DNA from: Ostreococcus lucimarinus | Taxonomy: Eukaryota | Reading direction: 5' to 3' (one strand) | Length of the DNA: 64,000 nucleotides | Assembly (NCBI GenBank): GCA_000092065.1 | Contig: CP000589.1 | Shown here: positions 1 to 64,000 of the stretch, piece after piece | Layout of the letters: every line of letters starts with the position of its first letter | Numbering within the stretch: the stretch's first letter is position 1 | Notes under the pieces: model-generated | Seen by the model: the letters and a program-made list of their open reading frames with translations, nothing else | Database searches by the model: none | What the model was told of the DNA's origin: nothing | Translations under genes and position numbers: made by a program

Positions 1-1
1 C

Positions 2-850
2 GAGGGAGGGGAGTACGAGGACGATTGGAAAAATTTGGCCGAGGCGCCAAAGTCGATGCAAAACGCGTTGTATGATTCCATGCAAGCCACGCAGTTTGGA
101 TTTCGACCGACGATGGGCGCGATGCCGTCGCTGGATTTACCCACATCGCTGCCTTCGTTACGCTATGCGGCGGACATCAGCTGGTCCGGGGCGACGAAGA
201 CGGCGGCCCCCATAGCGCCTTCGTCCACGGCGACGCCGCTACCTGACGTCGTCGTGACGCCCTCGGTGCTGGCGCCGCCGCCACCTTTGCCACCGACGCC
301 GCCACCACCGCCACCACTGCCTCGGGAAAATTTGCACGCGTCCGCGCCGCCGGCGCAGCTCCCACCGGGCGCGAACGTCGGCGACGGCGGGCGGAGCGCG
401 CTCATGGACGCGATTCGCAACAAGGACAACAAATCGAGGTTGCGCAAACGTGGGTCAGCGGCGCCGAGCGCGGACGCCGCACCGCCGCCACCTCGCGGCG
501 CGCCGATGGAGCCCGACTTACGAGGCGCGCTCATGGACGCTATTCGCGCGAAACCGATGCTGAAATCGTCGAGTCGCCCCGAGTTGAGCGACGGCGATCC
601 GCCCGCCGCGGCGCCGCCCGCGCCGCCGCGACAAATGTCCATGATGGAGGAGTTAGCGAACAGTTTAGGACGACGTCGCTCCGCCATCGTGGCATCCGGC
701 GACCACGACGTGCGCGAGAAGGTCATCGAGACGACGACCCAACGCCCGAGTGGCATCGTCGGCTTGGGCGATTTCATCAAGGCGAAGGAGAGTGCGACGA
801 ACTGCGACGAAGACCAAGACGACGACGTGAGCGATTGGGATAGCGACTAA
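2..850 (+). CDS. WH2/VCA-module protein, C-terminal part (5'-partial; the reading frame is open to the window edge)
   Basis: Frame 2 has no stop from nt 2; the ORF-track start at 35 is TTG and the first ATG is at 56. Contains poly-proline (PPPPLPPTPPPPPPLP), two WH2-like motifs (GRSALMDAIRNKDNKSRLRK and LRGALMDAIRAKPMLKSS), then an acidic tail with Trp (DEDQDDDVSDWDSD), which is the WASP/SCAR-type VCA layout. Confidence 0.5.
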   Translation, partial: EGGEYEDDWKNLAEAPKSMQNALYDSMQATQFGFRPTMGAMPSLDLPTSLPSLRYAADISWSGATKTAAPIAPSSTATPLPDVVVTPSVLAPPPPLPPTPPPPPPLPRENLHASAPPAQLPPGANVGDGGRSALMDAIRNKDNKSRLRKRGSAAPSADAAPPPPRGAPMEPDLRGALMDAIRAKPMLKSSSRPELSDGDPPAAAPPAPPRQMSMMEELANSLGRRRSAIVASGDHDVREKVIETTTQRPSGIVGLGDFIKAKESATNCDEDQDDDVSDWDSD

Positions 851-902
851 GAATATAGAACTAGACGCGCTAAGATGCTACCACCGCCCCTGATCGCGAC
901 GA

Positions 903-1646
903 TCAAAGCTTTGACCGCCGCGCGTTGAACGCGGCAAACTTTTCCCGCGCCACGGCTCTGTAATTCGCGAACGCGCGCCGCCGTTCCGCCGCGCGCGCCT
1001 CATCCACGCCCAGCCCATCGTGAATCGCGCGCTTAATCGCGCTCGCCCCTCCCGGCGCCATCTCGCACACCGCCATCGCCATCTCCATCGCCTTCGCCTT
1101 CGCCGACGCCGCGTCCTTCGTCGTCGCGCACGTCAACCCCAGCGCCTCCGCCCGCCTCGCGTCCATCGCTCGTCCGAACACCGAGCACGCCCGCGCCGCG
1201 TTCGCCCCGACGCTCCGACTCAGCTTCACGCTCAGTCCCCAGCTCGGTAAGATCCCGATCGTCGCGTGCGTGTCCACGAACCGCGCGTCCTCGCTCGCCA
1301 CCAACGCGTCGCACCCGAGCGCGAGCTCGAATCCCGCGTTCACGCAGTCCCCGTGCACCGCGCCCACGATCGGCGCCTCGCACGCCTCCATCGCCAGAAC
1401 CGGATCGCTCGCGACGTCCCGCTCGTCCATCGCGAACACCTCGCGCGCGGCGCGCAGATCGATTCCGCTGCAAAAGTGTCTCGACGCGCCGCTCCCGCAC
1501 AGCACGACGACGCGCGCGCCGTCGTCCCGCGCGAGCGCCCGCGCGAGCGCGCGCACCGCGTCCGCGCTCGCGAGCGCGTTCCCGCGCGCGGGATTATCGA
1601 TCGTGATCACGCGCACGCCGCGCGCGTCGAGCGTCACGTCGATCAT
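903..1646 (-). CDS. enoyl-CoA hydratase/isomerase (crotonase) family protein
   Basis: Crotonase-fold motifs: ITIDNPARGNAL, RVVVLCGSGASRHFCSGIDL, NAGFELALGCDALVASEDARF, GILPSWG. The start is set at the internal ATG (MIDVTL...). The ORF is also open to an ATG at 2072, but that Arg/Asp-rich low-complexity extension contains the GIGIGIG microsatellite and looks non-coding. Confidence 0.7.
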   Translation of the reverse strand: MIDVTLDARGVRVITIDNPARGNALASADAVRALARALARDDGARVVVLCGSGASRHFCSGIDLRAAREVFAMDERDVASDPVLAMEACEAPIVGAVHGDCVNAGFELALGCDALVASEDARFVDTHATIGILPSWGLSVKLSRSVGANAARACSVFGRAMDARRAEALGLTCATTKDAASAKAKAMEMAMAVCEMAPGGASAIKRAIHDGLGVDEARAAERRRAFANYRAVAREKFAAFNARRSKL

Positions 1647-1725
1647 CGCGTCGCGTAGCTCGCGTCGCGCGCGCGTCGAAGTGCGCGACGCGTCGCTCGC
1701 GCGCGCCCGCGGCGCGTCCACTCCG

Positions 1726-1744
1726 ATTCCAATTCCAATTCCAA
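1726..1744. repeat. (ATTCCA)3 hexanucleotide microsatellite
   Basis: attccaattccaattccaa is seen directly. It is an AT-rich island in otherwise ~65-70% GC sequence, upstream of the crotonase ATG. Confidence 0.9.
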
Positions 1745-2289
1745 CGCGTTCGTTCGCGACGCCGCGCGACGCGTCGAGGCGACGTCTCGCGCGCTCGCCT
1801 CGCGTCGCGTCGCGCTCTACTCGGTCGCCTCGCCGCGTCGCGCGTCGTCGCCGAACGTCGGCGCGGGCGCTTTCGTCGTCGTCGCGCGTCGCGCGGCTTC
1901 GAATCGCGCCGTCGCGGCTTTCGCCGGATCGTACGTCGATCCGGGGAGCTTGTACCGCGGCTCGCCGTTCGGCGGCGGCGGCGTGCACGGCGTGATCATA
2001 TCGCACGTCACCTCGGCGCGCGCGGCGGACGCCGTCGCGAGCGTCGTCGCGAGGGCGACGGTGACGACGCATCCGACGATCGCGCGGTCGCGCGCGGCGT
2101 CGGCGTCGGCGTCGGCGGCGCGCGACGCGCGGGCGACGCGCGCGCGCGGCGTCGCGCGGCGCGCGCGCGCGGGCGTCGACGCGCGCGCGGCGGGGCGCGC
2201 GAGAGGCGCGCGGGCGAGCATGGCGACGGCGCGATGGGCGTCGACGAGTGCCGCAACGGTCGCGACGACACTCGCGCGCGACGCGATCG

Positions 2290-3189
2290 ATGCGCGGCGA
2301 CGACGGCGACGGCGACGCGAACGAGGAGGACGAGGCACGACGCGCGGCGGAGTGCGACGCGCTTCGCGCGATCTACGGCGACGAGCGCGTCGTCGTCGCG
2401 ACGGTGGACGCGCGCGGGACGCGCGTCGTCGAGGTGTCGCTCCGGCGCGGCGCGTGGCGGTGTCGCGCGACGCTCGGTGAGAGATACCCATCGCGCGAAC
2501 CTCCGGACGTGCGGTTCGTGTGTTTGACGACGCGGGACGCGCGCGCGCGGGCGTGCGAGCGCGCGGCGGAGGCGGGGGTGGAGGACGCGTGGGAGGCGAC
2601 GGGGAGGGAGTGCTGCGTCTTCGCGCTCATCGAACGCGCGCGCGAACGCGTGGACGCGCTCGAGGACGGCGATCGGCGCGCGCGCGAGGACGAGGGTGCG
2701 GGTGCGGGTGCGGGTGACGTCGACGCGGCGCCGGCGGCGATCGCGGGGACGGCGGGGACGGCGGGCGCGGAGGACGACGCGAGACGGGCCGACGTGCGAT
2801 CGAGGTTGACGTCTCGCGAGCCCGTGGTGGAGAAGAAGAGCGTGTTTCAGGCGCACGTGTGCGTGGGGGTGAAAGACGTGAGTGAAGTGGCGATCGTGAT
2901 GGATATTTTGAACGAGTCGAGGAGGGTGCGAGCGGCGACGCATAATATTTTGGCGTATCGAGTGTCGAGGAACGACGCGTCGAAAACGTTTTACCAGGAT
3001 CACGACGACGACGGCGAGACCGCGGCGGGTGGGCGATTGCTTCGGTTGCTCGTGCTCGCAGACGCGCGAGACGTCGTCGTAGTCGTCTCGCGCTGGTACG
3101 GGGGGATCCATCTGGGACCGGCGAGATTTCACGTCATAAACGCGTGCGCCAAGGACGCTCTCGTGGCTCTAGGAGAGATTCATCAATAG
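2290..3189 (+). CDS. IMPACT/Yih1-like protein (RWD domain plus UPF0029/Impact/YigZ domain)
   Basis: N-terminal RWD-like block (ECDALRAIYGDE...VRFVCLTT). C-terminal Impact-family block (KKSVFQAHVCVGV...HNILAYRV...DHDDDGETAAGGRLLRLL...VVVVSRWYGGIHLGPARFHVI). The ORF-track start at 2248 is GTG; the first ATG is 2290. Confidence 0.8.
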   Translation: MRGDDGDGDANEEDEARRAAECDALRAIYGDERVVVATVDARGTRVVEVSLRRGAWRCRATLGERYPSREPPDVRFVCLTTRDARARACERAAEAGVEDAWEATGRECCVFALIERARERVDALEDGDRRAREDEGAGAGAGDVDAAPAAIAGTAGTAGAEDDARRADVRSRLTSREPVVEKKSVFQAHVCVGVKDVSEVAIVMDILNESRRVRAATHNILAYRVSRNDASKTFYQDHDDDGETAAGGRLLRLLVLADARDVVVVVSRWYGGIHLGPARFHVINACAKDALVALGEIHQ

Positions 3190-3254
3190 CGCGTCGTAAG
3201 ACGTTGTAGCGGCTAGTACTAGTACACCAAGAGTAGATCTCTCGACGATTCATT

Positions 3255-3977
3255 CTACGTCGGCGCGTCGTTCGCGACGATGCGCGCCCAAAGCCTTCTC
3301 AACTCGCGTACCCCCAACGCCTCTAAATACTCGGCGTTGCGCTCGCGAATGTCCTCGCGTTCCTCCAGGCGATACCACGTGTCTTCCGCCCTTTCGATGT
3401 CGCACGCGCGGAGCAAGTGTACCGTCGGAAACGGACTCCTCGACGTGTAATTCGACGCCTCGCTCTCGCCGTCGAACGCGGCGAGCGGATGAAACGGCAC
3501 GACGGTCACCGTCTCGCCGCCCGTCGTCGCCTCGCACGCGTCCTCCGCCTCGCGCACCGGTCCGCGCATGAATCCTTCCCAGTCATCGTTCCATCCGTTT
3601 TCAAACACGATGAGCGTCGTCGCGCTCTCGTCTCGCGCGCACGCCGCCAGTCGCCGCGTCTCTCGCGCGAGGACGTCCCCGTAGCCGCCGCCGCCGCCGT
3701 CGCCGCGCACGACCTCGATCGCGAACGTCTTCGCCATCGACGCCCTCGCGAACGGACACAAATTCATGCCGATGATGACGTCGGTCAACCAGCGCGTCGT
3801 GGCGTCGCGCGCGTCGCGCGCGGCGGCGCCGTCCGACGAAGCTCTAACTGTCCTGACGCGCGTTCGCGCCGCTCGTCGCGCGCGCGAACGGCGCGCGCGC
3901 GCGAGCGGGGGCGACGCGCGCGACGACGACGCATCGCGCGACGCCGCGACGCGCGCGCGCGCGAGGAAACGGGACAT
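3255..3977 (-). CDS. DUF1415-like protein with Arg/Ser/Ala-rich N-terminal presequence (organelle-targeted?)
   Basis: Real ATG at 3975-3977. A ~70-aa presequence precedes a conserved core: GMNLCPFA...TLIVFENGWNDDWEGF...VVPFHPL...FDGE..NYTSRSPFPTVHLLR. The family assignment is from memory of the LCPFA motif. Confidence 0.45.
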   Translation of the reverse strand: MSRFLARARVAASRDASSSRASPPLARARRSRARRAARTRVRTVRASSDGAAARDARDATTRWLTDVIIGMNLCPFARASMAKTFAIEVVRGDGGGGGYGDVLARETRRLAACARDESATTLIVFENGWNDDWEGFMRGPVREAEDACEATTGGETVTVVPFHPLAAFDGESEASNYTSRSPFPTVHLLRACDIERAEDTWYRLEEREDIRERNAEYLEALGVRELRRLWARIVANDAPT

Positions 3978-4019
3978 GCGCGCCGATGTGTGTGGATTTA
4001 AAACGACGCGCGACGACGC

Positions 4020-6227
4020 TCAACTAAAAGCGCGTCGGAGCATGAACAAGTGCAAGACGATGAGATAGACGGAAAACGCCGTGCGAGTCGCCCTGCTCTT
4101 CATGAGCATCTTTCCGCTCGTCAAACCGATGCGATCGTGAATCGGAAGCGAGGACGCGGAGTCTTCGACCTCCCGCTCGCGAAACGCGGCGAAGGGGTTC
4201 AAGCGCGCCAGGTATCGACGGCGATACCGCTGGACGACGCCGCCGGCGTCGCCGCCGGGGATGTCTGACTCGGCGTTGACGCCACCGAAACAACCGTAAC
4301 GCGCGGCGCGGCGCCGCATGCCGTCGACCGCGGCTGCCGTACGTTCGCTTTCGATGTTGACCGTCACCGCGCCGCACGAATAACGCGCGTTCTTCGCGCT
4401 TTGCGACGGCGCCGTAGACGCCGCGACGGCGCCGTCGGTGACGGGTATGCCTTCCGCGTCGACGCGCAGGATTGTCGTCCGGCCACCCGACGACGCTAAT
4501 TGCTTGGAATAGTAATTTTGCACGTACTGAAGTTTTTCGAACAGCTGCACGCTGTCGGCTTCGAGCTTTGCCTTCGCGTCCTCGGCGGCGATTTTGTCCT
4601 GCTCGAGCCTAGCCGCGCGCTCGTCCAGTTCACCCACCCTACGCTTGAATCGATCGCGTTGAGATGTGAGGATCGTGAGCAAATCTGTCGACTCCGAGGA
4701 CGCCGCGTTCACTTTCATCGGAGACCCGTTCACGGCTCTATCCTCGATGATTTCCGAGAGTCGCGTCGCTAAATCGGTCTCGAGCGTCGCGACCATCTCC
4801 GCCGTTTCGGTGTACTTGCGCTCGGCACTCGCTTGCGCACCTCGTGCGATTTCAAGAGAAGTGGTCGCTTCTTCTGTTTCGCGCCTTGCTACCGTGAGTT
4901 CGGCGGCGAGCTTTTTGTTTCGCTCGCGCAACGATTGCATCGCCTCCGCGCCGCTCGCCGACGATTCGTCACCGCCCGCCGCGGCGTCGTCATCGCCGAC
5001 CTCCAGGCCACTGATTTCTTGCAACATCTTGACGCGATTCGTTAGTGTGGCTATTTCAGCCTTTAACTTTAACGTCGCCGACTCAGACGGTTGCGCCGTT
5101 TCGCGCGCTTTCAAAACCTCTTGTCTAAGCGCGACGATTTGCGCGTTCAGCGATTCCCGTTCGGCGGCGTGTTTTTCTTCAGACTCCTTCGCACGCGCCG
5201 CGTTCGATTCGACCTCCGCCGCGAGCTGAGACACCATGCGTTCCTTTACCGCGAGCTTCTCGGCGAGCCTGGACTCGGCGTGCTCGTCTCGACTCGTCGT
5301 CGCCCTTTCCGTAGCGCGCGCGGCTTCGACGTGCGCCTCCAACGCCTCCTCGCGACGACGCAATTCCTCACCCAAAGTCACCAACTCTTCTTTTTCCGCC
5401 GCGTTTCTCGCCTCGTTCGTCTCCATCGCGTTCTCAGCGTCGAATAATTTACTCGCCATCTCGTCGTATTGCTTCTGTAAAGCACCGAGCTTTTGTTCCG
5501 CCGCCGCTTTGCCTTGTCGCGCCGCATCCGCGCTCGATTCCGCCGCGCGCTTCTTCGCCTCCATCGTCTTCATCGCCTCGTCAATCTTCTCCTGCATTTT
5601 CTCTTTCATCGCACTCATCAAGCTCTCCGCGTTCGCCCCCGACGTGGACGCCGCGAACGACGCCTTTTTCGCCGCGTCCCGTTCCACGCGCGCCGCCTCC
5701 AGCTCGCGCCGACACGTCGCCATCGTCGACAACGCCTCCTCCGGCGCTCCGGCCACCAGCACCGCCCCGTCCCCGATGATCGCGCGCACGCACGCTAAGT
5801 CTTCCTCCCTGCACCGCGTCAACCGCTTCACCTCCTCGGTGAGCGCCAGCGTCGTCGCCTCGCCGTCGCTCGCCGCGCGCGTCAGCTTCTCCTTCAATCG
5901 CCGTTTCTCCTCCCGTTCCGCCGCCGCGCTCGCGTCGCACCGCGCCCGCGCGTCGCGCATCGCCCGTTGCACCTCGTTCCAGTTCAAATCTCTCCATTGA
6001 CGCGCCAGGCGCGACGCGTCGTCGTCGAACGTCGCCGATGTCGCGCTCGAGCGATCGTCGCTGAACAGCGATTCCGCCGCGCCGTCGATCGCGTCCAGCG
6101 CGCTCGTGATGGCGCTGTCGAAGTCCTCGAACGACGGCGCGTACGCCGCGAGCGACGGCGCGAGCGACGCCGACGCGGGCGCGGGCGCCGGTGGCGACGG
6201 CGACGGCGGTTCGGCGTCGTCAACCAT
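4020..6227 (-). CDS. golgin CASP-like coiled-coil protein with C-terminal transmembrane anchor
   Basis: ~600 aa of heptad-rich coiled coil, then a CASP_C-like block (LLTILTSQRDRFKRRVGELDE...QLFEKLQYVQNYY), then a single C-terminal TM segment (FSVYLIVLHLFML). Start is set at the internal ATG (MVDDAEPP...) at 6225-6227; the upstream part of the ORF is Arg-rich. Confidence 0.7.
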   Translation of the reverse strand: MVDDAEPPSPSPPAPAPASASLAPSLAAYAPSFEDFDSAITSALDAIDGAAESLFSDDRSSATSATFDDDASRLARQWRDLNWNEVQRAMRDARARCDASAAAEREEKRRLKEKLTRAASDGEATTLALTEEVKRLTRCREEDLACVRAIIGDGAVLVAGAPEEALSTMATCRRELEAARVERDAAKKASFAASTSGANAESLMSAMKEKMQEKIDEAMKTMEAKKRAAESSADAARQGKAAAEQKLGALQKQYDEMASKLFDAENAMETNEARNAAEKEELVTLGEELRRREEALEAHVEAARATERATTSRDEHAESRLAEKLAVKERMVSQLAAEVESNAARAKESEEKHAAERESLNAQIVALRQEVLKARETAQPSESATLKLKAEIATLTNRVKMLQEISGLEVGDDDAAAGGDESSASGAEAMQSLRERNKKLAAELTVARRETEEATTSLEIARGAQASAERKYTETAEMVATLETDLATRLSEIIEDRAVNGSPMKVNAASSESTDLLTILTSQRDRFKRRVGELDERAARLEQDKIAAEDAKAKLEADSVQLFEKLQYVQNYYSKQLASSGGRTTILRVDAEGIPVTDGAVAASTAPSQSAKNARYSCGAVTVNIESERTAAAVDGMRRRAARYGCFGGVNAESDIPGGDAGGVVQRYRRRYLARLNPFAAFREREVEDSASSLPIHDRIGLTSGKMLMKSRATRTAFSVYLIVLHLFMLRRAFS

Positions 6228-6726
6228 GACGGGGCGTCGGCGCGCGCGTCGCGGTGTGGCGACGCGCGACGCGCGCGCGTCGCGTCGGCGCCGAGGCGCG
6301 TCGAAATGCCCTCCGGCGCCTCCCGGCGCGAAGGCGTCGGAATCGACGCGCGCGCGGTGGACGCGCGCGACGACGGCGTGGGAATCCAACCGACACTTCA
6401 CGACGCGCGGCTCGCGCGGCGCATGCGCGCGCGCGCGCCCTCGTCGACGGCCTCGATCGCGGCGCATCGAACGCGCACTACTACACCGGCGCCGACGCGC
6501 CGACGCGTCGCGAGACGCGCGGAAACGACGACGGCGCGCGCGGACGAGACGCGCGCGAGAGGTCGAGACGGTCGACGAGACGGCGGGATGACGAGACGCG
6601 CGCCGAGCGTCGCGCGCGCGCGTCGACGCGGCGGCGGCGGTCTGTGCGGGCTGGGCGCGACGTCGTCCCGCGCGGTTTCGAAGGATTCCGTCATCTTCAC
6701 GTTCGAGCGCGGTCGCGCGGACGGTG

Positions 6727-6810
6727 CGCGCGCGCGTCGCGCGTCGGGAGCGAACGAGACCGCGCGAACGAGACTGCGCGCGCGTCGCGCGTCGGGAGCG
6801 AACGAGACTG
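6727..6810. repeat. Direct repeat of ~34 bp (gcgcgcgtcgcgcgtcgggagcgaacgagac) with 50-bp period; GCGAACGAGAC core present three times
   Basis: Seen directly 30-110 bp upstream of the PPDK ATG. The same repeat shows up as the repeated peptide ARASRVGSERD/ANETARTRLRARRASGANET in a spurious ORF. Confidence 0.8.
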
Positions 6811-6838
6811 ACGCGCCGCGTTCGCAGGTTCCAAGGAC

Positions 6839-9526
6839 ATGAAAGAGCTGCTCGGTAGCAAGGGCAGCGGGTTGGCGGAGATGGCGAGATTAGGTTTGCG
6901 CGTTCCCGCGGGTTTCACCGTCTCGACGCGGTGCTGCGAGCGTTACGAGCAGTCGGGAATGGACTTCGTGCGTCGGGAGCTCTGGGAAGAAGTTTTGGAC
7001 GGCGTCGCGTTCATCGAGAAGACGACGAAGCGGACGGTGTTTCGATCCGGGTGCTCGTTGGTAGCCGCGCCGCCGCTGTTGCTGAGCGTTCGATCGGGCG
7101 CGGCGGCGAGCATGCCGGGGCAGATGGACACGGTGTTGAATCTCGGGATGAACGACGAGTGCGCGCAAGCGTGCGTGAACGCCGGGTTCGATGCGCGATG
7201 GGTCTACGATTCGTACCGCCGTTTGATCTCGATGTTCGGCGACGTCGTCGAACATCTTCCGAAACAAGATTTTGAACGCGCGCTCACGAAGGCGAAGGAA
7301 ACGAATAACGCTCGTTACGACACCGAACTCGACGCCGAGGCGCTGAAACTGCTTTGCGGGGAATTCAAAGACATCTACGCGAAGCACGGCAAAGTCTTCG
7401 AGCAGGACGCGATGAAACAGTTGGAACAGAGTGTCGTCGCGGTTCTTGAATCGTGGAACACGCCGCGCGCGGTCGAGTATCGCGAAATCAATCGCATCAC
7501 TGGTCTTCGCGGCACGGCGGTAAACGTACAGCAGATGGTTTTCGGGAACATCAACGACAATTCCGGCGCCGGCGTGTGCTTCACGCGCAATCCGGCTGAC
7601 GGCGCGGATGAGACGTACGGTGAGTACCTCGCGCAATCGCAAGGAGAAGACGTCGTCTCGGGCGTGCGGACACCGATGGGGCTGAAAGCTATGGCGGAAT
7701 CGCAACCGAAGGCGGCGGAAGAGCTCGAATCGGTGTGCGACGCGCTCGAGGACGATTTCAAAGACATGTTAGACATCGAGTTTACGATCGAAGATGGCGA
7801 GCTTTACATTTTGCAATGTCGTGTCGGCAAAAGAACGGGAACGGCGGGCGTGCGAATCGCAACGGAGATGTTTGCGGAGGGAATCATTTCAAAAGATGAA
7901 GCACTCATGAAAGTCAACGCGCAAAGTCTCGAGCAGGTTCTGCATCCAGTTTTTCTTCTCGACGCCGCGTCGCCGGATTACTCGTCGAAAATCGTCGCCA
8001 GCGGTTTACCCGCGTCTCCAGGCGCGGCCGTCGGTCGAATCGTGTTTTCTTCCAAGGAAGCGAAAGAGTACAAATCACAAGGGAAACCGTGCATTCTGGT
8101 GAGGGAAGAGACGAGCGCAGACGACATAGGAGGCATGTACGCGGCGGAAGGCATTTTGACCGCGCGGGGAGGGATGACATCGCACGCCGCCGTCGTCGCT
8201 CGGGGATGGGGCAAGCCGTGCGTGAGCGGATGTGGCGCCATCAGCTTTAAGAATGATCGCGAGATTCGCTTCGGGACGAGCGATCGCACGTATCGCGCCG
8301 GTCACACGATTTCCATCAACGGCGCGACCGGTGAGGTGATCGACGCAGAACTCGCGGTGGCGCCGAGCACGATTGACACTTTCTTACCTCTCAAGACTCT
8401 GATGCACTGGGCCGATGAGAAGCGCCGTGTTGAGATCCGAGCCAACGCGGACACGCCCGAGGACGCGGCGGCGGCGATTCGCAACGGCGCGAAGGGCATC
8501 GGATTGGTTCGCACAGAACACATGTTCTTCTCATCGACCGAACGCGTGCACGCAATTCGCGAGTTTATCATCGCGCAAGATGAGCAAGCGCAAAAGGTGG
8601 CGCTCGAAAAGTTGGAAAAGTTTCAGTACGAAGATTTCAAAGGAATTCTGAAATCTGCCGGGGGCTTTCCCGTGACGATGCGCTTGATCGATCCACCTCT
8701 TCACGAATTCTTGCCGTCCCGCGAAAAACTGCGCGAAGGAGCGGCGAACGAAATGTCCAAGTACATTCACGGAAAATCAGCGCACGACATCATCGAAATC
8801 GCGGAGAGCATGCGCGAGCACAACCCAATGCTTGGTTTCCGCGGCTGCCGATTAGGATGCGTCAAGCCTCGCATTACGCGCATGCAAGTCCACGCGTTTT
8901 GTCGAGCCGCGATCGATCTCATCGCCGAGGGCGTGCCCGTGGAACCTGAAATCATGGTCCCGCTCGTGAGCACAGTGGAGGAGTTTCACAACCAACGGGA
9001 TTTGATCTGGGATGTCATACGAGATCTCGGGCGCGAAAATCAGGCTCCGCCGATGCGCGTGCAAGTCGGCGCCATGATCGAAACTCCGCGAAGCGCGCTC
9101 ATCGCCGGCGAGCTCACGCGCGCAGGCGCCAGCTTCTTCTCTTTCGGCACAAATGATCTCACGCAAATGACGTACGGATTCTCCCGCGACGATAGCGACG
9201 CCTTCGTCAAGCCTTACAAAGACATGGGCATTCTCCAAAGCGACCCGTTCGAGATTCTGGACACCGTCGGCGTGCGCGAACTCATCTCCATCGCCGCCGA
9301 ACGCGCGCGCGCCGTGCGCCCGGACGTCGAGCTCGGGATATGTGGCGAGCACGGCGGTGATCCAAAGTCTTTAGTCACCATCGACGCGCTGGACTTGGAC
9401 TACGCCTCGTGTTCGCCGTCGCGCGTGCTCGTCGCGCGCCTCGCCGCCGCGCAAGCCGCCGTCGGCGGCGCGCCGTCCAAACAGCGAAAGCGCGCCGCGC
9501 GCTCGCACGCCTCCCCAGCCGCGTGA
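6839..9526 (+). CDS. PPDK: pyruvate, phosphate dikinase
   Basis: Full-length collinear match to PPDK: N-terminal ATP-grasp region (MKELLGSKGSGLAEMARLGLRVPAGFTVST), central phosphohistidine domain (GGMTSHAAVVARGWGKPCV), C-terminal PEP-utilising TIM barrel (GLVRTEHMFF...GICGEHGGDP). No transit peptide in the ORF. Confidence 0.95.
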   Translation: MKELLGSKGSGLAEMARLGLRVPAGFTVSTRCCERYEQSGMDFVRRELWEEVLDGVAFIEKTTKRTVFRSGCSLVAAPPLLLSVRSGAAASMPGQMDTVLNLGMNDECAQACVNAGFDARWVYDSYRRLISMFGDVVEHLPKQDFERALTKAKETNNARYDTELDAEALKLLCGEFKDIYAKHGKVFEQDAMKQLEQSVVAVLESWNTPRAVEYREINRITGLRGTAVNVQQMVFGNINDNSGAGVCFTRNPADGADETYGEYLAQSQGEDVVSGVRTPMGLKAMAESQPKAAEELESVCDALEDDFKDMLDIEFTIEDGELYILQCRVGKRTGTAGVRIATEMFAEGIISKDEALMKVNAQSLEQVLHPVFLLDAASPDYSSKIVASGLPASPGAAVGRIVFSSKEAKEYKSQGKPCILVREETSADDIGGMYAAEGILTARGGMTSHAAVVARGWGKPCVSGCGAISFKNDREIRFGTSDRTYRAGHTISINGATGEVIDAELAVAPSTIDTFLPLKTLMHWADEKRRVEIRANADTPEDAAAAIRNGAKGIGLVRTEHMFFSSTERVHAIREFIIAQDEQAQKVALEKLEKFQYEDFKGILKSAGGFPVTMRLIDPPLHEFLPSREKLREGAANEMSKYIHGKSAHDIIEIAESMREHNPMLGFRGCRLGCVKPRITRMQVHAFCRAAIDLIAEGVPVEPEIMVPLVSTVEEFHNQRDLIWDVIRDLGRENQAPPMRVQVGAMIETPRSALIAGELTRAGASFFSFGTNDLTQMTYGFSRDDSDAFVKPYKDMGILQSDPFEILDTVGVRELISIAAERARAVRPDVELGICGEHGGDPKSLVTIDALDLDYASCSPSRVLVARLAAAQAAVGGAPSKQRKRAARSHASPAA

Positions 9527-9582
9527 TCCACCCTTACACTTTAGATTTTACGCTTTTACGACGCCATCACGTTTCTTCGTCC

Positions 9583-9614
9583 GTCGAATCGTCGAATCGT
9601 CGAGTCGTCGAGTC
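9583..9614. repeat. (GTCGARTC)4 tandem octamer in the PPDK 3' flank
   Basis: gtcgaatcgtcgaatcgtcgagtcgtcgagtc is seen directly. Confidence 0.85.
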
Positions 9615-9725
9615 GTCTCGCCGCGGCCACCTGGCGCCAACGACCACATGACGACAGTGTTCATCGGGTCGCGTCACACCGCGGCGCGCGTCCGCCGACG
9701 CGCGGCCGCGTGAGAAACGCGCGCG

Positions 9726-12527
9726 ATGGAGAGCTTCCACGAGCACTCCTACGAGCTCTCGCGCCTGGCGCGCGGTGAAAGCAGCGCCGACGTCGCGCGC
9801 GCCAAAGATGATTTCCAAGCGACGTCGCCCGCGAATTACGTCCCCACGCGCGCCGAACTCGTCGGAGGCGTCGTCGGAGGCTCGGAAACCGACGCCACGC
9901 ACCTGCGTTTGCAACGCATGGCGGCGTTCGAGTCGCACGATTACGACCCGATCGATAACGATCTCGAGGAGGACGCGCTGCGGGGACGCACGCGAGAAGA
10001 CTATAAACGCGAGCGAGCGTGGAAGTGGGCGACGAGCGTGATGATCGGTGCGGTGATGGGAATCGTGGCGTTCGTGATCGATGGATTGGTGGATAAGCTG
10101 AATTTGTTTCGGTACGGGGTGATCGGAGATAAGGTTGGGACGGACGGATACGCGCGGTTCGTCGCGTGGTTGCTGCACGCGGTGGTGAGCTGCGCGTTCG
10201 CGGCTGTCGCGGGAGGGCTGGTGTCGTACGTGGAACCGCTCGCCGCGGGATCGGGGATCCCGGAGTTGAAGACATACTTGAACGGCGTCCACCTCAAGGG
10301 GCTTTTGCGGTTGAAGACGGTGGTGGCGAAGCTGGGGGGGATTTCGTTTAGCATCGGCGCGGGATTAATCGCGGGCAAGGAGGGACCGTTCGTGCACGGA
10401 GGTGGGTTAGTCGGGGGTGGGTTGAGCGCGTTCGGGTCAAACACGCTCGGCTTCAAATTGAAATATCCCGCGTGGTTCCGAGATGATCGACATAAACGGG
10501 ACTTTGTCGCCATCGGCACCGCCACAGGCGTGGCGGTGGCGTTCGCCGCGCCCATCGGCGGCATGTTGTTCACCGTGGAGGAGGGTGCGAGTTTTTACAA
10601 CTCGGACATGTTATGGCGCGGGTTTTTAGCGACGTGCACGGGCGTGCTCACGATGCACTGGCTTGAACAGCTCGATTTCGACGCCGGAGACTTCGCGCGC
10701 GCGCGGTTCGGCACCCATCGCGACTTTGGATTGTACACGGACAGCGAGGCGGATTACTCAAAGAATTATTGGTGGTACTTTTGGGAGGTACCGATTTTCA
10801 TCGCCATGGGTGTGTGCGGTGGTTTACTCGGCGCTGCGTTCGTGAACTTGAACGTGAAAATCACGCAGTGGCGCGCCAAGTACATTCCCGTGACGGATCG
10901 GAGAAAGCGCTTGCTCGAAGTGATCGCCATTGCGGGGATCACGTCGACGCTATTTTTCTTCTTCATGTCCGTGTCGCCGTGTAAGGATATCCCTCTGCCG
11001 TTGCGAGCTGGGACGGCGGACAGTCTCGACGACATGTCCAATTCGAGCTTTGAGTACGGGGTGGAGACGAGAGACGAGATTCGCAACGATTTCTTCAAGC
11101 AGCTGTATTGCCCGGATGGTCAATACTCGGTGTACGGGCAATTATTTTACAACCCACTGGCGACGTCGTTCAAGTTTTTGCTCCATCTCGGCGAAGTCGG
11201 CGAGTTTGGCGGTGACAGTGCGCACCCTTTCCCGATCGGTGCGTTGATATGGTACTTCCTCTTGACGTTCTGTTTGATGACGGTGACGTACGGCATCGGA
11301 GCCCCGACGGGGCTCTTCGTGCCGTCGCTCGCCGTCGGGGCTTCTTTCGGTCAACTCTGCGGACGCGTGGTGGCACACATCGCCGCTTCGCGAGGAAGCG
11401 ATGTGAAGATTAACTTGCACGCCTACGCCATCATCGGCGCGGCGGCAAATCTCGGCGGGGCGACGAGAATGACCATTTCGATCACCGTTTTAGTCATGGA
11501 AACGACGGGTTCGATGCAGTTAATTATTCCACTCATGTTGACGATTTTCACCGCCAAGGCCGTGGGTGATCGATACGGGCACGGCATTTACGACACGCAC
11601 ATCAAAATCCGCGGAGCGCCGTTCTTGGAAGAGCCCGAGCTCGCTGGACCGACTGGAGACAAGCTTCGAGTGAACGAAGTCATGAGCGACGAGTTGGTGA
11701 CGCTTCAGCCCGTGATGCGCGTGAAGGATTTGCTACAGATCCTCACTCAAACCCCGCACGGGGCGTATCCAGTGACCGAACACCCGCCCGCGTACGCGGG
11801 CGAAGATTTCGAGCTGCACGGCTCCATCACGAGGAATCTGTTGCTCAAGATGCTCCTGCACAGAATTTCCTTCGTCGACGCGAGCGGCGGTGGACGCGTG
11901 GGCGGAGACAATCTGTTCACCAACCCGCGCGAACGCGACGATTTGCTCGAGCAATTGAAGCAAATTCCGTTCAAAGTGCCGAGCGCGCGCGAGGTGGCCC
12001 ATCGCGTGTCGGAAGAAGACATTCGCACGATGTCCGTCGACTTGCGAAGTTTCATGCAGCGCCACCCGTTCCTCGTGCACGCCGACGCGCGCGTCAGCCG
12101 CGCCTACCGTCAATTCCGAACGATGGGTTTGCGTCACATGTACGTCATGCCTTCCCGCCCTCGCGTCGTCGGCTTGCTCACGCGCAAAGACATCATTCAA
12201 GAGCGCACGAGCCTGACGTTGGGCTTGTACGCGCGCGGCTTGGCGCGTCCGCCCGCGCGACCCGTCTCCCGCACGTCGGAGCCCCCCCACGACGCTCGCG
12301 ACGCCGCCGTCGCGTCCACCGCCACCGCCCTCACCCCGAGCGCCGCCATCGACGACGACGACGACGCCAAGCTCCCCTACATTCCCTACTACGCCAACAA
12401 CTCGGCGACGACGGACGACGGCGACGACGCCGCCGCGAGCGCTCGCGCGTCCCACGCTTCCGACCTCGACGCCGCGCGCGCGTCCAACCCATTCATCGAC
12501 GCCGCGTCGACGCTCCGTCGTCGATGA
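9726..12527 (+). CDS. CLC chloride channel/antiporter with C-terminal CBS domain pair
   Basis: CLC selectivity motifs: GSGIPE (AAGSGIPELKTYLNG), GKEGP (GKEGPFVHGG), GLFVPS (GLFVPSLAVGASFG). Multiple TM helices; C-terminal CBS-like blocks (VMSDELVTLQP..., HPFLVHADARVSRAYRQFRTMGLRHMYVM). Confidence 0.9.
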   Translation: MESFHEHSYELSRLARGESSADVARAKDDFQATSPANYVPTRAELVGGVVGGSETDATHLRLQRMAAFESHDYDPIDNDLEEDALRGRTREDYKRERAWKWATSVMIGAVMGIVAFVIDGLVDKLNLFRYGVIGDKVGTDGYARFVAWLLHAVVSCAFAAVAGGLVSYVEPLAAGSGIPELKTYLNGVHLKGLLRLKTVVAKLGGISFSIGAGLIAGKEGPFVHGGGLVGGGLSAFGSNTLGFKLKYPAWFRDDRHKRDFVAIGTATGVAVAFAAPIGGMLFTVEEGASFYNSDMLWRGFLATCTGVLTMHWLEQLDFDAGDFARARFGTHRDFGLYTDSEADYSKNYWWYFWEVPIFIAMGVCGGLLGAAFVNLNVKITQWRAKYIPVTDRRKRLLEVIAIAGITSTLFFFFMSVSPCKDIPLPLRAGTADSLDDMSNSSFEYGVETRDEIRNDFFKQLYCPDGQYSVYGQLFYNPLATSFKFLLHLGEVGEFGGDSAHPFPIGALIWYFLLTFCLMTVTYGIGAPTGLFVPSLAVGASFGQLCGRVVAHIAASRGSDVKINLHAYAIIGAAANLGGATRMTISITVLVMETTGSMQLIIPLMLTIFTAKAVGDRYGHGIYDTHIKIRGAPFLEEPELAGPTGDKLRVNEVMSDELVTLQPVMRVKDLLQILTQTPHGAYPVTEHPPAYAGEDFELHGSITRNLLLKMLLHRISFVDASGGGRVGGDNLFTNPRERDDLLEQLKQIPFKVPSAREVAHRVSEEDIRTMSVDLRSFMQRHPFLVHADARVSRAYRQFRTMGLRHMYVMPSRPRVVGLLTRKDIIQERTSLTLGLYARGLARPPARPVSRTSEPPHDARDAAVASTATALTPSAAIDDDDDAKLPYIPYYANNSATTDDGDDAAASARASHASDLDAARASNPFIDAASTLRRR

Positions 12528-12572
12528 GCGTCGAGAATAGCGCGCATCAGCATCGTTGTAACGCCGCGCGTT

Positions 12573-12593
12573 CGCGTCTCGCGTCTCGCGTCT
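12573..12593. repeat. (CGCGTCT)3 tandem heptamer
   Basis: Seen directly in the CLC 3' flank. Confidence 0.8.
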
Positions 12594-12705
12594 CGCCTCG
12601 GCGCTCAAACTCAAAACCCTAACCGGCTGACGTGGTCGACGCGTGTCGTTTCTCCGGCGTCAAATCGCCCCTCGCACAACGGCGCGCTTTGACGCGTCGC
12701 GCGCG

Positions 12706-12816
12706 ATGGGGGCGTACCTCAGCCAACCGGTCACGCGCAAGGACTCCACCGACGGCGCCGACGCGCGCTTCGCGTACGGCACGACCGCGATGCAGGGGTG
12801 GCGAACGAACATGGAG
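12706..12816 (+). CDS. protein phosphatase 2C, exon 1 (MGAYLSQPV...TAMQGWRTNME)
   Basis: Encodes the conserved PP2C N-terminus including an N-myristoylation-type MGAYLS start and the QGWR..ME motif. It ends exactly at a GT (ATGGAG|gtgcga). Confidence 0.75.
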
Positions 12817-13082
12817 GTGCGACGACGACGAGATGACGCGGACGCGACGACGCGACGACGACGGCGCGCGCGTCGTCGCGACGAGCGGCGAACGCGACGA
12901 CGACGGACGCGCGATGGGAAAGAAACGCGACGCGACGACGCGCGCGCGCGAGCGATGGAGACGACGACGCGCGAGGGACGGCGAAAGAGCGCGACGGCGG
13001 GGACGACGACGACCTGGCGAAGACGCGAGGCGGAGGCGCGAAAGCGGAGGGACTGACGAGCGCGCGACGCGCGATGAAACAG
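12817..13082 (+). other. spliceosomal intron of the PP2C gene (GT...AG, 266 nt, phase 0), purine-rich and almost T-free
   Basis: Exon 1 (frame 1) and the main PP2C ORF (frame 0) are in different frames. Splicing gtgcga...actgac(25 nt)...acag|GAC restores the conserved ME|DAH motif. A CTGAC branch-point-like pentamer lies about 25 nt upstream of the AG. Confidence 0.7.
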
Positions 13083-14150
13083 GACGCGCACGCGACGATA
13101 TTGGATTTGGACGCGGATACGGCGTTTTTTGCGGTGTTCGATGGACACGGGGGGAAGGAGGTGGCGATGTACGCGGCGAAGCGCCTGCACGAGACGCTGA
13201 AGGAGACGGAGAGCTACGTCGCGGGGGACGTCGCGAGAGGATTGGAGGAGAGTTTTCTCGCGCTCGACCGGAAAATGCTGGCGAAGGAGGCGGCGGGAGA
13301 GTTGAAGGCGTTCAGGGCGGGCGGAGAAAAGGACGATTCGAGCGGGTTCGGGGGATTGCTGGGGGACGGCGCGAGCGCCGAGGAGCAAAAGAATCGGCGA
13401 GCGGAGATCAACGCCAAGCTTCGCGCGGCGTTGATCGAACAGGTCAAGGAGTCCAACCCGGACATCGATGAAAATGATATTAAATTTGATTTTGAATTGG
13501 AGGATGGAGATTTTAACGAAATTGCGAGCTCGAGCGGCGGCGACGGCGCCGACGACGCCTCGCACGAAAATTGGACGGGCCCGCAAGCGGGCGCGACCTC
13601 GGTCGTGGTGTGCGTTCGCGGTGACAAGGTGTATTGCGCCAACGCCGGGGACTCTCGAGCGGTATTCTCGCGGAAAGGCGGCGAGGCTGTCGAGATGAGT
13701 GAGGACCACAAACCGATGAATGACGGCGAGCGCAAGCGCATCATAAACGCGGGCGGTTTCGTCAGCGAAGGACGAGTCAACGGCTCGTTGGCACTGTCTC
13801 GCGCGTTGGGAGACTTTGAGTACAAGATGAACAAAGAGCTCGACGAAAAGCAGCAAGCGGTGACGGCGTTTCCGGAGATTAGAGAATTCCAACTGCAAGA
13901 GGGCGATGAGTTCATGATTCTCGCGTGCGACGGCATTTGGGATGTCATGTCGTCGCAAGAGTGCGTGAATTTCGTGAGAGAGCGACTCGTTGCGAAGCTC
14001 AAGTCGGGCGAGAGCGACTTGAAACTGAGTCAAATATGCGAGGAGCTTTGCGACAGGTGTCTGGCGCCCGACACCAGAGGCTCGGGCCTGGGATGCGATA
14101 ACATGAGCGTCGTCGTCGTCCTACTGAAGAAATTTTGTTCGATTGCGTGA
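13083..14150 (+). CDS. protein phosphatase 2C, exon 2 (catalytic domain)
   Basis: PP2C motifs: DAHATILDLDADTAFFAVFDGHGG, VVCVRGDKVYCANAGDSRAV, LSRALGDFEYK, ILACDGIWDVMSSQE. Confidence 0.85.
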   Translation, partial: DAHATILDLDADTAFFAVFDGHGGKEVAMYAAKRLHETLKETESYVAGDVARGLEESFLALDRKMLAKEAAGELKAFRAGGEKDDSSGFGGLLGDGASAEEQKNRRAEINAKLRAALIEQVKESNPDIDENDIKFDFELEDGDFNEIASSSGGDGADDASHENWTGPQAGATSVVVCVRGDKVYCANAGDSRAVFSRKGGEAVEMSEDHKPMNDGERKRIINAGGFVSEGRVNGSLALSRALGDFEYKMNKELDEKQQAVTAFPEIREFQLQEGDEFMILACDGIWDVMSSQECVNFVRERLVAKLKSGESDLKLSQICEELCDRCLAPDTRGSGLGCDNMSVVVVLLKKFCSIA

Positions 14151-14224
14151 GCGAGCATCGAGCGGAAGGCGTAATCACGCGTAGACTTCTTAATACTGTT
14201 GTTGAAACCATACAAGTACTACTA

Positions 14225-14914
14225 CTACCGCACCCGCTCCTCGTCTCTCGCGTTCAACACGTCGACGCCTTCTCGCTCGAGCTCGTCCGCCAGAGCCATG
14301 ACGAGGGGTTTGTGGAACCGAGCGCGCGCGTTGATGAAGAAGTTGCCGATGGCAAACTCGCTCGACCCGATCTCGCGCGCCAACCGCCGCTTCTCCTCCC
14401 GCGTCGGGAACGGATGATCGAAATGGGCCAGTATCCACGACCGCAGCACTCGCTGCCCCTCCTTCGACCCGAGCCTTCGACGCCGCGGCTCGGCGTCCCT
14501 CGACGCGACGGCTCGCGCCTTCTCCGCCCGCAGTCGCGCCGACGCGAACGCCGCGCGAATCCCCGACCTCGCGCACTTCGTGATTCCCGACGGAAGCGTG
14601 AGCTCCATTTTCGCCCGCAGCGTCTCGAATCGCCGCTCGACGTCGTCCAGTCGCCGCTCGTACGCCGCGAGCGCGTCGTCGCGCATGTCGCGTCGAGTGT
14701 CGATTTGAGTCCTCGAGCGGCGCGCGCGACGCCACTCGGCGACGTCCCTCGGCGACGATCGCGCGCGACGAGCGTCTCGCGCGCTTGATCGAGCGTTTCC
14801 CGCGCGGTCCTCACGCGCGCTCCCGCGCGTCGTCGCGCGTCGTCGTGTGTCGAGTCGAGCGTTGTGAAAAAGGTGTTCAGTGTTGGCGTCGCGCGCGCGC
14901 GGCATCGACACCAT
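14225..14914 (-). CDS. TALE-class homeodomain protein (KNOX/BELL-like)
   Basis: C-terminal homeodomain with the three-residue loop extension typical of TALE: VLRSWILAHFDHPFPTREEKRRLAREIGSSEFAIGNFFINARARFHKP (compare WLFEHFLHPYP...NWFINAR.R.WKP). Real ATG at 14912-14914. Confidence 0.6.
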   Translation of the reverse strand: MVSMPRARDANTEHLFHNARLDTRRRATTRGSAREDRAGNARSSARDARRARSSPRDVAEWRRARRSRTQIDTRRDMRDDALAAYERRLDDVERRFETLRAKMELTLPSGITKCARSGIRAAFASARLRAEKARAVASRDAEPRRRRLGSKEGQRVLRSWILAHFDHPFPTREEKRRLAREIGSSEFAIGNFFINARARFHKPLVMALADELEREGVDVLNARDEERVR

Positions 14915-15004
14915 CTCGCGACGCGCGCGACCGCGCGCGACGGTCGATCGCTCGAACGCCGAGTCTCGCGCGCGAACGGACGCGACGCGACCGCGGTACG
15001 GTCG

Positions 15005-15036
<32 letters not shown>

Positions 15037-15063
15037 GAGACGGAGACTCGACTCAACACTAAA

Positions 15064-17565
15064 ATGTTGAGCGGCGCGCCGATCGACGGCGCGCGACGCG
15101 AGGCGAAGGGCTCGAACGACGTCGCGACGGGACGACGCGATGGGAAGGATTTGGACATGTCGCCGGTGCGAGCGTCGACGAAGCTGGCGACGCGGGCGCG
15201 GTACGCGGCGATCGACGAGGACGCGGGCGAGGAGGACGCGGCGAGCTTCGTCGACGCGGATGATCGAATGCCGTTCGGTCGCGCGAGTGATTTCCCGCCG
15301 TCTTACGGCGAGGCGAAGGCGTTGAAACGCGTTGAGGGCGAGGCGTCGGTGAGCGGGGAGCCGTCGAGCGAGGAGGAGGATCTCGAGGCGGCGACGCCGA
15401 GGGACGAACTCGGATTTGAAGTTCCGGAGAGTCTGCGGGAGACGCACGAGGCGCGACGCGCGGTGCGCGCGGATCACAGGATTCGACAGATGGAATATTT
15501 AGAGGTGTATCGGAACGTACCGGAGAAGCAGAGGGGCGTGGGCGGAGACGCGTGTTTGGCGCTCGCGGTGAATGGAATTCATCCGGACCACCGCGCGGAG
15601 ATTTGGGCGGAAAAGCTCAAGGCGCATGTGAAGCAGTACTCGAGTTCGCATTCGTTTTATCAGTACTTGGAACTCGGGCAGGCGTCGTTGAGCGACGCCG
15701 AGCGAGAGCTCATCGAGGGTGACGTGCGCGCGGCGTGCCCGACGCATCCACTGCTTCGCTCGGATGTCGCGGAATCGACGTCCAGATCGACGTCTTCGTC
15801 TTTCACGCACGCGTTCGCGAACACGGCGAGCGAGGGGTTCGTGCTCGGTGGAAAGGGCGTCGCATTTCAAGATTTCCCTAGGACGCTGATAAACATATTG
15901 ATAGCCGCCGCCGAGCGGAGTCCGCACGGGTACTGCTCAGGATTCGTCGTTCCCGCCGCCGTGATGCTGTTGCTCACCGAAGACGAAGAGGCGTCGTTTT
16001 GGATGCTCGCTGGGTTCACGGAAGACGTGCTGTCGAGCGTCATCTCGCGCTCGTGCATAAATCTGTACGCCGAAGCCAAGTACATCGACTTGGACGTCAT
16101 GCTCCACGAACCCGAATTGGCGGCGCATTTGAACGAAGGCGACTGCCGACCGAGCGTCGTCGTCGCCGGCTTGCTCACGCGCGTGGGCTTGGGCGTTCTT
16201 CCCACCGAAAGCGTGCTTCGATTGTGGGACGCGCTCATTCTTGAAGGCGGCCAGGTACTGGCACCGTTTAGCATTTTGGTGATGAAGGCTGCGAAGGAGC
16301 AGCTTCTCGCCGCCGCCGTCGGCGACCTGTGCGAGACGTTTGACGCCGAGGCGGCGCGGATGCACGACGTCGGCGATACTTTGATGGACGCCATCGTCGC
16401 CTCGAGGGAAATGAGTTCAAAATTTGACTCATTGAGCATAAGATTGGGCGAACGCGAGGTCACTGCGGATGTGTTGAACAATCTCTTCAACTTTAGAGAC
16501 GTCGTACGTTCGCTCTCAGAGAGCGCCGGCCCGGAGGGCATCGGGCGACAGGAAATCATCACTCGCGAAGAGCTTGAGGAGGTCGTGTGCGCGACGTACT
16601 GCCTCGAGCAGTTCACCGACGTGGACACGGCGGTCGACAAAAAGTACCAGAGTCGTGAGTTGCTCATGGCGTACGATTTAGCCGTGCGTCACAAAGAAGA
16701 GCTCAAGACGAAGGGCTTGCGCTTCGACGAGTTCATGAAAGTGTTACGCGTCAAGTCGAGCACGTCGAGCAAGCTGAAGATGCTCGCGGTAAAGGGTGAC
16801 ACCGTGGAAGCGCGGGTGAAGAATTTCATCATCGGTGAGACGAACGACGGTATGCCTACCGAAAAGTCGGTCAAGTTGGCGCTCTTTGTCGCCAACGGCG
16901 TCATTCCCACGCAGCGCCTGAGCAGCGCGCCGGTGGAGAGCAAGATTTTGAACGGACTCGCTTCGAGCGAAAATTGGTACTGCGAGATGCGCATGAACGC
17001 CCGCGCGGCGTTAATTCTCGCAAATTTCGCCATTCCGCTCTTCATAACCGAAGACGCCGTCCCGAGCATGGAACGCGACGACGCGAGCGACTCGAAAGAC
17101 GCCTTTGACGTCTCGATCATCGCGTCCAAAGCGAAAGCGCTGGACGATTCTCCGCGCGCGTTCGGCGGTCTCGTGCCGCTCGCGCACACCGAGTATCACA
17201 TTCTCGTGCAAACGCGAGAAGGCCCGCCTCGAGTGGTGAAGAAACGCTTCAGCGACTTCAAATCGCTTCACGAAGAGCTCCGCAAAAGCGGATGCTACAA
17301 CGTCACTCGCGTCGCCGAAAACGCCATCGGCACCGACGCCGCGCTGAGCGTCGACCCACACGTCGTCGCCTCACGTTCGGTGAGCTTACAGCGATATCTC
17401 GATCAACTCAACGCGTGCGGCTTACCGAAAGTCCATCGCTTTTTGCGCGCGTTTCTCGGTTTGGACGAGCCCAAATCCCGAGTCTCGCGTCTGCGTTCGC
17501 TCTGCGCCGCGTGTTCGCCCGCGCGCATCGTCTGCGGTTTCACCGCTCGCGCGCGACGACGATAA
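15064..17565 (+). CDS. TBC (Rab-GAP) domain protein with C-terminal PX domain
   Basis: TBC fold blocks: IEGDVRAACP...LINILIAAAERSPHGYCSGFVVPAAVMLL...LLTRVGLGVLPTESVLRLWDALILEG. PX motif near the C-terminus: VVKKRFSDFKSLHEEL...LQRYLDQL. Start is set at the first ATG that does not overlap the divergent TALE gene (MLSGAPIDG). Confidence 0.75.
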   Translation: MLSGAPIDGARREAKGSNDVATGRRDGKDLDMSPVRASTKLATRARYAAIDEDAGEEDAASFVDADDRMPFGRASDFPPSYGEAKALKRVEGEASVSGEPSSEEEDLEAATPRDELGFEVPESLRETHEARRAVRADHRIRQMEYLEVYRNVPEKQRGVGGDACLALAVNGIHPDHRAEIWAEKLKAHVKQYSSSHSFYQYLELGQASLSDAERELIEGDVRAACPTHPLLRSDVAESTSRSTSSSFTHAFANTASEGFVLGGKGVAFQDFPRTLINILIAAAERSPHGYCSGFVVPAAVMLLLTEDEEASFWMLAGFTEDVLSSVISRSCINLYAEAKYIDLDVMLHEPELAAHLNEGDCRPSVVVAGLLTRVGLGVLPTESVLRLWDALILEGGQVLAPFSILVMKAAKEQLLAAAVGDLCETFDAEAARMHDVGDTLMDAIVASREMSSKFDSLSIRLGEREVTADVLNNLFNFRDVVRSLSESAGPEGIGRQEIITREELEEVVCATYCLEQFTDVDTAVDKKYQSRELLMAYDLAVRHKEELKTKGLRFDEFMKVLRVKSSTSSKLKMLAVKGDTVEARVKNFIIGETNDGMPTEKSVKLALFVANGVIPTQRLSSAPVESKILNGLASSENWYCEMRMNARAALILANFAIPLFITEDAVPSMERDDASDSKDAFDVSIIASKAKALDDSPRAFGGLVPLAHTEYHILVQTREGPPRVVKKRFSDFKSLHEELRKSGCYNVTRVAENAIGTDAALSVDPHVVASRSVSLQRYLDQLNACGLPKVHRFLRAFLGLDEPKSRVSRLRSLCAACSPARIVCGFTARARRR

Positions 17566-17604
17566 TGTACAACACTCTGCATCAATACAATCTCTGACGT
17601 CTAG

Positions 17605-18000
17605 CTAGCCCTCCGCGAGCGCCCACGCGTCCACCGCGCGTTCGCCGTGCGGATCCAGTCTCCTGTCCTCTTTCCGCTGCGAGAAATCGCTCTCGATCCT
17701 CCTGAGCGCGCTCGTCCGCACCACCGCGTCCTCCGCCTCGTCCGACTCGACCCACACGTGACGCTCGCTCTCGCTTCGCCGCAGCGCGCGCACGACGGCC
17801 TCGCGCCCGTCGTCGCGCGTCTCCACGACGGCGTACTTCCCCGACCGCCCGCTCGAATCGTCGACGAATTCCACGCAATCGTGCGCCGCGATCGCCGCGC
17901 GCGCGCGCGCGGACCCCCTCCGCGCGCGCACAGACGTCCGTCGTCGCGCCGCGGCGCGCGACCTCGCGCCCGCGCGCGTCACCGGCGCCGCCCGCGCCAT
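17605..18000 (-). CDS. hypothetical small protein with Arg/Ala/Ser-rich N-terminal presequence
   Basis: Real ATG. Sits in an otherwise empty 510-bp spacer between the TBC-PX and SmF genes. No recognisable domain, and it could be a GC-bias artefact. Confidence 0.25.
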   Translation of the reverse strand: MARAAPVTRAGARSRAAARRRTSVRARRGSARARAAIAAHDCVEFVDDSSGRSGKYAVVETRDDGREAVVRALRRSESERHVWVESDEAEDAVVRTSALRRIESDFSQRKEDRRLDPHGERAVDAWALAEG

Positions 18001-18074
18001 CGCGCGTCGCGATGCGGCGCTAGGTCACGCCCCGCGTCGCCGCACACGCGCGCGCGCGCCGCGCCGACGACGCG

Positions 18075-18314
18075 ATGAGCGCGCCGATCAATCCCAAGCC
18101 CTTCCTCGCGTCGCTCACGGGGAAGAAAGTCGCGGTGAAGCTCAAGTGGGGGATGGAGTACCGCGGATTCTTGGTGTCGACGGATGCGTACATGAATCTG
18201 CAGCTCGCGTCGACGGAGGAGTACGTCGACGGCGAGCGCCAGGGCGCGCTGGGAGAGGTGCTGATTCGATGTAATAACGTGATGTATCTCAAGGCGGCGG
18301 ACGAGGAGGCGTGA
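18075..18314 (+). CDS. small nuclear ribonucleoprotein SmF
   Basis: 79 aa. Near-identical spacing to SNRPF: [72 protein letters not shown] (Sm1 and Sm2 motifs). Confidence 0.95.
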
Positions 18315-18475
18315 GAGAGCGTCGGGCGAGCGCGTTCGGGAGGGAAAGAGGGAACGATCGAGGGACGCGGCGGCTGGCCGAACGAGGAGAACGAGACGCG
18401 ACGAGACGCGCTCGAGAATAAACGTGTTTGTAGTGATGATGAAAACGACGTGATCGTCGATGAATCGTTAACGGG

Positions 18476-19519
18476 CTACGCGGAGGCGTCGAACGGGGAC
18501 GCGCCCGAGACGCCGTCGAATTTGCAATTCGAAAAGTCCATCTCGGGGTGCGCCGCCATGAATTTTTTGAGCGCGTCTTGCTTCGTCTGCTCGTCCGCCG
18601 TGGGCAAGCCCATCGCCTTTTGCCTTTGATCGTACATCATTTTTTCCACCGTCGAGCGCGTTTCGCCGTCGAGATCGTCCAGGCGGCTGTTCTCGGGTTC
18701 GACCTTTTTGGTGTCGATTTTCGGGTCGTCGACGAGGACGTGCGGCCACCACTCGGCGCCGGTTTTCGCTTTTTGTAAAAAGCACGACACGTAGGCGTTG
18801 TCCTCCAGCGTCCAGTAGCACTCGTCCGGGGTGATGGCGGCGTAGAACTCGCCCTCGATGCGCGGCTCCCCGCTCGCCGTTTTAAGCTTGAACGAGAATC
18901 TATTCTTCGCGAAGGCGCACTCGATCTCCTTCGACTTGGTCCCCGGCGGCACCGCCACGCGCACCTCCAAATCATCCAACGTCTGCGTCCACACGTACTT
19001 CTCCGCTTCGCCGCCGTTCCCTTTATTCGGCATCATCGTTCCCGGCGCGAGCGCGTGCGGATCCTCCTCTTCCGCGTCGTTCGTCGTCGTCGTCGCCGTC
19101 GCCGCCGCCTCGGCGTCCTCGGTCACCTCCGTCAATTTTCCCTTACTTTTCTCCATCTGCATCTCCAGCGTTCGCGCTCGCAGCGCCTCCACGCGCTGTC
19201 TCTCCGCCTCCTCCATCGCCCGCGCCTTCGCCGCGTCTCTCTCCGCCTTCAACCGCGCCGCGTCGTCGTCGCTCGCCGTCGCCGTCGTCGCCGCCTTCGC
19301 CGCCTTCGCCGCCGCTCGACCCCGCGTCGTCTTTCCCAGCGCCTCCCGCACCGCCGCCCCCGCGCGCTCGGCGTCGACGAAGAAATCCGTTTTCTCATCC
19401 AGGAACGCGAAGAACGCGTCCAGCAGCGTCGCGATCGGCGTTTCCCCGGGCGCGGCGTTCGCCGCGCAAATCTGCGCCGCATTGATGAAAAGCGCGTCCG
19501 TCTGCCGTCTGTGCGCCAT
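18476..19519 (-). CDS. NudC (nuclear distribution protein C) with CS domain
   Basis: N-terminal NudC-N helical region. CS/p23 domain: YVWTQTLDDLEVRVAVPPGTKSKEIECAFAKNRFSFKL...ECYWTLEDNAYVSCFLQK...EWWPHVL. Conserved C-terminus. Start is set at the internal ATG (MAHRRQTDALF); the rest of the 721-aa ORF is antisense to the divergent neighbour. Confidence 0.9.
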   Translation of the reverse strand: MAHRRQTDALFINAAQICAANAAPGETPIATLLDAFFAFLDEKTDFFVDAERAGAAVREALGKTTRGRAAAKAAKAATTATASDDDAARLKAERDAAKARAMEEAERQRVEALRARTLEMQMEKSKGKLTEVTEDAEAAATATTTTNDAEEEDPHALAPGTMMPNKGNGGEAEKYVWTQTLDDLEVRVAVPPGTKSKEIECAFAKNRFSFKLKTASGEPRIEGEFYAAITPDECYWTLEDNAYVSCFLQKAKTGAEWWPHVLVDDPKIDTKKVEPENSRLDDLDGETRSTVEKMMYDQRQKAMGLPTADEQTKQDALKKFMAAHPEMDFSNCKFDGVSGASPFDASA

Positions 19520-19814
19520 CGCTCGCGCCGCGCGCGCGTCCACGCGTCGCGTCGATCGCGACGAGGCCCTCGCGCGCGCGCTCGCGCGAACGCCGTCGAC
19601 GTCGCGACGCGACGCGCTCGATAGTGCCGCGTCGTGGATTCGAATCGCGTCGCGCGCGCCACTCCATCGCGCCCGTCGTCGCGCGCGCCGCTCGACCGCG
19701 CGCGGGCGTCGAGCGCGTTGTCGTCGACGTCGGCGCGCGCGCCGCGACGCCGCGACGCGCCGTCGGCGGCGGCGAACGCGCGCGAAAGATTCAAATCCGC
19801 GACAGCTGCGCGCG

Positions 19815-22811
19815 ATGACGACGACGACGATGGCGAGCGACGCGCTGAAGGCGCTGGAACCGGCGACGAGGGACGCGAACGCGTTCAAAGCGCGCGCGGC
19901 GCTGATCGCGATGCGTGAGATCATCGATGGGACGACGGAGGCGACGGAGGCGGGCGTCGGCGCGCGAGCGTGCTGGTCGGGCTGCCGCGAGTGGCTGGGA
20001 TCGGGAAAGAAAGACGCGAGAAAAGACGCGGTGAAGACGACGCTGGCGCTCATGCGGTGCGGAATAACGAGGGAAGAGATGGAGGATAAGCTGTCGTTCG
20101 CGTGGAAGCACGCGAACTGGCGGTTTCGAGTTTCGGCGATTGAAATTTTGAGCGCGACGATGGCGACGACGGAGGACGACGCGTTCGCGAGACGATGCTT
20201 TGATGCGTTCGCGCGGACGCTGGGGGATCGCGAAGGCGAAGTGCGCGAACAGGCGATGGATGGAATCGCGGTGGTGTTTGAAAAGTTTCCGCGCGTCGGG
20301 CGAGAGGCGCTCGAGGCGACGAAAGACGCGATGCGACCGCAACACGTCAAGGAGATCGAACGACGGTTGGACGGCGCGAAAGCGGAGACGAACGAGATGG
20401 AGACGTCGAAGTCGGCGAGCGAGAGCATGAGCGCGAGTGCGGTGGTGAAACCGCTGGGCGATGGATTGGTGCCGCCGCCGCCCGAACGTATATCCAACGA
20501 ACGAGAATTCACGCGCGCGATGGATCGCGTCACGCGAGACTTGCGCCCAGACGTGGATTGGCTGAAAAGAATCGCGGCTATGGTGCGTTTAGAGGCCATC
20601 ACGCTCGGCGGTGGCGGAGAGGTTTTCGAAGACGCGTTCACGTCGTCGCTCGGAAGAGCCGTGGAGGTGCTCTTGGCGCAAATTAGCGACAGACGAAGCG
20701 CCGTGGTGAAGCAAGTTTCTCACCTGCTCGTCACTCTGGCGCGCGGCGCGACGAAATCTTTCGCCCAATACGTCGATCATTTTGTCATGGCGCTCCTGAA
20801 AACGACTGTGGTTACCGTTGGTGTCATTGCCGACAGCGGAAATGCGTGCATTCGAGGCATCATCGAGCACTGCCACGCGCCGAAATTGGTCCAAAGATTA
20901 ACGGACGCCGTCGTCGCGGAGCGCGCGCCGAAGATGCGAGGCTGCATCGTGGAGTATCTTTCAATCATTTTGAAATCGTGGGAGTTGAGCAACCGTCACA
21001 TCGACGCCATCGGCGACGCTCTTCGAGTCACGTTGTCTGACGCGGATGCTACGGTTCGAGCGAATTCGAAAGCTTGCTTTGAGATCTTATCCGTGACGTC
21101 GCCGACGGCGAGCGGCGATCTCTTGACGCGCGTAGACTCGAAGCTCGCGAGAAGTTTGTCCAACTTGACCAACGACAGTGAGTCCGAAGAGACATCTTCC
21201 GTCGCTAGACGCGGTCGAAGCGGTTCGCTCTCGAGCGCGCCCAGTCGAATCGCGCCGGAAGCGCCTGCCGCCAAGAAACTGCCGACGCCGGCGCCCACCG
21301 AGGCGCGGGACATCGCTTCGGCGGTCATGTTCGCCGAACGCGTTGAACGCGCGGCTGAAAGAGCGAGTCGAGCCGAGGCAAGTTCGAGATTACGCGGCGC
21401 ACTCGACGACGCCGATGCACGCACGCACGGTGCGCGGGCGGCGCAGTTTGAGGCGCAGGTGACCCTGCACGCAGCGCGCATTGCCGAGCTTCTCTTGGGC
21501 TACATTTCTGACTCCAACGCCCTCGTTCTCGATCCTGCGCTCGAATCGATCGCCACGCTGGTGTACATCGCTTCGGAAGACTTGAAGCAAGTCATGCCAG
21601 ATTTGTGCTTGGGCGTATTCGAGTGCTTGACCGACCACCGCGAGTCGACGCGCTCTCTCTCCTCCGAAGCGCTCACCGCCATAGGCGACGTGCACAAGCC
21701 GAACGCTCTCTTGCCGGCGCTCTTGCGCTCATTACATCTCGCCTCGACGGCAAAAACAAAAACGGGTGTGTTAGAGTTCGCTTTATACGTTCTTTCCGGG
21801 CGCGGGGGCGGCGCGGATGAGGTCGTACACACGCCGGCGTCGGTATCCGCGAACTTGGAGTCGTGGATCGACCTCGTCGTTGAATTGGCGTGCGACGTCA
21901 ACGAACCGCTAGCCAAGGCGGCGGGGTCAAACTTGGGGGCGATCCACGTGCACGTCGACGGCGCAGTCGTACCGCGTCGGTTGTTGGCGAGCTCGGAATA
22001 TAAGCGAGTTCGGTTTATGGAAGCCATCGAGCGGCGCGTGCCTAAGCTCGCGGAAATGTTGCGACCATTTCTCGAAGCGCCGCCGACGCCGCCGCCAGCG
22101 CCGCCGCCAGCGCCAGCGCCCTCGCCACCGGTCGTCACAGCTACGATGCACGACGTTGGATACGACAGCCTTGACGAAGAACACGGGTATGAAGACCAGA
22201 ACATGGGGTCGCTGAACCGGTCCTATGAAACGATGCGTATCGAGGCGTCCGCAGGCAAGTCTCGCCACGCCGGCGTCGGCGAGCGAATCGTCGAGGCGAT
22301 GGAAGGCTTACGCGATGAGAATATCGACACGGTCGTGCGTTCGCTGCGCACGATCGCCTCGAGTGCCGAAGACTGCTTCGCACACTTCAAACCGTACATG
22401 CCGTTGCTCGTGCCTACCGTGTGTTCGGCGATGGACGATGAGAATGAACTCGTCGCCGCTCACGCCTATGGGGCACTTCGTGCAATTTTTCAACATCGAG
22501 AAATTGATACTGAGGACGCGTTTACCGCGCTCGCACCTTTGATTAACGCATATAGCGCGTCCACAGCGCCGCTCATATGCGCGCACATGATCATCGAAAC
22601 CGCCGATGCGGCGAGCGTGGAGTCATCGTTGCCGCTCGTCTTGCCGAGCGTCGCGGATGTGTGCGCGAGCAAGACCGTCGCCATTCGCCATCGCGCTTTG
22701 AACGCGCTCGGTGCGTGTCAACGCACATTCGGCGCGGCTTCGCTTTCGCCATACGTCGAAGCGTTATCGGTCACCCATCGCGCTGTGCTCGCCCATTACG
22801 CACGCAATTGA
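19815..22811 (+). CDS. HEAT-repeat protein with CLASP-N/TOG-like region
   Basis: About 1000 aa of alpha-helical repeat sequence, for example VSHLLVTLARGATKSFAQYVDHFVMALLKTTVVTVGVIADSGNACIRGIIEHC...IVEYLSIILKSWE, resembling CLASP N-terminal TOG repeats. Start is set at ATG 19815 (MTTTTMASDAL), clear of the divergent NudC gene. Family assignment is tentative. Confidence 0.55.
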   Translation: MTTTTMASDALKALEPATRDANAFKARAALIAMREIIDGTTEATEAGVGARACWSGCREWLGSGKKDARKDAVKTTLALMRCGITREEMEDKLSFAWKHANWRFRVSAIEILSATMATTEDDAFARRCFDAFARTLGDREGEVREQAMDGIAVVFEKFPRVGREALEATKDAMRPQHVKEIERRLDGAKAETNEMETSKSASESMSASAVVKPLGDGLVPPPPERISNEREFTRAMDRVTRDLRPDVDWLKRIAAMVRLEAITLGGGGEVFEDAFTSSLGRAVEVLLAQISDRRSAVVKQVSHLLVTLARGATKSFAQYVDHFVMALLKTTVVTVGVIADSGNACIRGIIEHCHAPKLVQRLTDAVVAERAPKMRGCIVEYLSIILKSWELSNRHIDAIGDALRVTLSDADATVRANSKACFEILSVTSPTASGDLLTRVDSKLARSLSNLTNDSESEETSSVARRGRSGSLSSAPSRIAPEAPAAKKLPTPAPTEARDIASAVMFAERVERAAERASRAEASSRLRGALDDADARTHGARAAQFEAQVTLHAARIAELLLGYISDSNALVLDPALESIATLVYIASEDLKQVMPDLCLGVFECLTDHRESTRSLSSEALTAIGDVHKPNALLPALLRSLHLASTAKTKTGVLEFALYVLSGRGGGADEVVHTPASVSANLESWIDLVVELACDVNEPLAKAAGSNLGAIHVHVDGAVVPRRLLASSEYKRVRFMEAIERRVPKLAEMLRPFLEAPPTPPPAPPPAPAPSPPVVTATMHDVGYDSLDEEHGYEDQNMGSLNRSYETMRIEASAGKSRHAGVGERIVEAMEGLRDENIDTVVRSLRTIASSAEDCFAHFKPYMPLLVPTVCSAMDDENELVAAHAYGALRAIFQHREIDTEDAFTALAPLINAYSASTAPLICAHMIIETADAASVESSLPLVLPSVADVCASKTVAIRHRALNALGACQRTFGAASLSPYVEALSVTHRAVLAHYARN

Positions 22812-23064
22812 CTTTGTAAATATTAAAAACAACCTGCTTGCCGAAGAGTTTACGCGACTGCACACGCTCCGTCATCCGTCGCCTCGCACGCGTCACCGAG
22901 CGCGGGTTTCCAATCGAACGGATCAACCCACGGCCCGAACGCGATAGCGTCATTAGCGTTGCCCGCCTTGCGCGAGGAGAGGCGACGAAGATGGATCGAA
23001 TTTAAAACGGTATCGCGCGCGATGCGGTGGCGCGCGCGTCATCGCGAGCGAGTGCGCGGAAATA

Positions 23065-23811
23065 TCATCGCTGAATGACGACGGCGCCGGCGAGACCGGC
23101 GTCGGCGATGACGGCGTCGTCGTCGGAGAGCGTTTTCGGCGGAAAGCCCGAGAGCTGCAGCGTGTACGCGAAGGATTCATCCGGGCGCGATCTCGCGATG
23201 AAAGAGTGGATGTGCGCGACGGTGTGCGTGGTGTTGAACTTGGCCACCAAACGGCTTCCGTCGCGAAGTCTGATTTGAATCGACGTCGTCGGTTGGGACT
23301 CGTCGACGTTCCACTCGACCGTCGACGCGGGCGCCGTCGATGCGGGCGCCGGTTCGCTGTCGCTCGCGAGCGTGCGCCCGGATCCACCGAACGCCCTGTA
23401 CTTTGGCTCTTTCGGCGGTACGTACGGCTCGTGACGCTGCACTAAATTGATGTTCACCCGTTCGGTTCTGCTCCGCGGCGCGAGCTCCGCCGGCGCCTCG
23501 CCGCGTCCGATGGACTCCATGAACGCCACGTTCGCGGGGTCATCGAACGTGCGCAGCGGTCCATCATCGACCGTGAACCCATTCTGCCAAAACGTGACGA
23601 CGCGACTGACGATCCCATCGTCCGCGTTCGCCGCCGTCGCCGCGCTCGCTTCCTCTTCGTCCGCGGCTTCTTCCTCCGCGCTCGAGTTCAGCGTTCGCCC
23701 GCGTCCTCGAAACGCCGTCGCCGCCCCGCCTCGCGCGCCTCGACTTTCATTCGGGTTCAAATCCTCCGCCGTGCCGTCCATCGCACCGTGCGCGCGAGCG
23801 CTGTCGAACAT
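23065..23811 (-). CDS. p47/Shp1-like cofactor (SEP + UBX domains, no UBA in the contiguous ORF)
   Basis: SEP domain: VTFWQNGFTVDDGPLRTFDDPANVAFMESIGRGEAP. UBX domain: TTSIQIRLRDGSRLVAKFNTTHTVAHIHSFI...LQLSGFPPKTLSDDDAVIADAGLAGAVVIQ. The ORF-track start at 23940 is GTG with an in-frame TGA just upstream; the first ATG is 23809-23811. The true N-terminus may lie on an upstream micro-exon (see findings). Confidence 0.8.
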   Translation of the reverse strand: MFDSARAHGAMDGTAEDLNPNESRGARGGAATAFRGRGRTLNSSAEEEAADEEEASAATAANADDGIVSRVVTFWQNGFTVDDGPLRTFDDPANVAFMESIGRGEAPAELAPRSRTERVNINLVQRHEPYVPPKEPKYRAFGGSGRTLASDSEPAPASTAPASTVEWNVDESQPTTSIQIRLRDGSRLVAKFNTTHTVAHIHSFIARSRPDESFAYTLQLSGFPPKTLSDDDAVIADAGLAGAVVIQR

Positions 23812-24231
23812 CGACGCCAGTCGCGCGTCGGGTCGCTCTCGCGGGTCGATCACCGCCTGCCCACTCGACGCGCCGCCCGTGTACCACTCCTGCGGATCGG
23901 GGCCGTTCGAGTCGGAGGCATCGTCGTTGCGTTCGTTCACGTCGCGCAGGCCGCGAACGTTGGACTGCGAGCGCGGTCAGTCGGTTGATTTCGATGTCGT
24001 TGAGATTACTGAGATGACCACGCGAGCGCGCGTCGCGCGTCGATCGGGACGAATCGCGCGCGCGCGGGCGTACCATGTCGCGCGTGTTTCGTCGTGCGCG
24101 CCGTCGAGCGATCGGGAGACGTCGCGTCGCGAGGTGAGGTTCGTAACTGCTCCCGACTGGAACTACAATGACAAAGAGAAGAGTCGCTAGGCGTCTTCGT
24201 CGCCGGCGCCAATGCGGCGCCAAGGTGTCGG

Positions 24232-26991
24232 CTATTTCTTACCGCGGCGCTTCTTCTCCGCGGACGCCCAGCCGGCTTCGTTGTCCTCGCCGTCGGCACC
24301 GGAGAACCCGGGACCGGCGCCTTGAGCGGCCACCTTGGCGAGCTCGCCGTTGCCCAAACCTTCGGCGAGCGACGGGTCGGCGCGCTTTTGACGGATGAGC
24401 TCGACCGCGAACGCGCTAGCCTGCGGGGTTTTGCCCAAGTATAACGCGACGTACTCTTGAACCTCGCCCGCGGAGGGTAAACCGAGCAAGAAATCCACCA
24501 AAGTCATGTCGTCTGAATTGTTCAACTGGGACATTTGCGCCTTGCACCACGCGCGCAGGGCGTTTTTGTTGTTCAAAGGAGGCAAACCTGAAGGCAAGGG
24601 GGCGCTCGACGACATCGCGGACTGCGTGAGAGGGGCGACCGCGTTACCGATGACGGGTCGAGCCTTTGGCGCCTGCGACTGAGGCACAGACCTCGGCACC
24701 ACCATCGGCGCGGACGGACGCGGCGCGACTTGACTCGGCGCCGCGGCGGCGGCCCAGCCTCCAGAAGTTTGCATCGCCTGGTTTTGCTGGGCCATCGCCG
24801 CTTCAGCCTCGTGTTTCGCCGCGGCGCGCAACGCTTCCTCTTCCTGGATTTGCTTCAAGCTCTTGCCACCGCCGCCAGCGTTGCCACCCCAAGCCCCGCC
24901 GAAAGCGGTGTGCGTGCTCGGGGGCGGCGCGTTCTTCGCCGCTTGCGCGGCGCGCGCCTCTTCCTCGCGTTGAATATCCAGGAGCGTCTTACCGGCGACC
25001 GCCGCTGGTAGTGCAGGAGCGGCACCACCCCAGGCTGGTCCAGTCGGCGCCGCCTTCGCGGGTTCTGGTGCGGGTTCGACGCGCGGCGGCATCGTGACGG
25101 GGGGGGGCATCGCCGGCTGCGGCGGCGGTTGACGCGGCACATCTCGCGCTGCCGGTGGCGCGTCCCACTTCGAAGACGCATCCGCGCTCGCGACTTCTTG
25201 TCTACCACTTCTATCGTGCATGTGTCTGTTCTCGATGTCCGCGAGCGTCATACCGCGAGCTCGTGGCGGCGCCCCGCCCGCTTGACTAGATATCCCCAAG
25301 CCCGCGGCAAAGTTGGCGAGAGCGTTCGATCTCGCCGCTTGCTGCGACATGGCTTTAGGAGCGATGCCGTGCGACTGCTCTATCTCTTCTAACGTGAGAC
25401 CTCGCGGTGGAGGCGCTCCGGAAGGTTGCGCCTGCTGCGAGAGCCACGGTGGTAAACCGCCCTGCTGTCGCGGCGGCGGCGCCTGTTGTTGCGGCGGCGG
25501 CGCCTGTTGCATCGGGATGCGGTAGCGCCAGCCGTTTTGCAAGAGTTCGATTAACGGCATGAAGGGCGCACCGGCCGGAGCGTCGATCGGTTTGCACGGT
25601 AAATCGTTCGGAAAGAAGCCGCCTTGATGCCATTCTATGAGCTCTTGACGCGTGAACGGGCCCTGTTGCTGTCCCGAAGGATCGAGATAGAGCCAGTCGA
25701 CGTTTGCCGGTACCGGAGGCGGCAACTGCTGCTGCGTAGGCGGCATCTGTTGTCGTTGCTGCGGTGGGATCTGTTGCTGCGGCGGCGGCATCTGCATCGG
25801 CGGCATCTGCATCGGCGGCATCTGCACCGTTTGTTGCGGCGGCGCCTGCATCATGCCTCCGATGTGAGAGAGGTGCGGCATGAGCGTCTCGTCCTCTTCT
25901 AAAGCGACGAATCGAGATGTTCTCGATTGTTCTTGCGCTGGAACCGCGGGCTTGCCGAGACCAGCCAAACCGAGTCGTTCCTCCGCCGTGAGCTGCGGCA
26001 GCGCGGTACCCAAGAAAGAATCGTCCGTCAAGCTGGCGTCAGCCAAAGAGTTGCCTTCTTGAGCCCACTCGGGGACGTCGTCTTTCGCCTTACGGGTCGT
26101 CGTCGCCGCCGACGCCGCCGTCTTCGGTTCGGGCACCGGTTCCTTCTTCTTCTGCCAGTCGCCGTGGCGACCAATCATCGTCAGCTCCCACATCGGATCT
26201 CCCGGTTTGATCGCCTTCAACGGCACGTTCGTCCCGCACACGTCTTCTGGCAACTTACACGTCTGCAAAGCCTCCATCTCGCGCAGAATCGTCACCAACT
26301 GGGCGGCATCGTAGCGATACTTGGCGCCGTTCTCCTTCTTTTCTGGCGGCGTCTCCGCCGGCGCCGCGTCGTCGCCCGTCTTTTCGCCGTCGTCCGCAAA
26401 CTGCCCGCTCGCCGCTTTTCTCGCCATCACCGCATCGAAGAACGCATCGCTCACGCTGCTCACTTGCAACGCCCCCAAACTCAGCTCCAACGCCTGCCCG
26501 CCGCTCTTCCCGCGTCCCATCGTAAAACCGCGACCGGCGGGTCTCGTCGGAATCCCTTCCCGCGCCTGCGCGCGTCCGCTTCCGTGTCGTCCGCGCCCTT
26601 CGCCTCCCTCCGCCTTCGCATCGCCTCCCTCCGCTCGCTTCCCATCGCCGTCGATCCACGCCTTGGACCCCCACGAATCCCTCGCGTCTCGCTTGCCCCA
26701 CCCCGGCGGTCCGCCATCCTTCCCGTACTTCTCCCGTCGCTCACCTCGACTCGCGCGCTCGCGTCTCGACCCCCCGCTCGCCGCGCCCTGTCCATCGCCA
26801 TCGCCTCGCCACTTTACCTTCGCTTCCTCGCGCGTGTCGCTCTCTCGTCTCGCGCCGCCGTCGTGCGACTTTCGCGCGTCGCCGTCGCGATCGCGGTGTC
26901 CGTGCCCGTGCGCCGTGTGCCACCCCCCCCCGTCGTCCTGCCCGCGCGCGCTCGTCGCCCTCGACCCATCGTCGCCTTTCGCGTCGCTCAT
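24232..26991 (-). CDS. GYF-domain protein, Gln/Pro-rich (GIGYF/SMY2-like)
   Basis: GYF domain: NVDWLYLDPSGQQQGPFTRQELIEWHQGGFFPNDLPCKPID. Long PQQ/PPM low-complexity stretches. Real ATG at 26989-26991. Confidence 0.8.
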   Translation of the reverse strand: MSDAKGDDGSRATSARGQDDGGGWHTAHGHGHRDRDGDARKSHDGGARRESDTREEAKVKWRGDGDGQGAASGGSRRERASRGERREKYGKDGGPPGWGKRDARDSWGSKAWIDGDGKRAEGGDAKAEGGEGRGRHGSGRAQAREGIPTRPAGRGFTMGRGKSGGQALELSLGALQVSSVSDAFFDAVMARKAASGQFADDGEKTGDDAAPAETPPEKKENGAKYRYDAAQLVTILREMEALQTCKLPEDVCGTNVPLKAIKPGDPMWELTMIGRHGDWQKKKEPVPEPKTAASAATTTRKAKDDVPEWAQEGNSLADASLTDDSFLGTALPQLTAEERLGLAGLGKPAVPAQEQSRTSRFVALEEDETLMPHLSHIGGMMQAPPQQTVQMPPMQMPPMQMPPPQQQIPPQQRQQMPPTQQQLPPPVPANVDWLYLDPSGQQQGPFTRQELIEWHQGGFFPNDLPCKPIDAPAGAPFMPLIELLQNGWRYRIPMQQAPPPQQQAPPPRQQGGLPPWLSQQAQPSGAPPPRGLTLEEIEQSHGIAPKAMSQQAARSNALANFAAGLGISSQAGGAPPRARGMTLADIENRHMHDRSGRQEVASADASSKWDAPPAARDVPRQPPPQPAMPPPVTMPPRVEPAPEPAKAAPTGPAWGGAAPALPAAVAGKTLLDIQREEEARAAQAAKNAPPPSTHTAFGGAWGGNAGGGGKSLKQIQEEEALRAAAKHEAEAAMAQQNQAMQTSGGWAAAAAPSQVAPRPSAPMVVPRSVPQSQAPKARPVIGNAVAPLTQSAMSSSAPLPSGLPPLNNKNALRAWCKAQMSQLNNSDDMTLVDFLLGLPSAGEVQEYVALYLGKTPQASAFAVELIRQKRADPSLAEGLGNGELAKVAAQGAGPGFSGADGEDNEAGWASAEKKRRGKK
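25784..25828. repeat. 15-bp tandem repeat x3 (ggcggcatctgcatc), coding
   Basis: Encodes the MPPMQ MPPMQ MPP stretch inside the GYF-protein gene (minus strand). Seen directly. Confidence 0.85.
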
Positions 26992-27234
26992 CGCGCGATT
27001 CGCGCGTCGTCAGCGTCGTCGGCGCGCGGATTCTCCCGCCCGCGTCCGATCGACCGATTCGATCGAATCCGGCGTCGCGTCGCCTCGCGCGCGCTCCGCG
27101 GTGGCGCGGCGCGCGTCGTCGTCGACCGCGACGTCGTCGCCGAGAGCGCGTCGTCGCGACGCCGTGCGCGTCGCCGAGTCGCGCGCGCGCGTCGAATTGT
27201 CGCGCGATTCGATGCGTCGTCACTCCGCGTCGTC

Positions 27235-27972
27235 ATGCGCGCCGCGGCGCGCGTCGCCGGGGCGCTCGCGAGGCCCGGGCGCGCGCGTCGTCGAGCGTTC
27301 GCGCCGCGGCGCGCGTCGCCGCGTCGCGCGTCGACGCGCGCGGGCGCGGGCGCGCGCGACGACGGGGACGGCGGGCGACGCTTCGTCGCGCCGAGCGAGG
27401 GCGCGACGGCGGCGCTCGCGCGGGCGCTCGCGCGCGTCGCGCGCGAGGGAGACGTGATATGCCTGCGCGGCGACGTGGGGGCGGGAAAGAGCGCGTTCGC
27501 GCGGGCGTTCACGCGCGCGGCGACGGGGGACGACGGGCTGGACGTGCCGTCGCCGACGTATCTGGTGCAACAGCGGTACGACGCGCGCGAGGGAAGCGAT
27601 GGCGGGAGAGGGATGCGCGTGCATCACTACGATTTGTATCGCCTGCGGGACGCGAGCGAGATCGAGGCGATGGTGGATCTGGAGGAGAGCGCGGAGAGCG
27701 CGGTTTCGGTGCTGGAGTGGAGCGAACGGTTGGGACGGTTGACGCCGGAGACGCGGTTGGAGGTGCGAGTGCGCGCGATCGGGGCGGGAGAGCGCGCGTG
27801 CGGTGAGGTGGTGGATGACTCGGGCGAGACGGCGAGCGAGGAGGGCGACGAGGAGGGCGAGGAGGAGGAGGAGGAGACGGACGCGGCGTACGTGGACGTC
27901 GCCGCGCGATCGTTTCGGTTCGTCGGTTTCGGCGGCGATTGGGCGGATCGAATCGCGCGGATATCGCCGTAG
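27235..27972 (+). CDS. TsaE/YjeE-family ATPase (t6A tRNA-modification accessory protein) with N-terminal presequence
   Basis: Walker A and family motifs collinear with bacterial TsaE: GDVGAGKSAFARAFTRA...VPSPTYLVQQRY...HHYDLYRL. A ~60-aa Arg/Ala/Ser-rich leader suggests organellar targeting. Start is set at the internal ATG (MRAAARVAG). Confidence 0.8.
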   Translation: MRAAARVAGALARPGRARRRAFAPRRASPRRASTRAGAGARDDGDGGRRFVAPSEGATAALARALARVAREGDVICLRGDVGAGKSAFARAFTRAATGDDGLDVPSPTYLVQQRYDAREGSDGGRGMRVHHYDLYRLRDASEIEAMVDLEESAESAVSVLEWSERLGRLTPETRLEVRVRAIGAGERACGEVVDDSGETASEEGDEEGEEEEEETDAAYVDVAARSFRFVGFGGDWADRIARISP

Positions 27973-28000
27973 TGCGCGCGATGAAAAATATGTAGAATTA

Positions 28001-29500
28001 CTAGTCGACGTTCGATCGCACGAGATCGTCGAGATCTTCCGGCCCCCAGTCGTCGTCTTCGTCCTCGCACGCCTCGTCCCAATCGCCGTCGACGCACGCG
28101 ACGTCGTCGTCGAAATCGATTTCGTCGCACGCGTCGTCGCGCGCGATGTTCATTTTCGCCGTGAGCGCGCGTATTAAACTCGCCTGCATGGAGTTGAGCG
28201 TCTGCACGTTTTCAATCGTGCCTTCGAGCGCGCCCGCGTGCACGGCGGCGCCGAGCGCGACGGCTTCGTCGGGGTTGACGAGCGATACGTTTGGCTTTCG
28301 ACCTAGAGTGTTTTCGACGAACCGTCGCACGCACGGCGATTTCGTCGCGCCGCCGACTAGGAGAATTTGATCGAACGGTCTTCCCGCCGCGCGTGACGCA
28401 CCATCTTTCTTCAGCGAGTTCTCCATGATGGCTTCCAAATCGACCCCCGCGCTGTCCGCGGCGGCGCTCACGGGACGCCGCATGCGGCGAAGGACGTCGA
28501 TGACGAGTTTTTCAAACAGTGAGCGAGTGATGATGCGCTTACTCCCATCAGGCATCGGCACCTCGACCTGCTCTTGATCACTCAACGCCTCGCGCGCCTT
28601 GCGAGCGACGCTCAACGCGCCTCTGGGATCGACGTCGGCGCCGAGCGATTTCGCCTCGGACGCGAGCCAAACCGCGATGATGCGATCAAAGTCGTCCCCG
28701 CCTAAGTTTGGGTCGCCACCCGTGGCTAACACCTCCACGGTTCCACCGCCCACCTCCAGCACGCTCACGTCGAACGTCCCTCCCCCGAGATCAAACACGA
28801 AGACGGTTTCGTCTTCGTCCACGTCCACGCCGTACGCCAACGCCGCGGCGACGGGTTCCTTCAGCAACCGCACGACGTTCAACCCCGCGAGATGTCCCGC
28901 GCGCGTCGTCGCTTCCATTTGCAAATCATCAAAGTACGCCGGCACCGTTATCACCGCCTTATCGATCGTCGTTCCTAACTCGGCCTCCGCCGCGTCCAAC
29001 AGCGTTCGCAGCACGTGCGCGCTCGCCTCCTCCGGTAGCACCAAGTACTCTTCCCCGCTCTCATCCACCGCCGCGATCGCCGCAAACTTCGTCTCGGGGT
29101 GTGGGACGACCCTGTACGGCACGTCTTTCGCCTGCGCCTTGCATTTTTTGTACTTTCGTCCGATGAACCGTTTCACGCTGTGCAGCGCGTTGCGCGAATC
29201 CTTTTGCATTCTTTTCTTCGCCTCTACGCCCACCGTCACCGCGCCGTCGGGGCCGAGGGCGACGACGGACGGAATCGTGCGAAGGCCTTGACACGGCACG
29301 ATCTCCGCGCGGCCGTCGCGGACGATGGCGACGGCGCTATTCGTCGTGCCGAGGTCGATGCCGCAAATTGAGCATCGAATCGACGCGGGCGCGGAGCGGC
29401 GTGAAACCGGGGCGCGCGAGCGCAGCGCGCGCGAGGGGGACGTCGACGACGTCGCGGTCGACGCGCGGTGAGGGGTGACGGCGCGCGAGGGCGCGAACAT
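28001..29500 (-). CDS. Hsp70-family ATPase consisting of the nucleotide-binding domain only, with presequence and acidic tail
   Basis: Hsp70 NBD motifs: IDLGTTNSAVA, VITVPAYFDD, VFDLGGGTFDVSVLEV, ILLVGGATKSPCVRRFVE, VNPDEAVALGAAVHAGAL. The ORF ends ~70 aa after the NBD with an acidic tail (DEIDFDDDVACVDGDWDEACEDEDDDWGPEDLDD) and no substrate-binding domain. The ORF-track start at 29596 is TTG; the first ATG is 29498-29500 (MFAPSRAV..., Ser/Thr/Arg-rich leader). Confidence 0.75.
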   Translation of the reverse strand: MFAPSRAVTPHRASTATSSTSPSRALRSRAPVSRRSAPASIRCSICGIDLGTTNSAVAIVRDGRAEIVPCQGLRTIPSVVALGPDGAVTVGVEAKKRMQKDSRNALHSVKRFIGRKYKKCKAQAKDVPYRVVPHPETKFAAIAAVDESGEEYLVLPEEASAHVLRTLLDAAEAELGTTIDKAVITVPAYFDDLQMEATTRAGHLAGLNVVRLLKEPVAAALAYGVDVDEDETVFVFDLGGGTFDVSVLEVGGGTVEVLATGGDPNLGGDDFDRIIAVWLASEAKSLGADVDPRGALSVARKAREALSDQEQVEVPMPDGSKRIITRSLFEKLVIDVLRRMRRPVSAAADSAGVDLEAIMENSLKKDGASRAAGRPFDQILLVGGATKSPCVRRFVENTLGRKPNVSLVNPDEAVALGAAVHAGALEGTIENVQTLNSMQASLIRALTAKMNIARDDACDEIDFDDDVACVDGDWDEACEDEDDDWGPEDLDDLVRSNVD

Positions 29501-29667
29501 CGCGCGAGTGTGTGGGGGCGGGGACGACGCGCGCTGACGAGGCGAGCGCGGCGACGGACGCGCGAAACAATCGTGGCTAAATGTCGCGCAATACAACGTC
29601 GGAGCGCGCGCGAACGGTGCGCACGTGGTCGCGAAACGACGTCGAGCGTCGCGATCGCGGGGCGTCG

Positions 29668-32600
29668 CTAAGGCCCGCGCGATTTGATTGGCGATTGCGC
29701 GGGCGTGTTCGCCGCCGACGGCAACCGACTCGACGGGCGCGGGACGACGGCGAAGGCGTCGTCACCGAGCGACGATCCGATTTGAACCTTGACGGGCAGC
29801 GGCACGGCTAAATTGAATTCGTTCGCGACGGATTCCATGGCGTGTCGCACGATTTGTGCGATGGCTTTGGCGCTGCGCGCGTCGCACTCGAAAACGCACT
29901 CGTCGTGCACCGTCAACACGAGCTGACATCGTTCGATGAGATACTTTGTGCGCAAAGTATCGATGACGCGCACGACTGCGGTCTTGAAGATATCTGCCGC
30001 GCTGCCTTGGCACACCGTGTTCACCGCCTGCCGCTCCGCGGCGGCCCTGTCGTCGTTATTCTTTGAGTGCAAATCTGGAAAATATCTGTGCCGAGCGCTG
30101 ATGGTCGTCACTCGAGCGATTGGCTTTTCCTCTCGCGCGCGGATGACGATGCCGTCTAGCCATTCCATCAGACGTGGAAGCATAGATTTGAATCGAGCGA
30201 CCTCGGATTTCGCCGCTTCTTCGCACATGCGCAAATCAGATGCCAATTTCTTAGCTCCGCTGCCGTACAACAATCCGTATACCAAATTTTTGCAATTCGT
30301 TCGCTCTTCGGCGAGCACGGTGTCGGGGGCTTTTCTGTACCACTTGCTAGCGAGCATCGTAAACGGGTCGTCTTTTAAGTTGTTTGGTTCAGGATTTTGA
30401 AGCATGTGAATCAGCGTGCGATCTCCACTGAAGTGCGCCATGATTCGAAGCTCCAGCTGCGAATAATCCGCGCGAACGAACACCTTGGCCGCCGGGGGCA
30501 CGAAGGCGGACCGTATCGATATCTTCGGCGCGTCGAGGCCGTAGAATTGATCACCACACGTCATGTCGTGCGCTAGCGAGTGAAAATTTGGTTCGCTGTG
30601 CGCCAACCTTCCACAGTCGTGATTGGTTTGAAAGATGGAATAGCGAATGCGAGAGTCATCGGCGTACATGCCGAGAATGGTGTCGGCGAAACCGCGTCTC
30701 TTGAACACGCTCCTGTGTTCTATGATGAGCAACGGAAACGGATGATTACTTTGCTCGTAGAGCTTGCGCAAGTTGTTGGCGTCGATACTGGTCTTCGCGC
30801 CCGGCGGCGGCGTGAGTTTCAAATGTTTGTACAGACGATCTTGCAGGTAGGTGTTGTTCGTCAGCGCTCTGCGTGCGATCGACACCGAAGAATCGAGAAC
30901 TATCCATTTTTGTGTCAAAGCGTATTCCTCTAGCTTCTTGAGACGATCATCCATCGTCGCCATCTCCTCGCGCATCTTGCGTGCGTCGAAAGGAATTCGG
31001 ACGGTTTGCATCGCCACGATCGGAGCTACAAACGGCATTTCGATCTCCATGAGAGGTCGGAGAAGCTCTTTCTCTTGACACTCTTTCCAAGTTAGGTGAC
31101 CCATGGCGTAGCACGCCGCGGTTGCTCGCGATAACGGTTTTAGATGGTCTCGATCTTTACCAAATCGATCCACAATATGACACGCCGCCTCGACGCCGCT
31201 CGTCGCTTCGCCCAACTCGGCGCTAAAGAGTTTCATAAGCGGATCGGTCGGGTCTGTCCCACGCATCAGCGCATCGTGTGCGCTTGCTTTGACTTCATCC
31301 GCACTTGGACGAAGAAGCCACGCGGCGATACGCACGTCCACGCACGGCTGTGCGAAACAGAAGAGACGGGCGGCGTACGTACTCGCTCGCGCGTCGACAA
31401 TGTTGCAGAGCTGTGACTGCAAGTCGATCGTAAACTTTCTTGGGCCTTCTTTCGATAGAATCTCGAGCGCACGCGCGATAGGGATGCCGACTATCTCGCG
31501 ATTTCTGATCGCATTCTTCTGCTCGTGCCTGTCGTACAAAAGCTTGGCGATGAACACAGCGCGCGAATTCAACGCCACAGCGATGCGCGTCGGCTCCTCG
31601 AACGCTCGACGCTCCCCCGACGACTCGTGAACGCTTTTCGGCTGGAAAATCACGGAATATGCCGAGGAATCCTGCCATATGCTCAAGAACGTCTCGATAT
31701 CTTCCGAGGTTTCGAGCAAGGTTGTGCCGACTGCCGTTCGCACATCGAGTTCAATCGCCAGATCTAACGAGTTCTCATTCGCCATGCCGGCTTCGATTTC
31801 TCGTATCTCGGCTAATCTAGTCTCAGTCTCTTCGCGTTCCTCCCGCGTCTGCTCTGCTACAATTTCTCTGGCGCGAGCTAAAATCTCCCGAGCCGCTCGC
31901 ACGATGGCCGAGGGCGCCATGCCGTTCTTGTTGTACTGCTTCAACACGGCGGCGATTTTATCGACACTACCCAAAGTCACGATGGCTTTCGGCGTCGTGA
32001 TGCCTCCCGTGTACAACGCTCTGGCGCGATGAATTCCAATGTACGGAATTTTCGTCAATTCTAATATCTCTTCCTGTGCCCCAGCGGTGATTCGATCGCT
32101 GATTCTAGTGATTAAACCCTCCATGTCGCCCCAACCGAGAGTACCACAAATCGCCGCTACGTACGACGCGAAACGCGCACACGATTTTTGTTCCTCTAAG
32201 ACGTCGAACGCACGAACACCGTACTTGCTGGTGATACTTTCGATTGGAACTTCTTGTATCAAGTCCGTAAGAAACAATGCGACGTGAAAGCGCTGACATG
32301 CGAATCGCTGAAGCTGGTGAGCAATTGTGATGTCACGTTTGTTCGAGCGCAACCTTTGAACATAACGCTCGTCTATGCCAACCTTTTCCGCGATCCGTAA
32401 TTGCTCCGCGTTCAGATTCGACCAGAGCACTGCGAGTGCGTCCAGCGTCCTAAATTTGTTCAGATTCACCGGCGCCCCTTCGTCGTCGAGCACCGGTGGA
32501 GCAGTCAAGAGATAGAGTAAATGCAGTGGCGTGCTCAGTACCAAATCTTCGCGAGCCGTCTTCACGTCTCGAATGATTGGCTGCACTTGATCCAGAGGCA

Positions 32601-34731
32601 TCATACCTCCAGCCACGGCGTTTCCGAGCGCCGATGCGCTCCACAAATAAGCAGTCACATTCCAAACGAGAAGTGCATTCTTTTGGCACCACCGCAGCGC
32701 GTCGATGGCGGTTTGTCTCACGGACTCGTCAAAGTCGTTTAGCGCCGACAGCAAAGTACACTTGACGTAGTCCTGCACATCTGTGGGTATCTTCACTAAA
32801 CCAGCCGCGACCGCTTCGAGCATAATACGCCGCATGCCGACTTCGGCCACCGCGCTAGTGAGCTCATCAGACGGACCGTCGACGAGAGCGCACACGTTGT
32901 CTAATTCAGCGAGTTTCGGGCAAAATATGATCGCAGATCCACTGGTATCAAGTCCGGCACGACCGGCGCGACCTGTCATCTGCTGGATGTCTCGCGCATT
33001 CAGCTTTTTCCATCCCATATTCGTATCGCGAAGAATGACGCGTCGAGCTGGAAGGTTGACGCCGGTGGCGAGCGTACTGGTGCAGCACAAGACGCGAATG
33101 ACTCCGCGTTTGTAGGCGTCGGCCACAGCCTCGTTTTCCTCTCGAGAGAGTCCAGCGTGATGAAACGCGACACCATCTTTGATGTATGGAAGCACATCGC
33201 TCTTAGCACCGAGTGCGGTTTCATAGCCAACGACGATCTCGTCTCGCGACAACGTAGCGTTGTGGATTTGGCGCGGCACGGTGCACTGCATCATATTTCG
33301 AAGCTGATCTGCCAACGTCTTACACGCTGCTCGCGTCGAACAAAACACCAAAACCGATCCATCTTCATCGATCGTTTCCTGAGCGAGCTCTGCGATGTGT
33401 GCGTTGTCTGAATTCGGCGATTTATTCAGCATCGTCCGAATCACGTGCTTCGTCGCCGGATGGAAAATCTCGCAACCAACCTTGACGCACACTTCTAGTC
33501 TGATTGGACGAAAGTTCGTCACATAGAGCCGAGCGAACAACCAATCAGCGAGCGCTTTCAGGTTTGGGATCGAGGCGCTCATACCTATGATTTGCATCGA
33601 ACGCTGATCGCGCGTGCCACCGCGAGTGTTCCCGACTGAGTACGTTGTCTGACTTCCATCTTCGTCGCCTACAGTCGGCTCGCCGCTCGCTCGCGCTTTA
33701 CGCCTCCACAATCCACTCGCGTACACGAGTTTGGTAAGGAACAACTCCATCGTTGCCCCGCGATCATCGTCTTGAATCAAGTGCAGCTCGTCGACGATGA
33801 CGGCGCTCAGTTCGTGTAGCCGATTCTCTTCTAGCAGTCTCGACGTCACTTGGTTCGCCCGCTCTGGCGTGAGCACCAATAAGGTGTTCATCTTTGAATC
33901 GCTCGGAAACGCTCCGCCTCGCCCGCCGTACATCCTTCGCAATCGAAACTCCGTTCCCGCAAAGAGATTTTCTAAACTGTCCGCGCGCTCTTCGCAAAGA
34001 GCGACAAACGGCAACACAAACATCGCCACGCTCCCCGGTCGCTCGCGAAACCGACGCATCAATAGTAAGTCCGCGACGAGACTTTTACCCCCGCTCGTTG
34101 GTGCGCTGTACAACAAATTCACGCGCCCCTCCATCACCCCCGGCAGAGACAGGCACTCCATCTGCCACGGGTACAACTCTCGCACGCCCTTCGCCGCGAG
34201 CGCTTCGCGCGCAGACTCCGGCACGCCCCAAAACTCCAAGTCTCTCCGCCCCGTCGCCGTCACCGGACGTTCGATCGACGTCGACGCCTCATTTCCACGA
34301 CTCGCGCGCGCGTCATCCGTCGTTCTCGACCGCGACCGCGCCGACCGTTCCGCGCTCAGTCTCGCCGCGACCTCCGCGAGCGCTTCGTCGTCGACGTCGT
34401 CCAACAGCGTCTCAAGCCTTTCCGGCGTTTTCGCCCCACTGTGTCTCGAAAACCGCGCGGAATCCTGCGTCAACCCTCGCACGCGATCGCTGCGCGCGCG
34501 ATCGTCCGACCGTTCGGCGCTTCCGTCGTCGCGCGACGCGGCGACGTCGACGCGAGGCCGTTTCAACCGTTCATCGCGCGACTCGCTCGAAAACGCCTCG
34601 TTCGCCGCACGCCGTCGCGCGTTCTCGTCGTTCTCCCCCACGGTGTCGCGCATGAGGTCGACGATCATGGTCTCCGGGTCGAGCGACCGTCGACGGCGCG
34701 ACAGGCGACGCGCGGGCGTGGAGCCGGGCAT
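29668..34731 (-). CDS. DNA polymerase theta (helicase-like domain + family-A polymerase domain)
   Basis: N-terminal superfamily-2 helicase motifs (LLYSAPTSGGKSLVADLLL, VIVDELHLI, VAFHHAGLS, QMTGRAGRAG). C-terminal Pol A motifs (DYSQLELRIMAHFSGD, NLVYGLLYGSGAKKLA, LVLTVHDECVFE). 1687 aa; real ATG. Confidence 0.9.
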   Translation of the reverse strand: MPGSTPARRLSRRRRSLDPETMIVDLMRDTVGENDENARRRAANEAFSSESRDERLKRPRVDVAASRDDGSAERSDDRARSDRVRGLTQDSARFSRHSGAKTPERLETLLDDVDDEALAEVAARLSAERSARSRSRTTDDARASRGNEASTSIERPVTATGRRDLEFWGVPESAREALAAKGVRELYPWQMECLSLPGVMEGRVNLLYSAPTSGGKSLVADLLLMRRFRERPGSVAMFVLPFVALCEERADSLENLFAGTEFRLRRMYGGRGGAFPSDSKMNTLLVLTPERANQVTSRLLEENRLHELSAVIVDELHLIQDDDRGATMELFLTKLVYASGLWRRKARASGEPTVGDEDGSQTTYSVGNTRGGTRDQRSMQIIGMSASIPNLKALADWLFARLYVTNFRPIRLEVCVKVGCEIFHPATKHVIRTMLNKSPNSDNAHIAELAQETIDEDGSVLVFCSTRAACKTLADQLRNMMQCTVPRQIHNATLSRDEIVVGYETALGAKSDVLPYIKDGVAFHHAGLSREENEAVADAYKRGVIRVLCCTSTLATGVNLPARRVILRDTNMGWKKLNARDIQQMTGRAGRAGLDTSGSAIIFCPKLAELDNVCALVDGPSDELTSAVAEVGMRRIMLEAVAAGLVKIPTDVQDYVKCTLLSALNDFDESVRQTAIDALRWCQKNALLVWNVTAYLWSASALGNAVAGGMMPLDQVQPIIRDVKTAREDLVLSTPLHLLYLLTAPPVLDDEGAPVNLNKFRTLDALAVLWSNLNAEQLRIAEKVGIDERYVQRLRSNKRDITIAHQLQRFACQRFHVALFLTDLIQEVPIESITSKYGVRAFDVLEEQKSCARFASYVAAICGTLGWGDMEGLITRISDRITAGAQEEILELTKIPYIGIHRARALYTGGITTPKAIVTLGSVDKIAAVLKQYNKNGMAPSAIVRAAREILARAREIVAEQTREEREETETRLAEIREIEAGMANENSLDLAIELDVRTAVGTTLLETSEDIETFLSIWQDSSAYSVIFQPKSVHESSGERRAFEEPTRIAVALNSRAVFIAKLLYDRHEQKNAIRNREIVGIPIARALEILSKEGPRKFTIDLQSQLCNIVDARASTYAARLFCFAQPCVDVRIAAWLLRPSADEVKASAHDALMRGTDPTDPLMKLFSAELGEATSGVEAACHIVDRFGKDRDHLKPLSRATAACYAMGHLTWKECQEKELLRPLMEIEMPFVAPIVAMQTVRIPFDARKMREEMATMDDRLKKLEEYALTQKWIVLDSSVSIARRALTNNTYLQDRLYKHLKLTPPPGAKTSIDANNLRKLYEQSNHPFPLLIIEHRSVFKRRGFADTILGMYADDSRIRYSIFQTNHDCGRLAHSEPNFHSLAHDMTCGDQFYGLDAPKISIRSAFVPPAAKVFVRADYSQLELRIMAHFSGDRTLIHMLQNPEPNNLKDDPFTMLASKWYRKAPDTVLAEERTNCKNLVYGLLYGSGAKKLASDLRMCEEAAKSEVARFKSMLPRLMEWLDGIVIRAREEKPIARVTTISARHRYFPDLHSKNNDDRAAAERQAVNTVCQGSAADIFKTAVVRVIDTLRTKYLIERCQLVLTVHDECVFECDARSAKAIAQIVRHAMESVANEFNLAVPLPVKVQIGSSLGDDAFAVVPRPSSRLPSAANTPAQSPIKSRGP

Positions 34732-34936
34732 GATTGATGCGCGCGCGTAATCCAGGCACCTTTCGTCGCGCGCGCGCGTCTATCGCTCGGCGCGCGCGCG
34801 CGGCGCGCGCATGCGCCGAAGGGTGCGCGGCGATACGTTTTCGCGACGCGCGCGCGCGCGACGACGTCGCGGCGCGGCGCGGTGTGCGGCGCGTGGGTCT
34901 CGTCGGTCGAGTTTTTATGTGGATTCTGGAACAACG

Positions 34937-37900
34937 CTACGGCGCGGACGCTCCGGCGTTCGCGGCGTCGACGCCGGTGACGTCGCGCTTCAGGAGGTAG
35001 TGGGCGAATAAGGGTAAGTCTGGAAACGTGTGCGCGATGTAAGCCTCGACGATTTTGCGCGAAGACGTCCAAGGATCGGCGGCGGTGTCTTCGGGACGCA
35101 GGAGCACGGCGACGTTGGATCCGAGCGCGCGGAGCATCTCCGCGCGTTCGGCTTCGAGCGGCGGATGCTCGTGCATATTACGCGCGAAGCGCACCAGATC
35201 GAACAAACGATTGCCGTAAGAGTAATCCTTGGGTTCGTTTTGTCTCGGCGGAGGAACGACGTCGGCGGCGCGCTTGCCGCCGCGGCGGCGGTTGCGCTTT
35301 GAATTTGTCTTCGACGCAGCTTCCGCCGCGCGAGCCGCGCGGGCGTCTTCCCACGTCTGCTGCATGTTCGCCGTGCGTTGTGCGTACCTATCTGCGCGCA
35401 CTAGTAGAGATGGAACGACGAGAGACTTCCAGTTGCGAATCGATTGCGCCGCTCGCTCGGCTTGTCCAGGTCGCCCCTTCCAAACCGTCTGCGCGAGATC
35501 TGCTTCGTCCTTTTCCGAAAGAGAGTTCACGATGCGCCGATCGAAAATTTCTCGAACGGCTTCCATGCACTCTTCAACGTCCCAAAGCGCGGGGTGCTCG
35601 CAAACCTCCGTGGCGGTGGGACGCTCACGCGGATCCGGATCCAACATCCGGTGAAGGAGTTCGCGCGCCGCGACTGCGGTGTGCGACGGTAACATCGCGG
35701 TCTCGATCGCTTGAAGACTGAATTTGCCTTTTACGATGCGTTGATTTTCAAATCCAACGTCCAGCGCGGTGGATGCGCTCAGATCGAGTTCTTGCGTTGG
35801 GGATTTGTTTCGCGAATCCATCTTCCTCTCTTGCTTGTACGGCGATTGCAAACCAGTCATGATGGTGTACATGAGACATCCAAAACTCCAGACGTCAACC
35901 TTGGGCGTCAGGGGAGCGTTAAGCAACACTTCCGGTGGTCGACCTTGTAAACCAATGTTCACCCCGTACCCTTCAAAAGTTGTGAGCGAGTACGTGTTGC
36001 CATCCGTCGCCTTGTTTGCGTCCTTCAATCGCACCCCGAGGCCCAAATCCGCGAGCTTGAACTCGCCGTCCGCGCTCCGAAGGCAGTTGTCGGCTTTGAT
36101 GTCGTTGTGTGTTACACCGGCAGCGTGCACGTCTTCCACAGCTTGAGCGAGTTGTCGCACGGCATCCATGCGCTCGACGTGCGAGATCGCCGGCGCGCCG
36201 CCAGCAGTGCCCGCATTCTTCAGCCACGTCGCCAAAGACTCGCCGCACAGCTCCATGGCGGTGTAGATTGCCCCATCACCGCGGTCGACGTCAAGTTTAC
36301 TACCCAGTATATGCGTCGCCCGCGTGCTTCGCTCGTTCAAGTGCTTGTGAATGGCAATCTCTCTTTCAATCAATGACTTCATGTTGTCTCCGCGCTCGCC
36401 CGGCGGCAAGGGGATGCGCTTGATCGCGGCGTCGCGACGAACGACTCTGTTGCCCGCACCCTCGTCGTAATATCCCTTGAACACGACAGTTCCGAGCGAT
36501 CCTCGACCGAGAATTTCAGCCTCGTTATACCAAATATTACGTCCGGCGTTCACCCACCGATCACTATCCGAATCATTCCCAGACGTCGGCGCCGGTAAAA
36601 GTGAATCCGTGATTCGATGGGCACGAATGAACGCCTGTATCTGACGCTCCAAATTCTCTAGCTTCGTCTCCGCGCTACGCACAATGTCTTCGTCCACTCC
36701 CATATCTTTGGCTTGCGCGATTCGCTCGCGCAGCTTCACAGGGTCAACATCTTCTGCGGCGTGTAATAAATCTCTCGCCGCGCCTAGAGCGAGAACGCGC
36801 GCACGTCCAAGCTTGCTCGCCTTGGCTGCAGCGTCGACGTCCTCGGCATCCATTTGCAGCGCATCCATAAGCTCGGTAGAGATATCCTCTTCTTGTAATT
36901 CTTCCATGTTCTCATGCGACACTTGCAAAGCGCTCCCAGCCAGGCGCGCTTGGATGCGCGAAGAGAGCTCGTTCATGAGCTCCTCCATCTCCACCCCTTG
37001 CGCCTCGAGCGCCTGAGGTCCGCCCTCGATGGGCATGGGCGCCCCGGCGAACTCGTTGATGCGGTTGACTGTGTCTAAGAACGCCTGTCGGTGCATTTCT
37101 CCAAGCGCCGCGATTTGCTCGAGCTTTCCTAATTGCATACTAAACGCAGCCACGGACGGTTCGATTTGCGGCAGGTGTACTTCTGACATCCTTCCCTTGG
37201 CGTTCCACATCTCACGCAACAACACCTCAGCCTTGACCACGTCCGCATCGTCGCGTGTGTCCGTGATTTCTCTCGCGCGCGCCGTGAGCGCTTTCAGTTC
37301 AGCTCGAAGATCCGCCTTGCGCACCGCCGCTCTAAATTCGCGCAGCGCGTCGAAAATCTTTGTCACGGGCGGAAACACCTTCGCCTTGCCCTCGGGCGTA
37401 CCGTGGAACGCGATCAACTTGCGCTCTTCTTCAAGAATTTCTTCATCCGTCATCTCACCTCTAAGAAATCTGTGCGTGTGCTGCGTCGTCTCGACGATGG
37501 AATCACCGAACGATCTCGTCCTTGATCTCAAACGATTGATGAATCGCAAGCCACCAAAGATGGCGTTCATCAGAAACCATCGAGAATCGTGTTGCTTTCC
37601 TAAATAGGGCGCCGTATATTCATCAAACCACTTTCTCGCGCGCACGCTCGTCATCTCGCCAAACTTGTCGAGCTCACCCGCGGACATCATCTTCGTCACT
37701 TCCGGTAGCGTGAGGCCGTTGTGCGACCACTCGTTGAGCCACTGCTTTTGAATGTTGTCCAGTTGCCCGATGAAACGAGCGCTATGTTCTTCGATCGCAG
37801 CCGCACGCGTGAGATCGGTGAGATCGGACATGTACTCCTCCCACTGTTTTCCCACCGGCACGTTCGAACCGCGATGACCTGCAAATTCCAAGCCGCACAC

Positions 37901-38902
37901 GACGACGCGGACGTCGGTCGTCTTCGCTAATCGCAGCGCTGTCTCGATATCTTGCTTTATCATCTCCCGATTCTCCGGCGAATTGTTCACCGGAGGCAAA
38001 ACCCAAACGAATAATTGCGGCGATAAGCTATCGCTAAACTCAGAGAATGCGAGCTCGTGCATGGGGATGACCGTGATCGGCGTATCCGGTCGAGCGTCGA
38101 CGACGCGGCCCGATTCCTCCATGCGCCGGACTAAAATCTGATGCAAGCGTAGCCCTTCCCAGTCGCGCGGTAAGCCGGCGAGCGTCATGTACGCGTTCGG
38201 TCTGAACATCGATAACAAAGGCGAGTACCTCGCTCTCTTCGTCGCTTGCATGAGCAGCATGTTGGAGATCATGTTATCGAAGAGGGCCTCGCCGCGTTGC
38301 GTGAGCTCGATATCCATCGTTTTATTGCTTCGAACGTTGTACAGAAACGTTGATTTTCGCGCGGATCCTTGCGTAAACGTCAAGAACTTCGACGCGCTCC
38401 TAGATTGACCGACTATGGCTCCCAGAACGGCGATGTTTCCGCGCATGCCCTCCATCGCCGACGCGCTCAACCAGTTCCACAGCGCCGGCGCGAACGAAGG
38501 CGTGAGCGCCTCCTTCGCCACCGGTTCGCGCCCACCGTACCATCGCGCCAGCACTTTCGGCGCGCTCAGCTCGGGTTCGTACGTCTTCTGCACCGCTAAT
38601 CTATGCTCCGTCATCTCGTTCCCCGTGAGTTCCGAACTCGCCACGTTTTCCCGCGTCCAGTCGTAATCTTGCGCCAACCAACCCTTCAGCAGTTTCGACC
38701 CCGGTCTCGGCGTCTCCAACCCGAGCTCGCGCGCGCGCTGCGACTCAAAACTAGACGACGCCGACGTGGAGTACACCCCGCGCGGCGTCCGATCGCGCGC
38801 GCTCGTCGACGCGTCGAGCCCCGAGCGCGCGCGCGCGTCGACGCCGCCCGCCGTCTCGCGTCCCAGTCCCACCGCCGCGCGCGCCGCGCGACGACGCAGC
38901 AT
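34937..38902 (-). CDS. protein kinase + KEN (IRE1/RNase L-type endoribonuclease) domain protein with ~800-aa unrecognised N-terminal region
   Basis: Kinase subdomains: GRGSLGTVVFKG, AAIKRI, EREIAIHKHL, HNDIKADN, LADLGLG, VDVWSFGCLM. C-terminal KEN-like block: DYSYGNRLFDLVRFARNMHEHPPLEAE...IVEAYIAHTFPDLPLFAHYLL (compare IRE1 Y..RFLRNKKHHYRELP...FP.LL.H.Y). No TM helix or signal peptide is evident; there are no ankyrin repeats. Confidence 0.85.
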   Translation of the reverse strand: MLRRRAARAAVGLGRETAGGVDARARSGLDASTSARDRTPRGVYSTSASSSFESQRARELGLETPRPGSKLLKGWLAQDYDWTRENVASSELTGNEMTEHRLAVQKTYEPELSAPKVLARWYGGREPVAKEALTPSFAPALWNWLSASAMEGMRGNIAVLGAIVGQSRSASKFLTFTQGSARKSTFLYNVRSNKTMDIELTQRGEALFDNMISNMLLMQATKRARYSPLLSMFRPNAYMTLAGLPRDWEGLRLHQILVRRMEESGRVVDARPDTPITVIPMHELAFSEFSDSLSPQLFVWVLPPVNNSPENREMIKQDIETALRLAKTTDVRVVVCGLEFAGHRGSNVPVGKQWEEYMSDLTDLTRAAAIEEHSARFIGQLDNIQKQWLNEWSHNGLTLPEVTKMMSAGELDKFGEMTSVRARKWFDEYTAPYLGKQHDSRWFLMNAIFGGLRFINRLRSRTRSFGDSIVETTQHTHRFLRGEMTDEEILEEERKLIAFHGTPEGKAKVFPPVTKIFDALREFRAAVRKADLRAELKALTARAREITDTRDDADVVKAEVLLREMWNAKGRMSEVHLPQIEPSVAAFSMQLGKLEQIAALGEMHRQAFLDTVNRINEFAGAPMPIEGGPQALEAQGVEMEELMNELSSRIQARLAGSALQVSHENMEELQEEDISTELMDALQMDAEDVDAAAKASKLGRARVLALGAARDLLHAAEDVDPVKLRERIAQAKDMGVDEDIVRSAETKLENLERQIQAFIRAHRITDSLLPAPTSGNDSDSDRWVNAGRNIWYNEAEILGRGSLGTVVFKGYYDEGAGNRVVRRDAAIKRIPLPPGERGDNMKSLIEREIAIHKHLNERSTRATHILGSKLDVDRGDGAIYTAMELCGESLATWLKNAGTAGGAPAISHVERMDAVRQLAQAVEDVHAAGVTHNDIKADNCLRSADGEFKLADLGLGVRLKDANKATDGNTYSLTTFEGYGVNIGLQGRPPEVLLNAPLTPKVDVWSFGCLMYTIMTGLQSPYKQERKMDSRNKSPTQELDLSASTALDVGFENQRIVKGKFSLQAIETAMLPSHTAVAARELLHRMLDPDPRERPTATEVCEHPALWDVEECMEAVREIFDRRIVNSLSEKDEADLAQTVWKGRPGQAERAAQSIRNWKSLVVPSLLVRADRYAQRTANMQQTWEDARAARAAEAASKTNSKRNRRRGGKRAADVVPPPRQNEPKDYSYGNRLFDLVRFARNMHEHPPLEAERAEMLRALGSNVAVLLRPEDTAADPWTSSRKIVEAYIAHTFPDLPLFAHYLLKRDVTGVDAANAGASAP

Positions 38903-39511
38903 CGCGCGCGCGCGCTCGATCGTTACCTACGCGTCGCCCCCCGCGCGTCTCTCCCGCGCGCCCGCCCCGCGCGCGCGCCGCGCCGCCGCCGTCGTCTCGC
39001 GCCAATCCGCCTCGAGCGTTCGGTCCGCGTCCGGCGCGACCGAACGCCGGCTCGAGATCGCCGGCGCGAGCGACGTCGAGCCCGCGTCGAGGTCTTCGCG
39101 TCGACGCGCGCCGACCGCGCGCGCTCGACGCCGCCGGCGCGCTGTGGGGCGGCGACGCGCGCGCGCGCGTGTTTCGTATGGCGTCAGTGAGGAGACGAAT
39201 TTCTGGAATTCGGCGCATTCGGAACGCCCATCGAATCACGTATAGTAAACCGGAGACGCGCGCCGAGGGTTCAGGCGCCGCGCGCGCGTCAGAAGGCCGC
39301 GCGCGCGACGCGACGCGACCGTCGAGCGCGCGGACGGTGGGAGCGTCACGTCGGTGGCCCTCGGCGAGGACGCGCGCGCGCGACGCGGCGAAGACGCGGC
39401 GCGCAGAGGGAGAATTCCCGAACGATTCGGTGACGTAGATCTGGCGCGAATTGTCGGTGGGAAATCGCGAAACCGGCGACGGGGCGCGCGGTGAGCGTCG
39501 ACGGTGACGAG

Positions 39512-41734
39512 ATGCCGGCGTGCGCGATGGGAAACGATGCCGCGGAGCCGTACGCGAGCGCCGCGGGACGCGCGACGCAGGAGGTGCGGAAAGCGAGCGA
39601 CGCGACGCGCGGGGGACGGGGAGAGATCAGAGGAGAGACGCCGGATTTGCCGCTGTCTTACGCTCGAAACGGCGGGACGTGCTCGACGAGCGATGACTCG
39701 AGGCCGAGTTCGAGGATGGCGATGGGCAAGGATGGGAATTCGCGCGCGAGCGGGGACGGGACGACGTCGGGAATGGAGGAAGAGCGCAGACGAGCGAGAG
39801 AGGCGACTCGCGCGTGGTTCTCGGAGCGCGCGGCGAACGGAGATCTGGAGCTCATGCGCGCGGAGTTACACTCGATGGGACAGAAGGAGTTACAGCGCAT
39901 GTTTGTCGAGATGTTTGACCGCGCGACGACGAGCAACAATAATCAGTGGTTGCGAAGACGAATCGCCAACGGGTTGGGCTTGGAGGACGTCGCCGAGCAC
40001 GTCGTGAGCTCGCAAGCCAAGTTGGCTTCGGCGACGAACGAACGCGTTCCATCGAAGAGACAAAGTGCGCGTCGCAATGCGGTGGAAACCGCGGCAGTAA
40101 CACCGGCGGCACAGGCGACGCCGAACACGCGGGGCGCGGAGTCCCCGGACGAGGCGGCGGAGTTCACCCCTGATGGCGTTCGCAAGTCTCGTCGAGCGGT
40201 GAAGCCGAAGGCGATATTTGATTCCGACGCGTTTCCTTCCGCGGCCAAGGTGAGTGAGGAGCGTAGGCGAGAACGAAAGCGACAAGAGGCATTGGAGCAG
40301 GCGGCGACGTGCGCGAGTGGTGTAACGACGGATCATCACGGCGGCAAGGCCGCCGTAGGACGCCGCGTGCGAGTGTACTGGCCTCTCGAAGGCAAGTTCT
40401 TTGCGGGTGTCGTCACTGCGTACAACGCGCGCACTGGCTTGCACCACATCGACTACGACGACGGCGACAAGGAAGAAATCAAGCTGGCGACGCCCGAACA
40501 GCCTCGCAAGTTTGAGGCCATCGAGCACCCGGCGTTGGCGTCGACGCCTTCTCCGGCGAGTGACTGGCCTGCACTTACGAATACTGTCGATTCATCGATA
40601 TCGTTGTCTATGCCGCAGCCGGGACGACCTGCTGATATTCTCAGTACGCTCCCGTCAAGCTGGCCGGCGGTGGGATCGCTTGTGTGGGGTCGGGTGCGCG
40701 GTCACGGCTGGTGGCCCGGAGCGGTGCACGACAAGGACGCGAGTCACGACATGCAAGAGATCAGTTTCTTCGACAACAGTAGGGCTCGACTTCACCGCCA
40801 CGACTTGTTGCCCTTTCAACAGTATTACATGGTGCTGCGCGACGCGAAAAAGACGCACGCGTACGCCGAGGCGGTTTCTCGAGCGGCGGAAACGTATGAA
40901 AGCCGACGGCAGCGAACGGTGAAGCGACGTTCGAAGAAGGAAGAGCAATCAAACGTCGAAGAGTCGAGTGAGCCGCCGAGAATATGGCATTTCGAACGCG
41001 AGGGGGCAAAGAAGTCGCACAAGCGGTCGAAAGACGTTGACGTCGACGACGCAGGCGCGGCGAAGCGAGGCAAAGTGAACGAACACTCGACGACGGTATT
41101 CGGTTCGATTGAAGCTCCGAAGACTCTGAACGATCTAAATAAGAGCTTGGAAGAGATGAAGGCCAAGATGTTACCGCTCGCGAAAGAGAGCCGAAAGACG
41201 CTCAACAAACATCTGGTAGACACCGCCAGAAAAGTGAAAACGGAGGCGGCTGACGACGACGAAGAGACACTGATCGCCGCCGATGAACGTGTCGTGGTGC
41301 TCGACGAGTTGGCGTCCATCGAATCCTTGATTGCGTGGAGCGAAAACAAAGCTGCGAAGTCGCCCGCCAAGACTCCCGATTTGTCCTTCATGACAAAACG
41401 CGGCGATGACATTTCACCCTCGGACCCGAAAGGGCTTCTACGACAACCGAGTGAAAACTTGTTGTGCTTGGGTGAGATTAGTGAGTTTTTCGACGGTACC
41501 GCGCGAGCGGATCCCTTGGGAATCGACGATCCAATTGTCGCCGATTTGGGCGCGGACGAAGTCGCCAAGATGACCGCGCCATCCACGCCCGAGCAACACG
41601 GCATCGAAGGCGAGGGCAGTCCGTTCGCAAAAAGCAACATGAGTGACTCGTGCACCACGCTTCACGCCTCTTACGGTGACAAAAAGATTAACGTCTCAGA
41701 GACGCCGGTGACGAAAGGAGCGCTCTCCGCCTGA
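39512..41734 (+). CDS. chromatin-reader-like protein with Tudor-like and PWWP domains
   Basis: Tudor-like block: VGRRVRVYWPLEGKFFAGVVTAYNARTGLHHIDYDDGDKEEIKLATPE. PWWP block: GSLVWGRVRGHGWWPGAVHDKD...ISFFDNSRARLHRHDLLPFQ. The ORF-track start at 39491 is GTG; the first ATG is 39512. Confidence 0.7.
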   Translation: MPACAMGNDAAEPYASAAGRATQEVRKASDATRGGRGEIRGETPDLPLSYARNGGTCSTSDDSRPSSRMAMGKDGNSRASGDGTTSGMEEERRRAREATRAWFSERAANGDLELMRAELHSMGQKELQRMFVEMFDRATTSNNNQWLRRRIANGLGLEDVAEHVVSSQAKLASATNERVPSKRQSARRNAVETAAVTPAAQATPNTRGAESPDEAAEFTPDGVRKSRRAVKPKAIFDSDAFPSAAKVSEERRRERKRQEALEQAATCASGVTTDHHGGKAAVGRRVRVYWPLEGKFFAGVVTAYNARTGLHHIDYDDGDKEEIKLATPEQPRKFEAIEHPALASTPSPASDWPALTNTVDSSISLSMPQPGRPADILSTLPSSWPAVGSLVWGRVRGHGWWPGAVHDKDASHDMQEISFFDNSRARLHRHDLLPFQQYYMVLRDAKKTHAYAEAVSRAAETYESRRQRTVKRRSKKEEQSNVEESSEPPRIWHFEREGAKKSHKRSKDVDVDDAGAAKRGKVNEHSTTVFGSIEAPKTLNDLNKSLEEMKAKMLPLAKESRKTLNKHLVDTARKVKTEAADDDEETLIAADERVVVLDELASIESLIAWSENKAAKSPAKTPDLSFMTKRGDDISPSDPKGLLRQPSENLLCLGEISEFFDGTARADPLGIDDPIVADLGADEVAKMTAPSTPEQHGIEGEGSPFAKSNMSDSCTTLHASYGDKKINVSETPVTKGALSA

Positions 41735-41939
41735 GCGTAGAGGCGATAGATTACACAACATTTTCCACCACCGTCCTCTTCGGTGGGTCCACTTTCGAAC
41801 GTACCCTATTTTGACATTTAATACTAAAAAGCCGTGTACACTAAAAGAACGAGCGCGCGAACCTGCGCACGCGCGACCTCTTCTCTCGCCTCACAGTCAG
41901 CCTCGGGCGCGCGAACGCGACCTTTTCGACCTCGTAAAC

Positions 41940-42617
41940 ATGCCCAAACGTTGGCTTCCGCTCGAAGCCAACCCAGAGGTGATGAACGCATTCGCCCGTC
42001 ACCTCGGTCTGAGCGACGACTTCGCGTTTCACGACATCTACGGCTTTGACGACGAACTGTTGGACTTTGTACCGCAGCCGTGCGTCGCCGTGTTGCTCCT
42101 GTTCCCCATCACCCCCGCCACGGAAGCGATCGAGGGCGAGCCGAAGCCCGAGACGAGCTCGAGCGGCGAGCCGTGGTTCGCGAGACAGACGGTGGGGAAC
42201 GCGTGCGGGACGATGGGGGTGCTGCACGCCGCGCTGAACGGCGCGGGCGCGACGAAGCCGGGGAGTTACTTTGAGCAGCTGCGAGCTCGCTGTGAGGGTT
42301 TGGACGCAGACGCGCGGGCGAAGATCATCGAAAGTGACGACGCTTTAGAAACCGCGCACGTGGGGGCGTCCGTGGAGGGTCAGTCGGAGGTGCCGCGCGA
42401 AGACGCCGAGGTGGATTTGCACTTTGTCGCGCTCGTCGAGGCGAACGGAGGAATATGGGAGCTCGATGGACGCAAACCGACCGGACCCGCGTACCACGGA
42501 CCGAGCTCGGATAAAGGTTTGTTGCGCGACTGCGTGCCCGTGATCAAAAAGTTCATGAACGCCGCGAACGGATCGATCCATTTCAACGCCATCGCGCTCG
42601 CGGCGAATCTCGGCTAG
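41940..42617 (+). CDS. ubiquitin C-terminal hydrolase (peptidase C12, UCH-L3-like)
   Basis: MPKRWLPLEANPEVMN...QTVGNACGTMGVLHA (catalytic Cys)...HFVALVE (catalytic His)...GGIWELDGRK. Start is set at the internal ATG preceded by taaaca. Confidence 0.9.
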   Translation: MPKRWLPLEANPEVMNAFARHLGLSDDFAFHDIYGFDDELLDFVPQPCVAVLLLFPITPATEAIEGEPKPETSSSGEPWFARQTVGNACGTMGVLHAALNGAGATKPGSYFEQLRARCEGLDADARAKIIESDDALETAHVGASVEGQSEVPREDAEVDLHFVALVEANGGIWELDGRKPTGPAYHGPSSDKGLLRDCVPVIKKFMNAANGSIHFNAIALAANLG

Positions 42618-42806
42618 CGAGCCGACGCGTCTCACCGAGCGCGCGTTGTACACTGAACTCTCGAATCGCACTACAACGTCGTCATCGCTCGCGTCGTTCG
42701 CATCGCGATCGCCGCGGATCGATCGCGCGAGAAACTATCTAGATCGCGACGCGTCGCCGTCTCCGACGCCGGCGCGTCGCCGTCTCGTCTTCGCCCCCTC
42801 GCGCGC

Positions 42807-43250
42807 TCAATATCTCGTCCCCTCCGCCGGTTGCGGCGCCCTTCGACACTCCGGTCGCATCATCGCGTGATACACCGCGTTCAGCGCGTCCTCGATCGAG
42901 TTATTCCTCTTCCACGCCTGCGCGACGCCCAGCGTCTTCAAATCCACCGTCCCGTCGCCCTTCACGAATGGCAGATTCACCTTCGTCTTAAATCGCATCT
43001 CCGGCGGTCTCTCCGGGTACGCGCTCCCGCACTCGATCGCGAGCTCCAGCACGCGCATGTCCAGCGTCGTTCCCGCGGGTCCGAGGATCGTCCCCGTCCA
43101 CGCGCGCATGTCCTCGTCCTCGTCCGCGTCCGCGAGTCCGTACGAGAGGTACGGCGGCAGGCCCGCGCCGCCCTTCTCGCCCTTCTCCAGCTCCTTCAGC
43201 AGCTTGAACGCGCGCGGCACGACGACGTCCTCCGAGGACGACCCGAACAT
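42807..43250 (-). CDS. ubiquitin-conjugating enzyme variant (UEV1/MMS2)
   Basis: Collinear with MMS2: VPRAFKLLKELEKGEKG...DMRAWTGTILGPAGTTLDMRVLELAIECGSAYPERPPEMRFKTKVN...QPAEGTRY. No catalytic Cys in the HPN region. Real ATG. Confidence 0.9.
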   Translation of the reverse strand: MFGSSSEDVVVPRAFKLLKELEKGEKGGAGLPPYLSYGLADADEDEDMRAWTGTILGPAGTTLDMRVLELAIECGSAYPERPPEMRFKTKVNLPFVKGDGTVDLKTLGVAQAWKRNNSIEDALNAVYHAMMRPECRRAPQPAEGTRY

Positions 43251-43532
43251 GGCGCTCGGCGCGCGTGGCGCGCGCGGCGCGCGGCGATGTGGCGATGTGG
43301 CGCGTCGTTTTCATCGACGCCGTCGCGTTCGCGCGCTCGCGGCGCGCGCGCGCGCTCGGCGATGTGGCGCGCGCGGCGTCGATCGCTCGATTGAATCACA
43401 ACGCGGCTAGTCGCGTCGAGTCGCGCGTCGTCGCTCGATCGCGCGCGTCGCGGTCGTCGATCTATCCGAACCGACGAATCTCAAGCTCGGCCGAGCGTCG
43501 CGTCTCGGTCGCGTCGCGCGCGCGCGCGACGC

Positions 43533-43754
43533 TCACTCGACGTTCGCGAACGCGCGCTGCGCGTCCTCGTACGCGCTGCCGACGCCGACGCCGACGCCGA
43601 AGGCGAGCGCGGCGACGCGCGCGCGCGGGCCGCGCAGAAAGATGAAGGCGCTCGCGCCGCCCGCGAGGGCGCCGTAGCACGCGCGACGCAGGCCCACGTC
43701 CACGGCGCGCTCGACGGCGACGTCGTACGGCACGCGCGCGTCGTCGTGCGCCAT
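43533..43754 (-). CDS. MICOS subunit Mic10-like small membrane protein
   Basis: 73 aa from the first ATG. Two TM segments with the Mic10 glycine motif: RACYGALAGGASAFIFL...PRARVAALAFGVGVGVGSAYEDAQRAF (compare MINOS1 RCLADAVVKIGTGFGLG...PLAFGSGMGLGMAYSNCQHDF). It lies in what the large ORFs leave as intergenic space. Confidence 0.6.
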   Translation of the reverse strand: MAHDDARVPYDVAVERAVDVGLRRACYGALAGGASAFIFLRGPRARVAALAFGVGVGVGSAYEDAQRAFANVE

Positions 43755-43810
43755 GGAGGCGAGCGCGGCGCGCTGTGCGGGCGGCACAACGCGACGCGGC
43801 GCCGCGATTC

Positions 43811-44458
43811 ATGGGGTGCGCGCAGAGCAAAACCGCGACGGCGCGGCGCGGGGACGTGCGCCTGGTCGACGACGACGACGCGACGACGACGACGACGGAG
43901 GTGCGCGTGAAACTGGTGCTGCTCGGCGCGAGCGGCGCCGGGAAGACGGCGCTGTCGACGCGATTCGTGCGCGGGACGTTTGACGGTGAAAACGCGAGCG
44001 CGACGGTCGGCGCGGCGTTCGCGTCGACGACGCGCGCGCTCGACGACGCGCGGGCGCGGATAAAGTTTGAAATATGGGACACCGCGGGACAGGAGCGATA
44101 CGCGAGCCTGGCGCCGCTGTATTATCGAGGCGCGACGGCGGCGATGATCGCGTTCGACGCGCGCGACGGCGCGAGCTTCGAACGCGCGAGGTATTGGGCG
44201 GAAGAACTGCGCAAGCACGGCGACGCGCGGTGTCGGGTGCTGTTGGTGGGGAATAAAATCGACGCGGTGCGCGACGACGAGCGAGCGACGGCGCGCGAGG
44301 CGTGCGAGGCGCTGGCGAGGGAGTACGGGATGGCGGCGTATCGCGAGACGAGCGCGAAGACGGGCGAGGGCGTTCAAGAGGCGTTCGAGGACGTCGCGCG
44401 CGCGGTGATGACGCGGGAAATGAGCGCGCGGGAAGACGCGACGGTGGTTGACGCGTGA
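43811..44458 (+). CDS. Rab5-family GTPase of the plant ARA6/RabF1 type (N-terminal MGC acylation motif, no C-terminal Cys)
   Basis: Starts MGCAQSK. G-box motifs: LLGASGAGKTAL, WDTAGQERYASLAPLYYRGA, LVGNKIDA, ETSAKT. Rab5-like effector region TVGAAFASTT. C-terminus TREMSAREDATVVDA has no cysteine. Start is set at the internal ATG. Confidence 0.85.
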   Translation: MGCAQSKTATARRGDVRLVDDDDATTTTTEVRVKLVLLGASGAGKTALSTRFVRGTFDGENASATVGAAFASTTRALDDARARIKFEIWDTAGQERYASLAPLYYRGATAAMIAFDARDGASFERARYWAEELRKHGDARCRVLLVGNKIDAVRDDERATAREACEALAREYGMAAYRETSAKTGEGVQEAFEDVARAVMTREMSAREDATVVDA

Positions 44459-44561
44459 GGCGACGCGCAGAGTGTAAAATATGACGATGTAATCGCGCGT
44501 CGCGTCGTCGCGCTTTTAGACGTCTAACCGTCGCCGCAGTTCGCGACGCCGCGGTCCGCGA

Positions 44562-45743
44562 ATGCTGCGCGTCGCTCGCGCCCGAGCGCCGCGCGCGCGC
44601 GTGAATGGCGCTCGCGCGCGTCGTCGCGCGCGCCGAAGCGCCGCGCGCCGCACCGAGGCGACGGGAAACGGTGGCGAACACGAACCGCCGCCGCCACCGG
44701 GCGGCGTCGTGTCCTTCGTCTTGTGCGCGCCCGAAGGACCTTTGAACGTCGGCGCGGCCGCGCGCGTGATTCAAAACTTTTCGTTGCCGAGCTCGCTTCG
44801 CGTCGTGCGTCCGAGCGCGAGCGTGCTGCGCGACGACGACGACGGCGCGTCGGCGCCGCGGTTGCACGAAGACGCGTACAAATTCGCGGTGCACGCGAAG
44901 TGGATGCTGGACGATTGCTGCGCGCGAGGAGAGAGCGTGCTCGAGGCGGTGGCCGAAGCATCGCTCGTCGTCGCCACGACGGCGCGTCCGCGGGAAAATT
45001 TACCGCTGTTGACGCTCGGCGCGGCGTGCGAGAAAATGCGAGACGAAATCGCTCGAGGCGGCAAGTGCGCGATTCTTTTCGGGAACGAACGCACCGGTTT
45101 GACGAACGAAGAGCTCGAGCTCGCTGAATTCGGTGTTTCCATACCGACTTCGGCGACGGTCGGAACGTCCGCGATGGCGCGTCGAAACAAGTATTCCGGC
45201 GGCGCGGGCGTCGACGGATCGCAGACGGCGACGTCGCTGAATCTCGGCATGGCGGTCGGCGTCGTGGCTTACGAGCTATTTTCACAAGTGCACGCGGTGC
45301 GAGAAGACGACGAGACAAAGTCCATCGGTGGGTTCAATCAACCGCATCGCTTGACCGTGGGCGAGCGCGCCGCGCTCATCGACGACGTCGTCGCGGCGCG
45401 GCGAGCCGTCGATGTCTTCGCCGACGTCGACGCCGAAGAGGACGTCATCTTTGCCGAAAAGGAACGTCGCGCCATCACGGCGGTATTATCTTCGGGACCG
45501 ATCGCGACGCGAGATGCGACGCCGATTTTCATGCTCGCGCGGCGCGCGCGCGCGCTCGCCCGGCTCGCGGACCCGAACGCGTTAGTCGCCGACGCGGCGC
45601 GCGCGTACGCGCGAGCCAACGGTGGCGCCGTGCCGAGCACCAAATCTCTCAACGCGTACATTCGCGAAACATTAGGCATCAGTCTCACGAAGCGCGAGCT
45701 CGAGCGCGCCGCAGCGTTGGTTCGCGACGACTTGCCGCCTTGA
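44562..45743 (+). CDS. SpoU/TrmH-family (SPOUT) RNA 2'-O-methyltransferase with N-terminal presequence
   Basis: VSFVLCAPEGPLNVGAAARVIQNFSL...ILFGNERTGLTNEEL...SLNLGMAVGVVAYELF matches TrmJ/TrmH motifs. Arg-rich leader. Real ATG at 44562. Confidence 0.8.
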   Translation: MLRVARARAPRARVNGARARRRARRSAARRTEATGNGGEHEPPPPPGGVVSFVLCAPEGPLNVGAAARVIQNFSLPSSLRVVRPSASVLRDDDDGASAPRLHEDAYKFAVHAKWMLDDCCARGESVLEAVAEASLVVATTARPRENLPLLTLGAACEKMRDEIARGGKCAILFGNERTGLTNEELELAEFGVSIPTSATVGTSAMARRNKYSGGAGVDGSQTATSLNLGMAVGVVAYELFSQVHAVREDDETKSIGGFNQPHRLTVGERAALIDDVVAARRAVDVFADVDAEEDVIFAEKERRAITAVLSSGPIATRDATPIFMLARRARALARLADPNALVADAARAYARANGGAVPSTKSLNAYIRETLGISLTKRELERAAALVRDDLPP

Positions 45744-45771
45744 GCGCCGCCGCGAGCCGCCACAGTTCACC

Positions 45772-46683
45772 ATGCGCGTCGGCCCCTCGTGCGCGCGCGC
45801 CGCGTCCAGCGCGAGCAGCGCGTCCAGCGCGTCGCGGTCGAGCGCAAGCAAGCAAGTGTTACGCCTGAAGCACCGCGGACGGGACGTGTTTTTGATCGGG
45901 ACGATGCACTACAACACGGCGAGCATCCGCCTGTGCGAGGAAACGGTGTCGACGCTCCGCCCGCGGCTCGGTGCCGTCGTCCTCGAGACGTGCCCGAAGC
46001 GGTGGGAGAAGACGCTGACGTATCAGCCCGCCGGGAGCGTCATGCGCTCGGTGTTGGATAACGAGTTTCAAAGCGCGGCTGAAGCCGCCGGGGACGACGC
46101 GGAGATCGTGCTCGGCGATCAAGAGATCGCGGCGCTCGGAGAAAACTTGGGACGGCTCGTCAAGGAGACCGCGTTTGATTTATTGTATCCGCCGCGCGCG
46201 TTTACGGGTGGGTGGAAGAGCTACGCGGACGACGTTCGCGAGGCGGTGGCGACGGAAATCGACGGCGGCGACGAGGGCGTCGACGCGATGGATCTGTTCG
46301 GCGACGGCAAGCTGTTGCTCAACGCCCCGGTGTCTTTGATAAGGTATCCCTTGGCGTGGCTTTTGAAGTCGCCCAAGTTGATTGTTCCGTTGGCGTCGTT
46401 TTGGTTGACAATCGCGGCTTTGCCCGGCGCGGTGGAGGCGCTACCGGAGGGCGCCGCGCAGTCGAGTGCCGAGACGCTCGTCACCGATTTGTTCTTGATG
46501 CTCGATTTCTTGCAGGTCACGCTGCTCTCGCGGTGCTTTTTGGTGGCGTTATTGCGCGATAGAAACGAGATATTGGCACGGAGCATCGCCGACGCGTGCG
46601 AGCGCGTTCCCGAGGGAAACGCCGTCGTCGCCGTGCTCGGCGCCGCACATCTCAACGGTGTGCGCCGTCGTCTCGTCGAGTAG
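45772..46683 (+). CDS. TraB/PrgY/GumN-family protein
   Basis: N-terminal DVFLIGTMHYNTASIRL...AVVLETCPKR and C-terminal VVAVLGAAHLNGVRRRL match the two conserved TraB-family blocks. Real ATG only 28 bp after the upstream gene's stop. Confidence 0.6.
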   Translation: MRVGPSCARAASSASSASSASRSSASKQVLRLKHRGRDVFLIGTMHYNTASIRLCEETVSTLRPRLGAVVLETCPKRWEKTLTYQPAGSVMRSVLDNEFQSAAEAAGDDAEIVLGDQEIAALGENLGRLVKETAFDLLYPPRAFTGGWKSYADDVREAVATEIDGGDEGVDAMDLFGDGKLLLNAPVSLIRYPLAWLLKSPKLIVPLASFWLTIAALPGAVEALPEGAAQSSAETLVTDLFLMLDFLQVTLLSRCFLVALLRDRNEILARSIADACERVPEGNAVVAVLGAAHLNGVRRRLVE

Positions 46684-46782
46684 TGCCGTCCCCATTTCGC
46701 CCGCAGTCGAGGCGTACGCGCCGATTTGTAGTTTATTGAATTTTAGTCGAAAAGATGCCCGCGACGCCCCGACCCTCACGTC

Positions 46783-47640
46783 ATGACGACCCACGACGCC
46801 CTCGTCGGCACGCTCCCCGGCGTTCGCCTCGAAAATGACACCCACGTGTGTGAAATCACTCGCTTCGGCGCGCACGTCGCGTCGTGGCGCGTCAAACGCA
46901 CGAGCGATGAGCTTTTGTTTCGCTCAAAGTTGGCCAAGCTCGACGGAACGAAAGCCATTCGCGGCGGCGTGCCGGTGTGTTTCCCGCAATTCAGCGACAT
47001 GGGGCCGTGCGCGCAGTCGCACGGGTTCGCGCGAACGTCCGTGTGGGCCGTGGAGGCGCTGAGCGCGACGGAGGTGACGATGGTGCTGCGACGCGGTGAC
47101 GAGGCGGGCGACGGCGACGCGTTCGGCGGCGACTACGAGGCGCGGTTCACGGCGACGCTCGACGGTGACGCGTTGCGCACGGCGTTGCGCGTAACGAACG
47201 CTGGGAAGAGTTGTTTCGAGTTTACGTCGGCGTTGCACACGTACTTCAGGGTTTCAGATTGCGCGAAGACCAAGGTGCGCGGGTTGCGCGGGACGACGTA
47301 TTTAGACAATTTGCGCGCGAGAGCGAGCGCGAAGGACGACGAAGACGCGGTGGAGTTTTCTGGCGAGGTGGATAGGATCTATACCGACGCGCCGAGCGTG
47401 TTGACTATAGACGATGAGGCTCTCGGGCGGAGGTTTCGCGTTGCAAAGACGTCGACGTTTCCGGACGCCGTCGTGTGGAATCCGGCGTTGACGGACAAGA
47501 CGCGAGGCATGAGCGACTTTGGCGACGAGGAATACCGCGAGATGGTGTGCGTCGAAGTCGCCGGAGTGAAGGATAAGATCACCGTGGAGCCAGGAGAGAC
47601 GTGGGAGGCATCGCAGACGATTAGCTATAGCGCGATTTAA
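46783..47640 (+). CDS. glucose-6-phosphate 1-epimerase (aldose-1-epimerase-like, YeaD family)
   Basis: GGVPVCFPQFSDMGPCAQSHGFARTSVWAV...ALHTYFRV...DRIYTD...PDAVVWNP. Real ATG. Confidence 0.85.
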   Translation: MTTHDALVGTLPGVRLENDTHVCEITRFGAHVASWRVKRTSDELLFRSKLAKLDGTKAIRGGVPVCFPQFSDMGPCAQSHGFARTSVWAVEALSATEVTMVLRRGDEAGDGDAFGGDYEARFTATLDGDALRTALRVTNAGKSCFEFTSALHTYFRVSDCAKTKVRGLRGTTYLDNLRARASAKDDEDAVEFSGEVDRIYTDAPSVLTIDDEALGRRFRVAKTSTFPDAVVWNPALTDKTRGMSDFGDEEYREMVCVEVAGVKDKITVEPGETWEASQTISYSAI

Positions 47641-47666
47641 CTATAACAAACGCGCGGTTTCTACTT

Positions 47667-50600
47667 CTAGCTGAAAAAGTACACCGAGTCCTGAACGACG
47701 TCTAAATCCAAATCGCCAGGTGCGGGCGGCTGAGGGAACTCGTCCGCGACGTCTGGGTAATTCGCGCGGAACTCGTGATAAAGATTTTCGAGAAGAGGCT
47801 CTTTGTGAACCTCGATGAACTTTTCACGCAGGATGACATTCATGGTGTCCACGTCCGTCGCGTGCGTCCAAAAGGAATCGTGAACGCCGGCGAACGTCAA
47901 TCCGGCGTCCACGCACGCGATCGCCGTCCTCATCATATGAGAACTGTCGATACTGTGAATATAATTCGGCGGGAACGCGCTCCTTTGCTTCACTTTCATA
48001 ACCGGCTGTTGTTCGTCGTGAACTTTTAGCGAGAATGACTGCAAAATCGTCCGCACGCGCTTGGTTCGCTGACTGTGATACGGCTGCACGACGGGCAATC
48101 CCAGAGGCGTGGTCCAACGCACGGGCTCGCCCGCTGAGGTAGCGATCGTGGCGCAGGTCGTGAGCCATCCCATGACATCTCGGGCGTTTGAAAACATATT
48201 ATTCAACGCGTCGAGCGTCCTTTTCGCGGCGTAGTTGGACACACGATAGCGAAGAAGTTCGTTGTCCTCCATCGCCTCGCGCTCACGGAGACGGCTATAT
48301 ATTTGCGCTCGCGCCCCGATGAAAGTAACGCCGTACACGGACGTCATCACCGTCTGCTTCACAAGCTTACGGTCGATGTGCTGAGCGAGTGACATCGCGA
48401 GCTTGGCGTTGTTAACGTCTTCCTCGTCTTCGCTGTCGATGAGTTTAATATCCTCAGCAACGATGCGCTTCAACACATTCGCGATGCCGGTGTAGACGTC
48501 CGCACCTCTGTCTGCGGGGACCAAGTTCACGGCTTCACCACCGTGTAAGTCGCGACCGAGCGCGGCGTAGTGTTGCAACCCGTTGCACGACCCATCTTGA
48601 TGCACGGGTAAATTACTCATGAACTGCGTCGGGTCCGAGAGCTCGAGCGCTTTGTCGAGCTCGATGCACGTCGCCAAACACTGCCAGGGCTCTTCCGCTT
48701 CTTGCCACCACGCATCCTTCGCGAGCGGGTCTTGAGCCGACGCTCGCACGTCTTCTATGCGATCTTTGATGAACTGCACTCTCTCATCCATCGGAAGCTT
48801 GTCGGCGCCGTTACCAAACAGCGTCGCGCACTGGATGTGCATCCAACGCAGGCCGCGCTCGCCGAGCGGCTTCTTTTCGTTAAATCGAAGCAAACCGCGA
48901 CACAAATCACTTCCTATGTGATTCAAGTGCACGTGCATCGTGTACGCGCGCCCTCTAAAATCCAAATTGTGCGGGAAATAAATATTTGGTTCGTTTTTCA
49001 TCTCTCGCGCAACTTGCAATTTAATGAGAAAGTCGCAGCGCTGAGAGTGGAGCTCCATGTTTGACTTTTTCGTCTTTCGCACGCTTTGCAAAAAGTCGAT
49101 AACCTCACCTTTGCCCGGAAGTCCACTAGCGAGCAGCTGCAAACGCTTTTTGTCGCTGCGAAGCGCATATGACCCGCCGGGCCAGCGTGGGAGTTGCAAC
49201 TCAGCGCGAAGCGGAACCTCAGCCACGCCACCACCTCGAGCCCAGACTTCTTCCACGATCGGTAACACATCCGTATTGATTTGCCACGCGGTTTGCCCCA
49301 AAGCATTGAGAGCGTCTAACACGGGTTGGTATTGCACGGGCTCCCCCGATGCGTCCGCCTCGCGCGCTTTCTCCTCCAACGCCGCGATTTGCGCTCGACT
49401 CGGCCCTTCGTTCGAGTACTTCCCTCGCATGCATAGATTATCAGCGCGCAAGTATCCTCCCTTATTGTACCTCTCCCAATACCGCGGCGGGATAACCATG
49501 GGAAAGTGTCGCACCGGTACGAGCGCTGCGCGAGTCATCGTCTCCGTGTTGATGAATCTGTAAATGCTATCGTGCCAGTGCAGCATTCCGTACCCAGCCT
49601 CTTTGTAGTCGTGATAAAAGGCTGGAAGCGTCAATAATTCACCTTTTTCGTCCGGTACGCCAATCTTTGCCGTGTTCATGAGCGCGGTCAGCAGCACTGT
49701 TCCGATTTTAAGGCGAATCTCACGACCCCACTCCGCGTTCTCGAGCGCTTGCCGAGCGTGCTTGGACACCGACTTGATGGTGTTCATCTTTGACGTATCC
49801 AACGCCAAATTAATCCTATGCTCCGCCGCGTCGTCTATTTCCTTGACGTTGCCTTCGGTGTTCACTAGTCTAGATCGTCTAAATGCCTCCTTGGCCGCCT
49901 TTTCCGCCGACCGCATGCGCTCCAAGTTCACCTCAGCTTGCACCGCGCTTCCAACTTGGTCGGCGACGCTGATAAACTTCGCGCTCCCCGCCGCGGTCTG
50001 GTCGCCCCTTATGAACGACCACGCGCCATTATTCCTACCGTCACCCTTCATCAGCGTGCTGAGCGTCGCGTGAAGCGTCAACACCGCGAGTTTATCCGGT
50101 TCGAGCAAGCCCAAGTAGTGCCCGTACACGCGTCTGTCGACGCCCGGCACGTTGCCCCGTATCTTCTCTTGTTCTTCCGTCAGCGCCTCCACCAGAGGCA
50201 CGTAAAACGACGCCAGCAACTTTTGCACCACGGGTAACTGCGCCCCAATCCCCGCCGCGAACGTCTTCCTCGCCAACTCCTTGTACCGCATCACCTCTCT
50301 TTCCACCGCCAAATTTTCCGCCTCGCGCTGCTTCCGCGTTTGCGCCCGTCTCTCCCCCTCATCCGCGTCCTCCGCGCGCTCTCGCGCCTCGTGCCCCCCC
50401 GCGCGTCTGAGCTGTCGTCTTCGCGCGTGCAGCGACTGCAGCGCGAGCTTGATCTTCGCCCTCCGCTCGTCCGTAGTTTCAAAAATACGATCCTTCACGT
50501 CCCCGAACGCCGTCGCCGCCATGGACAACGGTCGAAGCTTCGGCCCCGGTCGCGGCGCGCGCTCGACCGCGTCCGCGGCGGCGGCGAGCAGCAAATCGAT

Positions 50601-50831
50601 CTCTTCGTCGTCCTCCATCAACTCCGCGGACCATCGCTCGATGGACACCGCGTCGCGCGGCGCGATCGACGACGTCGCGCTCGACGACGACGCGCTCGAC
50701 GCGCGCCTCGCGCGCGCGCGACGATCGACGGCGTCGACGCTCGACGCGCTCGACGCCGCCGAAGACGACGTCGCGCTCGCCGCGCGCGACGCGCGCGACG
50801 CCGCCGCGCGCGCGGCGCGCCGCGCCAACAT
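47667..50831 (-). CDS. phage T7-type single-subunit DNA-directed RNA polymerase (organellar RpoT)
   Basis: Catalytic motifs: HQDGSCNGLQHYAALGRD, VTRKLVKQTVMTSVYGVTFIGA, FSLKVHDEQ, HDSFWTHA. Ser/Ala/Arg-rich N-terminal presequence. 1054 aa; real ATG. Confidence 0.95.
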   Translation of the reverse strand: MLARRAARAAASRASRAASATSSSAASSASSVDAVDRRARARRASSASSSSATSSIAPRDAVSIERWSAELMEDDEEIDLLLAAAADAVERAPRPGPKLRPLSMAATAFGDVKDRIFETTDERRAKIKLALQSLHARRRQLRRAGGHEARERAEDADEGERRAQTRKQREAENLAVEREVMRYKELARKTFAAGIGAQLPVVQKLLASFYVPLVEALTEEQEKIRGNVPGVDRRVYGHYLGLLEPDKLAVLTLHATLSTLMKGDGRNNGAWSFIRGDQTAAGSAKFISVADQVGSAVQAEVNLERMRSAEKAAKEAFRRSRLVNTEGNVKEIDDAAEHRINLALDTSKMNTIKSVSKHARQALENAEWGREIRLKIGTVLLTALMNTAKIGVPDEKGELLTLPAFYHDYKEAGYGMLHWHDSIYRFINTETMTRAALVPVRHFPMVIPPRYWERYNKGGYLRADNLCMRGKYSNEGPSRAQIAALEEKAREADASGEPVQYQPVLDALNALGQTAWQINTDVLPIVEEVWARGGGVAEVPLRAELQLPRWPGGSYALRSDKKRLQLLASGLPGKGEVIDFLQSVRKTKKSNMELHSQRCDFLIKLQVAREMKNEPNIYFPHNLDFRGRAYTMHVHLNHIGSDLCRGLLRFNEKKPLGERGLRWMHIQCATLFGNGADKLPMDERVQFIKDRIEDVRASAQDPLAKDAWWQEAEEPWQCLATCIELDKALELSDPTQFMSNLPVHQDGSCNGLQHYAALGRDLHGGEAVNLVPADRGADVYTGIANVLKRIVAEDIKLIDSEDEEDVNNAKLAMSLAQHIDRKLVKQTVMTSVYGVTFIGARAQIYSRLREREAMEDNELLRYRVSNYAAKRTLDALNNMFSNARDVMGWLTTCATIATSAGEPVRWTTPLGLPVVQPYHSQRTKRVRTILQSFSLKVHDEQQPVMKVKQRSAFPPNYIHSIDSSHMMRTAIACVDAGLTFAGVHDSFWTHATDVDTMNVILREKFIEVHKEPLLENLYHEFRANYPDVADEFPQPPAPGDLDLDVVQDSVYFFS

Positions 50832-51080
50832 CCGCCCCGCACTGCCGCATCGCGTCCGCGTCGCCGATCGACGACGACCGATCGCGATGCGCGCGCGCGA
50901 ACCTCACGCCGTCGATCGCGTCGCGCGCGCGAACCTCGCGCCGTCGATCGCGCGAGCGACGCGCGAGCGATCGCGAGACGGATCGCATCGATCACACACG
51001 GATCATCGCGTCGCGGCATCGCGTCGCGCCATCGCGCGTCGCGCGCGGTCTTTCTGCGACGCGTCGAGCGAGACGTGACC

Positions 51081-51085
51081 ATGGC
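51081..51085 (+). CDS. putative micro-exon 1 (ATGGC) of the ribosomal protein L6e gene
   Basis: ATGGC|gtacgtgg is followed about 400 nt later by ctgac(29 nt)...gacag|TAAGACG. Splicing gives M-A-K-T-K-K-Q-V-K-N-G-Q-P-S-F-Y-P-A-D-D, a typical short basic L6e N-terminus (compare yeast MSAQKAPKWYPSEDV). The unspliced alternative is an acidic 43-aa extension from ATG 51362 that is atypical for L6e. Confidence 0.35.
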
Positions 51086-51489
51086 GTACGTGGCGATGCG
51101 AAGCGCGCGATGCGACGCTCGATTCGCGCGCGACGGCGGGGCGATCGGGGCGCCGTGGACCGCGGCGCGCGCGCGACGGCGGGGCGGGGCGTCCGTCGGC
51201 GTGAAAGCCCTAGCGTTGGGACGAGCATCGCGTCGCGCTCGATCGAGCGCGCGCGGGGGGGCGGCGACGCGCGCGCGATCTCGCGGATTTGTCGTGCGAA
51301 ATCGTGCGCGCGATCTCGCGCGCGCGCGGCGCGCGGGCGGCGCGCGGCGGGCGAGGTCGGGATGAAGTCGCCGACGCGGAGGGTTTCGCGCGCGCGATCG
51401 GGATGCGCGCGCGACGACGGCGACGACGCTGGAACGGTGACCGCGAACGAGACGACTGACGAAAACGCACGTTTATTTCACGATGACAG

Positions 51490-52045
51490 TAAGACGAAGA
51501 AACAGGTGAAGAACGGGCAACCGAGCTTCTACCCCGCCGATGACATCAAAAAGCCGCTGAAGCGCACGATCGAGCACAAGCAGACCAAGCTTCGCGCATC
51601 CATCGCGCCCGGTCAAGTGCTGATCCTTCTCGCTGGACACTTGAAGGGTAAGCGCGTGGTGTTCTTGAAGCAGCTCGAGTCTGGGTTGTTGCTCGTCGCC
51701 GGTCCGTACGGTGTGAATGGCGTGCCGGCGAAGCGCGTGAACCAGCGCTACGTCATCGCGACGAGCGAAAAGGTTGACGTGAGCGGCGCCGCCGCCGCGG
51801 CGGCCAAGTTCACCGATGCCTCGTTCAAGAAGCCGGCGAAGGATCGCAGTAACAAGAAGAGTGAAGAAGAATTCTTCAAGGTTGACCTCGCGAAGAAGGA
51901 GCTTCCGGCTGATTACCTCGAGAACAACAAGGCTCTCGACAAGGCGCTCGGCGACGCCATCGCGAAGACGCCGTACCTCAAGGAATACATGTCCACGCTC
52001 TTCACTTTGAAGTCTGGCGACAAGCCGCATGAGATGAAGTTCTAA
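51490..52045 (+). CDS. 60S ribosomal protein L6e (main exon)
   Basis: KKQVKNGQPSFYPADDIKKPL...KLRASIAPGQVLILLAGHLKGKRVVFLKQLESGLLLVAGPYGVNGVPAKRVNQRYVIATSEKVD...LKSGDKPHEMKF is collinear with eukaryotic L6e. The 5' end is defined by the proposed acceptor. Confidence 0.85.
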
Positions 52046-52194
52046 GCGGTGTGGCGTAAGTAAGGTTAGTGTTGGTGTCTTGGTGATGTGAATGGGGCGT
52101 TTAGAACGCCCCGAAACTTCGGAGACGGATTAGTGGTGATGTAAACGAAAGAGCTCTCGAAGAAGAATCTAAAATCTTTTTACATACCGCTCGC

Positions 52195-53057
52195 CTAAAA
52201 CCATTCGTTGTGCTCCTCTGCGTCCGCGTCTTCGAGCTGCGCGCGCTCTTTCAATTCGCTCTTCTTTCGGAACATTTTTGCCTCGAAGCCCGTGCCGCGG
52301 TCGACGCCGTCCCAGTGACGGCCCGGTTTGATGCCGTAGCGGTTGTGCGGCGCGACGACGCCGCGACGAAGCCAGCTGTGCGGTGGAACCTCTTGCGGGA
52401 TTCGGAAACCAGACTTTTTCAAATCATCCATCGACAACCCTAAGCCGTCGACGACGGATGGGAGATTGAGCGATTCAGCGTGACGCTTTTTGCGGCTCAA
52501 ATGCGCCATCGGGTCGCCGAAACGCATCGCACTTCGCTGTTTGTCTTCATAATCGGCATCGATGTCGGCGTGCGCGAACGGAGTGTCTTTTGCCTTGACT
52601 AAATCTACCTCGTACTGCTTCGCTTGTCTCGCCTGTTCCACACCCGTTGCCCAAACCGGTCGTTCGCGCTCCTTTGGTTTGACATTCTCCGAGCGACGCT
52701 TCATCTCCTCGCTATCCATGAGCTTCCCAGTCGCCTTGTCCCGGTAGTTCGTCGCCGCCCCGCGACCACTTTGCTCGTCCGTCATCTTAGCCACGCGCGC
52801 TTGCTCAGCTTTGCGCTTCAACTCAGCTTCCATGATGACTTGCGCCGCGCTCACGAGACCGGTGGACGTGCCATCCGTCATCTTGTGCTCCTTCGTCTTC
52901 TTTTCCTTCGACTTCTTTTTATTATCTTCCGCGGGCGCTTCCGGCAAGGGATCGGGCGGTAAGATCAAGTCACCGTCGCTATCGTACTGCAGCTCTTGCT
53001 GCCCGGAAGGCTCTTCAGGCAGGATAAAATCGCCATCGCTGTCGTATTGCGGCTCAC

Positions 53058-53088
<31 letters not shown>

Positions 53089-53634
53089 GGGCTCCTGAGG
53101 AATAATCAAGTCCCCATCGCTATCGTACTGCAGCCCATCGCCCGCGCTCGTCGTTGGCGCATCCTCGGGCGGTACCGAAGCATCACCGGCGTCGTCTTCG
53201 CTATCGCTATCGTGTCTCGCGCGGCGACTCGGCGCCGCCGCCGCCGCCGCCGTCGCCTCTTCCGAATCCGAATCGTGTCTTCGTCGTCTCCCCCCAGCCC
53301 CGCTCCCATCTTCCTCCACCGCCGTCCATCCACTACCATCGTCCCCGATCCCCATGTATCGCACCGCGCGCGCCTCGATCTCTTTCGTCGCCATCGCCGC
53401 CGCGTCCACCTCGCGTCCGCGCGCGTCCAAAACCACCGCGCGATCCTCATCCTCTCGACCCTTCTTCGTCCCCGTCGCGTCCGCGCTCGCGCCCGCGTCG
53501 CCGTCGATGATGCGAATCGCGTTCGAGTGCGTCTTCGGGCGCTTCTTTTTGCGCTTCTTCCCGTCGTCACCGCGCGGGTCGGCGCTCGACGGCGCGCTCA
53601 TGTACTTTTTGAGGTAGTCGAGTTTGGAGCTCAT
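52195..53634 (-). CDS. BUD13/CWC26 pre-mRNA splicing factor (RES complex subunit)
   Basis: N-terminal SKLDYLKKYM, repeated QYDSDGD motifs, conserved C-terminal block RIPQEVPPHSWLRRGVVAPHNRYGIKPGRHWDGVDRGTGFE. The ORF-track start is GTG; the first ATG is at 53632-53634 (MSSKLDYL). Confidence 0.8.
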
Positions 53635-53844
53635 GGCGGCGCGTTCGAGCGCGCGCGCGCGTTGGGGGCGTCGATCGTCGACGTCGACGTCGCGTCGCGT
53701 CACGTCGTCGCGCGCGCGCGGCGTCGATCGACGCGACGAGTCGAGGTGTGACGGTCTGGTCGCTCGCCGCGACGGTTTCGTTCGTTTCGCTCATCTAACG
53801 CGCTATGATTTCAGCTATAACTTGAGCTAATGCGGTCGTCGCGT

Positions 53845-54711
53845 TCACGCGTCGACGCGACGCGCGGCGACGAAAATCGAACCCTTGTCGCCTCTGCCCG
53901 TGCGCAGATCGTCGTCGACGTAGGTCGTCTCGATCCAGCCGCGCGGATCGACAAAGTCGAGCGACGCGCGCAGCGGCGGCAGCGACCCTATTCGAAGCTC
54001 CACCGAGCGAAAGCGCACGTTCAAACGCGTCGGATGCGCGACGGGATCATCGAACGCGCACTCTCCCGCGAGATTCACACCGAGATTCACGCCGAAAGGT
54101 CCTTCGAATTCGGCCCGATTGGACACCGTCGCCGCGGCGACGTCGATGTCTTGATAGTTCCCAATCGAACGCGCGAACGACTTTTCCGACTTTTCCGACT
54201 TTTCCGACTTTTCCGACGCCACCGAGCGCCCCGAACTCCCTGAGGCTTCCGTGAGCGCCGCGCCCAGAGCGCCCTCGCGTCGTCGTCTCGCCTCCTCCGC
54301 GGCGTCGTCCGCGGCGACCGACGCCAAGAGACTCCACGCGCCCGAGACCGACGCCCCCAGCGCCGCCGCGTCGTCCGGCGCGCGTCCCGCGCGCTCCAGC
54401 GCCTCGACGAGGTCCATCAGCGCGCGCGCGTCGTCCGCCGACGCGCGTCGTCCGCCTCGCGTGCGCGCGCAAAGTCGTTTCAGCGCGCGCTTCGTCGTCT
54501 CGACGTCTTCGCTCGACGCCGACGCCGCGACGCGCGACGCGCGCGCGACGCGCGACGCGCGCGCGCGCGCGGCGCGACGCGACGCGTCCAGCGCGCGGCC
54601 TCCGTCTCGCGCGCCGCGCGCGCGATCGGCGCTCGCGGTCGCGCGCATCGCGCGGCGCCGACGTGTGGCGCCGCACTCGACGCCTCGCGAAGCGTCGCGG
54701 CGTCGCGGCAT
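53845..54711 (-). CDS. fibrillin/plastid-lipid-associated protein (PAP) family, with plastid transit-peptide-like leader
   Basis: Conserved fibrillin C-terminus (TYVDDDLRTGRGDKGSIFVAARR) and core (EGPFGVNL...LRIGSLPPLRASLDF). Arg/Ala/Ser-rich ~65-aa leader. Start tentatively at the ATG at 54709-54711; ATG 54648 is an alternative. The longer ORF upstream is antisense to the neighbouring transporter. Confidence 0.7.
   Translation of the reverse strand: MPRRRDASRGVECGATRRRRAMRATASADRARGARDGGRALDASRRAARARASRVARASRVAASASSEDVETTKRALKRLCARTRGGRRASADDARALMDLVEALERAGRAPDDAAALGASVSGAWSLLASVAADDAAEEARRRREGALGAALTEASGSSGRSVASEKSEKSEKSEKSFARSIGNYQDIDVAAATVSNRAEFEGPFGVNLGVNLAGECAFDDPVAHPTRLNVRFRSVELRIGSLPPLRASLDFVDPRGWIETTYVDDDLRTGRGDKGSIFVAARRVDA
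54181..54216. repeat. (CTTTTCCGA)4 tandem nonamer, coding
   Basis: Seen directly; encodes SEKSEKSEKSEKS within the fibrillin gene (minus strand). Confidence 0.9.
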
Positions 54712-55762
54712 GCCGGCGTCGAGCGATGCGCCGTCGACGACGCCCGCGACGCGCGACGCCGACGCGCGGTCGCGGCGCGTCGTCGCCAAGGCGCTCGCGG
54801 ATAACGCGCTCGTCGCGCTGTGGGTCGGGACGAGCGCGATCGTCATCTTGTTCAATAAATACATCCTCACCGCGTACGGGTTCCCGTTCCCGGTCGCGCT
54901 GACGATGACGCACATGCTGTTCTGCTCCGTCGTGGCGTTCGTGATCGTGCGCGCGCTGAAACTGGTGCCGGCGAGCGAGGGGGTGACGAGGGAGGTGTAC
55001 GCGACGAAGATTACGCCGATAGCGGCGCTGTTCGCGGTGTCGCTGTGGGCGTCGAACACGGCGTACGTGTATTTGAGCGTGGCGTTCATACAAATGCTGA
55101 AAGCGCTGAGCCCGGTGGTGGTGTACGCGATCGGGTGTTCGATAGGCGTGGAACGGTACTCGCACGAGCGATTGGCGAACATGGCGGTGGTGACGCTCGG
55201 GGTGATGATCGCGTCGTACGGGGAGCTGAATTTTAATTTTTTTGGGTTCGCGGTGCAGCTCGTGGCGGTGCTCGCGGAATCGTGTCGAATCATCGCCGTG
55301 CAGCTGGTTTTGGGGAAAGCAAATCTGAAGTTGAACTCGATCACGACGCTGTATTACGTTTCGCCCGCGTGCTTTGTGTTTTTGATCGTCCCGTTCGCGA
55401 TGCTGGAGCTTCCCAGGCTGGCGTACGGCTTGGAGGTGACGCATTCGGTGCGTTACTCCGCGGGCATCATGCTCGCCAACGCAATGTGCGCGTTCGCTTT
55501 GAATGCGGTGATTTATTTGCTCATCGGTCGAACGAGCGCGTTGACGCTCAACGTGGCGGGCGTGGTGAAGGACATGTTCCTCATCGGCATCAGTTCGGTG
55601 ATTTTCGAGGCGCCGATATCTGCCACGCAGCTCGTCGGTAGTTTGATCGCGTTCGGGGGCGTGTGCTACTATAATTACCGCAAACTGAACGATGCGTTCG
55701 CGGCGGCGGCGGCGGCGCCGACGCAAGGCGAAGTCGGGCCGAAGCGAGACAGTCAGGCTTAG
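54710..55762 (+). CDS. TPT/nucleotide-sugar transporter family membrane protein (DMT superfamily)
   Basis: About 10 TM helices with the TPT-family pattern: WVGTSAIVILFNKYIL, FIQMLKALSPVVVYAIG, LTLNVAGVVKDMFLIGISSVIFEA. The first ATG before TM1 is 54710 (MPASSDAPS). The frame is open further upstream but contains no earlier ATG-to-TM1 alternative. Confidence 0.8.
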   Translation: MPASSDAPSTTPATRDADARSRRVVAKALADNALVALWVGTSAIVILFNKYILTAYGFPFPVALTMTHMLFCSVVAFVIVRALKLVPASEGVTREVYATKITPIAALFAVSLWASNTAYVYLSVAFIQMLKALSPVVVYAIGCSIGVERYSHERLANMAVVTLGVMIASYGELNFNFFGFAVQLVAVLAESCRIIAVQLVLGKANLKLNSITTLYYVSPACFVFLIVPFAMLELPRLAYGLEVTHSVRYSAGIMLANAMCAFALNAVIYLLIGRTSALTLNVAGVVKDMFLIGISSVIFEAPISATQLVGSLIAFGGVCYYNYRKLNDAFAAAAAAPTQGEVGPKRDSQA

Positions 55763-55831
55763 GGTGTCGGTTAGTAGTGTATCCTTCCGTAGAATTTCGT
55801 ATAACACGCGTGATTGTTACAAATTTGTGTT

Positions 55832-57463
55832 TTATAGTAGCAGTTCAGAGAGTTCATTTCCTTCGTCTTGTCCATCGCCGCCGAGCGAAAGTTGTGCGAG
55901 TTTTGCCGCTTCGAATTCCGCGGACAACGCGCACAGTTCGTCGTAAATCAAACCTCGAACATCGGTATCTGTCAGATATTGGGCACCGTCTTCAAAGTCG
56001 AAGGTGAACGGCGACTCAGCGCACGGTTCGTCGACTTCATCGTGAAGCGATTCCAGGTATGGATGCGCCAACGCCTCCTCGACGGTGATGCGCCTCGCCG
56101 GGTCGAGCACGAGCATCTTATCCACCAAGTCCACCGCCTTGGGCGAAGCGTTGGGGAACAACTTTTGAAAGCTACATCGCGCGGTGACTGGAAGTGATTT
56201 GATGTAACGCTTCGCCTTTTCGTTGTTGATGAAATCAAGCTCGGATGGGTTTTGCGGCGTTCCGATGACGCGCATGATCAAATTCAATTGGTGCACGTAA
56301 TCTTTCCCCGGAAAGAGCGTCTTTCGCCCGAGCAACTCGGCGAAGATACAACCGACGCTCCACACATCGATAGCGCTCGTGTACTCGGCGCAAGAGAGCA
56401 ACAGCTCGGGCGCGCGATACCACCTCGTCACGACGTACTCCGTCATGAACTCGGACGCCTCCGCGTCCACGAGCGCGGTGCGCGCCAATCCAAAGTCACA
56501 AATCTTCAAATCGCAGTTCGCGTTCAATAATAAATTTCCAGGCTTCAAGTCTCGATGCAGCACGTCGGCGCTGTGAATGTACTTTAACCCGCGCAAAATC
56601 TGATAGACAAAGTACTGACAGTGCTCATCCGTCAGCGACTGCGAACTGCGAATGATTTGGTATAAATCGGTGTCCATGAGATCGTACATCAAATAAACGT
56701 CCTCAAACGCATCCTTCGCGCGAGGTTTCACGCAATCGATGATATCGATCACGTTCTCGTGCCTCAAGTGTCGCAACAGCTTGATTTCCCGCAGCGTCCG
56801 CTTCGCGTCCACCACGTTCTCGAACGCGTTCACAATCTTCTTAATCGCCACCTTTCTATTCGTCTCCAACTCTCTCGCGCTACACACCACCCCGTACGCC
56901 CCCTTCCCGATCGGTTTTATGGGCGCATACTTGGCGTCCACCTCGAACACCGTCCCGCACACGGCGAACTTGGACGTCACCGCCGCCGTCCCCCGTCCCG
57001 ACCGTCCTTCCCTCTCCCGTCGCGCCTTTCGTCGTTTCGCCCTCGCCGCGCGCACGACGTCATCCCCACCACCGTTCTCGTCCCCTCCCTCGACCCCTCG
57101 TCGTCGTCGTCGTCGTCGTCGTCGTTCGCTCGCGTTCGCGTCTCGCGTCCCCTCGCCCGCCTCCGATTCGCTCTCGTCCGTCGTCGTCTCCGTGCGCGAC
57201 GCGCTCTCCGATCCCGTGCACTGCGAGTCGTCGTCCTCCGTCGTGCTCATGTACGCCCGCGCGTCGTCGTCGTCGCCGTCGTCGTCGTCGCGAATTCGCG
57301 TCGCGCCGTCTGCAATCGCGTCGTCGTAATCATCGTCGCTTTTCGCGTCGCGCGCCGCGGCGCTCGCGCGCCGCGCCGCGTCGTCGTCCGCGAACGCGCC
57401 TCGCCCGCGTCCCGCGCGCGCGTCGCGCGGCGACGGCGTCTCCGCGCTCGACGCGCGCGCCAT
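55832..57463 (-). CDS. mitogen-activated protein kinase (TEY activation loop, ERK-type) with acidic/Arg-rich N-terminal extension
   Basis: [49 protein letters not shown] domain near the C-terminus. In-frame ATGs exist at 57721, 57463 and 57250. 57463 was chosen because the 57721 start would lie inside the divergent PRMT coding region. Confidence 0.9.
57098..57124. repeat. (TCG)9 trinucleotide run, coding
   Basis: Seen directly; encodes the poly-Arg stretch (RRRRRRRRR) in the MAPK N-terminal extension (minus strand). Confidence 0.9.
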
Positions 57464-57506
57464 TGTGCGCCACCGCGCGCCGTCGTCGGTCCATCGCGGC
57501 GTCGCG

Positions 57507-59135
57507 ATGCCGGCGCTCGTCCTCACGCGCGCGGGCTGGGCGCGCGCGAGCGACGTCGACGACGACGACGACGACGCGACGCGCGACGTCGCCGCGGCGC
57601 TGTGGACGACGACGACGTGGCTGGACATGCTGAACGACGGGCGGCGAAACCGAGCCTTCGCGCGGGCGATCGAACGCGACGTGACGCGAGGCGATCGATG
57701 CGTGGACGTCGGCGCGGGCACTGGGATACTCGCGGCGATGCTCGCGCGGGCGTGCGGACGCGAGGGAGGCGTGGTGGCGGTGGAGGAGTACGCGCCGTGC
57801 GCGGCGCTGGCGAGAAAAATCGTCGGCGGCGACGGGATCGACGTGCGGTGCGCGCGAAGCGATGAGGTGGTGTGCGAGACGGAAAACGAAAGGTTTGACG
57901 TGATGTGCGCGGAGTTGTTGGACTCGGAGCTCGTGGGAGAGGGATGGTTGAAGACGGCGCGCGAGGCGAGACGAAGGCTGACGCGCGGACGAGGCGCGAC
58001 GATACCGAGACGAGGGAGGACGCACGCGAGGTTGGTGCGATGCGAAAAGGCGGCGAAATATTACGGTGCGATCGGTGACGCGGCGAGCGCGGCGGGGGAG
58101 GGGGTGGTGTGGTGTCGAAGCGCGAGGCAGGCGCACGCGCGCGCGTGGAGACGAGAGATGGAATCGTTATCCGACGACGTCTTGGCGCACGAGTTCGATT
58201 TCGAGAACGTGCCGGAGGAAGGACGCGCCGCGACGTGGGAACGCGAGTGGAAAGTCGTCGACACCGCCGGGCGCGCGGATGCGGTTTTGGTGTGGTGGGA
58301 GGTGGACGTCGATTCAGAGGGCGATGCCCGGTATTCGACGCGTCCGACGCCCGACGCTCCCTGGACGCACCATTGGCGGCAAGTCTTGTTCGTCGTTCCC
58401 GAACACGCGCGCGGTGGAATTTTGAATGGCGATGGAAAGGTGCGCTTTGTCGCCACGCACGACGATTACTCGCTGAAAATCGGGATTCAAACGTCCGAGA
58501 CTCTCGGCGCTCGGGCGGACGCCGCCGGCGTCCCGGACCCGCCCGTCGAAGCGCCTTGGCTCGATCCATTGAGACGGTGCGCGCGGGGAGAGAGCACGTC
58601 GTACCGTCTTCGCGCGGTTGGGATGCGTTTGCCCGAATTCGTCGCGAGCAAGGCGCGACTCGGCGTCGTGTGCGGCGTCGATTTGTCGAGCGCCAACGCG
58701 CTCTTGCGTCCTGAAGACGACGACTTGCCCGACGACGCACCGATCGGGTGCGAAAAGTTCGACGCTCCGATTTCATGGTTCCACGTGTTTGAGCTCGGTG
58801 GCGGTCCGCACGACGCCGACGCCGTCGCGACCTCGCCCGAGACGCTCTTTGAATTCGGCGACGAATCGTCCTCCTTCGCCGTCGGCGCTCGCGCCGTCGC
58901 GACGCTCCGCGCGGACGCCCCGTTCGACGCCGTCGTCGTCTACATCGACGCCGAAGACGATGTCGATCCGTTCGATCCCGAACGCGACGCGTTCGCCACG
59001 CCCTTTTCCATCGCGAGACGTCGTCAAGGCGTTCTCATCGTTCCGGAACGCTCTCGCGCTCCATCGCTCCAAGTTTGGTGCGCCGCCGTTCCCGGCGACG
59101 AGGGATTCCGATTCGGCATTCTCGCCTCATCGTAA
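57507..59135 (+). CDS. protein arginine N-methyltransferase (PRMT family; long, possibly PRMT7-like two-module)
   Basis: SAM-binding motif I ([18 protein letters not shown]), post-I acidic (VAVEEY), and THW loop ([15 protein letters not shown]). The ORF-track start at 57465 is GTG; the first ATG is 57507. Confidence 0.8.
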
Positions 59136-59161
59136 CGACGCGCTCGAGCGTCGACGTCTCG

Positions 59162-59199
59162 ATCGTTTAGTTTAGGATTCAATCGTTTAGTTTAGGATT
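59162..59199. repeat. AT-rich 18-bp tandem duplication (atcgtttagtttaggatt x2) in intergenic spacer
   Basis: Seen directly between the PRMT stop and the next ATG. It is the most AT-rich patch in the window. Confidence 0.8.
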
Positions 59200-59249
59200 A
59201 GCGTTGGCTCGTTCGGCGCACCGCCGGCGCGCGTCACATCGCGCCGACG

Positions 59250-60200
59250 ATGTCGCTCGCGCGCGCGCGCGCCTCCGGCCCGACGCCCGCGCGCGCGTCG
59301 ACGTCGACGTCGACGTCGTCGTCGTCGCGCGCGCGCGTCGTCGCGCTCACGCGTCGCGCCGCGCTCGTCGCCGCGGTCTCGCTCGTCGCGCCCGGCCGCG
59401 CGCGCGCCGACGCGTTCGCCGACGCCGACGCGTTCGCCGACGCCGGCGAATCGCCCGCGGTCGGCGCGTGCGCGGATTGCATCGGCGAGTACAACGGGTA
59501 CCTGAACTCGTGCGATCGCGCGTCGTCGTCGTGCGTGTCCTCGCAGAACGACGACGCGGAGAGATTCGTCGCGCCGTGGGCGTACGAGGGCGACCGCGCG
59601 ACGGCGATGCGACGCCTCGTCGACGTCGCGACGGGACGCGCGACGCCGCGAGGCAGGGCGCTGTCGCAGCGCGGGAGCGGGATCGGGGCGAGGACGGGCG
59701 ACGGGCGCGCGCGCGACGGGTTGTCGTTCGTCGCTCGCGCGGAGGCGTACGACGAATCGAGCGGATACGTGCGGTTGGCGCTCGCGCCCAAGACGCGAAA
59801 CGACGCGAACGGTGGATTCGGGGCGAAGGTCGCGCTCGACGGGAACGACGTCGACGTCGCGGGCGTCGGCGTGTTCGACGCGGAATTTCTGTTCATCGCG
59901 AACGACGAAGTGGTCGACGTGCGCGTGGCGCAGCGCGGCGGTAACGCCGAGAATCGCGGGGTGTTTCGATTGAGTTACACCGATGGCGTGGCGTTCGATA
60001 CGAATCTCGCGAGGGCGCGCGCCGAGGAGCTTCGCATCGCGATCGGGTGGGAAATCCTCCCAGTCATAGCCGCGTTCGATCCGAAGTGGAGCGACAAAGA
60101 GCGACTTTGGTTTGAGAAATTATTCGACGCCGCCGCGGGGCGTCCGGCGCCGGAGACGAACGATCTACGCGACATGCGCGACACGTACTCGTACGAGTGA
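59250..60200 (+). CDS. putative thylakoid-lumen protein with bipartite transit/twin-arginine signal (DUF1499-like)
   Basis: The Ser/Thr-rich leader is followed by TRRAALVAAVSLVAPGRARA|DAFA (RR + hydrophobic + AxA). The mature part contains CVSSQ (DUF1499-like NCVSS motif, from memory). Real ATG. Confidence 0.5.
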   Translation: MSLARARASGPTPARASTSTSTSSSSRARVVALTRRAALVAAVSLVAPGRARADAFADADAFADAGESPAVGACADCIGEYNGYLNSCDRASSSCVSSQNDDAERFVAPWAYEGDRATAMRRLVDVATGRATPRGRALSQRGSGIGARTGDGRARDGLSFVARAEAYDESSGYVRLALAPKTRNDANGGFGAKVALDGNDVDVAGVGVFDAEFLFIANDEVVDVRVAQRGGNAENRGVFRLSYTDGVAFDTNLARARAEELRIAIGWEILPVIAAFDPKWSDKERLWFEKLFDAAAGRPAPETNDLRDMRDTYSYE

Positions 60201-60331
60201 TCGCCTCGCGTCGCGTCGCGTTGTAGTGTTCATCGATTTGTTTGTACCGCGCCGTCACCGCGCCTCGATTTGTTTGGACCGCGAGCTCGAGCTCGCGGTC
60301 CCGAAGCTGCACACTTCAAACCTCGGCGACG

Positions 60332-60844
60332 ATGGCGATCTCCGAGCTCGCGCGCAAGGTGTTCCTGACGTACTTCGTCACCCACATCCCCGCCACGATG
60401 CTCATCGACGCGCAGGTGGTGTTGCCGCCGCGCGTCGTCCCGACGTTTGCGCGAAACGCCCTGCGTTGGCACATCTCCACGAATAACGACGTCTTGATGG
60501 CGCACCAGCCCGCGTGGTTGCGGAGTTTGGTGATGTGTGAGCTCGTGTTCCAACTGCCGTTCTTCTTCGTCGCGATATCGGCGCTGCGTCGAAGAGATGA
60601 GGGCGCGAAGGGGTGGTTGTTGGCGTACGGCGCGCACACGGCGACGACGCTCGCGCCGATTTTGCAATACATTTGGGAGAGCGACGCGATCGCGAGCGAG
60701 CTCGAGCGATGGAAGTTGATTGGGGTGTATTCGCCGTATCTCGTCGTACCGCTGTGGATCGTGTCGTGCACGATCGGAGAGGGGAAGATTTTCGTCGACG
60801 CGAAGACGGCGAGGAGCGCGTCTTCGAGGCGGAAGCGGGCGTAG
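60332..60844 (+). CDS. TMEM97/sigma-2 receptor (EXPERA domain) homolog
   Basis: Four TM helices collinear with human TMEM97: FLTYFVTHIPATMLIDAQVVLP, AWLRSLVMCELVFQLPFFFVAISAL (compare SFLFCELVFQLPFFPIATYAF), TATTLAPILQYIWE, VYSPYLVVPLWIVSC. The ORF-track start is TTG; the first ATG is 60332. Confidence 0.85.
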   Translation: MAISELARKVFLTYFVTHIPATMLIDAQVVLPPRVVPTFARNALRWHISTNNDVLMAHQPAWLRSLVMCELVFQLPFFFVAISALRRRDEGAKGWLLAYGAHTATTLAPILQYIWESDAIASELERWKLIGVYSPYLVVPLWIVSCTIGEGKIFVDAKTARSASSRRKRA

Positions 60845-60953
60845 GTCGCGGTGAGTTGACGGTCACTTTTAGTATTGAAAATGATCAAAACTGCCGAGTG
60901 GTGTTGGTCACTCGTCATGAGGAAAACTGTTCTTCGTTCGAAACGAGACGTCC

Positions 60954-62423
60954 CTAGTTCGGGACGTTGTGGATCACCTTGCCGGCGTCGATGGAGATGA
61001 TGTTCGCGGGCGCGTTGGCGGCGCGAACGAAGCCACCGCTGTCTCTGCAAGGAAGGTCACAGCCCCAGAGATTGCCGTTGCCGTCGAGAAGCCAGAGCGC
61101 GGTGGCGCCGACGGTGATTTGACTGATCGTTGCGGTCGAGAGCGCACTCGGAATGGAGATTGTGGACCAGTCGCCGGTCATGTCCGAGGCTTTTCGTTTC
61201 AGCGTCCTTCCATCTTGGTATACGACGAACGCGTCCGAATCGCCGACTTCGACCTGCTTGACGGTTTTTACGTGTTGACGAACCCATCCGCCATTAGGCA
61301 GTTCCGCGCTCCACATATTGTGTTGCTTGTTCATGTGAAAGTGGTGCGTGCGACCGATGGTCACTTGGACACCTTTTCCGCCGCCGTCATCGGCGAAACC
61401 CCAATCGCCCGAGCCGTCGACGGGACGACTCCACATGTATCCGCCGGAGGTGTGTATACTCGTGTCCGTGACTCCGATGAGCGCATCGTAGCCCGCGTCA
61501 AAGTCAACCATGGTGCCTTGGGCGACGCCGTTGGCTACGGGATTGTTGGTTGCCGTATTCCAGTTATCGCGAGAGAACTGATTGAGGTCGGCGTTACGCG
61601 TCCAGGCGAGAGTTCCAGTCACGGTATTTAAACCCCACGTGTTGAACTCTCCCGAACTCACCGAGGTAAAGTGACCTTTGTAGTTACGCCAGACATCAGT
61701 TTTCGCCACCGATTCTTCGATTCCCCAGACGTTGTCCGCGTCGCCGGTCGCCGGACCGGTGCACGCGATGAGCTTCACCGTCAGCGGGCACCGCTCGAGA
61801 CATCCAGCCCACGTCGTCTCGAATCGACGCACGCCGTCGACGAGCCGCATGCTCGACCTTTTCGGAATCACGCGATTTCTGTACGCGCCCCCGCCCGCGG
61901 GGACGTTTGCCAGGCACGTCGCGTTCGCGAGTTCGCCCGTCGCCGGAAACCGCTTGTTGTGCCCCAGTTCGAAGATGGTCTCGCCTCGCGCGTTCACCAG
62001 CCCGAACCCGATCTCCTCTCCCGCGCGCACGCGCGCTCGGCCGACGTATATCGTCGACCATCCGCTCTGCGTCAGCTCGACCCCGCCCGCGCGTCGGCTC
62101 GCGCCGCCGAACTCTTCAATCGGATCGTCCCCTCGTCGCAGCAACCGCACGCTCGCGATGTCGGACGCGTAGAAGTCCTCTATCGGCGAGCGATCGACGA
62201 CGTCGAGCTCGATGCACCCGACGTCGACCTGAAACTGCACCTCGAACGGCGCGCCGGCGCCCTCGCGAGACGCGCGCCCGCGCGCGACGATCGACGCGAC
62301 CGCGACGGCGACGACGGCGACGGACGCGATCGTCGCGCGGCGTCGGCGGTGACGCGCGACGTCGAGCTCGTTCGCCGCGCGGAGCAGCGCCGTGGACTCC
62401 GTCGCGTCGCGCGCGGGCGCCAT
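60954..62423 (-). CDS. type II membrane protein with tectonin/beta-propeller-like repeat ectodomain (hypothetical)
   Basis: N-terminal signal-anchor (IASVAVVAVAVASIV). Repeated hydrophobic-x-x-G...W blocks (ITVGATALWLLDGNGNLWGCD, VEVGDSDAFVVYQDG, WSTIYVGRA) reminiscent of tectonin/tachylectin propeller blades. Several Cys. Real ATG. Family assignment is weak. Confidence 0.4.
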   Translation of the reverse strand: MAPARDATESTALLRAANELDVARHRRRRATIASVAVVAVAVASIVARGRASREGAGAPFEVQFQVDVGCIELDVVDRSPIEDFYASDIASVRLLRRGDDPIEEFGGASRRAGGVELTQSGWSTIYVGRARVRAGEEIGFGLVNARGETIFELGHNKRFPATGELANATCLANVPAGGGAYRNRVIPKRSSMRLVDGVRRFETTWAGCLERCPLTVKLIACTGPATGDADNVWGIEESVAKTDVWRNYKGHFTSVSSGEFNTWGLNTVTGTLAWTRNADLNQFSRDNWNTATNNPVANGVAQGTMVDFDAGYDALIGVTDTSIHTSGGYMWSRPVDGSGDWGFADDGGGKGVQVTIGRTHHFHMNKQHNMWSAELPNGGWVRQHVKTVKQVEVGDSDAFVVYQDGRTLKRKASDMTGDWSTISIPSALSTATISQITVGATALWLLDGNGNLWGCDLPCRDSGGFVRAANAPANIISIDAGKVIHNVPN

Positions 62424-62567
62424 GACGCGTCGGAATGTGCGGAGTGGGGTGCCATGAATGACGCGTCGTCGGAATGGGGTGTTACAACGGTTGGCGGAGC
62501 CCTGACTGACCCGGCGCGGCGCGCGGAGGATTTCGATCGATCGCGCGCGCGACGATCGAACGATGGG

Positions 62568-63971
62568 CTACGCGCGAACGGCCTGTTGAACGAATGATTT
62601 CGACGCGCTCGCCACGATGAAGACGTCGGCGCGCTCGAGCGAAGCGCCGACGATTTCGCGGGGCGAAAACGACGCGGCGGCGCGCTCGAGCGCGACTCGC
62701 GCGGGCGCGAGCATGCCCGGGACGAAAGAATAAAGCGCCGGCTCGTCTGCGCAAAGAAACACGAGGCGTGATCTACCGTCCAGGTCGTCGTCTTCGAACC
62801 ACCTGAAGTCGATGATTGGTTTTCTGTGAACGAAGACGGCGAGCGGAGCTCCGTCGTCGGCGTCGTTCCCGGACGCCGGCCATAGAAATAAAACCTTGTC
62901 GTTGTGGCTCGCGCACAGAGTCGCGAGCATCGTCTTACACGAACTCAGCGCCAGTCGCACGCCCGCTCGTTCGATACCTCGCGCGTCGCACGCCAAAGTT
63001 TTCTGTTCAAACCGCGCGACTTTTTCGTATCCGTCTCCGCGCTGAGACTCGCGGAAAATTCTCGTCGATGCCGTCGCGTCGCACGTCAGCGGGTGCGTGA
63101 GCGCGCGCGTGATCCGCCAAGTCAATTCATCGATCCATAAAAGGGCCTCGTTCGACACGCACGTGACGATGAGACGTCCATCCTTCGCCCGAACGCTCGG
63201 CGCCGACGCGCCTCGAATCGTCGCTCGCCGGAGGCCTTCGGCCGAAAAAATCTCCAGCGCCGGTCGCGCCTCCACCGCGCACGAATCGTCATAAATTAGA
63301 ATCTCCTGCCCCCCTGCGCCGCCAAACTCGATCATCTGCGCATCGAAGCCCGGAGGCAAGCGAAACGAGATCGCGCCTTCGTACGGCGCCGTCGCCGAGA
63401 ACACCTCCACGCGTTCGCGCGCTTCGTCGTCGCGCGTCACGAACGCCATCCACCGTCCATCTCGCGACCGCGCGTGCGCGCTAAATCTGGAGCTACTCTT
63501 CCTCGCGTGCGCGATTCGAACGAAGTCGAATCCGTCTCGGTCGTCGAGCATCGTCGTCGACGCGTCGCCGTCGCCGGCGAACGCGAGCGCGCCGTCGCCC
63601 GCGCGGAACGCCCGCGAGCACGCCCCGATGCCGCGCGCGACGCGCTCGAGCGTCAACCCGCGGTCGTCGACGGTGACGACGCACGCGGTGCCGTCGTCGA
63701 GGACCACCGCGCAGACGTCGCGCGTCGCGTGCCAAGCGACAGACGCGATTGTGCTTTCAAACTGTATCGCCTTCCCGACGCGTTCGTCGACGCGCGCGGC
63801 GCGCCGGAGCGTCAGATGGACGCCATCGCGCACGAGCGCGCGCGTGCGGTCGGGGCTGAGCGCGACGGAGCCGCGAAGATCGCGGTCGTCGAGCGCGAGG
63901 GCGGGCATGCTGTGCGGCTGGCGCCGGCGCGCGTCGCGCCGGCAGTCGGTGGCGCGGTCTATCTCTCGCAT
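62568..63971 (-). CDS. hypothetical protein (possible beta-propeller fold), function unknown
   Basis: 467-aa ORF with a real ATG at the window edge. No motif I can assign. Periodic hydrophobic beta-strand-like blocks (ILIYDDSCAV, VLFLWPASGNDAD). It could be partly a GC-bias artefact. Confidence 0.3.
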   Translation of the reverse strand: MREIDRATDCRRDARRRQPHSMPALALDDRDLRGSVALSPDRTRALVRDGVHLTLRRAARVDERVGKAIQFESTIASVAWHATRDVCAVVLDDGTACVVTVDDRGLTLERVARGIGACSRAFRAGDGALAFAGDGDASTTMLDDRDGFDFVRIAHARKSSSRFSAHARSRDGRWMAFVTRDDEARERVEVFSATAPYEGAISFRLPPGFDAQMIEFGGAGGQEILIYDDSCAVEARPALEIFSAEGLRRATIRGASAPSVRAKDGRLIVTCVSNEALLWIDELTWRITRALTHPLTCDATASTRIFRESQRGDGYEKVARFEQKTLACDARGIERAGVRLALSSCKTMLATLCASHNDKVLFLWPASGNDADDGAPLAVFVHRKPIIDFRWFEDDDLDGRSRLVFLCADEPALYSFVPGMLAPARVALERAAASFSPREIVGASLERADVFIVASASKSFVQQAVRA

Positions 63972-64000
63972 AAAACTACGGCGCGGCGCCGCGCGGGAGC

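Follow-up and report, generated by a model that had tools for sequence, protein, structure and literature searches.

A nearly T-free spliceosomal intron at a conserved position in a PP2C phosphatase gene of Ostreococcus lucimarinus

We analyzed a 64,000-nt stretch of Ostreococcus lucimarinus contig CP000589.1 (the window, 64 kb in full), which harbors a gene for a protein phosphatase of the PP2C/PPM family in the order CLC channel, PP2C, KN homeobox, RabGAP. This gene order is conserved at the homologous metagenome loci. By direct reading of the sequence and by script, the spliced PP2C gene extends on the plus strand from the ATG at 12706 to the stop codon TGA at 14148 to 14150, with two coding exons separated by a single intron. 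The features of the locus are the following:

12568 to 12705, plus strand: 5' untranslated region of the PP2C mRNA, minimum extent; the transcript-like contig L012 begins at 12568 and is colinear to the ATG.
12706 to 12816, plus strand: coding part of exon 1, 37 codons (MGAYLSQPVTRKDSTDGADARFAYGTTAMQGWRTNME), the last of them GAG at 12814 to 12816.
12817 to 13082, plus strand: phase-0 GT-AG spliceosomal intron of 266 nt with 3.4% T, missing from the probable mRNA contigs and present in the DNA contigs.
12817 to 12823, plus strand: 5' splice site GTGCGAC, whose first five bases agree with the published consensus GTGCGTG.
12819 to 13050, plus strand: interior of the intron, consisting of degenerate tandem repeats with short units (Tandem Repeats Finder and direct-repeat families).
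13051 to 13058, plus strand: branch-point motif GACTGACG, identical to the extended branch consensus.
13081 to 13082, plus strand: 3' splice site AG in the context AACAG, the intron ending in ...AAACAG.
13083 to 14150, plus strand: coding part of exon 2, 355 codons plus stop, PP2C catalytic domain with an acidic insert (Pfam PF00481 and translation).
14151 to 14227, plus strand: 3' untranslated region up to the poly(A) addition site; contig L013 matches to 14227 and then carries 20 A.

No upstream ATG was found on reading positions 12568 to 12705. Exon 1 (MGAYLS...RTNME) has an MGxxxS motif at the N terminus and ends within the metal-binding motif RxxMED, of which it contributes the first half; exon 2 opens with GAC GCG CAC (DAH) at 13083 and harbors, after DAH..., the motifs DGHGG, DGIWD, and GCDN. 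Since 266 divided by 3 leaves 2, the reading frame changes between the two exons. An earlier note, made from the letters alone, had described exon 1 as ending at a GT and the DAH frame as resuming 266 nt further on after an AG, and reading and script reproduced this base for base. The metal-binding motifs of PP2C phosphatases are RxxMED, DGHGG, DG(I/V)WD, and a DN near the C terminus, and we could read by eye GWRTNMED (formed only after splicing), FDGHGG, CDGIWD, and GCDNMS in the translation. The joined protein matched Pfam PF00481 with an E value of 7.4e-76 (255.6 bits, cut-off 20.3), in good agreement with the PP2C/PPM membership proposed from the sequence; the match is split into two stretches because of the acidic insert.

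An exact-sequence look-up showed that the spliced 392-aa product is identical to XP_001419634.1 (ABO97927.1, UniRef100_A4S313), a "predicted protein" of CCE9901. The intron at 12817 to 13082 is therefore already part of the public gene model, which has the same exon boundary, 12816|13083, and no structural difference. The phase-0 intron that had been postulated to rebuild ...GWRTNME|DAH... thus matches this model as well as the polyadenylated transcript contigs described below. What we add to the model is mRNA and poly(A) support, population data, and comparative data for the PP2C intron.

We then considered the splice signals. For the 319 EST-confirmed O. lucimarinus introns outside chromosome 2, the published donor consensus is GTGCGTG, ACTGAC is present in 87% and GACTGACG in 66.5% of the introns, the distance from the branch point to the AG peaks at 20 to 35 nt, and the acceptor CGCAG is weakly preferred (Irimia and Roy 2008, PMC2483917). 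The mean intron length in this species is 187 to 188 bp (PMC2367439). In the PP2C intron, CTGAC occupies 13053 to 13057 within GACTGACG, and the branch nucleotide is presumably the A at 13056, which precedes the last base of the intron by 26 nt. There is no polypyrimidine tract, only one T being found between the branch motif and the AG. The GTGCGA donor, the branch-like CTGAC, and the lack of a pyrimidine tract that the earlier note had listed are all borne out by the sequence. By analogy with other intron-poor eukaryotes (PMC2483917), the missing tract may be offset by the strong donor and branch signals.

The base composition of the intron is extreme, with 116 G, 76 C, 65 A, and 9 T, a GC skew of +0.21, and 68% purine. 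A 266-nt stretch of the window contains 51 T on average and only 0.05% of such stretches contain 9 T or fewer; all of these overlap the PP2C intron, which is therefore the most T-poor 266 nt in the window, as its initial description as almost T-free had suggested. Tandem Repeats Finder reported overlapping, degenerate arrays over 12819 to 13050, namely, (CGA)n with about 31 copies at 12820 to 12905 (or, in an alternative reading, units of 8, 14, and 26 nt), 29-nt units at 12932 to 13009, and 13-nt units at 13016 to 13050. The most frequent intron hexamers were CGACGA, GACGAC, and ACGACG, followed by CGCGCG, GCGACG, and GACGCG, the last three of which also rank among the commonest hexamers window-wide. 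The predicted RNA fold of the intron was not more stable than that of shuffled sequences (z = -1.23), and a search of Rfam gave no family match, the sole match being a sub-threshold one to mir-598 (21.6 bits; gathering score, 69).

The region had also been described as otherwise intron-poor. The PP2C intron is real, but it is not the only one of the region: in the PPDK gene, 6 kb upstream, there is a well-supported intron at 6724 to 6827, and two further introns, at 51086 to 51489 and 23965 to 24073, are likely. A permissive scan for GT[GA]CG...CT[GA]AC...AG returned 242 candidates and was too noisy to be used; the candidates kept were required to have the extended branch motif and coding continuity. 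The neighboring PPDK protein was identified as XP_001419632.1 by exact-sequence look-up, and this gene model probably lacks a 5' exon. The spliced RPL6 and UBX/SEP proteins that follow from the two candidate introns were both absent from the collection searched by exact-sequence look-up. The T content of these three introns is 9 to 16% and that of the orthologous introns described below is 10 to 31%, versus 3.4% in the PP2C intron, which is an outlier at the extreme end of a mild tendency. Similarly, the strong excess of A over T in the PP2C intron is shared neither by the other likely introns of the window, in which it is small, nor by the lower-GC lineages.

At the homologous metagenome loci, we found an intron at the identical ME|DAH codon boundary in five other Ostreococcus lineages, whose exon 1 is 76 to 92% identical to that of O. 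lucimarinus:

L021 (closest lineage): intron of 270 nt, 9.6% T, donor GTGCGAC, branch motif GACTGACG.
L022: intron of 235 nt, 11.5% T, donor GTGCGCC, branch motif GACTGACG.
L005/L006: intron of 204 nt, 31% T, donor GTGCGTC, no branch motif matching CT[GA]AC.
L007 to L009: intron of 268 to 271 nt, 21% T, donor GTACGAT, branch motif GACTAACC.
L004: partial intron with an incomplete T count, donor not seen, branch motif (G)GACTGACG.

The interiors of these introns could not be aligned between lineages, with GATGCGAC-type units making up that of L021. CAG is the end of all orthologous introns examined, in line with prokaryote-style gene calls, which have a Q codon just before DAH. It follows that the intron position is older than the split of these lineages, at least six in number, and that its interior has been wholly turned over since. 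We also observed that T makes up only 3 to 12% of the intron at the ME|DAH site in each of three lineages whose intron sequences are unrelated, a hint of a directional force.

In the 266 nt of intron, eight O. lucimarinus-type alleles differed at 16 columns and by two indels, versus five variable columns in 1,179 nt of exons, which makes the polymorphism of the intron interior about 14-fold that of the exons. Of the 16 variable columns, 15 fell within 12819 to 13050, as did both indels. Exon 1 had no variable site (100% conserved in 8/8 alleles), and GTGCGA, GACTGACG, and AG were invariant.

These data bear on the possibility that the T-poor, G-skewed interior is functional, that is, a 5'-proximal R-loop or expression-enhancing tract maintained by selection and not a product of repeat slippage. 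The intron lies some 250 nt away from the start of the transcript and has the G skew and purine content given above, and the two closest high-GC lineages have T-poor, G-rich introns at the same site (L021 and L022) without sequence homology. Highly expressed genes of O. lucimarinus are, moreover, reportedly enriched in introns (PMC2367439), which also counts for a functional interior. However, the lower-GC lineages have 21 to 31% T at the same site, the high polymorphism of the interior includes indels, excess RNA structure is absent, and the bias of A over T is small in the other likely introns of the window. Selection on the interior is hence unlikely in our view, and we consider equally doubtful a directional force acting on high-GC Ostreococcus introns, be it transcription-associated mutation bias, R-loop formation, or expression enhancement.

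The junction itself was seen directly in four environmental contigs, L010 to L013, which stem from four sequencing runs of one series, SRR28369xxx (SRR28369058, SRR28369074, SRR28369094, and SRR28369125). These contigs lack exactly positions 12817 to 13082 and read ...AACATGGAG|GACGCGCAC..., which is precisely the junction 12816/13083 expected from the sequence. They are 99.3 to 99.9% identical to the window, apart from short end stretches of L012 and L013 (130 to 266 nt) in which the identity is 96.9 to 98.5%. L013 matches the window to 14227 and continues with 20 A where the genome reads CCGCACCC, indicating a non-templated poly(A) tail, and L012 spans 12568 to 14319 and is mRNA-sized. From the tail of L013 and the limits of the contigs, all four would be RNA-derived.

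At first sight, L010 and L011 have a genomic look: they are 5 to 6 kb long and contain three or four genes on both strands as well as intergenic DNA. L010 to L013 might accordingly be taken for genomic DNA of natural intron-loss strains, reflecting a presence/absence polymorphism, but several observations make this very unlikely. The 20-A tail of L013 is not encoded in the genome, and the size of L012 is that of an mRNA. No more than 41 nt separate the start of the PP2C transcript from the CLC stop codon, and the stop codon with which the convergent homeobox gene ends (14225 to 14227, minus strand) overlaps the PP2C poly(A) site; with the CLC, PP2C, and homeobox genes so tightly spaced, unstranded assemblies would merge neighboring transcripts, as in L010 and L011. 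Furthermore, the four intron-less contigs all belong to a single run series, while every metagenome DNA contig examined of the O. lucimarinus-type population retains the intron. The intron is present in seven DNA contigs (L001, L002, L014 to L016, L019, and L020), with an insert of 263 to 268 nt. Neither a different junction nor a frameshift error was found in these seven DNA assemblies and the RNA contigs. In addition, L003, from a relative that is 75% identical, has a contiguous ME-DAH, whereas in the corresponding DNA contig, L004, DAH is preceded by sequence that is not exonic, and L003 looks like the spliced form of the L004 lineage.

Whether the intron is an introner-type element repeated elsewhere in the genome had been raised in the earlier note, and the evidence from the window, the metagenomes, and the conserved position says that it is not. 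Introner elements are defined by near-identical copies, sense orientation with splicing, and a presence/absence pattern of recent gain (Simmons et al. 2015, PMC4540971). That the PP2C intron belongs to such a repeated, mobile, and recently inserted family, as in Micromonas pusilla CCMP1545, could be suspected from its host, an alga of the Mamiellales, from which introner elements were originally reported (PMC4540971), and from its odd, low-complexity, and strand-asymmetric composition. Of the defining properties, we found only sense orientation and splicing, which are true of any intron and do not discriminate. Many highly similar copies were found neither by BLASTN of the 64-kb window nor by a 20-mer scan of metagenomes. 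BLASTN of the intron against the window did give dozens of matches of 36 to 58 bits on both strands, which we rejected as copies and attribute to composition: second-order Markov and 6-mer block surrogates matched in composition reached the same scores (mean 56.8, standard deviation 7.0, with 11/25 attaining the 58 bits of the best window match). In the JGI metagenome collection, a distinctive 20-mer of the intron occurred at the orthologous PP2C locus (L019 and L020) and in two other loci only, L017 and L018, where the similarity covers about 23 nt and is due to chance.

Huff et al. reportedly described in 2016 transposon-type introners with terminal inverted repeats and a target-site duplication. 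The ends of the PP2C intron have no terminal inverted repeats, the inverted repeats found being internal (12864 to 12883 and 12928 to 12947) or involving exon 1, and a target-site duplication is not seen either, as the flanks share only AG|G. Moreover, the site is also occupied by an intron in five further Ostreococcus lineages, which leaves no presence/absence pattern, and this positional conservation makes a recent insertion untenable. The same-site introns, together with the lack of a second copy in our searches, point to an old intron of conserved position and render an introner highly improbable.

Weakest of all, and hardly credible, is the reading that there is no intron but an assembly or sequencing frameshift, or a start at ATG 13074 (a 358-aa ORF, MKQDAH...) with the MGAYLS... 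ORF being fortuitous: prokaryote-style gene callers do yield exactly this 358-aa ORF on metagenome contigs, but the 263- to 268-nt insert is the same in seven independent DNA assemblies and contains stops in the exon 1 frame, exon 1 is conserved elsewhere and matches the N terminus of Mantoniella transcripts that run straight through ME-DAH, and exons 1 and 2 are joined in the mRNA contigs, of which the spliced poly(A) contig refutes this reading.

Overall, we favor, with a probability of roughly 95% for the explanation as a whole, a PP2C intron that is real, already annotated, and mechanistically ordinary for the genus, i.e., a U2-type GT-AG intron of the ordinary non-chromosome-2 Ostreococcus class and no introner. 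According to this explanation, the intron would be recognized by two strong signals, the 5' splice site (GTGCG) and, at a distance of 26 nt from the AG, the branch motif GACTGACG, presumably without relying on a polypyrimidine tract, as in other intron-poor eukaryotes. Codon 37 (Glu) is joined by splicing to codon 38 (Asp), which restores the metal-binding RxxMED. The unconstrained interior may have been overwritten, lineage by lineage, with different slippage-prone short repeats, and the units expanded in O. lucimarinus (CGA, GCG, and GACGCG) happen to be without T. Such T-free units would account for the extreme T-poverty and the purine skew of the intron, and repeat slippage is the simplest reading of how its composition arose.

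The significance of these findings lies mainly in quality control, in that both the 2007 annotation and environmental mRNA bear out a gene model derived from raw sequence. They also illustrate the published principle that strong donor and branch motifs in intron-poor Ostreococcus free the intron interior, including the pyrimidine tract, to drift into low-complexity repeats. The population and comparative intron data and the probable missing 5' exon in the PPDK model are small new by-products.

Compared with known systems, the PP2C intron shares with the non-chromosome-2 class (PMC2483917) the GTGCG donor, the branch motif, and the spacing of 20 to 35 nt; it is also 5'-proximal, and its 266 nt are of the same order as the mean of 187 to 188 nt for the species (PMC2367439). 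It differs from this class at donor positions +6 and +7, which are AC instead of TG, and in its acceptor, AACAG instead of CGCAG, the latter being a preference and not a requirement; the sister lineage L021 has GCGCAG. The small introns of Ostreococcus chromosome 2, in contrast, are 40 to 65 bp long, with weak signals, a GTRNGT-type donor, and no clear branch motif, and this class is ruled out for the PP2C intron by its length and its strong GTGCG and GACTGACG. With the introner elements of Micromonas (Worden 2009; Simmons 2015, PMC4540971), the PP2C intron has in common that it is sense-oriented, spliced, roughly similar in size, and hosted by a member of the Mamiellales; unlike them, it showed no near-identical family in our searches, no presence/absence pattern, and no conserved element sequence. 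At the protein level, the named homologues (40 to 54% identity) include vertebrate protein phosphatase 1G and plant PP2C 60, and phosphatases of the PPM1G and plant PP2C-60 type share with the Ostreococcus protein the MGAYLS... N terminus, the ...QGWR.xMEDAH motif, and an acidic insert that splits the Pfam match.

The public PPDK model XP_001419632.1 (895 aa, start ATG at 6839) appears to be missing a 5' exon. The features concerned are as follows.

6306-6838, plus strand: candidate PPDK 5' exon region, with an intron inside
6724-6827, plus strand: PPDK intron of 104 nt with 8.7% T (donor GTGCGCG, extended branch motif GACTGACG as in the PP2C intron, acceptor CGCAG)

Once spliced, the 6723|6828 junction reads ...SVIFTFERGRADGSKDMKELLG..., and the N-terminal alignment with the chloroplast PPDK structures 5jvn, 5jvj and 1vbg runs without gaps over this junction (E = 3.8e-22). 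In addition, the upstream exon is likely to code for a transit peptide.

Two further candidate genes would begin with a very short coding exon.

51081-52045, plus strand: ribosomal protein L6 candidate gene, first coding exon of 5 nt (ATGGC)
51086-51489, plus strand: its likely intron, 404 nt with 12% T (GTACGTG...GACTGACG...CAG)
23065-24076, minus strand: candidate gene with an ATG exon followed by an intron
23965-24073, minus strand: its likely intron, 109 nt (GTACGCC...GACTGACC...CGCAG)

The plus-strand gene likely encodes ribosomal protein L6, whose predicted N terminus would read MAKTKKQVKNGQ...; since an exact-sequence look-up of the spliced protein gave no match in the protein collection, this gene model is one that we infer. 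The first coding exon of the minus-strand gene likely consists of the ATG alone, and the protein resumes after the intron as SNVRGLRDVNERNDD.... Its product might be a SEP/UBX-like (p47-type) protein, which is a guess from sequence, and exact look-up in the protein collection gave no confirmation of the spliced product.

The window also holds other low-complexity patches with strong strand asymmetry, with 12 to 14 T or A per 266 nt. These may be Asp/Arg-rich low-complexity coding sequence, or additional introns on their respective sense strands.

2081-2362: T-poor patch
19036-19349: A-poor patch
26677-27333: A-poor patch
56969-57392: A-poor patch

At the PP2C locus, the CLC stop codon lies at most 41 nt upstream of the PP2C transcript start. 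Poly(A) addition to the PP2C mRNA occurs after 14227, right at the TAG stop codon (14225-14227, minus strand) of the KN-homeobox gene, which is convergent with PP2C; the two 3' ends thus overlap without an intergenic spacer.

In L001, an O. lucimarinus-type metagenome contig (ENA ERZ10646569 contig_26099, 211 kb), PP2C exon 2 carries two single-base insertions at positions matching 13588 and 14119, which account for the frameshifted, split gene calls on this contig (e.g., the 241-aa P0066). Both were missing in all six other contigs spanning those positions and are probably assembly errors.

The closest sister lineage, L021, carries the orthologous PP2C intron.

L021 2385-2654: orthologous PP2C intron

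It retains the first 11 bases (GTGCGACGACG) and GACTGACG, while its repeat unit, GATGCGAC / GATGACGCGAC, differs from that of the O. lucimarinus intron. This comparison illustrates how the interior of the intron has turned over completely within a short evolutionary distance.

What the first reader, a model, noticed from the sequence alone, without database searches (positions are those of the whole stretch)
34937..38902. Soluble kinase + KEN endoribonuclease with a novel ~800-aa N-terminal region (neither IRE1 nor RNase L layout)
The C-terminal ~500 aa carry a complete protein-kinase core: GxGxxG, VAIK-type Lys, alphaC Glu, HND catalytic loop in place of HRD, and a DLG triad. This is followed by a KEN domain in which the IRE1 ribonuclease catalytic constellation (Y...13 aa...R-N-x-x-H: DYSYGNRLFDLVRFARNMHEH) appears conserved, so both activities may be present. 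The N-terminal region also differs from both known KEN enzymes. IRE1 has a lumenal sensor plus a TM segment, and RNase L has ankyrin repeats; this protein has neither, and I see no TM segment or signal peptide. Instead there is a long unrecognised region (res ~1-450) followed by an extended helical/coiled-coil stretch (res ~450-800). This looks like a third sensor architecture for the KEN family, possibly a cytosolic stress- or RNA-sensing ribonuclease in an alga. I could not place it as an orthologue of canonical plant IRE1.
Basis: partly seen in the sequence, partly recalled or inferred. Interest (0 to 1): 0.75.

Follow-up and report, generated by a model that had tools for sequence, protein, structure and literature searches.

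The report
Soluble kinase–KEN ribonuclease in Ostreococcus
A green picoalga (Ostreococcus) encodes a 1321-residue soluble protein that joins an intact-looking protein kinase to a hidden IRE1/RNase L-type RNA-cutting domain behind a previously undescribed N-terminal module, which would be a third way of wiring this stress-signalling enzyme.

Summary
The ORF (34937-38902, minus strand, 1321 aa) is real. It matches an Ostreococcus sp. 'lucimarinus' transcript ORF at 1317/1321 residues, annotated only as a protein kinase. The kinase is confirmed (Pfam Pkinase E=4e-32) and all catalytic motifs are present. The tail misses Pfam's KEN threshold (14-21 bits, cut-off 23.3). Profile-profile comparison with verified IRE1/RNase L KEN domains gives 94-96% probability over about 125 columns, against 1.5% or less for shuffled controls. 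The Y-x11-R-N-x3-H motif is conserved in lineages sharing about 25% identity. Two insertions, one long and basic, explain the Pfam miss. There is no TM segment, signal peptide, ankyrin repeat, lumenal domain or hidden upstream exon. The N-terminal region has no family in Pfam, the PDB or 1.84 billion proteins beyond a few algal relatives. A moderate-confidence model shows a RecA-like alpha/beta domain without NTPase motifs, followed by helices. The whole layout recurs in at least four green-algal lineages. The first ~50 residues look like an organellar transit peptide, so a cytosolic location is unproven. The coiled coil is weak. RNase activity, the activating signal and the presence of a canonical IRE1 in the genome remain untested.

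The parts
34937..38902 (-). Complete ORF, 1321 aa plus stop codon (34937-34939)
   Evidence: It is 1317/1321 identical and ungapped to the complete ORF of an Ostreococcus sp. 'lucimarinus' MMETSP transcript. An in-frame stop lies 9 codons upstream of the ATG.
38744..38902 (-). Residues 1-53: sequence-variable, Arg/Ala/Ser/Thr-rich, acid-poor N-terminus, compositionally like an organellar transit peptide
   Evidence: This region is not conserved in alignment A1. The same composition is seen in all lineages, including the AT-rich ones. No targeting predictor was available.
38489..38743 (-). Residues 54-138: conserved N-terminal extension (ELGL..PRPGS..W motif region), no known family
   Evidence: It is conserved in the 7 orthologues and recognisable in P0031 and P0065. 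Pfam gives no hit.
37424..38488 (-). Residues 139-493: N-domain, made of a RecA-like three-layer alpha/beta domain (about 158-343) followed by a helical bundle; no Walker A or DExH motif
36587..37423 (-). Residues 494-772: Pro/Gly-poor, Glu/Ala/Leu/Arg-rich linker, presumed helical; only weak heptad periodicity
   Evidence: Composition. The heptad score barely exceeds the 99th percentile of shuffles, and only at about 486-533 and 612-652. The region is conserved in orthologues and alignable to P0031 and P0032.
35588..36529 (-). Residues 792-1105: eukaryotic protein kinase domain, non-RD (HND), all catalytic residues present
   Evidence: Pfam Pkinase E=4.3e-32, 112 bits against a cut-off of 31.7. 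The motifs are invariant in orthologues and in distant lineages.
34991..35599 (-). Residues 1102-1304: divergent KEN (HEPN) endoribonuclease domain starting at the HPALW junction
   Evidence: hhalign 91-96% probability against KEN profiles, with controls at 1.5% or less. PF06479 is the top but sub-threshold Pfam hit. HMMER finds three collinear blocks.
35225..35356 (-). Residues 1183-1226: variable basic low-complexity insertion in the KEN loop before the catalytic Tyr
   Evidence: Its length and sequence vary between lineages, reaching about 115 aa in P0031 and P0032. Removing it restores end-to-end KEN alignment. Pig RNase L has an 11-residue basic insertion in the same loop.
35165..35218 (-). 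Residues 1229-1246: putative RNase active-site segment Y1229...R1241-N1242-x3-H1246 (HEPN Rx4H)
   Evidence: Y, R, N and H are conserved in all nine family tails that cover this segment, and in L003 and L046. The segment aligns to the IRE1/RNase L catalytic helix.

Best explanation
This is a soluble member of the IRE1/RNase L class of dual enzymes. A catalytically intact-looking, non-RD Ser/Thr kinase is fused directly, through the HPxxW junction, to a divergent KEN (HEPN-type) endoribonuclease. Upstream lies a lineage-specific N-terminal module: a RecA-like alpha/beta domain without NTPase motifs plus about 400 residues of helices. By analogy with IRE1 and RNase L, the N-terminal module most likely responds to a ligand or partner by driving self-association. 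That would bring two kinase-KEN units together, with nucleotide binding or trans-autophosphorylation stabilising the active state. The paired KEN domains would then cleave RNA without metal ions through the R1241/N1242/H1246 (+Y1229) site, leaving 2',3'-cyclic phosphate ends. Shown here: the ORF, the kinase, KEN homology, conservation of the catalytic residues, the absence of TM segments and ankyrin repeats, and conservation of the whole layout across green-algal lineages. Inferred: RNase and kinase activity, activation by oligomerisation, the signal sensed, the RNA targets, and the subcellular location.
For: The ORF exists and has transcript support. Pkinase scores E=4e-32 with the full motif set. 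The tail matches KEN at 95.8% (E=8e-9, 125/140 columns), 91% with the inserts left in, and 93.9% against a 20-sequence KEN profile; reversed and shuffled controls give 1.5% or less. PF06479 is the top Pfam hit in four divergent lineages at 15-21 bits, and another HEPN family (Hypoth_Ymh) appears weakly for one of them. Y-x11-R-N-x3-H-P-P and the FPD/E motif are conserved between lineages that share about 25% identity in the N-terminal region and tail. The best PDB sequence hits for the whole protein are IRE1 chains, with alignments running through the kinase C-lobe into the start of KEN. No TM segment, ankyrin repeat or lumenal domain is present, and there is no upstream exon. The N-module, kinase and KEN are found together in Ostreococcus-type proteins, the AT-rich P0031/P0032/P0065 group and the GC-rich L003/L046 lineage. 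In the intron-rich L044 lineage the N-domain and kinase are seen before the contig ends. The PWWP neighbour is shared with L046.
Confidence: 0.62

Rival explanations
1. It is the remodelled IRE1 orthologue of Mamiellophyceae. In this view the canonical lumenal sensor and TM segment were lost and replaced, and the protein still serves the ER unfolded-protein response through a partner at the ER membrane, for example by splicing a bZIP60-like mRNA.
For: It has a direct kinase-KEN fusion with an IRE1-like junction (HPxxW...DR), and IRE1 chains are the best PDB hits for the whole protein. The metagenome scan for canonical IRE1 KEN motifs returned no Mamiellophyceae-like locus, although that scan used strict animal/fungal motifs. 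I found no paper describing IRE1 in Ostreococcus or Micromonas.
Against: The kinase domain alone is not specifically IRE1-like. The KEN motifs (Tyr at R-12, RNxxEH, TFPDL) look at least as RNase L-like as IRE1-like. The N-module is itself conserved across lineages as a unit. An N-domain + kinase homologue also exists in an intron-rich green alga (L044). The absence of a canonical IRE1 from the genome was not established.
Confidence: 0.15
2. It is a signalling kinase whose KEN-derived tail no longer cuts RNA, that is, a pseudo-RNase serving only as a dimerisation or regulatory scaffold.
For: The tail is strongly diverged, with two insertions including a 44- to 115-residue basic low-complexity loop, and is sub-threshold for Pfam. 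The spacing of the candidate catalytic Tyr differs by one residue from IRE1.
Against: R, N, H and the Tyr are invariant across lineages that are only about 25% identical, while their surroundings vary. That is the pattern expected for a maintained active site. The Tyr spacing equals that of active RNase L.
Confidence: 0.13
3. The tail is not a KEN domain at all. In this view the RNxxxH string is a chance match, and the region is some other fold, such as the uL30-like similarity, or a lineage-specific helical extension.
For: The best PDB hit of the tail profile is ribosomal protein uL30 (E=0.004, 20 bits), with no IRE1 or RNase L at E<=10. The AF2 model failed. Pfam is below its gathering score.
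Against: Profile-profile probability is 94-96% over the whole KEN length, against 1.5% or less for 75 shuffled or reversed controls. Three collinear KEN blocks appear in nearly every member. PF06479 is the top hit in four lineages. The domain sits exactly where KEN sits, directly after a kinase C-lobe. The uL30 match covers only the C-terminal half, and the aligned segment varies in length between lineages. Human IRE1 KEN itself fails to retrieve RNase L by phmmer at E<=0.01, so a HMMER miss is expected for true KEN domains.
Confidence: 0.07

Closest known systems
IRE1 (yeast Ire1p, human IRE1alpha/ERN1; PDB 2RIO, 3P23)
   Same: A protein kinase is fused directly to a C-terminal KEN endoribonuclease through an HPxFW junction. 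The R-N-x3-H catalytic motif, an upstream Tyr and the C-terminal 'FP' helix are shared. The kinase catalytic residues are all present. Activation by sensor-driven oligomerisation is presumed to be shared.
   Different: This protein has no signal peptide, lumenal sensor domain or TM segment. Instead it carries a soluble N-terminal RecA-like domain and a helical region. The kinase is non-RD (HND) and not specifically IRE1-like by sequence. The KEN carries two insertions and misses the Pfam threshold. The Tyr lies 12 rather than 13 residues before the Arg.
RNase L (human and pig; PDB 4OAU/4OAV, 4O1O)
   Same: Both are soluble proteins with an N-terminal sensor region, a kinase-fold domain and a KEN. 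The Tyr-to-Arg spacing is identical (12), and the motifs are very similar (DLLKFIRNLGEH against DLVRFARNMHEH; TFPDL in both). Pig RNase L has a basic insertion in the same loop.
   Different: There are no ankyrin repeats, so no recognisable 2-5A binding site. Here the kinase domain keeps its catalytic residues, whereas to my knowledge RNase L's kinase-like domain is described as catalytically inactive. The N-terminal module is unrelated. RNase L is known from vertebrates, whereas this family is in green algae.
Sensor-less plant IRE1C and KEN-only proteins (own knowledge, and Anantharaman et al. 2013, PMC3710099)
   Same: These show that kinase-KEN or KEN modules can exist without the canonical lumenal sensor. 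The HEPN survey lists KEN fused to kinase, ankyrin, CCCH, UBI or BRCT domains.
   Different: None of the listed architectures has this N-terminal module. Here the N-terminal region is large (about 770 aa), conserved and specific to the family.
Mars1, the chloroplast-UPR kinase of Chlamydomonas (PMC6794094)
   Same: [quoted passage not shown]
   Different: Mars1 is much larger, with its catalytic Asp at residue 1871. No sequence was available, so no comparison was made. Any relationship is an untested lead, not a finding.
SF2 DEAH/RHA RNA helicase RecA-like domains (e.g. RNA helicase A RecA1, PDB 3LLM)

Membership tests
Eukaryotic protein kinase (Pfam PF00069) | Score above the Pfam gathering threshold | tested here: met
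   112 bits against a cut-off of 31.7, E=4.3e-32, residues 792-1105.
Eukaryotic protein kinase (Pfam PF00069) | Catalytic residues: Gly-loop, VAIK Lys, alphaC Glu, HxD...N catalytic loop, DFG Asp | tested here: met
   GRGSLG 799-804, K828, E848, H932-N933-D934...N939 and D952-L-G. All are invariant in the orthologues.
KEN domain (Pfam PF06479 Ribonuc_2-5A; HEPN superfamily) | Score above the Pfam gathering threshold (23.3 bits) | tested here: not met
   13.9 bits on the native tail, 17.6 with the insert removed, and 15.3-20.9 for three other lineages. PF06479 is the top hit for every insert-stripped tail, and second on the native window tail behind a weak DUF5753 hit, but it is always below the cut-off.
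KEN domain (Pfam PF06479 Ribonuc_2-5A; HEPN superfamily) | Profile-level homology across the whole domain to verified KEN domains | tested here: met
   hhalign gives 95.8% (E=8e-9, 125/140 columns) and 93.9% against a 20-sequence profile. Controls give 1.5% or less.
KEN domain (Pfam PF06479 Ribonuc_2-5A; HEPN superfamily) | Position immediately C-terminal to a kinase domain, with the HPxFW junction | tested here: met
   HPALW lies at 1103-1107, at the end of the Pkinase match. IRE1 alignments run through this junction.
KEN domain (Pfam PF06479 Ribonuc_2-5A; HEPN superfamily) | HEPN Rx4-6H motif with a polar residue after the Arg (R-N-x3-H) | tested here: met
   R1241-N1242-M-H-E-H1246 is conserved in all lineages. 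The motif definition is from PMC3710099.
KEN domain (Pfam PF06479 Ribonuc_2-5A; HEPN superfamily) | Catalytic Tyr upstream of the Arg (yeast Y1043, 13 residues before R1056) | tested here: inconclusive
   The invariant Y1229 lies 12 residues before R1241, the same spacing as the Tyr in RNase L 'FYQNTVGDLLKFIRN'. Structural equivalence could not be checked.
KEN domain (Pfam PF06479 Ribonuc_2-5A; HEPN superfamily) | All-alpha KEN fold | tested here: inconclusive
   The AF2 model of residues 764-1321 has pLDDT 36.6. It predicts the tail as helices but is not trustworthy.
KEN domain (Pfam PF06479 Ribonuc_2-5A; HEPN superfamily) | Metal-independent endoribonuclease activity | not testable with these tools
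   This needs biochemistry.
IRE1 | Signal peptide, ER-lumenal sensor domain and a single TM segment N-terminal to the kinase | tested here: not met
   The best KD19 value is 0.96. Pfam finds no lumenal domain. There is an in-frame stop upstream, and the intergenic region has no hydrophobic frame.
IRE1 | Kinase domain specifically related to IRE1 kinases | tested here: not met
   For the kinase alone, PLK3, CDK9/12 and TTK score 45-50 bits and IRE1 scores 43.9 bits.
IRE1 | Unconventional splicing of HAC1/XBP1/bZIP60 mRNA or RIDD | not testable with these tools
   This needs experiments.
RNase L | N-terminal ankyrin repeats that bind 2-5A | tested here: not met
   Pfam finds no ankyrin repeats at E<=1. 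The N-domain model is alpha/beta, not an ankyrin solenoid.
RNase L | Catalytically inactive kinase-like domain (established knowledge, recalled rather than tested) | tested here: not met
   All kinase catalytic residues are retained here.
SF2 helicase / P-loop NTPase (for the N-domain) | Walker A (GxxxxGK[ST]) and Walker B/DExH motifs | tested here: not met
   Neither motif occurs in alignment A6 at the equivalent strands.
SF2 helicase / P-loop NTPase (for the N-domain) | RecA-like three-layer alpha/beta fold | tested here: met
SF2 helicase / P-loop NTPase (for the N-domain) | Two tandem RecA-like domains | tested here: not met
   The model shows one alpha/beta domain followed by helices.

The most novel reading that the evidence does not exclude
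The family may be a third, independently wired kinase-KEN signalling ribonuclease that is targeted to, or docked on, an organelle (chloroplast or mitochondrion). The transit-peptide-like N-terminus is conserved in composition in every lineage. On this reading the protein would act as an organellar-stress or infection-triggered RNA-cleaving switch: an IRE1-like device for a compartment other than the ER, possibly related to the chloroplast UPR route defined by Mars1. The degenerate helicase-like domain would act as the sensor.
Probability: 0.12. Interest if true: 0.9.

Novelty: new variant of a known kind. Interest (0 to 1): 0.62.

Why it matters
To my knowledge, only two kinase-KEN enzymes have been characterised in mechanistic detail: IRE1 (ER unfolded-protein response) and RNase L (vertebrate antiviral response). 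They use the same catalytic engine behind two different sensors. A third architecture would show that the engine has been re-used at least once more, and it would offer a new input to discover. This one is conserved in ecologically dominant marine picoalgae and invisible to standard annotation, since the public entry says only 'protein kinase domain-containing protein'. Ostreococcus tauri has been genetically transformed (my own knowledge), so localisation, knockout and RNA-target experiments should be feasible. The result also shows that KEN/HEPN domains with loop insertions escape Pfam, so the family's true diversity is probably underestimated.

Tried and rejected
1. AF2 on the kinase + tail region (residues 764-1321) with 7 near-identical sequences gave pLDDT 36.6. 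The model was unusable and was not sent to fold search.

2. Searching homologues with the tail alone returned only close fragments. The profile search with N-domain alignment A6 returned nothing at all, not even family members, so it is uninformative.

3. The tail profile against PDB sequences gave uL30 at E=0.004 and no KEN. I considered a uL30-like fold and rejected it. The match covers only the C-terminal half, the aligned segment varies in length between lineages, and the KEN alignment is far stronger and spans the full domain.

4. The afdb50 fold library was unavailable. Foldseek against the PDB and BFVD gave no hit at E<=1e-3 for the N-domain.

5. The metagenome scan for canonical IRE1 gave 40 loci, none Mamiellophyceae-like. 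Because the scan used strict animal/fungal motifs, it neither shows nor excludes a canonical IRE1 in Ostreococcus. The loci were reused to deepen the KEN profile.

6. Literature searches for IRE1 in Ostreococcus or Micromonas found nothing relevant, and the Chlamydomonas IRE1 paper is not held.

7. A link to Mars1 could not be tested because no sequence was available.

8. PADLOC and PHROGs gave no meaningful hits for the N-terminal region or the tail, and NCBIfam gave only generic kinase hits.

9. P0020, a 1681-aa tandem-repeat protein that hit residues ~334-368 of the protein (query positions 280-314) in 23 stretches, is a repeat artefact and not a relative.

10. A long canonical coiled coil in residues 494-772 is not supported: the heptad signal barely exceeds shuffles.

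Full report
**The object.** The window holds an uninterrupted ORF at 34937..38902 on the minus strand that encodes 1321 residues. Its 90%-identity cluster contains UniRef100_A0A7R9T1X1, named 'Protein kinase domain-containing protein' from Ostreococcus sp. 'lucimarinus'. That entry derives from an MMETSP transcript flagged as a complete ORF, and it is 1317/1321 identical to the window protein without gaps. The organism is therefore an Ostreococcus, and the gene is transcribed as one intronless ORF. An in-frame stop lies 9 codons upstream of the ATG. None of the three frames of the 590-bp region up to the divergent neighbour contains a hydrophobic stretch; the best 19-residue Kyte-Doolittle mean is 0.46. 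A hidden exon encoding a signal peptide or TM segment is thus not supported. Inside the protein the best KD19 value is 0.96, far below TM range.

**Kinase.** Pfam Pkinase matches residues 792-1105 at E=4.3e-32, with 112 bits against a cut-off of 31.7. The motif set is complete:
- G-loop GRGSLG at 799-804
- K828 in AAIK
- E848, aligned to the IRE1 alphaC Glu
- HNDIKADN at 932-939, which makes it a non-RD kinase
- DLG at 952-954
- PPE at 989-991

All of these are invariant in seven orthologues and recur in distant lineages. With the whole protein as query, IRE1 chains are the best PDB hits and the alignments run through the C-lobe into 'HP.LW...DR', the start of KEN. With the kinase alone, PLK3, CDK9/12 and TTK score slightly higher than IRE1, which gets 43.9 bits. 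The kinase is therefore a generic eukaryotic protein kinase and not specifically IRE1-like.

**Is the tail a KEN domain?** Pfam's Ribonuc_2-5A model is absent from the whole-protein scan. On the isolated tail it reaches only 13.9 bits, and 17.6 with the basic insert removed, against a cut-off of 23.3. A HMMER profile built from eight close tails did not retrieve IRE1 or RNase L from PDB sequences; its best hit was uL30 at E=0.004.

HMMER misses are expected for this family. The human IRE1 KEN, whose sequence I verified as identical to PDB 4z7g, does not retrieve RNase L at E<=0.01. I therefore built a KEN alignment from four PDB-verified sequences: human and yeast IRE1, and human and pig RNase L. 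I compared it by hhalign with a family tail alignment that includes the distant members P0031, P0032 and P0036. The results were as follows.

| Comparison | Probability | E-value | Columns aligned |
|---|---|---|---|
| Tail with inserts vs 4-sequence KEN | 91% | 1e-6 | catalytic half only |
| Tail without basic insert vs 4-sequence KEN | 95.8% | 8e-9 | 125 of 140 |
| Seven close sequences only, insert removed | 94.7% | 5.8e-8 | 117 |
| Reversed KEN control | 0.4% | - | - |
| 60 column-shuffled controls | 1.5% or less | - | - |
| Tail without basic insert vs 20-sequence KEN | 93.9% | 1.6e-7 | 124 |
| 15 column-shuffled controls, 20-sequence KEN | 0.9% or less | - | - |

The 20-sequence profile adds 16 diverse IRE1 KEN domains recovered from metagenome contigs. 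With that profile, plain HMMER finds three collinear KEN blocks in nearly every family member: the start, the catalytic helix and the 'FP' helix. Pfam PF06479 is also the top hit for the insert-stripped tails of three further lineages, at 15.3-20.9 bits. One of them weakly touches another HEPN family, Hypoth_Ymh.

The motif Y-x11-R-N-x3-H-P-P and the downstream '[TRQ]FP[DE]' helix are conserved between lineages that share only about 25% identity. R-N-x3-H fits the HEPN Rx4-6H RNase signature, in which mutagenesis of KEN showed that R, the following polar residue and H are needed for catalysis (PMC3710099).

Two insertions explain why the models fail. The first is a variable basic low-complexity loop of 44 residues here and about 115 in P0031 and P0032, placed just before the Tyr. 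Pig RNase L has an 11-residue basic insertion in the same loop. The second is about 20 residues between the catalytic helix and the FP helix. I conclude that the tail is a divergent KEN domain with its active-site residues maintained. The fold itself is unconfirmed, because the only structure model of this region was unusable at pLDDT 36.6.

**N-terminal region.** Residues 1-53 are not conserved in sequence. In every lineage, including the AT-rich ones, they are rich in Arg/Lys and Ser/Thr/Ala and poor in acidic residues. That is the composition of an organellar transit peptide, but no targeting predictor was available.

Residues 54-772 are conserved as one piece with the kinase in all orthologues. 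An exhaustive phmmer search of residues 55-780 against 1.84 billion representative proteins found only 20 hits. These were the protein's own cluster, fragments, one repeat artefact (P0020), and a few distant relatives at 23-32% identity. The full-length relatives P0031 (1461 aa) and P0032 (1292 aa) have the same order of N-module, helical region, kinase and KEN-like tail. The N-domain (139-493) has no hit in Pfam, the PDB by sequence profile, PADLOC or PHROGs.

Residues 494-772 are Pro/Gly-poor and rich in Glu, Ala, Leu and Arg, so they are probably helical. Heptad periodicity barely exceeds shuffles, and only near 486-533 and 612-652. A long canonical coiled coil is not supported.

**Distribution and orthology.** The layout recurs in several lineages:
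- Seven Ostreococcus-type proteins at 70-100% identity.
- An AT-richer group, P0031/P0032/P0065, seen in Tara and ENA marine data.
- A GC-rich lineage. L003 shows the gene split across frames, and L046 is a polished 1.3-Mb contig at 70% GC with the same motif series in order.
- An intron-rich 59%-GC alga, L044, where the N-domain is followed by kinase exons with near-identical motifs before the contig ends.

Neighbours support orthology. Pol theta lies downstream both here and in L001. A Tudor/PWWP gene is adjacent both here and in L046.

**Mechanism.** What is shown is the architecture and the conservation of both active sites. The mechanism rests on inference from the two kinase-KEN enzymes characterised in detail, and this paragraph draws on my own knowledge of them. 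In both, ligand-induced self-association of the sensor region brings kinase-KEN units together, nucleotide binding in the kinase cleft stabilises the RNase-competent dimer, and KEN cuts RNA without metal ions to leave 2',3'-cyclic phosphate ends. I propose the same mechanism here, with the RecA-like/helical N-module as the association-controlling input. I put about 0.85 on 'kinase + KEN-homologous domain with a novel N-module' and about 0.6 on the full mechanistic statement.

**Rivals.** Three alternatives remain open.
- A remodelled IRE1 orthologue. This cannot be excluded because I could not establish whether Ostreococcus has a canonical IRE1. The metagenome scan used strict animal/fungal motifs, and the literature is silent.
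- A pseudo-RNase. The invariant catalytic residues argue against this.
- Not a KEN domain at all. The profile-profile evidence and its controls argue against this.

**Comparison and novelty.** The HEPN survey lists KEN fused to a kinase, ankyrin repeats, CCCH, UBI or BRCT, and solo KEN expansions, but not this module. The public annotation does not mention a ribonuclease. The protein works like IRE1 or RNase L but meets the defining sensor features of neither. I class it as a new variant of a known kind.

A resemblance in description to Chlamydomonas Mars1 (large size, no known motifs, C-terminal kinase, possible transit peptide, chloroplast UPR) is recorded only as an untested lead.

Noticed in passing
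window 38744-38902 (-), residues 1-53; also the N-termini of P0002-P0007, P0031 and P0065: In every lineage the first 40-60 residues are variable in sequence but uniformly rich in Arg/Lys and Ser/Thr/Ala and poor in Asp/Glu, like a chloroplast or mitochondrial transit peptide.
   Followed up: partly
window 29668-34731 (-): The downstream neighbour is a full-length DNA polymerase theta (DEAD/Helicase_C + POLQ_helical + DNA_pol_A, 1687 aa). The same neighbour follows the orthologue in L001, so local synteny is conserved.
   Followed up: partly
window 39491-41734 (+); L046 1695-4004: The divergently transcribed upstream neighbour is a Tudor (PTM/DIR17-like) + PWWP protein of 747 aa. A PWWP protein of 769 aa also lies next to the family member in the distant GC-rich lineage (L046), though in tandem rather than divergent orientation.
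   Followed up: partly
window 35225-35356 (-), residues 1183-1226; pig RNase L (PDB 4o1o) residues ~633-643: The family's variable basic low-complexity insertion sits in the same KEN loop where pig RNase L carries an 11-residue Lys-rich insertion (ISKKKKAKHTN) that human RNase L lacks. This loop seems to tolerate or attract basic inserts.
   Followed up: no
window 34991-35220 (-), residues ~1228-1304: The C-terminal half of the tail gives a weak but repeated sequence match to eukaryotic ribosomal protein uL30 (E=0.004; 'R.+..hPP....e.lR......vlvr'). I judged it coincidental because the KEN alignment is much stronger, but it is unexplained.
   Followed up: partly
window 30001-34000 and 36001-38000: GC content dips to 0.54-0.57 across the Pol theta gene and the middle of this gene, against 0.63-0.70 in the flanks.
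   Followed up: no
L003 6257-7189 (-); L046 10184-10867 (-): In the GC-rich lineage a Porin_3 (VDAC/Tom40-type) gene lies immediately downstream of the family member on both contigs. It does not occupy that position in the Ostreococcus window, where the immediate downstream gene is DNA polymerase theta.
   Followed up: no
P0020 (1681 aa): This is a tandem-repeat protein (~70-aa unit 'NPQRPSFAG.SGGGHFGQIIPPGKPWPAYPPNTTDIVERIDE') that matched residues ~334-368 of the window protein (query positions 280-314) in 23 stretches at E=1e-36. It looks like a repeat-amplified chance match, not a relative.
   Followed up: partly
L044 3162-9768: An intron-rich, 59%-GC green-algal contig carries the N-domain and then, about 3.9 kb downstream, short kinase exons with motifs almost identical to those of Ostreococcus (GRGSLGTV, RRPAAIKRIPLPPGERG, GVTHNDIKPDNCLRAASG). 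The kinase seems to be under much stronger constraint than the N-domain (32% identity).
   Followed up: partly

Follow-up and report, generated by a model that had tools for sequence, protein, structure and literature searches.

ARA6 (RABF1) is known from textbooks as the "plant-unique" Rab5, and arguments about how plants came to build a second endosomal route draw on its origin. A Rab gene of the minute marine green alga Ostreococcus lucimarinus (contig CP000589.1) raises the question of whether this alga carries a member of the same group. The gene lies on the plus strand at positions 43811–44458 of the window, by which we mean the whole 64,000-nucleotide stretch of DNA that was analyzed. 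Hoepflinger et al. (2013; PMC3871812) described ARA6-related MGCXXS proteins of O. tauri and Micromonas sp. RCC299. For O. lucimarinus CCE9901, the same study states that ARA6 homologs "were not found", whereas RAB5 homologs were, and the authors inferred that ARA6 homologs are easily lost in small genomes (PMC3871812).

A first-pass annotation, made from the letters of the window, had called the gene ARA6/RabF1-type and asked how widely this lineage is distributed among green algae. That question had largely been answered in 2013 by the O. tauri and Micromonas RCC299 proteins (PMC3871812). Our analysis indicates that the gene is likely the O. lucimarinus member of an N-acylated, Cys-less group of green-plant Rab5 paralogs of the ARA6/RABF1 type.

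Protein architecture

The gene is a single-exon coding sequence of 215 codons plus a stop codon, with its ATG at 43811 and its TGA at 44456–44458. The translation starts with MGCAQSKTATARRGDVRLVDDDDATTTTTEV, continues through a G domain, and ends with AVMTREMSAREDATVVDA at the stop codon. The Rab5-type GTPase domain spans amino acids 32–199 (43904–44407); the Pfam Ras match covers amino acids 34–200 (1.3e-44), and the alignment to ARA7 covers amino acids 29–199. Read from the sequence, all of the nucleotide-binding motifs G1–G5 are intact. They include the P-loop GASGAGKT (G39–T46, 43925–43948), switch I with T65 and VGAAF, DTAGQ with Gln94 (D90–Q94, 44078–44092), NKID (N148–D151, 44252–44263), and SAK (S181–K183, 44351–44359). 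A further element of the GTPase domain, YASLAPLYYRGA, also lies within 43904–44407. In switch I, a small residue precedes the invariant Phe, which is typical of Vps9 substrates in the structural literature on Rab5 and Rabex-5, and the sequence appears compatible with Vps9-type GEFs.

Among solved structures, the top sequence matches are ARA7/RABF2b (2e-43, 50% identity), Ypt51, and Rab5A/B/C, whereas matches to Rab26, Rab11, and Rab8 are ∼10 orders of magnitude weaker. An AlphaFold model was computed from the query and 30 relatives. Most of the G domain has a pLDDT >90, and a Foldseek search with this model returned ARA7 first and then Rab5A/C. The Rab5-like core proposed in the first-pass annotation is supported by the Pfam match and by both kinds of structural comparison. 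As judged from its sequence, the gene is complete, intronless, and conserved, and its Rab5-type G domain looks functional.

The two ends of the protein differ from those of a canonical Rab5. Codons 1–6 (43811–43828, plus strand) encode MGCAQS, which contains an N-myristoylation consensus at Gly2 and a candidate S-palmitoylation site at Cys3. The pattern used was G-{EDRKHPFYW}-x-x-[STAGCN]-{P}, which is a sequence consensus only. N-myristoylation of Gly2 is the expectation from established NMT rules. The remainder of the N-terminal extension (amino acids 7–31, 43829–43903) is a variable linker that joins the predicted lipid anchor to strand β1. This linker is probably disordered, as residues 1–28 of the AlphaFold model have pLDDT values of only ∼47–65.

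At the other end, the C-terminal tail (amino acids 200–215, 44408–44455, TREMSAREDATVVDA) contains no cysteine. The only cysteines of the protein are C3, C141, and C165, such that the last 50 residues are Cys-free. In the AlphaFold model, helix α5 extends to the C terminus, and a long flexible hypervariable tail is absent. The absence of C-terminal prenylation cysteines, which had been noted previously, is therefore confirmed by the position of the last cysteine and by the stop codon, which is conserved in a sister lineage (see below).

The combination of an N-terminal MGCxxS and a Cys-free tail is not a chance pattern of sequence. It is kept in 12 of 12 members of the Ostreococcus-type clade, O. 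tauri included, despite N-terminal extensions that vary in length from 31 to 63 amino acids. An alignment of 30 green N-acyl Rab5 proteins keeps M1 and G2 without exception, and conservation at C3 and S6 is at least 90%. These patterns suggest that the protein is probably a Rab GTPase anchored by N-terminal lipids rather than by a C-terminal prenyl tail. From the motif we infer lipidation at Gly2 and Cys3.

Relatives and signature residues

The 120 best hits to the protein among 5.8 billion proteins are dominated by the same architecture. MGC without a C-terminal cysteine is found in 102 of them, either at the annotated start (89) or just inside over-extended models (13). A cysteine in the last five residues is present in 2 of the 120, and others are truncated, chimeric, or start with MGQ. 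The hits include a Pycnococcus protein named "rabf1", land-plant RABF1s, and proteins from O. tauri, Mantoniella, Klebsormidium, and Mesostigma; cluster look-ups add Trebouxia and Astrephomene. In contrast, when the canonical green Rab5 of Picocystis served as the query, 117 of its 119 best hits had a Cys motif at the C terminus, and an MGC start was seen in none. The difference between 102 of 120 and 0 of 119 is a second reason that the architecture cannot be attributed to chance.

Like Arabidopsis ARA6/RABF1 and its streptophyte orthologs (Chara CaARA6, Marchantia, Klebsormidium, and Mesostigma), the O. lucimarinus protein has a Rab5-family G domain, an MGC start with Ser6, an N-terminal extension of ∼30 amino acids, and neither a C-terminal cysteine nor a long hypervariable tail. 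It also shares FVRG, TVGA, ERYA, APLYYRGA, KHG, and Met139, with a whole-protein identity of ∼46%–50%. However, it differs from ARA6/RABF1 in having GKT-A in place of GKS-C, ASA in place of SKV, and GAAF in place of the streptophyte GASF. Its tail is acidic and helical, whereas that of RABF1 is Pro-rich. It is much further diverged from ARA6/RABF1 than are other chlorophyte N-acyl Rab5s.

Among the closest known proteins are the ARA6-related O. tauri XP_003081384 and Micromonas sp. RCC299 XP_002504059 (Hoepflinger et al. 2013), which have the same MGCXXS, Cys-less architecture. The O. tauri protein (P0098) is only 54% identical to the query, has DTAGE rather than DTAGQ, and carries an insertion of ∼20 amino acids. 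A Micromonas-type protein with an MGQ start is closer to RABF1 than the query is. Canonical Rab5 proteins (ARA7/RABF2b, RHA1, human Rab5A–C, and yeast Vps21/Ypt51) share with the query the fold, the G motifs, and the small residue of switch I. Unlike the query, they have no MGC start, and they possess a hypervariable tail of ∼30 amino acids that ends in CC, CXC, or CCX. In place of the query's RABF1 states, they carry APMYY, GKSS, ESTIGAAF, and RQ/QG.

Signature positions were defined by comparing the cores of 18 streptophyte RABF1 proteins with those of 25 canonical Rab5 proteins, the latter including ARA7, Ypt51, human Rab5C, and the Picocystis protein. In 13 columns, RABF1 conserves a residue that canonical Rab5 almost never has, and 7 of these show the RABF1 state in the query. 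Of the 8 canonical-specific columns, only 1 shows the canonical state in the query, and that state is common to all non-streptophyte N-acyl proteins. Residues in the RABF1 state include Leu103 (in APLYYRGA), Ala98 (ERYA), His136 (KHG), Val66 (TVGA), and Met174; the Met of this set lies before strand β6. The Leu of APLYY is fully diagnostic, being present in 100% of RABF1 and 0% of canonical Rab5 proteins.

Profile scores separate the two groups less sharply for the Ostreococcus clade than for its relatives. The core of the clade scores 207 bits with the streptophyte RABF1 profile, 204 bits with a pan-eukaryote canonical profile, and 189 bits with a Viridiplantae canonical profile. The narrow gap between the RABF1 and pan-eukaryote canonical scores reflects the permissiveness of the latter profile. 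For the N-acyl proteins of Mantoniella, Trebouxia, Pycnococcus, and the Micromonas-like sequence, the RABF1 profile is favored by 18–56 bits. Three non-green Rab5-like proteins with an MG start (P0258, P0239, and P0214) keep APMYY, and for these the canonical profile is favored by 30–37 bits.

Phylogenetic placement

Trees were constructed by neighbor joining only, using Kimura distances over 164 core columns and 500 bootstrap replicates. The backbone of a first broad tree was unresolved, and the analysis was re-run with named green canonical Rab5s and with subset tests. The Ostreococcus clade, in which the O. tauri protein groups with the query, is monophyletic in 99%–100% of replicates, and the canonical green Rab5s form a separate clade in 98%–100%. 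The two were joined in 0 of 500 replicates. On this evidence, the placement of the query outside the canonical green Rab5 clade is robust. The sequences further indicate that the Ostreococcus clade is a long, fast-evolving branch.

All green N-acyl proteins form one clade in every full-data tree. Bootstrap support for this clade is 94.6% against canonical Rab5s alone, 34%–48% when 15 protist Rab5-like sequences are included, and 8% after the addition of five more non-green sequences with an MG start, with P0153 and P0195 unplaced. In trees restricted to green and canonical sequences, the Ostreococcus clade is nested inside the green N-acyl group in ∼80% of replicates. The first-pass annotation had proposed phylogeny with Rab5/RabF sequences as the check on its reading. 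The result of that check is mixed: the gene groups with green N-acyl proteins in all full-data trees and never with green canonical Rab5, but the support is high only against canonical Rab5 and falls to 8%–48% under broad sampling. No placement outside the N-acyl group is supported in these trees.

The alternative that survives best is that the gene is a convergent paralog. A Rab5-related ancestor of the Ostreococcus/Bathycoccaceae protein would have exchanged its C-terminal prenyl anchor for an N-terminal acyl anchor independently, as is assumed for apicomplexan Rab5B, and the protein would have an ARA6-like mechanism without being an ARA6 ortholog. We regard this as unlikely but worth weighing. 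Anchor switching is common among Ras-superfamily GTPases (PMC5869587), and in the literature this architecture either has several origins or lacks a resolved phylogeny (PMC3398913, PMC3871812). The nearly equal profile scores of the Ostreococcus clade (207 and 204 bits) and the low bootstrap of a united green N-acyl clade under broad sampling are also what convergence would predict. However, the query shares derived residues (the Leu of APLYY, ERYA, KHG, TVGA, and Met139) with RABF1 and every other green N-acyl protein, the nesting of the Ostreococcus clade among these proteins recurs in most replicates of the trees restricted to green and canonical sequences, and descent from green canonical Rab5 receives no support at all. 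Moreover, Mantoniella and the Micromonas-like sequence carry clearly RABF1-like versions. Because other Mamiellophyceae have such versions, one ancestral gene followed by acceleration in Ostreococcus is the more parsimonious explanation.

Alveolate Rab5B is relevant to the same issue. The Plasmodium (PfRab5b) and Perkinsus proteins, compared here by description, have an N-terminal acylation motif, no prenylation motif, and a Rab5-related core (PMC3912013, PMC4912828), as the query does. The literature does not support the monophyly of alveolate Rab5B and plant ARA6 (PMC3398913, PMC3871812, PMC3912013). The earlier statement that this combination of ends defines the plant-specific ARA6/RabF1 lineage consequently needs to be divided: the O. 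lucimarinus gene is of the ARA6 type, but the architecture itself is not plant-specific.

The ARA6/RabF1-type reading is upheld by the architecture, by nearest relatives that are RABF1-type, by signature residues, and by the position outside the canonical clade. Because the derived residues and the architecture are shared, and because sister Mamiellophyceae have clearly RABF1-like genes, we judge that the Ostreococcus Rab is probably orthologous to streptophyte ARA6, with moderate neighbor-joining support. Strict orthology is probable rather than proven because the lineage evolves rapidly.

Rate of evolution

The sister lineage is represented by a metagenome contig (L001) that is ∼96% identical to the window overall and 99.5%–100% identical over 46.8–51 kb. 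Relative to this lineage, the Rab gene has a dN of 0.085, the highest among eight neighboring genes, and a dN/dS of ∼0.63. In contrast, values of dN/dS for its neighbors are mostly ≤0.15 (UCH, 0.05; UEV, 0; aldose epimerase, 0.06; RNA polymerase, 0.15; and Bud13, 0.13). In the N-terminal extension, dN for amino acids 7–31 is 0.32, and the G domain has a dN/dS of ∼0.6. This high ratio, together with the DTAGE motif and the ∼20-amino-acid insertion of the O. tauri protein, indicates that the G-domain sequence is less constrained than Rab G domains usually are; MGCxxS, by contrast, is invariant.

This pattern could be explained by a Rab that is decaying or non-enzymatic, either under relaxed constraint toward loss or as a GTP-locked scaffold. 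The G-domain ratio measured against so close a sister lineage would fit decay, as would the replacement of the catalytic Gln by Glu within the O. tauri ortholog and the proposal that such genes are frequently lost from small genomes (PMC3871812). Nevertheless, we consider decay improbable for the O. lucimarinus gene. Its product retains every G1–G5 motif and Gln94, the open reading frame is intact in every sampled lineage, MGCxxS is strictly conserved, and the AlphaFold core is confidently folded. In addition, the coding sequence shows 0 differences over 648 nucleotides in six independent marine metagenome contigs.

Gene boundaries and the public gene model

The start codon is well defined. 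No in-frame ATG is present upstream of 43811, and the open frame extends no further back than a GTG at 43775. When the window is aligned with the sister lineage, the sequence 5′ of the ATG diverges and loses both frame and similarity, whereas the ATG and the MGC codons are kept. This comparison and the presence of MGCxxS throughout the clade support the MGCAQSK start that had been read from the sequence. When it is called from the upstream GTG, the protein is present in 366 blocks of the metagenome collection, including Tara Oceans assemblies.

The flanks are short. The Mic10/DUF543 gene (43533–43754, minus strand; exact protein match to XP_001419847.1) is divergent from the Rab gene and is separated from its ATG by 56 bp (43755–43810), a spacer too short to hold a further coding exon upstream. 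On the other side, a plus-strand gene for a SpoU-type methylase (44562–45743) begins 103 bp past the Rab stop codon (spacer, 44459–44561). Identity with the sister lineage is 89% over the Rab coding sequence, ∼75% in both spacers, and 89%–95% in the flanking coding sequences. All indels in the Rab coding sequence, including those in the tail, are in-frame, and the TGA occupies the identical position.

The 103-bp spacer contains no ORF or reading frame that is conserved in the sister lineage, and an Rfam scan of the window gave zero matches. Two TGTAA motifs are present in the spacer at 44473–44477 and 44488–44492, 15 and 30 nucleotides past the stop codon, and both are conserved in the sister lineage. 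TGTAA occurs within 100 nucleotides of the stop codon in 6 of 20 genes of the window, compared with a background of 2.8%. As a 3′-end signal, the motif is enriched but not universal, and it serves as supporting evidence only.

Five hypothetical GT–AG combinations were considered that would splice the gene to a Cys-containing tail, each ending in CKI before a stop codon. None of them is kept in the sister lineage, CKI does not match the CC/CXC motif of Rabs, and most of the splices would remove part of helix α5. Because the stop codon is conserved and the next gene begins 103 bp downstream, a hidden exon encoding a Cys tail is effectively excluded by the sequence comparison. Such an exon had been named in the first-pass annotation as an observation that would overturn its reading, and none was found.

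The idea that the gene model is an artifact, with a canonical Rab5 whose Cys C terminus or true N terminus lies in an unrecognized exon, gains something from these hypothetical splices and from a public model that is itself wrong and shows annotation here to be unreliable, but it is already essentially refuted by the conserved stop, the in-frame tail indels, the close flanking genes, spacer frames that are not conserved, a CKI ending that does not fit the Rab CC/CXC pattern, orthologs of 12 lineages that all end without Cys, and a G domain that aligns to ARA7 without interruption.

The public model for this gene (XP_001419641.1/ABO97934.1; P0508) is described as "predicted protein, partial" and has 183 amino acids. 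It is 5′-partial, beginning with VKLVLLGAS at codon 33, and is missing the first 32 residues, MGCAQSK among them. The neighboring UEV (XP_001419846.1), UCH (XP_001419640.1), and glucose-6-phosphate 1-epimerase (XP_001419644.1; the aldose epimerase above) genes are exact matches to O. lucimarinus CCE9901 RefSeq proteins. The gene order is UCH, UEV, Mic10, Rab, SpoU methylase, TraB-like, aldose epimerase, phage-type RNA polymerase, RPL6e, and Bud13, and the same order recurs in sister-lineage metagenome contigs L001–L004. The reported absence of ARA6 from O. lucimarinus is an annotation artifact, since the RefSeq model lacks the start of the protein.

A tblastn search of the 64-kb window with the query and with the ARA7 core found no second Rab and no canonical Rab5. 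A search of marine metagenomes with the Picocystis canonical Rab5 identified a Mamiellales-like canonical Rab5 that ends in KSQCC (P0359/P0534). P0359 was rejected as the O. lucimarinus canonical Rab5, as its sole contig is 2 kb long with 57% GC and has no link to O. lucimarinus.

A possible mechanism

The known properties of Arabidopsis ARA6 provide a framework for how the O. lucimarinus protein might operate. After removal of the initiator Met, Gly2 would be N-myristoylated co-translationally, and the adjacent Cys3 would be S-palmitoylated. An MGC-type acylation motif has been described for both ARA6 and CaARA6 (PMC3871812). Together, the two modifications would create an N-terminal tether that holds the GTPase at endosomal and/or plasma membranes. 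A protein anchored in this manner would need neither REP nor Rab-GGTase, and Rab GDI would be unable to extract it; release of ARA6 from membranes is independent of Rab GDI (PMC3398913).

Nucleotide cycling would still be driven by a Vps9-domain GEF. The activator of ARA6, VPS9a, is shared with canonical Rab5 (PMC3398913). By the same analogy, the protein would work alongside a canonical, prenylated Rab5 and serve a second endosomal route. Among the known partners, PUF2 is an effector in ARA6 biology (PMC5947987), and VAMP727 is present only in seed plants (PMC3398913). Further hallmarks of ARA6-type Rabs are residence at MVEs and the plasma membrane and a PUF2/VAMP727–SYP121 pathway.

Implications

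Proteins of this kind were already known from prasinophytes (Hoepflinger et al. 2013), and N-acylated Rab5 has already been called a paralog of Chloroplastida (Záhonová et al. 2018; PMC5869587). What is new is that O. lucimarinus has the gene, that its RefSeq model is truncated, and that the inference of loss from this species is wrong. The intact copy weakens the published inference that ARA6 is easily lost in small genomes. Together with the hits from Mantoniella, Pycnococcus, Trebouxia, and Astrephomene, the O. lucimarinus sequence supports an origin before the split of chlorophytes and streptophytes. The immediate consequences are modest, namely a corrected gene model and one more data point for Rab evolution.

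A broader proposal, whose prospects we regard as evenly balanced, is that N-acylated Rab5 dates to the common ancestor of green plants and has been kept, as a fast-evolving gene, in the most reduced free-living eukaryotes. Losses reported from small genomes would then be at least partly annotation artifacts, and the ancestral role of the protein would be independent of VAMP727, for example in endosome-to-plasma-membrane trafficking. If this proposal is true, the O. tauri DTAGE motif would point to a GTP-locked derivative, and a transformable unicell would allow the ancestral ARA6-type role to be investigated. Ostreococcus may offer a minimal-cell system for the function of an N-acylated Rab5 without its seed-plant partners.

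Gene model and database annotation

The RefSeq model of the O. lucimarinus Rab protein (XP_001419641.1/ABO97934.1) is 5′-partial, comprising 183 amino acids and beginning with the residues VKLVLLG. The acylation motif of the Rab gene lies within the 32 codons that are absent from this model (codons 1–32, positions 43811–43906). Hoepflinger et al. (2013; PMC3871812) report that O. lucimarinus has no ARA6 homolog, probably because the database model misses these codons.

Divergence of the Rab gene among related lineages

The Rab gene (43811–44458) was compared with its counterpart on L001 (10001–10636), a metagenome contig from a very close sister lineage. Among eight neighboring genes, amino acid divergence between the two lineages is greatest for Rab, which exhibits 86.7% identity, a dN value of 0.085, and a dN/dS ratio of ∼0.63. 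The differences are concentrated in amino acids 117–175 and in the N-terminal linker. For UCH, UEV, aldose epimerase, and RNA polymerase, identity to L001 is 98.7%–100%. A stretch of ∼4 kb (∼46800–51000) that carries the aldose epimerase and phage-type RNA polymerase genes is 99.5%–100% identical to L001, whereas identity on either side is ∼95%–97%. This pattern suggests that the stretch was exchanged recently by recombination or introgression, or that it is under unusually strong constraint.

The O. tauri ortholog (O. tauri-type sequences P0098 and P0136 in alignment A1) carries DTAGE where the catalytic DTAGQ is expected, and has an extra Asp/Gly/Asn-rich insertion of ∼20 amino acids between β2 and β3. 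This ortholog may be GTPase deficient.

Other features of the window

The Rab gene is preceded, at a distance of ∼26 kb, by an ORF of 926 amino acids (14785–17565, + strand) with a RabGAP-TBC domain (PF00566, 1e-20). For the 311-amino acid RPL6e ORF (51110–52045, + strand), the Pfam L6e match is confined to the last 110 residues. Metagenome gene callers disagree on whether this region is split or fused (145 + 227, 311, or 478 amino acids), and therefore the start and exon structure of the 311-amino acid model are provisional. Of 20 confident genes, 6 have the sequence TGTAA within 100 nt past their stop codon, compared with 2.8% of random 100-nt windows. This enrichment fits a chlorophyte-type polyadenylation signal that only some genes use.

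Other canonical and N-acylated-type Rab5 proteins

A canonical Rab5 ending in KSQCC (P0359/P0530/P0534; positions 77–733 of metagenome contig L005) is abundant in marine metagenomes, forming a cluster of 132 members on contigs of up to 1.57 Mb. Its gene appears to have a 5′ intron that is read through by prokaryote-style gene callers, and the protein is likely a canonical Rab5 from Mamiellales.

Two Logan/ENA proteins (P0153 and P0195) are Rab5-like, begin with MGC, lack C-terminal cysteines, and carry the RABF1-type motif ERYA(S/N)LAPLYYR. Their tree position is unstable, and bootstrap support for the green N-acylated clade collapses once they are added.

Rab5-like proteins of the N-acylated, Cys-less type were also found in Astrephomene gubernaculifera (P0217, GFR43313.1), which has a canonical Rab5 as well (P0360), and in Trebouxia sp. 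(P0109/P0269, KAL3131352.1). These proteins start with MGTCAS or MGCSSS. Chlamydomonas reportedly lacks an ARA6 homolog, and the distribution within Chlorophyceae is therefore patchy or under-annotated. By these sequence characteristics, predicted N-acylated, Cys-less Rab5-like proteins are encoded by core chlorophytes too.

What the first reader, a model, noticed from the sequence alone, without database searches (positions are those of the whole stretch)
51081..51505. Ribosomal protein L6e probably starts with a 5-nt micro-exon (ATGGC) followed by a ~400-nt GC-rich intron
The L6e homology begins at ...KTKKQVKNGQPSFYPADDIKKPL, and the in-frame sequence upstream of it is acidic and unlike any L6e N-terminus. 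About 400 nt upstream there is ATGGC|GTACGTGG. Near the homology start there is CTGAC followed 29 nt later by gacag|T. Splicing these gives MAKTKKQVKNGQPSFYPADD..., a typical short basic L6e N-terminus like the yeast one. The intron begins with the same G|GTRCG donor and carries the same CTGAC pre-acceptor motif as the PP2C intron. The ATG also lies about 250 bp from the divergent RpoT start, a sensible bidirectional-promoter distance.
Basis: inference. Interest (0 to 1): 0.5.

Follow-up and report, generated by a model that had tools for sequence, protein, structure and literature searches.

The report
Ribosomal protein eL6 gene's start-codon intron
This is ordinary for the genus, because the O. 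tauri copy of the gene is already annotated the same way.

Summary
Confirmed.
- ATGGC at 51081-51085
- GTACGTG donor starting at 51086
- GACTGACG branch motif at 51454-51461
- CAG acceptor ending at 51489

Four independent public contigs join window 51085 directly to 51490. This removes exactly 51086-51489 (404 nt, GT-AG, phase 2). The product, MAKTKKQVKNGQPSFYPADD... (186 aa), exists in the protein database as P0127.

The same ATGGC|GTRCGT...ACTGAC...YAG structure, with introns of 370-441 nt, is present in six Ostreococcus lineages. A second species has a spliced contig, and its predicted product exists as an MMETSP0938 (RCC789) entry. The annotated O. tauri protein XP_022839703.1 (MAKKKSPKFYPGDD) requires the same 5-nt coding first exon.

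The donor and branch motifs match the published Ostreococcus consensus (GTGCGTG, GACTGACG). The intron is not coding: two haplotypes differ by frameshifting indels. It has no Rfam match, no unusual fold and no repeated copies in the window.

This is a correct gene model of an already known kind, so interest is low.

One extra point is new here. Two telomere-repeat-like words, RCCCTAR and GGGTTT, hold their positions in all six otherwise unalignable introns. They may be a telo-box-like regulatory element, but this is untested.

The parts
47667..50831 (-). Divergently transcribed neighbour: a phage-type (RpoT-like) organellar RNA polymerase ORF. Its ATG lies 249 nt from the eL6 ATG.
   Evidence: ORF list. 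Pfam RNA_pol E = 2e-157 and RPOL_N E = 1e-61. The same neighbour is present in O. tauri and every other lineage fetched.
51048..51056 (+). Pyrimidine-rich motif GGTCTTTCT upstream of the observed mRNA 5' end. Four of the other five Ostreococcus lineages have TCCGCCTTT(C/A) 24-52 nt before the ATG. It may be an initiator or promoter element; this is inference only.
51063..51080 (+). 5' UTR, minimum extent. All four spliced contigs stop matching the genome at 51063-51065. The start context is ACCATGG.
   Evidence: blastn of L001-L004 against the window. L002 carries a Nextera adapter directly 5' of 51063/4.
51081..51085 (+). Coding part of exon 1: ATGGC (Met plus the first two bases of Ala codon 2).
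   Evidence: ATGGC|GT is conserved in six Ostreococcus lineages.
51086..51489 (+). Spliceosomal GT-AG intron, 404 nt, phase 2, 73.8% GC.
   Evidence: It is precisely absent from L001-L004. There are 18 substitutions and 5 indel events (four of them 1 nt long) against haplotype L017, compared with 11 substitutions and no indels in exon 2. GC content.
51086..51092 (+). 5' splice site GTACGTG. Haplotype L017 has GTGCGTG.
   Evidence: The published Ostreococcus consensus is GTGCGTG (PMC2483917).
51207..51213 (+). Conserved intronic word GCCCTAG (RCCCTAR). It occurs in either orientation in all six lineages, 282-309 nt before the 3' splice site.
51380..51387 (+). Conserved intronic word AGGGTTTC (GGGTTT). 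It has the same orientation in all six lineages, 81-128 nt before the 3' splice site.
51454..51461 (+). Branch-point motif GACTGACG. The presumed branch A at 51459 lies 30 nt before the end of the intron.
   Evidence: ACTGAC starts 33-42 nt before the 3' end of the intron in all six lineages. The published extended motif is GACTGACG.
51487..51489 (+). 3' splice site CAG.
51490..52045 (+). Exon 2 coding sequence, from the third base of codon 2 to the stop TAA (52043-52045). With exon 1 it gives a 186-aa eL6.
   Evidence: Pfam Ribosomal_L6e E = 3e-33. Translation. Differs at one residue (Leu for Phe) from P0127.
52046..52154 (+). 3' UTR, minimum extent seen in spliced contigs. It converges on Bud13 (52195-53703, minus strand).
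   Evidence: L004 matches up to 52154. L001 runs on into Bud13. Pfam Bud13 hit.

Best explanation
This is the nuclear gene for cytosolic ribosomal protein eL6 (L6e) of an Ostreococcus-lineage picoalga. One canonical U2-type spliceosomal intron of 404 nt (51086-51489) interrupts it.

Transcription starts at or shortly upstream of 51063. The first exon holds a short 5' UTR plus ATGGC. The spliceosome recognises the strong genus-typical signals: GTACGTG, the branch motif GACTGACG 30 nt from the end, and CAG. Splicing joins 51085 to 51490, completes codon 2 as GCT (Ala) and yields a 186-aa protein starting MAKTKKQVKNG.

The junction and its conservation across species are shown by data. The choice of branch nucleotide, the exact transcription start and the reason the intron has been kept are inferred.

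An unspliced mRNA read from the same AUG would give an unrelated 94-codon ORF that stops at 51363-51365, so splicing is required to make eL6.
For: 1. Four independent spliced contigs from different samples each match 5106[3-5]-51085 and then continue at 51490 at about 99.5-99.7% identity: JGI 3300016734 (L001), ERR9850610 (L002), SRR17229365 (L003) and SRR17229566 (L004). The flanking bases (C|G and G|T) leave no ambiguity about where the junction lies.
2. Database proteins P0127 (MAKTKKQ..., 186 aa), P0003 (...VERDVTMAKTKK) and P0129 (...SERDVTMAKTKK) read through the window's own 5' UTR into the spliced junction.
3. In a second species, spliced contig L014 joins L009 position 1124 to 1536, removing the predicted 411-nt intron. 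Its product P0171 (MAKTKQAKSPSFYPADD) also carries an MMETSP0938 tag, a transcriptome of Ostreococcus sp. RCC789.
4. The O. tauri gene model for XP_022839703.1/CEF99205.1 spans 978 nt for 178 aa and starts ATGGC|GTACGT, followed by a 441-nt intron, CTGAC and CGCAG|GAAG. The RpoT/eL6/Bud13 synteny is identical.
5. All six Ostreococcus lineages have ATGGC|GT[AG]CGT and ACTGAC starting 33-42 nt before the 3' end of the intron. Intron lengths are 370-441 nt, and the interiors are otherwise unalignable.
6. Comparison with haplotype L017 shows 18 substitutions and 5 indel events in the intron, four of them 1 nt long, so the reading frame is lost. The GTRCGT, ACTGAC and AG signals are all retained. 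Exon 2 has 11 substitutions, no indels and only one amino-acid difference.
7. The signals equal the published consensus for O. lucimarinus introns outside chromosome 2. There, 87% of EST-confirmed introns have ACTGAC, 66.5% have GACTGACG, and the 5' splice site consensus is GTGCGTG (PMC2483917).
Against: I could not verify from metadata that L001-L004 come from RNA rather than DNA. That they do is inferred from three things: colinearity with the genome ends at 51063-65 in all four, adapters abut two of them, and the parallel species has an MMETSP-tagged product.

The 5' ends of L001, L003 and L004 carry unrelated (chimeric) sequence, so the transcription start is only bounded and not mapped.

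Many public ORF calls (P0001, P0135, P0136, on hundreds of contigs) present the locus as 227-311 aa unspliced ORFs. These are prokaryote-style gene calls on genomic contigs and are not transcript evidence.

The window's exact predicted protein (Leu in GHLKGK) is not in the protein collection.
Confidence: 0.97

Rival explanations
1. There is no intron. The gene is a continuous ORF translated from ATG 51362 (227 aa) or ATG 51110 (311 aa), giving eL6 an acidic or Arg-rich N-terminal extension. Many public metagenome annotations call it this way.
For: An uninterrupted ORF runs from 51110 to 52045. Identical ORF calls exist on hundreds of contigs: P0135 is indexed in 711 blocks, and P0001 and P0136 are similar.
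Against: The upstream part has no similarity in any other lineage. Its frame is broken by 1-nt indels in the sister haplotype, as seen in P0002, P0128, P0133 and L017. Spliced contigs skip it entirely. Its GC content (74%) matches non-coding DNA here and not exon 2 (57%). In an unspliced mRNA the first AUG (51081) opens a different frame that stops at 51363-65.
Confidence: 0.01
2. The 'spliced' contigs are DNA from an intron-less allele or a processed retrocopy in some strains, so the window copy need not be spliced.
For: I could not check the sample type of the four contigs. L014, from the second species, is colinear with the genome for 252 nt upstream of the ATG while lacking the intron.
Against: In all four contigs of this species, colinearity with the genome stops at 51063-65, as expected for an mRNA 5' end. 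DNA would continue into the promoter and RpoT. L001 continues 3' into the neighbouring Bud13 gene, which fits overlapping convergent transcripts and not a retrocopy located elsewhere. The product of the parallel junction carries an MMETSP transcriptome tag. All genomic contigs long enough to show RpoT and Bud13 contain the intron. The splice signals are under selection across six lineages.
Confidence: 0.02
3. The intron is a recently inserted mobile 'introner element' of the kind known in Micromonas, or it hosts a small RNA (snoRNA or miRNA) that explains its size.
For: It is long for the genus: 404 nt against a median of 111 and a mean of 168 for O. lucimarinus introns (PMC2483917). It is also GC-rich.
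Against: There are no other copies in the 64-kb window, only short GC-rich low-complexity matches. The position and phase are shared by six lineages whose intron interiors have diverged beyond alignment, so the intron is old. No Rfam family comes near its threshold; the best hits are 24 bits against 79 needed and 22 against 62. The fold is no more stable than shuffles, with z = +0.14.
Confidence: 0.02

Closest known systems
Ostreococcus tauri eL6 gene (protein XP_022839703.1 / CEF99205.1, locus on CAID01000009.2)
   Same: It is the orthologous gene in the same RpoT(-)/eL6(+)/Bud13(-) neighbourhood. The first coding exon is ATGGC and the donor is GTACGT. The intron has the same phase-2 position in codon 2, CTGAC lies about 40 nt before the acceptor, the intron is about 0.4 kb and GC-rich, and the product starts MAKK....
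   Different: Protein identity is 68%. The intron is 441 nt rather than 404, and its interior is unalignable except for two short words. The N-terminus is eight residues shorter.
Ostreococcus 'non-chromosome-2' spliceosomal introns (Irimia & Roy 2008, PMC2483917)
   Same: The 5' splice site GT[G/A]CGTG and the extended branch motif GACTGACG, at a short fixed distance from the 3' splice site, are exactly as published for EST-confirmed O. lucimarinus introns.
   Different: This intron is about 3.6 times the published median length. It sits only 5 nt into the coding sequence.
Start-proximal introns of ribosomal protein genes in intron-poor yeasts (Saccharomyces cerevisiae)
   Same: Both are highly expressed RP genes in intron-poor, compact genomes. 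Each keeps one relatively long intron close to the start codon with near-invariant splice signals. That yeast RP genes are intron-rich is cited in PMC2367439 and PMC2585575. A parallel excess of introns in highly expressed O. lucimarinus genes is shown in PMC2367439.
   Different: The lineage and consensus differ (GTATGT/TACTAAC in yeast). My recollection that yeast RPL6A/B also have a very short first coding exon comes from memory and was not tested here. Homology of intron position is not established.
Plant telo-box (AAACCCTAA) in the 5' regions of ribosomal protein genes
   Same: Telomere-repeat-like words lie downstream of the transcription start of an RP gene. RCCCTAR sits about 145 nt from the observed mRNA 5' end, close to the Arabidopsis and rice preferred zones of -60..+140 and -80..+180 (PMC2576244). 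Enrichment in land-plant RP genes is described in PMC3212954.
   Different: The window's intron does not contain the canonical 9-mer. It has AAAGCCCTAG and AGGGTTTC. Only one gene was examined and no binding or expression data exist. This is a resemblance, not a membership.

Membership tests
U2-type GT-AG spliceosomal intron (Ostreococcus non-chromosome-2 class) | GT...AG termini and precise removal from mature mRNA | tested here: met
   GT at 51086-87 and AG at 51488-89. Four spliced contigs join 51085 to 51490.
U2-type GT-AG spliceosomal intron (Ostreococcus non-chromosome-2 class) | 5' splice site consensus GTGCGTG | tested here: met
   The window has GTACGTG and haplotype L017 has GTGCGTG. 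All six lineages have GT[AG]CGT. Consensus from PMC2483917.
U2-type GT-AG spliceosomal intron (Ostreococcus non-chromosome-2 class) | Branch motif ACTGAC (extended GACTGACG) close to the 3' splice site | tested here: met
   GACTGACG at 51454-51461. ACTGAC starts 33-42 nt before the 3' end of the intron in all six lineages. It is rare elsewhere: 9 sites in 64 kb on both strands against 19 expected.
U2-type GT-AG spliceosomal intron (Ostreococcus non-chromosome-2 class) | Lariat formed at the A of ACTGAC | not testable with these tools
   This needs lariat or branch-point sequencing.
Ribosomal protein eL6 (Pfam PF01159 Ribosomal_L6e) | Significant full-length match to the family profile | tested here: met
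   E = 3.1e-33, 115 bits against a cut-off of 21.4, profile positions 1-111 of 111. There are 6371 homologues with E <= 1e-5, many of them named L6/L6e by their sources.
Ribosomal protein eL6 (Pfam PF01159 Ribosomal_L6e) | N-terminal domain PF03868 (Ribosomal_L6e_N), as in land plants and animals | tested here: not met
   No PF03868 hit. The Ostreococcus proteins are 178-186 aa with a short basic N-terminus. This domain is optional in the family and is also absent from most green-algal hits.
Orthologue of the annotated O. tauri eL6 gene structure | Same intron position and phase (after nucleotide 5 of the CDS) and same synteny | tested here: met
   L005 reads 2501 ATGGC|GTACGT ... CGCAG|GAAG 2947. 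The gene span is 978 nt, made up of 537 nt of CDS plus 441 nt of intron. The neighbours are RpoT and Bud13.
Introner elements (Micromonas-type repetitive introns) | High sequence identity to many other introns of the same genome | tested here: not met
   Only short GC-rich low-complexity matches occur in the 64-kb window. The PP2C intron is unrelated in sequence. This test is limited to the window and does not cover the whole genome.
Intron-hosted snoRNA or other described RNA family | Match to an Rfam covariance model at or near its gathering score | tested here: not met
   Best hits are 24.3 bits (threshold 79) and 22.5 bits (threshold 62). The fold z-score is +0.14.
Plant telo-box cis-element | AAACCCTA(A) motif near the transcription start, enriched among ribosomal protein genes | tested here: inconclusive
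   The canonical motif is absent from the window's intron. The related words RCCCTAR and GGGTTT are positionally conserved in six lineages. A Bathycoccus-like locus has a perfect TTAGGGTTT 88 nt upstream of its ATG. Enrichment across RP genes could not be tested because only one RP gene was available.

The most novel reading that the evidence does not exclude
The unusually long intron has been kept at the very start of the eL6 gene for the whole history of the genus because it carries DNA-level regulatory elements. Two telomere-repeat-like words fit this idea: RCCCTAR, which works in either orientation, and GGGTTT, about 180-200 nt downstream of it. They keep their positions in six lineages while the rest of the intron has diverged beyond alignment. 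If they act as a telo-box-like downstream enhancer, the plant-type telo-box control of ribosomal protein genes would be older than land plants. The intron would then be a housing for the promoter rather than a passive relic.
Probability: 0.2. Interest if true: 0.45.

Novelty: already known. Interest (0 to 1): 0.18.

Why it matters
The main value is for annotation. Hundreds of public metagenome contigs of this alga carry a wrong 227-323 aa ORF call that reads through the intron. The correct product is 186 aa and starts MAKTKK.

The case also shows that gene finders must be able to place a coding first exon of only five bases in Ostreococcus-type genomes, and that the strong GTRCGT/ACTGAC signals make such calls reliable.

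Biologically it is one more example of a highly expressed ribosomal protein gene in a miniaturised genome keeping a long intron right after the start codon. The conserved telomere-like words inside the intron give a concrete, testable lead on why such introns are retained. O. tauri can be transformed (my own knowledge, not checked here), so the lead could be tested directly.

Tried and rejected
- **Described RNA families.** An Rfam search of 50800-52200 at E <= 1 gave only two sub-threshold chance hits.
- **Intron structure.** Folding the intron as RNA gave -226.4 kcal/mol against a shuffle mean of -227.1, z = +0.14. There is no sign of a selected structure.
- **Repeats.** blastn of the intron against the window found only low-complexity GC-rich matches and no introner-like repeat.
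- **Cross-species alignment.** A MAFFT alignment of six orthologous introns was essentially unalignable outside the splice signals. This makes the two conserved words stand out, but also means no consensus-structure analysis was worthwhile.
- **Promoter conservation.** I considered whether the 100% identity of the intergenic promoter between the window and L017 reflected selection. I rejected this because the identical tract extends 1.5 kb into the RpoT coding sequence. It is a haplotype mosaic with a breakpoint near 51088.
- **Pairing of the two words.** I considered that motif A and motif B pair as RNA. I rejected this because motif A is inverted in three lineages while motif B is not.
- **Other motif copies.** I checked the other RCCCTAR sites in the window. 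55759 and 52437 lie in or at the end of coding regions and look like chance. 12616 lies in the PP2C 5' region.
- **Exact-sequence look-ups.** Look-ups of my predicted spliced proteins for the window allele, L007, L011, L013 and the Bathycoccus-like L015 all returned 'not in the collection'. This is uninformative because only exact matches count.
- **Naming the organism.** It is not O. tauri (68% identity) and not RCC789 (78%).
- **Literature.** Searches for an Ostreococcus telo-box, or for a description of start-proximal RP introns in Ostreococcus, found nothing specific.

Full report
**1. The observation**

ATGGC is at 51081-51085 and is followed by GTACGTGG. ACTGAC is at 51455-51460 and lies within GACTGACG at 51454-51461. 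...GACAG ends at 51489 and T at 51490 opens the homology region. Joining 51085 to 51490 gives ATG GCT AAG ACG AAG AAA CAG..., a 186-codon frame ending at TAA 52043-52045 that starts MAKTKKQVKNGQPSFYPADD.

The long ORF 51110-52045 matches Pfam Ribosomal_L6e over the whole profile (E = 3e-33). The flanking genes are a phage-type RNA polymerase (minus strand, ATG at 50831, 249 nt away) and Bud13 (minus strand).

The putative intron is 73.8% GC, like the intergenic spacer (72.7%) and the PP2C intron (72.2%). Exon 2 is 57.4% GC.

**2. Proof of the junction**

A protein search with the unspliced ORF returned prokaryote-style ORF calls that read through the intron (P0001, P0002). It also returned P0003, whose N-terminus ...VERDVTMAKTKKQVKNG is the translation of the window's 5' UTR (GTCGAGCGAGACGTGACC) followed by the predicted spliced sequence. 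Its contig L001 (JGI 3300016734) matches window 51063-51085 at 100% and then 51490-53259 at 99.5%, with nothing in between.

The cluster listing and sequences added two more proteins. P0127 differs from the predicted protein at one residue (Phe for the window's Leu) and is 186 aa. P0129 reads ...SERDVTMAKTKK. Their contigs show the same join:
- L002 (ERR9850610)
- L003 (SRR17229365)
- L004 (SRR17229566)

Each matches 5106[3-5]-51085 and then continues at 51490. The bases flanking the junction differ (C|G at the donor, G|T at the acceptor), so the boundaries cannot be slid. The intron is exactly 51086-51489, GT-AG, phase 2.

All four contigs lose colinearity with the genome at 51063-51065. L002 has a Nextera adapter there and the other three have unrelated sequence. 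This fits an mRNA 5' end at or slightly upstream of 51063. The first exon of the mRNA is therefore at least 21-23 nt, of which five bases are coding. I could not check the sample metadata, so the RNA origin of these contigs is inferred from this behaviour and from the parallel evidence in section 3.

**3. Related genomes**

The relatives are Ostreococcus. One cluster contains O. tauri XP_022839703.1/CEF99205.1 (P0182, 178 aa, MAKKKSPKFYPGDD). Another contains P0171 (MAKTKQAKSPSFYPADD), which carries an MMETSP0938 tag. That is a transcriptome of Ostreococcus sp. RCC789.

The O. tauri gene spans 978 nt for a 537-nt CDS. It reads ATGGC|GTACGT...CTGAC...CGCAG|GAAG with a 441-nt intron, in the same RpoT/eL6/Bud13 neighbourhood.

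Genomic loci from four further lineages (L007, L009, L011, L013) all have the same structure:
- ATGGCGT 400-470 nt upstream of the FYP codons
- a GT[AG]CGT donor
- ACTGAC starting 33-42 nt before the 3' end of the intron
- an in-frame acceptor giving MAK(T/K)K...
- an intron of 370-435 nt

For L009 the prediction is confirmed by spliced contig L014, which joins 1124 to 1536.

A Bathycoccus-like locus (L015) has a candidate ATGGCCAAG|GTAAGT first exon and a 516-nt intron, four bases further into the CDS and in phase 0. I found no transcript for it. Micromonas/Mantoniella-type proteins start MVKVTS... as uninterrupted ORFs. The five-base first coding exon is therefore a trait of Ostreococcus.

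**4. The intron is not coding and not a known RNA or repeat**

Against a sister haplotype (L017, a 527-kb ENA contig) the intron has 18 substitutions and five indel events, four of them single bases. GTRCGT (A to G at position +3), ACTGAC and AG are all retained. Exon 2 has 11 substitutions, no indels and only one amino-acid change. This explains why database ORF calls for the two haplotypes have unrelated 'N-termini' (P0135 against P0002, P0128 and P0133).

An unspliced mRNA read from AUG 51081 would stop at 51363-65 after 94 codons. Three further checks were negative. Rfam gives nothing near threshold. The fold energy equals that of shuffles, z = +0.14. There are no other copies in the window.

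**5. Comparison with what is known**

Irimia & Roy (PMC2483917) analysed EST-confirmed O. lucimarinus introns outside chromosome 2. They report ACTGAC in 87%, GACTGACG in 66.5%, an atypical 5' consensus GTGCGTG, and a median intron length of 111 nt (mean 168). The eL6 intron carries exactly these signals. Only its length and its position five bases into the CDS are unusual.

Lanier et al. (PMC2367439) showed an excess of introns, and longer introns, in highly expressed O. lucimarinus genes. They drew the parallel with yeast ribosomal protein genes.

The finding is therefore a correct gene model of an already described kind. The orthologous O. tauri model shows the identical structure.

**6. 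What I noticed beyond the finding**

The six orthologous introns cannot be aligned internally. Even so, each contains exactly one CCCTA/TAGGG 282-309 nt before the 3' splice site. Within RCCCTAR it lies in the sense orientation in three lineages and antisense in three. Each also contains GGGTTT, always in the sense orientation, 81-128 nt before the 3' splice site (L009 also has a second copy at 169 nt).

Unbiased scans of shared words support this. GGGTTT is the only shared 6-mer that was never shared in 300 shuffled sets. AAACC/GGTTT and CCCTA/TAGGG are the top shared 5-mers, at 0 of 1000 shuffles. The chance of occurrence per intron is 0.02-0.18. In the whole 64-kb window RCCCTAR occurs 4 times and RGGGTTTY 5 times.

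Both words are pieces of the plant-type telomere repeat TTTAGGG, and so resemble the telo-box of land-plant ribosomal protein genes. That element prefers positions from -60 to +140/+180 relative to the transcription start (PMC2576244; PMC3212954). Two related observations fit. The Bathycoccus-like locus has a perfect TTAGGGTTT 88 nt upstream of its ATG. The PP2C gene has a perfect AAAACCCTAA about 90 nt upstream of its ATG.

With one ribosomal protein gene in hand I cannot test enrichment. This remains a hypothesis, and I put its probability at about 0.2.

**7. Verdict**

My confidence in the gene model is 0.97.
- Novelty: already known. The same intron is annotated in O. tauri and the splice signals are published.
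- Interest is low, at 0.18. The practical value is in correcting widespread ORF miscalls. There is also a modest lead on why the intron is retained.

Noticed in passing
window 51207-51213 and 51380-51387 (also L005, L007, L009, L011, L013 introns): Two telomere-repeat-like words are positionally conserved in six otherwise unalignable orthologous introns. RCCCTAR occurs in either orientation 282-309 nt before the 3' splice site. GGGTTT is always in the sense orientation, 81-128 nt before it. They are the top hits of unbiased shared-word scans, never shared in 300 shuffles (6-mers) or 1000 shuffles (5-mers). This may be a telo-box-like element.
   Followed up: partly
window 51048-51056; L005, L007, L009, L013 upstream regions: A pyrimidine motif TCCGCCTTT(C/A) lies 24-52 nt upstream of the eL6 ATG in four lineages. 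The window has GGTCTTTCT instead and L011 lacks the motif. It resembles the polypyrimidine initiators of ribosomal protein genes, but the spliced contigs start about 13 nt downstream of it.
   Followed up: partly
window 51641-51643: The window encodes Leu (TTG) in the motif GH[F]KGKR. Every relative I read, including contigs whose intron is identical to the window's, has Phe (TTC). This is either a private non-synonymous variant or an assembly error. The window's exact protein is absent from the protein collection.
   Followed up: partly
window 49581-53563 compared with L017: Divergence from a sister haplotype is mosaic. There are only 3 differences over 49581-51087 (RpoT 5' coding sequence plus the promoter), then 2-5% divergence from 51088 onwards. 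Two hot spots stand out: 52100-52199 (the 3' UTR/intergenic region, 25 differences) and 53000-53099 (the GCC-repeat part of Bud13, 22 differences). This suggests a recombination breakpoint at the start of the intron.
   Followed up: partly
window 12613-12622, 12707, 12817-13082: The PP2C gene has its ATG at 12707. A 266-nt GC-rich intron (GTGCGA...ACTGAC at 13052-57...AACAG) splits the conserved MED|AH motif. A perfect telo-box AAAACCCTAA lies about 90 nt upstream of the ATG.
   Followed up: partly
whole window: The branch-point hexamer ACTGAC occurs only 9 times on both strands, against 19 +/- 4.7 expected from shuffles. All 100 shuffles had at least 9. This would fit avoidance of stray branch sites outside introns. 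Two of the nine sites are the eL6 and PP2C branch motifs.
   Followed up: no
L015 994-1519 (Bathycoccus-like ENA contig): A candidate eL6 first exon ATGGCCAAG|GTAAGT is followed by a 516-nt intron ending CAACAG. The intron is in phase 0 and sits 4 nt further into the CDS than in Ostreococcus. It has no CTRAY motif. This could be intron sliding or an independent intron. No transcript evidence was found.
   Followed up: partly
database proteins P0001, P0002, P0128, P0133, P0135, P0136, P0140 (all map to window 51081-52045): Public metagenome annotations call this gene as 227-323 aa ORFs that read through the intron. P0135 alone is indexed in 711 blocks of the collection. Several of these calls are labelled 'large subunit ribosomal protein L6e'. 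These N-termini are artefacts of prokaryote-style gene calling on eukaryotic contigs.
   Followed up: yes
L001 1-118 and 1906-2019; L002 1-18; L003 1-244 and 907-930; L004 1-463: The public spliced contigs are chimeric or carry adapters at their ends: a Nextera mosaic end in L002, a TruSeq adapter in L003, and unrelated coding-like sequence in L001, L003 and L004. In L001 the 3' join falls in the GCC repeat of Bud13.
   Followed up: partly
window 47667-53703; L005, L007, L009, L011, L015: The gene order RpoT(-) / eL6(+) / Bud13(-) is conserved from the Bathycoccus-like contig through all Ostreococcus lineages. The eL6 and Bud13 transcripts appear to overlap or abut at their 3' ends, because contigs L001 and L014 run from one gene into the other.
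   Followed up: no
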